This document shows positions 1-9,689 of a stretch of 9,689 bases of DNA, piece by piece. Origin of the DNA: Geosiphon pyriformis uo1. Taxonomy: Eukaryota; Fungi; Glomeromycota. A program made the position numbers and the translations under genes. Position 1 is the first letter of the stretch; every line of letters begins with the position of its first letter. The DNA is taken from contig JAAOMT010000790.1 in assembly GCA_016748015.1 (NCBI GenBank), forward strand, positions 1 to 9,689, read 5' to 3'. The notes under the pieces are model-generated. The model was not told where the DNA came from. It did not search any database and was given only the letters and a program-made list of their open reading frames with translations.

Positions 1-384
1 GTATAATTTTTGAGCTCTATTTATCCTACCTCTCATCTCGAGAAACTTTGACTACTAAGTCTTATATTCGACAAAAATATAAAAACACGATTACTTAATT
101 ATATTTCTGCGGCCTTTTTTTTTCCGGATCGCAAGGTATGCTCAAAGAAAAAATATCCTTTAAAGTTTTTCGTTTATGATAATTTTTTGGAAGCATATTT
201 AATAACTGCTTTCACCATTGGAACCTGAGGAAGCACTCTGGAGTTGTGAGTTCATCTGCGTTTTGATCCTCGGAAGTATTGCAGTTATGCAGTACGTCGT
301 ATATTGCAAGCGGGTTATACAACTAGGAGGTCATCTGCGTTTTGATCCTCTGAAATGCTGCAGTAATGCGGTACGTTGTATATC
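1..384 (+). repeat. Left arm of a perfect 384-bp inverted repeat bracketing the window
   Basis: Base-by-base comparison: 1-384 (GTATAATTTTTGAGCTC...GTACGTTGTATATC) is the exact reverse complement of 9306-9689, with no mismatch found. ORFs 218..550(+) and 9251..9472(-) share an identical N-terminus for this reason. Confidence 0.98.
252..384 (+). repeat. Tandem subrepeat in the left arm (one 79-bp unit plus a truncated 54-bp second unit)
   Basis: TCATCTGCGTTTTGATCCTC occurs at 252 and 331 (period 79), each followed by similar GAA.T..TGCAGT.ATGC.GTACGT.GTATAT. Confidence 0.92.
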
Positions 385-1424
385 AGCCACTACAGAAGAT
401 TTTGCAATCTTAAGTGTGGTCAAAAAAGAACCACTAATAGAAACTTTGACAGCAGTAATCAAAAAAGTCTTGAAAGCAAAATCCATACAGAACAACTTAA
501 CATTGTCTTTTGAAACAAACTTAAGTCCAACAAAGCCAGACAGCAAGTGAAACAAAAAATTAACTAAGGTTAATTTCATCTTGAAAATAGCATCAGCTAC
601 CAAAATGAAGGCTATTCACCCAGGAAATTTTTGACAATTGAAAATTGTTTTCCAAACACCATTAAAAATAGTACCAAAAAACAAAAAAAAAACATTGATT
701 TTGTTTCTATTTGATTAATTTAATTCTTAAAATCAGATAATTTAATAAATTGTTTTGTTTTAAGAATTAGTAATAATTTATTCAATATTTTATTTAAAAT
801 TAGAAAGAAATTTAAAGTAACAATAACAGATATAAGTAATTGTTGCTGTTTTTTAAGTTTTTGGTATTTTTGGTTATTTGTAAAATAATAATAGTAGTAT
901 TAATAATAATAAAAGCAAAAAAAACCAGTTTGTTAATTGGTTTTATAATTAATGATAATATAGTTTTTAATAAAATTTATATTATATTTTTTAGTGTATA
1001 ATAATATAATAAATTTTTAAATAAGATTATTTATGGTTTTTTTTATAAAAATAATGTGTTTTTTAAAATTACAACTAAAATTTATAATTTTAACTTTTTT
1101 AATAATTAATAAGAAGTTTACTTTAGTGTATTTTTCTATTTGTTAATATGACAATTGCAAAATTATGTGATTGGTATTTACTTGATTATTAATATATATA
1201 ATATATTCATAAATGTAAAAGTTATAATTTCAAGTTTTTTTGTATAATGCTTGTACAAATAAAAAATGATTTGTTTTTGAATATTTTATTTCTGCCACTT
1301 TGATAATTATTACTAATAGTGTCATATTATGAATATTTTTTTTTGGGTTCAATAATCTAATGGCTTTTAACATTCAGTGTTAGAAATGTGAATTTTTTTG
1401 GGAAAGTTTTATATAATACAATAT
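385..1424. other. CpG-free, very AT-rich tract; probable decayed transposon/repeat DNA (coding-like remnant at about 385-620 on the - strand)
   Basis: No CG dinucleotide found between 376 and 1424. Sequence 385-603 reads open on the - strand (FVGLKFVSKDNVKLFCMDFAFKTFLITAVKVSISGSFLTTLKIAKSSVVA), and the rest is extremely A/T-rich. TE origin is inferred. Confidence 0.5.
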
Positions 1425-1539
1425 CGTAAATCAAAGATGTGATAACAAATGTTGATTATCAGTATTTACTGATTATCTGATGGCAGTGTAGTTTCGAAAA
1501 GTTGATTGTTTATGCAAAGGAAATACTCTAACCTCTGAA

Positions 1540-2241
1540 ATGTCGCTGAAACCGTACCAACGAGAGTTCATCTCTTTTGCTATTTCCCATAATGTGATAC
1601 GTTTTGGGTCATTTGAGCTAAAATCAGGACGAATTAGTCCTTACTTTTTTAATGCCGGCTTGTTTAGCACCGGTCGCGCTTTATCCTCCCTCGGCCAATT
1701 TTATGCCGCGGCTTTGGAAGACGCAGGTGCTCCATCACTAATACCCCACCCTAGCCAGAAAAATACTGAAACTACATTAGAATATAACATGTTATTTGGT
1801 CCAGCATACAAAGGGATACCCTTAGTAGTGGCAACTGCCATTGCCTTAGTAGAAAAATATAATAAAGATATTCCATACGCCTTCAATAGAAAAGAAGTAA
1901 AAGATCATGGGGAAGGTGGTAACATTGTTGGAGCCCCTTTAACTGGTCGAGTATTAATTATTGATGATGTAATTACGGCGGGTACTGCCATCAAAGAGAG
2001 TTTCACTATAATTAAGGCTCATAATGCATCTCTTGCTGGAGTTATTGTAGCTGTAAATCGACAGGAACGCGGAACAAATGAAAAGTCGGCCATTGAAGAA
2101 ATTGAACAAGAGTTTGGAATTTCTGTGAAATCTATTATCACATTTGAACAAATTATTCAGTATATGACGGAAGAAGGTGGCTATGATGAATATTTGGAAA
2201 AAATGAGAAATTATCAGGATACCTATGGGATCAGAAAATGA
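1540..2241 (+). CDS. URA5: Orotate phosphoribosyltransferase (monofunctional, fungal Ura5/PyrE type), 233 aa
   Basis: Motifs FGSFELKSGRISPYFFNAG, LFGPAYKGIPL, FNRKEVKDHGEGG and the PRPP-binding loop VLIIDDVITAGTAI. Possible in-frame 54-nt intron at 1727-1780. Confidence 0.97.
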   Translation: MSLKPYQREFISFAISHNVIRFGSFELKSGRISPYFFNAGLFSTGRALSSLGQFYAAALEDAGAPSLIPHPSQKNTETTLEYNMLFGPAYKGIPLVVATAIALVEKYNKDIPYAFNRKEVKDHGEGGNIVGAPLTGRVLIIDDVITAGTAIKESFTIIKAHNASLAGVIVAVNRQERGTNEKSAIEEIEQEFGISVKSIITFEQIIQYMTEEGGYDEYLEKMRNYQDTYGIRK

Positions 2242-2287
2242 CCAAGAAAATCTCCGAGCCTAGACTTTATCAACTACAAATTAAAAA

Positions 2288-5065
2288 TTACATATTATTT
2301 TTGAAGACTTTCAAATTTGGGATATCATAAAATTGTTGAAGACATTCGGGATTTGCCAATGTTCCAGTAGGGATGTATTTTTCGCCTGAAATGATACGTT
2401 TCACAGCAATCTCGACCTTCTTGCCATTCACCGTGTACTTTTAATTATTAGACATAGAAAGTAGTTAAATTAACGCTTCAGATTGTTTAAAAAGGGTTGA
2501 ACAAACTTAAAAAGAATTACCGGGATGTCTTTAATCGGTAGAACAATGGCTGGGACATGTCGGGGACTCAATTGGATTCTAATTTTTTGCTTAATATAAT
2601 TGATTAAATTTTTGTCCAATACGTGTCTATTAACCATTTTTAAGAAGAGAATAACTCTTTCGTCATCTCCTATTTTCTGACCAACGACCAGACTATCTTC
2701 TATTTGAGGAAAACTTTCTACAACATTATAGATTTCTGCACTTCCAAATCGAATCCCCCCAGGATTAAGTGTGCCATCTGAGCGTCCAAGCATCACAACC
2801 CCACCTGTATTTGGATTGATCCATATGAAATCTCCATGATACCACACTGATGGATAATTATCAAAGTAGGCAGCACGATACTTGAGGTTTCCATGATCAT
2901 TCAAAAAGTATATAGGCATACAAGGAAATGGCTCACTGCATACCAGATCAGCAGGTTTACCAAATGATGGATTATCTGGAATATTTTTTGATATCTCAGA
3001 ATTTTAAAACCACAGAGGTTAACAAAAAAAATGCTTAATCTAGAGTTTACTTGGCCCGTCCCAAGCTTCAACTTTCATGCCCAAACATATGCATTGAATT
3101 TCTCCTCGATAAACTGGGAGAGCCGCATTGAGTCCGGCAAATAATGAACAAATGTCGGTACCACCTGAGTATTAACAATCAGAGACATTAAACTAAATCC
3201 GATTCAAAAAGTGATAAAAAATATCGAGAAAAATATCAAAAGAAGCTTTCGATCGAACCGGTAATAGAGCCTAATAGCACATCACTTTTAATTGATTGGT
3301 AAACAAAATCGAAACTTTCGGGCTTCAAAGGGGAAGCCGTGGACAAAATAGTGCGTATACTTCCAAGATTATGGTGCTCTTTGGGTTTGTATTTGACATC
3401 CTGAAGACTTTGAATATATTTAGCTGAAATACCAAATATAGTAATCCTAAATAGCAAATTTTTGATTAAATGTGATTGGTCAAAGGGTATACTAAGAGGA
3501 GTAGATAATAAAACTCACCCTAATTGGTCTGTTAATTCCCAAAGAGTAGAAGGACCAGGGTAGAAAGGAGATCCCTCATATAAAACTATTGTACATCCAA
3601 CGGCCAGACCAGCGATAAGCCAATTCCACATCATCCAGCCTGTTGTTGTATAGTAAAAGAACACATCTTCTGATTTCATATTCCCATGCAAAACATGTTC
3701 TTTTTTTTGTTGAATTAATACACCTCCAGCCCGATGAACAATACACTTTGGTTTGCCCGTAGTACCAGAGGAAAAAAGAATATATATAGGATGATCGAAA
3801 GGAAGTTGTTCAAATATTAGCTCTTCAGCTGGATTGGCCATTTTGATGAAATCCATCCAGGATAAAGCTATTTGAATGTCCGATACATCCACAGACTGGT
3901 TCTCCTCAAATGATATAACGATAACTTTCTCAAGACCTTCCTTGATGAGATGCTCAACAACCTGCCTAAGTTTGGGCAGATGATTATGAAATTTTCCGTT
4001 GTAGCAAACAGCATTCACGGAAAATAATATTTTTGGCTTGACTTGAGATAATCTGTCCAAAACAGCGGAAACGCCGAAATCAGTGGAAGTCCCTGCCCAC
4101 ATACAACCAATGCTACTTGCTGCCAGCATTGCGATGACAGCTTCCGAGCAATTTGAAATATAAGCGGCAATTTTATCACCTTTTTTTGCACCTGCTGCTC
4201 GCATGGCCGAGGCAGCAAGACGCACTGAATCAAAAAGTTGTGCGTAGGTGACCTTTATAGGCTGTCGCCCCTCTCCTTGAGACACAATATATCATGTATC
4301 ATATGTTTAGTTGTCAAAGAGCAAATAATGTCAAAATCTACAAAGTCTGTAATTTACCAGTTGATATTATCGCTACTTTATTGGCCTCTCGACACCAAAG
4401 TAAATTTTCGGCGAAATTTAAAGTTGCTCCTGGAAACCAACCCGGGATATTATCCATGGGCTTGGATTCCATTACCTATCAATAGCAGCGAGCTCACTTA
4501 AGGAAAATTCATATTGAGGAACTTCTGGTATGTTTGAAATGCGGGACAAAATTGTGGATAGTGGTCACAGCGTATTGTAATAGGACATCATTATGACGTC
4601 CAAGACTTATTTTTGCAGGCAGAAATTGGGTTAACGTATCAAATTGATGGATGAACAAGGTTTCTTTTTCGCAAATGAAGAATTGGTTGCCTGACAGCAA
4701 ATTTGTCCCGAATTTCAAATATGCCCTTTTGTTATGTTCTAATTCTTTTACACTTGCCCGCTCATAGGGCGCAGAGTGTACTATTTTCGTATATTGCCAA
4801 ACCGAAGCCCAGAAATCGGCAATATTATTAACTGACCATTCCCATAGTTGTTTGTAATTTTCTAAGGGCATGAAAATAGTGAGCTTTTTATAATCTTATT
4901 AGTTAGAGGTTTTGGTATAACAAATTGATCGCCACCTAAGTTTAAATTGAAGTTTGCATTTATCCCTCGTCGAAACTTGTCCATTTCGGTGTCGGCAACA
5001 TTTCGTGGCTCCCATAAACGTCCCGGAAATAGAGGTAAGGTAATTTGAGACTTCGTTGTTGACAT
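2288..5065 (-). CDS. AACS: Acetoacetyl-CoA synthetase (acetoacetate-CoA ligase, ANL superfamily), about 671 aa, 8 exons: 5065-4936, 4861-4758, 4475-4358, 4275-3519, 3446-3259, 3164-3051, 2975-2521, 2437-2288
   Basis: Manual splicing gives 2016 nt in one open frame. Motifs [91 protein letters not shown] and [13 protein letters not shown]. Six GT-AG introns of 72-94 nt and one 282-nt GC-AG intron. Confidence 0.93.
4527..4725. mobile_element. MITE-like element of about 199 bp inside AACS intron 2
   Basis: 28-bp imperfect TIRs: GGTATGTTTGAAATGCGGGACAAAATTG (4527-4554) versus the reverse complement of 4698-4725, GGCATATTTGAAATTCGGGACAAATTTG (24/28 identical). Removing the element leaves an 83-nt intron, typical for this locus. 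Confidence 0.7.
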
Positions 5066-5271
5066 TCTAATCAAAAATAAAGGAACTAGCAACTCTATCA
5101 AAACTCAGAAGGTAGGATGTTTAGAATTAACAGATTGAAGATATCATGCATGCTCAATCCTAATGAGCAAATTTGGATTTCGTTACACTTCAACATTTTT
5201 CTATAACCCACTCTTTAACTAGGTTACAATTCTTTGAAAATTATAAATCTGTAGAGTAAAATTCGTCTATA
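5066..5271. promoter_or_regulatory. Short divergent (probably bidirectional) promoter between AACS and RED
   Basis: Only 206 bp separate the two head-to-head ATGs (5065 on -, 5272 on +). Confidence 0.6.
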
Positions 5272-7257
5272 ATGTCTGCAACAGATAAAGGGTTATTCTT
5301 TGTTCCATTTTTTGTGAATTTAATTTTGTGTATATATATTTAACCTAACTAATATAGATTGAATCAAGATGATTTCCGTAAACTTTTGCAAACTCCTCGG
5401 CCTGGAGAAATTTCCTCAAAAGTTCGATTAGGCGGTCTTGGGCTTAATAGTAGGATACCTCTCCCGCTAACGCCGTAAGTGCTAAAGTGTTGAAGTTTTT
5501 TACATTTGCTTTTGATAATATTAGTAAGCCACTTTAATATAGAAAGGTCACATTTGCCAAAACTGCTGATAATCCACCACCAAAGTTCAAAAGAAGGTAG
5601 GTTCATTCTTTTGGTGTGCTTGATTTTTCTTTTCCTTCAATCTTTCACTTCATCCTGCTCTCCATCAAAGCCAGTTTAAGAAACCAGCGGAAGTCGATGA
5701 GGTCGCTTCGAATGACAACAAATATCGGGATCGTGCGGCTGAACGTAGAAAAGGTGCGAATCCAGATTACCAAGAAACCGAACAAATCTTGAAAGCTTTA
5801 AATAAAAGCGAAAGCCTAGAAGCCAAAACAATTTATGAGCAGTCAAAATATCTCGGGGGTGATACGGAGCATACGCATTTGGTCAAGGGACTCGATTTTG
5901 CTTTGTTGGCTAAAGTGCGCAATGAATTGCAACAAGAAGATCCAAGTGCCGAGGGAGATCAGGAACTCGAATTGGTGTTGGAAAGGATAAAAGAAGAATC
6001 TGAAGAAAAACCGCGGATCAACAGTAAATTTGCTCAAAACATATATGATGTAGCTGTGGTGGATGCGCAAAAAAAACCACCAGAAATAAACGACTTATTT
6101 GTTGCTGGTCGTATGGCCTACATTTTTGAGTTAGCTGACGAAGCAGGTGATTACGGTGATCCTTTCGCTATACCGACAACAGTCATTCGAAGTAAAGCAG
6201 ATGTTGGAGATGCCGGTGCAGAAGACAATTCGACAAACGATTTGGTAATCGAAAAAATATCTAGAGTAATGGCCTATGTAAGAAAAGGCGAAAGAAGTGG
6301 CGGTGTTGAAGTGCGAGAAAAAAAATTAAAGAAAAAGTTAAAAGAAAAACAAGTTGAAGAAGTTCAAATCAAGAAGATTGCTGCAATTGATGAATCAGAA
6401 GATATTTTTGCGGACGCTGGGAGGGATTATGATGCGTTTGCAAATATGGAAAATACTGAAATGCAAAAGGAAGATGAAGAGGAAGATGAACCAGTATTCA
6501 TTGGCCCAATCTTCCCGGGTGCCCTCCCTAATACAAATAAAGCTGAGTTAGAACAAAAAGTTAACTATTTTAGCGATTCTATTAAAGCTGAATATCATGA
6601 CCCGATGGATATCGATCGAAAAGAGGAGAAAGAAACTGAACTATCCCTAAATACTTTGATTGAGCAAGCCGCAGAGGGTGTTAAAGAGATGAAAGACTCG
6701 TTATTTTTAAATGAAAAAATAAATGAGACCAAGGCTTCTTCAAAAAGTGAGGAGATCCGAAAAAAACTGATGGGGCATGATAGTTATGAAGGAGATTATT
6801 CTACTTATGGTCTTAGTGTAGGTAATATTAGTGGAACGCGGGAAAGCGCATATGACTCGGGTCATTCAGATTCTGATTCTGATGGCACTGGGCTTGAACA
6901 TACCATCAGAGACCAAGGGGTTACTAAAAATAAAAAAGCCCAGCTATCGAGATGGGATTTTGATACAGAAGAAGAATGGCAAGCCTACAAGGTAAAGATT
7001 GTGGATCAAAAAATAAAATGCGTTAAGCTCTCATTAAATTCCACATTTTTTCACTTTCCAAGGATAATGTAACGGCTATGCCTAAATCTGCCTTTCAGTT
7101 TGGAGTTAAAACAGGCGACGGTCGAAAAACTCGGCGTAGCGGAAAAGAATTGACCGAGAAACAAAAAATTGATAGAGATTGGCAAAAGATTAGTCGAATA
7201 ATGGAACAAAAATATGGCGACGATGATGGGCCTTCAAAAAAAAAAAAAAAGCAATAA
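5272..7257 (+). CDS. RED/IK-family spliceosomal B-complex protein, about 568 aa, 5 exons: 5272-5291, 5358-5474, 5543-5596, 5671-6991, 7063-7257
   Basis: Manual splicing gives 1707 nt in frame. RED N-terminal motifs LNQDDFRKLLQTPR, YRDRAAERRKGANPDY, SKYLGGDTEHTHLVKGLDFALL, GRMAYIFEL and IPTTVIRSKAD. C-terminal motif RWDFDTEEEWQAYKDNVTAMPKSAFQFGVKTGDGRKTRR. GT-AG introns of 66-74 nt. Confidence 0.92.
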
Positions 7258-7604
7258 ATGGACTTGGCTTGATTTAAATTGGGTTATTCAATAAAACATC
7301 AGAAACCTTGTTATTTTTTGGTGTGGCTTAAAATTTTATTTAATCCCTTGACAATAAGCTTATACAGTAATGGATGAGAATCCACGATATGAAACCATAA
7401 AGCTGCAAAATTATGTTTATTTTACAACGTAACATTAGGTACACAACGGAAATGTTTACGCCATCATGTCGACTGCTAATTCCAACTTTCCTGGATTAGG
7501 TTAATGAAAAACAACTTACTTTTAATGTTATAGTTTTACCATTTATTATTTCAAGGAACAAGAGAGAAGAAATCAATATGTTATCAAATTTCATTAATGG
7601 ATAA

Positions 7605-8447
7605 TCAAGCTTGGGAACTCAACACTCTCTTTCGTGCGATCTGTCGGCGATTAAGACGTTGCACTTTCTTGTCATCATCTTCGCGTTTCACTTTGACCGC
7701 CTCTTCCGACACGATGATTTCAATGTGGCATGGGCTGCTCATATAAGGATTAATACGCTACAGAGAAATGGAAAGTTGATTGAGTTAAAGATGGAAAGCT
7801 AAGTTAACGGAATCCTAAGATACTAACCCCATGAGCACGATATGTTCTTCGTCGTTGTTTGGGAGCTTGATTAACTTGGATATGCGTGATGACCAACTTT
7901 TCCACTTCTAATTGTTTGAGCTTTGTATACAATAAGATTGATAAAAGTTTAAATCAATTTTCGTGCTCAAGGGAAGAATAAACTGCATCTATTTATACCT
8001 CGGCGTTACTTTGAACATTCTTTAATAAATCCAACAAGAAATCGGCACTCTTCGTTGGCCAGCGACCTGTTTCCAAAAATGAAGTTTAAGAAATACAATG
8101 TATATATTCGTAAATTTAATTCTTTTTCAGACCTTGAGTAGCACCAAAAGCCTTAGCTTGAGCGCACCGGCCTACTCCACCGTTGAAGCGTCTGAAAGGC
8201 ACAGCTTGTTTGTGGCCCTTCACATCCTCGAGATACTTAATCGCATTCAACAATTTCCTCCCAGAAATGGCTTGGGCAGTTTCTCGCGTATTTTTAAAAT
8301 GCACCCGCAAGTAGGCGCCACGAGTTTTGGCAGCTGTGATAACATTATCAGAATTGCATTCACAAGGTTCATCCGAACGCATCGAGAAACAAAATCATGA
8401 CACTTACATTTTGCAGGGTTTACCGCAACGGTCGAGTATCTTACCAT
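7605..8447 (-). CDS. RPL17: 60S ribosomal protein L17 (uL22), 184 aa, 5 coding exons: 8447-8408, 8333-8133, 8066-7999, 7920-7828, 7757-7605
   Basis: Spliced 555 nt: MVRYS...[23 protein letters not shown]...[17 protein letters not shown]...GRWPTKSA...[32 protein letters not shown] introns of 66-78 nt. A possible extra 5'-UTR intron acceptor (CTAAC...TTTGACAG) lies just upstream of the ATG. Confidence 0.96.
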
Positions 8448-9177
8448 TTTTTTTTTCAGGATAGAGGTTCCTGTCAAAGTGCTAAACTTTGTTAGACCAA
8501 CAGAGAAATCAATGAACCTAAAGGATTGGCATATCACAATTAAAAAATAAGTGTTTTTATGAACGTTGTGAGACAAGCGTAGTCAAAATGTTTTTGGTCG
8601 CCAGGATATAATCGAGTATAATGCTTTAGAATTGGTACGGAAATGGATGCATGGACTAAAGAACAATCAATCGATATCTCTGAAGGGTATTTCTAAGATG
8701 TCCGAAACCTGATCCAAAATGGCAGGATTCTTGTAAAAGTAATGGGCTATCCAAGCACCAAAAATCCTAAAGTCTGAAACTAAGGACAAACAATATTTTG
8801 GAGTTGAAAACTCATCTCACCTTCGGGGGGAAGTAAATTATAGAGTGTAGCTTACTTTCAAAAACTTTCAAATAAATATTTTTTATGATCAGGTAATCGG
8901 GGTAATCTGATAATGGTAAATTTGTATCAGATAAAGGAATTATGACTCATATTTTGCTGTAAAAAAATTATTTTTGTTGATTTATTTAATAATAAATTAA
9001 AAATCTCTGGTTATTAAAACTGTTTGATGTTAATTATTTAAAATTAACTAAATAATTTTACAATTAAAAAAAATTGTTTATATAAAATTAATTTCAATTA
9101 ATTTTAATCAGATGCTTTAAATGTGGGGATGTGGAATATTCTTATCACGTTTTCGAGTGTGAAACAAATAGCGTGCT

Positions 9178-9270
9178 GGGTGACATAAACTCGATGAATG
9201 CCAGTTAGGGAAAGTTCTGGCCGAGGGTACCTTCGACTACGTGTGTTTGGCTAAAGACTTGATTTCGCAG
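9178..9270 (+). pseudogene. Degenerate Ser/Thr protein kinase subdomain I fragment
   Basis: Reads G*HKLDECQLGKVLAEGTFDYVCLAKDLISQ, resembling Y-x-LGKVLGEGTFGxVxLAKD with both outer glycines of GxGxxG mutated and an upstream stop. No downstream VAIK, HRD or DFG motifs are seen. Confidence 0.45.
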
Positions 9271-9438
9271 ATGAACCTCCATGGTCGTATAACCCGCTTG
9301 TGGGCGATATACAACGTACCGCATTACTGCAGCATTTCAGAGGATCAAAACGCAGATGACCTCCTAGTTGTATAACCCGCTTGCAATATACGACGTACTG
9401 CATAACTGCAATACTTCCGAGGATCAAAACGCAGATGA
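9266..9438 (+). repeat. Tandem subrepeat at the right end (85-bp and 79-bp units plus the start of a third)
   Basis: CGCAGATGA occurs at 9266, 9351 and 9430. The units share GTATAACCCGCTTG and GAGGATCAAAA and differ by 6 nt of indels plus scattered substitutions. The array extends about 40 bp inward of the inverted-repeat boundary. Confidence 0.92.
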
Positions 9439-9689
9439 ACTCACAACTCCAGAGTGCTTCCTCAGGTTCCAATGGTGAAAGCAGTTATTAAATATGCTTC
9501 CAAAAAATTATCATAAACGAAAAACTTTAAAGGATATTTTTTCTTTGAGCATACCTTGCGATCCGGAAAAAAAAAGGCCGCAGAAATATAATTAAGTAAT
9601 CGTGTTTTTATATTTTTGTCGAATATAAGACTTAGTAGTCAAAGTTTCTCGAGATGAGAGGTAGGATAAATAGAGCTCAAAAATTATAC
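9306..9689 (-). repeat. Right arm of the perfect 384-bp inverted repeat
   Basis: GATATACAACGTACC...GAGCTCAAAAATTATAC is the reverse complement of 1-384. Identity stops at 9305/385. Confidence 0.98.

Follow-up and report, generated by a model that had tools for sequence, protein, structure and literature searches.

Inverted repeats at both ends of a Geosiphon pyriformis contig: a probable inverted segmental duplication around four single-copy genes

Short-read assemblies suffer from repeat-induced contig breaks. An assembly artefact involving inverted repeats (IRs) was discussed in PMC6692504. In human inverted duplications the single-copy spacers measure 766-70,466 bp (PMC3907307), and in yeast templated and inverted insertions at breaks have been described (PMC11724301). 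Here we compare these systems with one locus of Geosiphon pyriformis. The window, that is, the whole 9,689-nt stretch analysed, is the first contig of scaffold C566 and starts at scaffold base 1. A gap of 3,789 N directly adjoins its base 9689. The initial annotation described it as four complete genes within terminal inverted repeats (TIRs). It proposed a TIR element or linear mini-replicon, an invertible segment, or a unique spacer inside a larger inverted duplication. The last of these is favoured by the repeats continuing outward, by the single-copy interior and by a twin sequence on scaffold C554.

We conclude that the block is probably an ordinary single-copy chromosomal segment, which lies as spacer between the copies of a recent inverted segmental duplication. 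This is the most economical reading, with arms of about 4.8 kb around an 8.9-kb single-copy spacer. The length of 4.8 kb comes from parsimony and not from measurement, as 3.8 kb lies unseen in the gap. An inverted duplication with a spacer is a structure of a known kind. As in the described cases (PMC3907307, PMC11724301), there are two inverted copies, a normal-copy spacer within the reported size range, one native-looking and one novel junction, and templated pieces of distant loci close by. The Geosiphon locus differs in its apparently short arm (about 4.8 kb by inference) and its interstitial position, and has neither a known terminal deletion nor a clean microhomology.

Extent and depth of the arms

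Direct comparison of bases 1-384 with bases 9306-9689 confirmed the 384-bp exact inverted repeat. The two ends are exact reverse complements, far beyond chance, and the complementarity is 99.5% when extended to 390. The description of these repeats as terminal did not hold, however. Base 1 is the scaffold start, base 9689 lies at the 3,789-N gap, and a read contig extends 318 bp outward. The window ends are thus assembly breaks within a longer repeat, not transposon ends. The left arm (1-384, plus strand) represents the innermost 384 bp of a low-copy repeat that is longer but truncated by the scaffold start. The right arm (9274-9689, minus strand) comprises 416 bp colinear with a third copy of the repeat (copy 3) and is truncated by the gap. 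Copy 3 is 70 kb distant on C566 and 96% identical.

Our raw-read evidence consisted of assembled read contigs from runs X1, X2 and X3, at the short-read level; the X1 data may be the same reads from which the genome assembly was built. An X1 contig of 414 bp spans window positions 1-96 and then continues for 318 bp beyond base 1. This gives a minimum repeat length of 702 bp (384 bp plus 318 bp). Both ends of this contig coincide exactly with diagnostic single-nucleotide differences, at -319 between copy 3 and the native PCH2 gene and at +97 between the arm and copy 3. Its depth was 3.4 times that of single-copy sequence, the expected values being 3.2 with both arms extending outward and 2.2 with a single one, although read-contig depths are rough and the tool cautions that they are not copy numbers.

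Read depth was 79.8 in the interior, 79.2 at the left junction and 76.3 at copy 3. Arm contigs reached 224 and 275, with one lower at 102. The comparison of arm and interior proposed in the initial annotation thus gave a spacer at single-copy depth and arms at multiple-copy depth, apart from the one low contig. The arm-specific contig 67-215 had 1.3 times the single-copy depth instead of the expected 2; because of this, part of the perfect identity between the arms may have been created by the assembler's consensus. The interior read contig of 8,341 bp stops at 9324, the position predicted from the branch point between the right arm and copy 3.

The outward symmetry expected of a palindromic duplication was also observed, over the 318 bp of the read contig. 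The arms' outward continuation was assembled only once, at copy 3. Beyond the gap, the first 660 bp on C566 are identical to C554:324803-325462, a twin consistent with the same symmetry. A pattern search found no base preceding this match on C554, though on C566 an N was tolerated as one mismatch. Therefore, C554 appears to end at the 660-bp repeat. A second perfect inverted duplication adjoins copy 3, and transposase was sought in the ORFs near copy 3, where Pfam gave no match.

Composition of the arms and their inner junctions

Unlike a TIR, the arm is a mosaic in which fragments of a PCH2/TRIP13 gene and of a PH-FYVE gene stand beside 79-bp units. The first piece (1-133, plus strand) holds an intron end and one exon, extends outward, and is 96% identical to C411:301601-301707. 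Its donor gene on scaffold C411 was named through PDB and the Pfam family TRIP13_N. Base 1 falls inside the PCH2-derived intron; the donor gene and copy 3 both show its continuation, and copy 3 holds the entire 516-bp PCH2 fragment. The second piece (134-233, minus strand) is 94% identical to C787:1181852-1181951, within a PH-FYVE protein gene on scaffold C787 recognised by Pfam. The PH-FYVE fragment of copy 3 encloses the PCH2 piece, with no bases lost or duplicated. A GT..AG intron of a chimeric repeat transcript (136-229, plus strand, ends checked) is spliced in runs X2 and X3, from joint 133/134 to 228.

Each arm terminates in diverged 79-bp units (248-384, plus strand, 1.7 copies by sequence comparison), and the end point within this array differs in each of the three repeat copies. 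In a genome search the 79-bp unit was restricted to C566, in these three copies. The initial annotation had proposed searching the genome for arm pairs with other cargo. Only the three copies on C566 were returned, the remaining matches being the donor genes, and neither a dispersed TIR family with other cargo nor an autonomous partner was found.

Both inner arm junctions are present in raw-read contigs. The left arm cuts an old AT-rich high-copy repeat exactly at 385 (385-975; of 961 candidate copies, at least 40 match at about 78% identity), whereas the right arm remains colinear with copy 3. We regard position 385 as the rearrangement junction. It is covered by a read contig (355-690) at single-copy depth. 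In other copies the old repeat family reaches more than 1.3 kb further upstream, and this missing upstream half was absent from the first 105 kb of C566. After base 384, four of six bases match in register, which is not a clean microhomology. The AT-rich buffer noted inside the left arm is indeed AT-rich, but most of it is this truncated old repeat (385 to about 975). A 110-aa ORF across the left junction was rejected as a gene, since it had no Pfam match and covers an intron and a repeat.

On the inner side of the right arm there is a degenerate fragment (9110-9260, plus strand), detected by translation and 79% identical to C566:79339-79396. In our reading it looks like the zinc-finger part at the C-terminus of a non-LTR retrotransposon ORF2. 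The outer side of copy 3 carries a related piece.

The four enclosed genes

All four genes reported between the arms had Pfam matches; their spliced models were read exon by exon. URA5, orotate phosphoribosyltransferase, is a single ORF of 233 aa (1540-2241, plus strand). An AACS-like acetoacetyl-CoA synthetase is multi-exon (2300-5065, minus strand, stop approximate), with Pfam AMP-binding and ACAS_N domains, four introns in RNA contigs and continuous phases. RED/IK splicing factor has 568 aa (5272-7257, plus strand) and is annotated as G9A89_005452. RPL17 (uL22) is multi-exon (7605-8447, minus strand; Ribosomal_L22), its exon pieces read singly. The genes had been called intron-containing, which is true of AACS and RPL17 but not of the URA5 coding sequence. 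The outer genes point inward, as claimed, and the absence of a mobility gene was borne out, as frames free of stops outside the genes extend to 114 and 77 aa at most.

Region 1400-8900 matches only one site in the genome, so the second copies asked after in the initial annotation do not exist there: the four genes are single copy, and the same search revealed no donor copies elsewhere. URA5 neighbours in six Glomeromycotina species never include AACS, RED or RPL17, and RED neighbours at five loci never include URA5, AACS or RPL17. No RED locus turned up in Ambispora, which would have been the closest comparison. Since the neighbours of URA5 and RED vary between nearly all genera, synteny speaks neither for nor against a native block.

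Origin of the structure and competing explanations

In the scenario that we propose, the step recorded in the locus itself is the formation of the mosaic by DNA-level copying: a PCH2 piece within a PH-FYVE piece, introns kept, with 79-bp units alongside, now in three copies on C566. Next, a break would have occurred in the old repeat at 385, where the junction is seen. Its repair may have involved template switching or a fold-back to the copy on the right, at a distance of 8.9 kb, so that this copy and its outer flank were copied in inverted orientation. The duplicated unit would comprise the arm, about 3.8 kb inside the gap and 660 bp beyond it, about 4.8 kb in total, and C554 would be the left neighbour of the window. 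Finally, the short-read assembler probably failed to cross the two-copy repeat. Both contig tips stop at one base, which would imitate TIRs. As in repeat-induced contig breaks generally, both tips end at one base of a collapsed repeat with identical consensus; here, however, the inverted repeat itself is backed by raw-read junctions. The initial annotation had named an outcome that would refute its reading, an ordinary block between repeat copies at contig ends. Our findings largely correspond to it, except that the inner junctions are real and not chimeric. In this scenario the four genes are passengers, and the structure requires no function.

The same architecture could also be invertible. 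Nuclei of this coenocytic fungus, or isolates, might differ in the orientation of the 8.9-kb block of four core genes, through passive or regulated recombination between repeats of about 4.8 kb, unrelated to mating type. We consider this unlikely. Inversion is structurally possible because long, near-identical inverted repeats can recombine, and such repeats flank the block 8.9 kb apart (at least 702 bp measured, probably about 4.8 kb). Moreover, the scaffolder linked the block on one side only, and yeast flip/flop loci have IRs of about 2 kb (PMC6692504). Like the flip/flop MAT loci of Ogataea, Komagataella and Ascoidea (PMC6692504), the locus is a multi-gene block with kilobase IRs that include gene fragments. 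In contrast to them, it has no MAT genes, no known silencing site, no identified centromere or telomere and no MAT/silencing logic; the cargo consists of the housekeeping genes URA5, AACS, RED and RPL17, not of switch genes moved between an active and a silenced site. The repeat is young and assembled from gene debris. About 4.8 kb of identical flank would remain on each side after flipping, and therefore the promoters would be unchanged. From sequence, we see no sign of a programmed inversion.

Still less probable is a partial misassembly: the junction between arm and old repeat would be genuine but belong to another place, and the AT-rich repeat would have served to connect it to the URA5 side, leaving the genes without flanking IRs. 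Collapsed identical repeats do occur at contig tips of this assembly, and between the left junction and URA5 the assembly runs through short contigs within the high-copy repeat (662-1013; link 690-984). However, overlapping contigs (355-690, 662-756, 732-1013 and 984-9324) cover this stretch without a single mismatch and at roughly single-copy depth, the old-repeat copy differs from its relatives by about 22%, and the C554 link closes the assembly graph consistently.

A giant non-autonomous TIR element of about 18.6 kb, carrying the four genes between 4.8-kb arms and ending at C566:14138 and C554:324803, is very improbable. Captured gene fragments that retain introns, with a chimeric transcript, are Pack-TIR-like (PMC8277862), and URA5 lies at a different site from that in Ambispora. 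The URA5 move is not necessarily recent, however, while the arms are young. The genome has no TIR family, the window no transposase, and the outer 660 bp reach to 140 bp ahead of the start of a neighbouring host gene. Compared with Pack-MULE and Pack-TIR elements (PMC8277862, PMC5861414), the mosaic of intron-retaining fragments from two unlinked host genes and its spliced chimeric transcript are alike, but the fragments lie in the arms and not between TIRs. Copying from retained donor genes holds only for these fragments; the enclosed genes are whole and without donor copies. The option of a TIR element or replicon is not supported, given ends that are breaks in a longer repeat, arms of host-gene fragments, a 79-bp unit confined to C566 and the lack of donor gene copies. 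True termini at 1 and 9689, whether of a linear mini-replicon or of a Mutator/Foldback-type or Pack element with 384-bp TIRs, were suggested by the exact 384-bp complementarity and the internal tandem units but are refuted, since the 414-bp read contig crosses base 1 within an intron that continues in copy 3 and the donor gene, the interior has chromosomal single-copy depth, and the window has no ORF for a protein-primed polymerase.

The preferred reading, an inverted duplication, provides a worked example of how such a structure, collapsed at contig tips, imitates a TIR element. For the Geosiphon assembly, it suggests joining C554 to the start of C566. The locus as it stands matters little. 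Intra-organism structural variation in Glomeromycotina is debated, and the block would offer a simple marker of it if both orientations did occur among nuclei.

Arms and their mosaic of gene fragments

Positions 1-384 match the reverse complement of 9306-9689 at every base, in agreement with the initial annotation, and diverged 79-bp units close each arm. A third copy on the same scaffold (copy 3, C566:80007-80421) is 96% identical to the arm and runs on outward without a boundary. Base 1 lies within an intron that was copied from PCH2/TRIP13 on scaffold C411. Copy 3 carries 516 bp of PCH2, introns retained, nested within 339 bp taken from a PH-FYVE gene (scaffold C787), and the 79-bp units follow. 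Therefore, the arm represents the inner portion of a mosaic built from host gene fragments. Genome-wide, no dispersed family of the arm was found; besides the three copies, only the two donor genes matched. The mosaic is transcribed: splicing of a GT..AG intron at 136-229 joins PCH2-derived to repeat sequence. The left junction (355-671) is likewise covered by RNA contigs from run X2. In its retained introns and its spliced chimeric transcript, the mosaic is similar to Pack-TIR cargo (PMC8277862).

Read evidence and probable repeat length

The read evidence consisted of Logan contigs from four runs. X1 behaves like DNA; the assembly may have been built from it. X2 was labelled 'DNA?' and X3 'probably DNA', yet both behave as RNA, because spliced introns are present in them. 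X3 differs at three AACS sites and may represent another isolate.

A 414-bp X1 contig covers 1-96 and extends 318 bp outside base 1. Its tips fall exactly on a difference between copy 3 and PCH2 (-319) and on a difference between the arm and copy 3 (+97). Beyond base 1, therefore, the DNA continues along PCH2-derived sequence. Its depth of 275 is 3.4 times that of the interior (79.8); outward continuation of both arms predicts 3.2 times, and of one arm alone 2.2 times, although contig depth indicates copy number only roughly. The outward run, and a depth that fits both arms continuing, favour an earlier suggestion that the block is the unique spacer of a larger inverted duplication. The arm-specific contig 67-215 had a depth of 1.3 times, not 2 times; thus, the assembler may have merged a few sites at which the arms are not identical. 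The left junction lies within an X1 contig (355-690, depth 79.2) and is also present in X2. The interior forms one 8,341-bp X1 contig whose far end, 9324, is the exact meeting point of the right arm with copy-3-shared sequence. Hence, both inner junctions are real.

The 660 bp directly after the gap (C566:13479-14138; 4480-5139 of L018, another stretch of the scaffold) are identical to C554:324803-325462. A search with the first 24 bases and one additional base, tolerating a single mismatch, recovered the C566 copy, whose N counted as the mismatch, and missed the C554 copy. Scaffold C554 thus seems to stop at 325462. In the simplest graph, the arm, a putative 3.8 kb hidden in the gap and the 660 bp would form one two-copy repeat of about 4,833 bp. 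It would have four unique flanks: each end of the gene block, the remainder of C566 and, presumably, C554. In L018, 140 bp separate the end of the 660-bp stretch from the start codon of the neighbouring gene, which resembles a peroxisomal ABC-D transporter, an assignment not confirmed by Pfam.

The gene block

URA5, AACS, RED and RPL17 lie between the arms, each as a single copy in the genome. The four-gene block of the initial annotation was thus recovered, as was its lack of a mobility gene, the window ORFs including none, but its description of the genes as intron-containing was wrong for URA5, which is intronless (233 aa). Spliced gene models were checked exon by exon. The RED protein is identical to G. 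pyriformis G9A89_005452, and the closest relatives of URA5 are in Glomeromycotina. A minus-strand intron (2132-2222) is spliced within the URA5 coding region; the AACS 3′ UTR must therefore lie antisense to URA5 over at least 110 bases. Synteny with relatives was uninformative, except that URA5 is placed elsewhere than in Ambispora. The Ambispora order ATG14, NF-YB, URA5, Pil1 is retained in G. pyriformis minus URA5 (stretch L061, C710:900314-903499, compared with stretch L050), NF-YB and Pil1 lying about 400 bp apart. The neighbours of URA5 were different in every genus seen. URA5 is relocated in one lineage.

Origin of the inverted repeat

The structure is probably a recent inverted segmental duplication that arose via template-switch or fold-back repair, with the four genes as its single-copy spacer. 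The right arm is colinear with copy 3 as far as 9274. The left arm breaks off within the second 79-bp unit, and the sequence continues from midway through an old, AT-rich, high-copy repeat (385-975), other copies of which extend more than 1.3 kb further upstream. This arrangement suggests that the left copy is the derived one. The right arm, together with its outer flank, would have been copied in inverted orientation and attached at a break in the old repeat. Human inverted duplications have spacers of 766-70,466 bp (PMC3907307), and templated and inverted insertions are documented at breaks in yeast (PMC11724301).

Directly beside copy 3, the assembly contains a near-perfect palindrome (C566:77509-79222; 2509-4222 of stretch L025) with arms of about 870 bp and a spacer of 135 bp; its sequence is a gene fragment belonging to a multi-copy family. 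Judged from the assembly sequence, it fits local repair of the template-switch or fold-back type, and it may partly be an assembly effect, considering a small gap in one arm. The reading frames at C566:73600-75430 (4600-6430 of stretch L024) are broken and belong to a multi-copy family; they look transposase-like, with no match in Pfam.

It seems unlikely that both orientations of the gene block coexist. At yeast flip/flop loci, MAT genes swap between a site where they are expressed and one where they are repressed (PMC6692504); the gene block shares only the geometry of these loci. A partial misassembly through the AT-rich repeat seems somewhat less likely still. A giant TIR element with its ends 4.8 kb further out is very improbable. 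The non-autonomous TIR element proposed initially, whether a Pack-MULE or another type, was rejected because the arms are not terminal, there is no family and the genes have no donor copies. A linear mini-replicon does not fit either, and bases 1 and 9689 are almost certainly not true termini: the window (C566:1-9689) runs from the first base of the scaffold to a gap of 3,789 N, an X1 contig passes base 1, and the repeats were misread as terminal because the window coincides with a contig. The inverted structure is real but ordinary.
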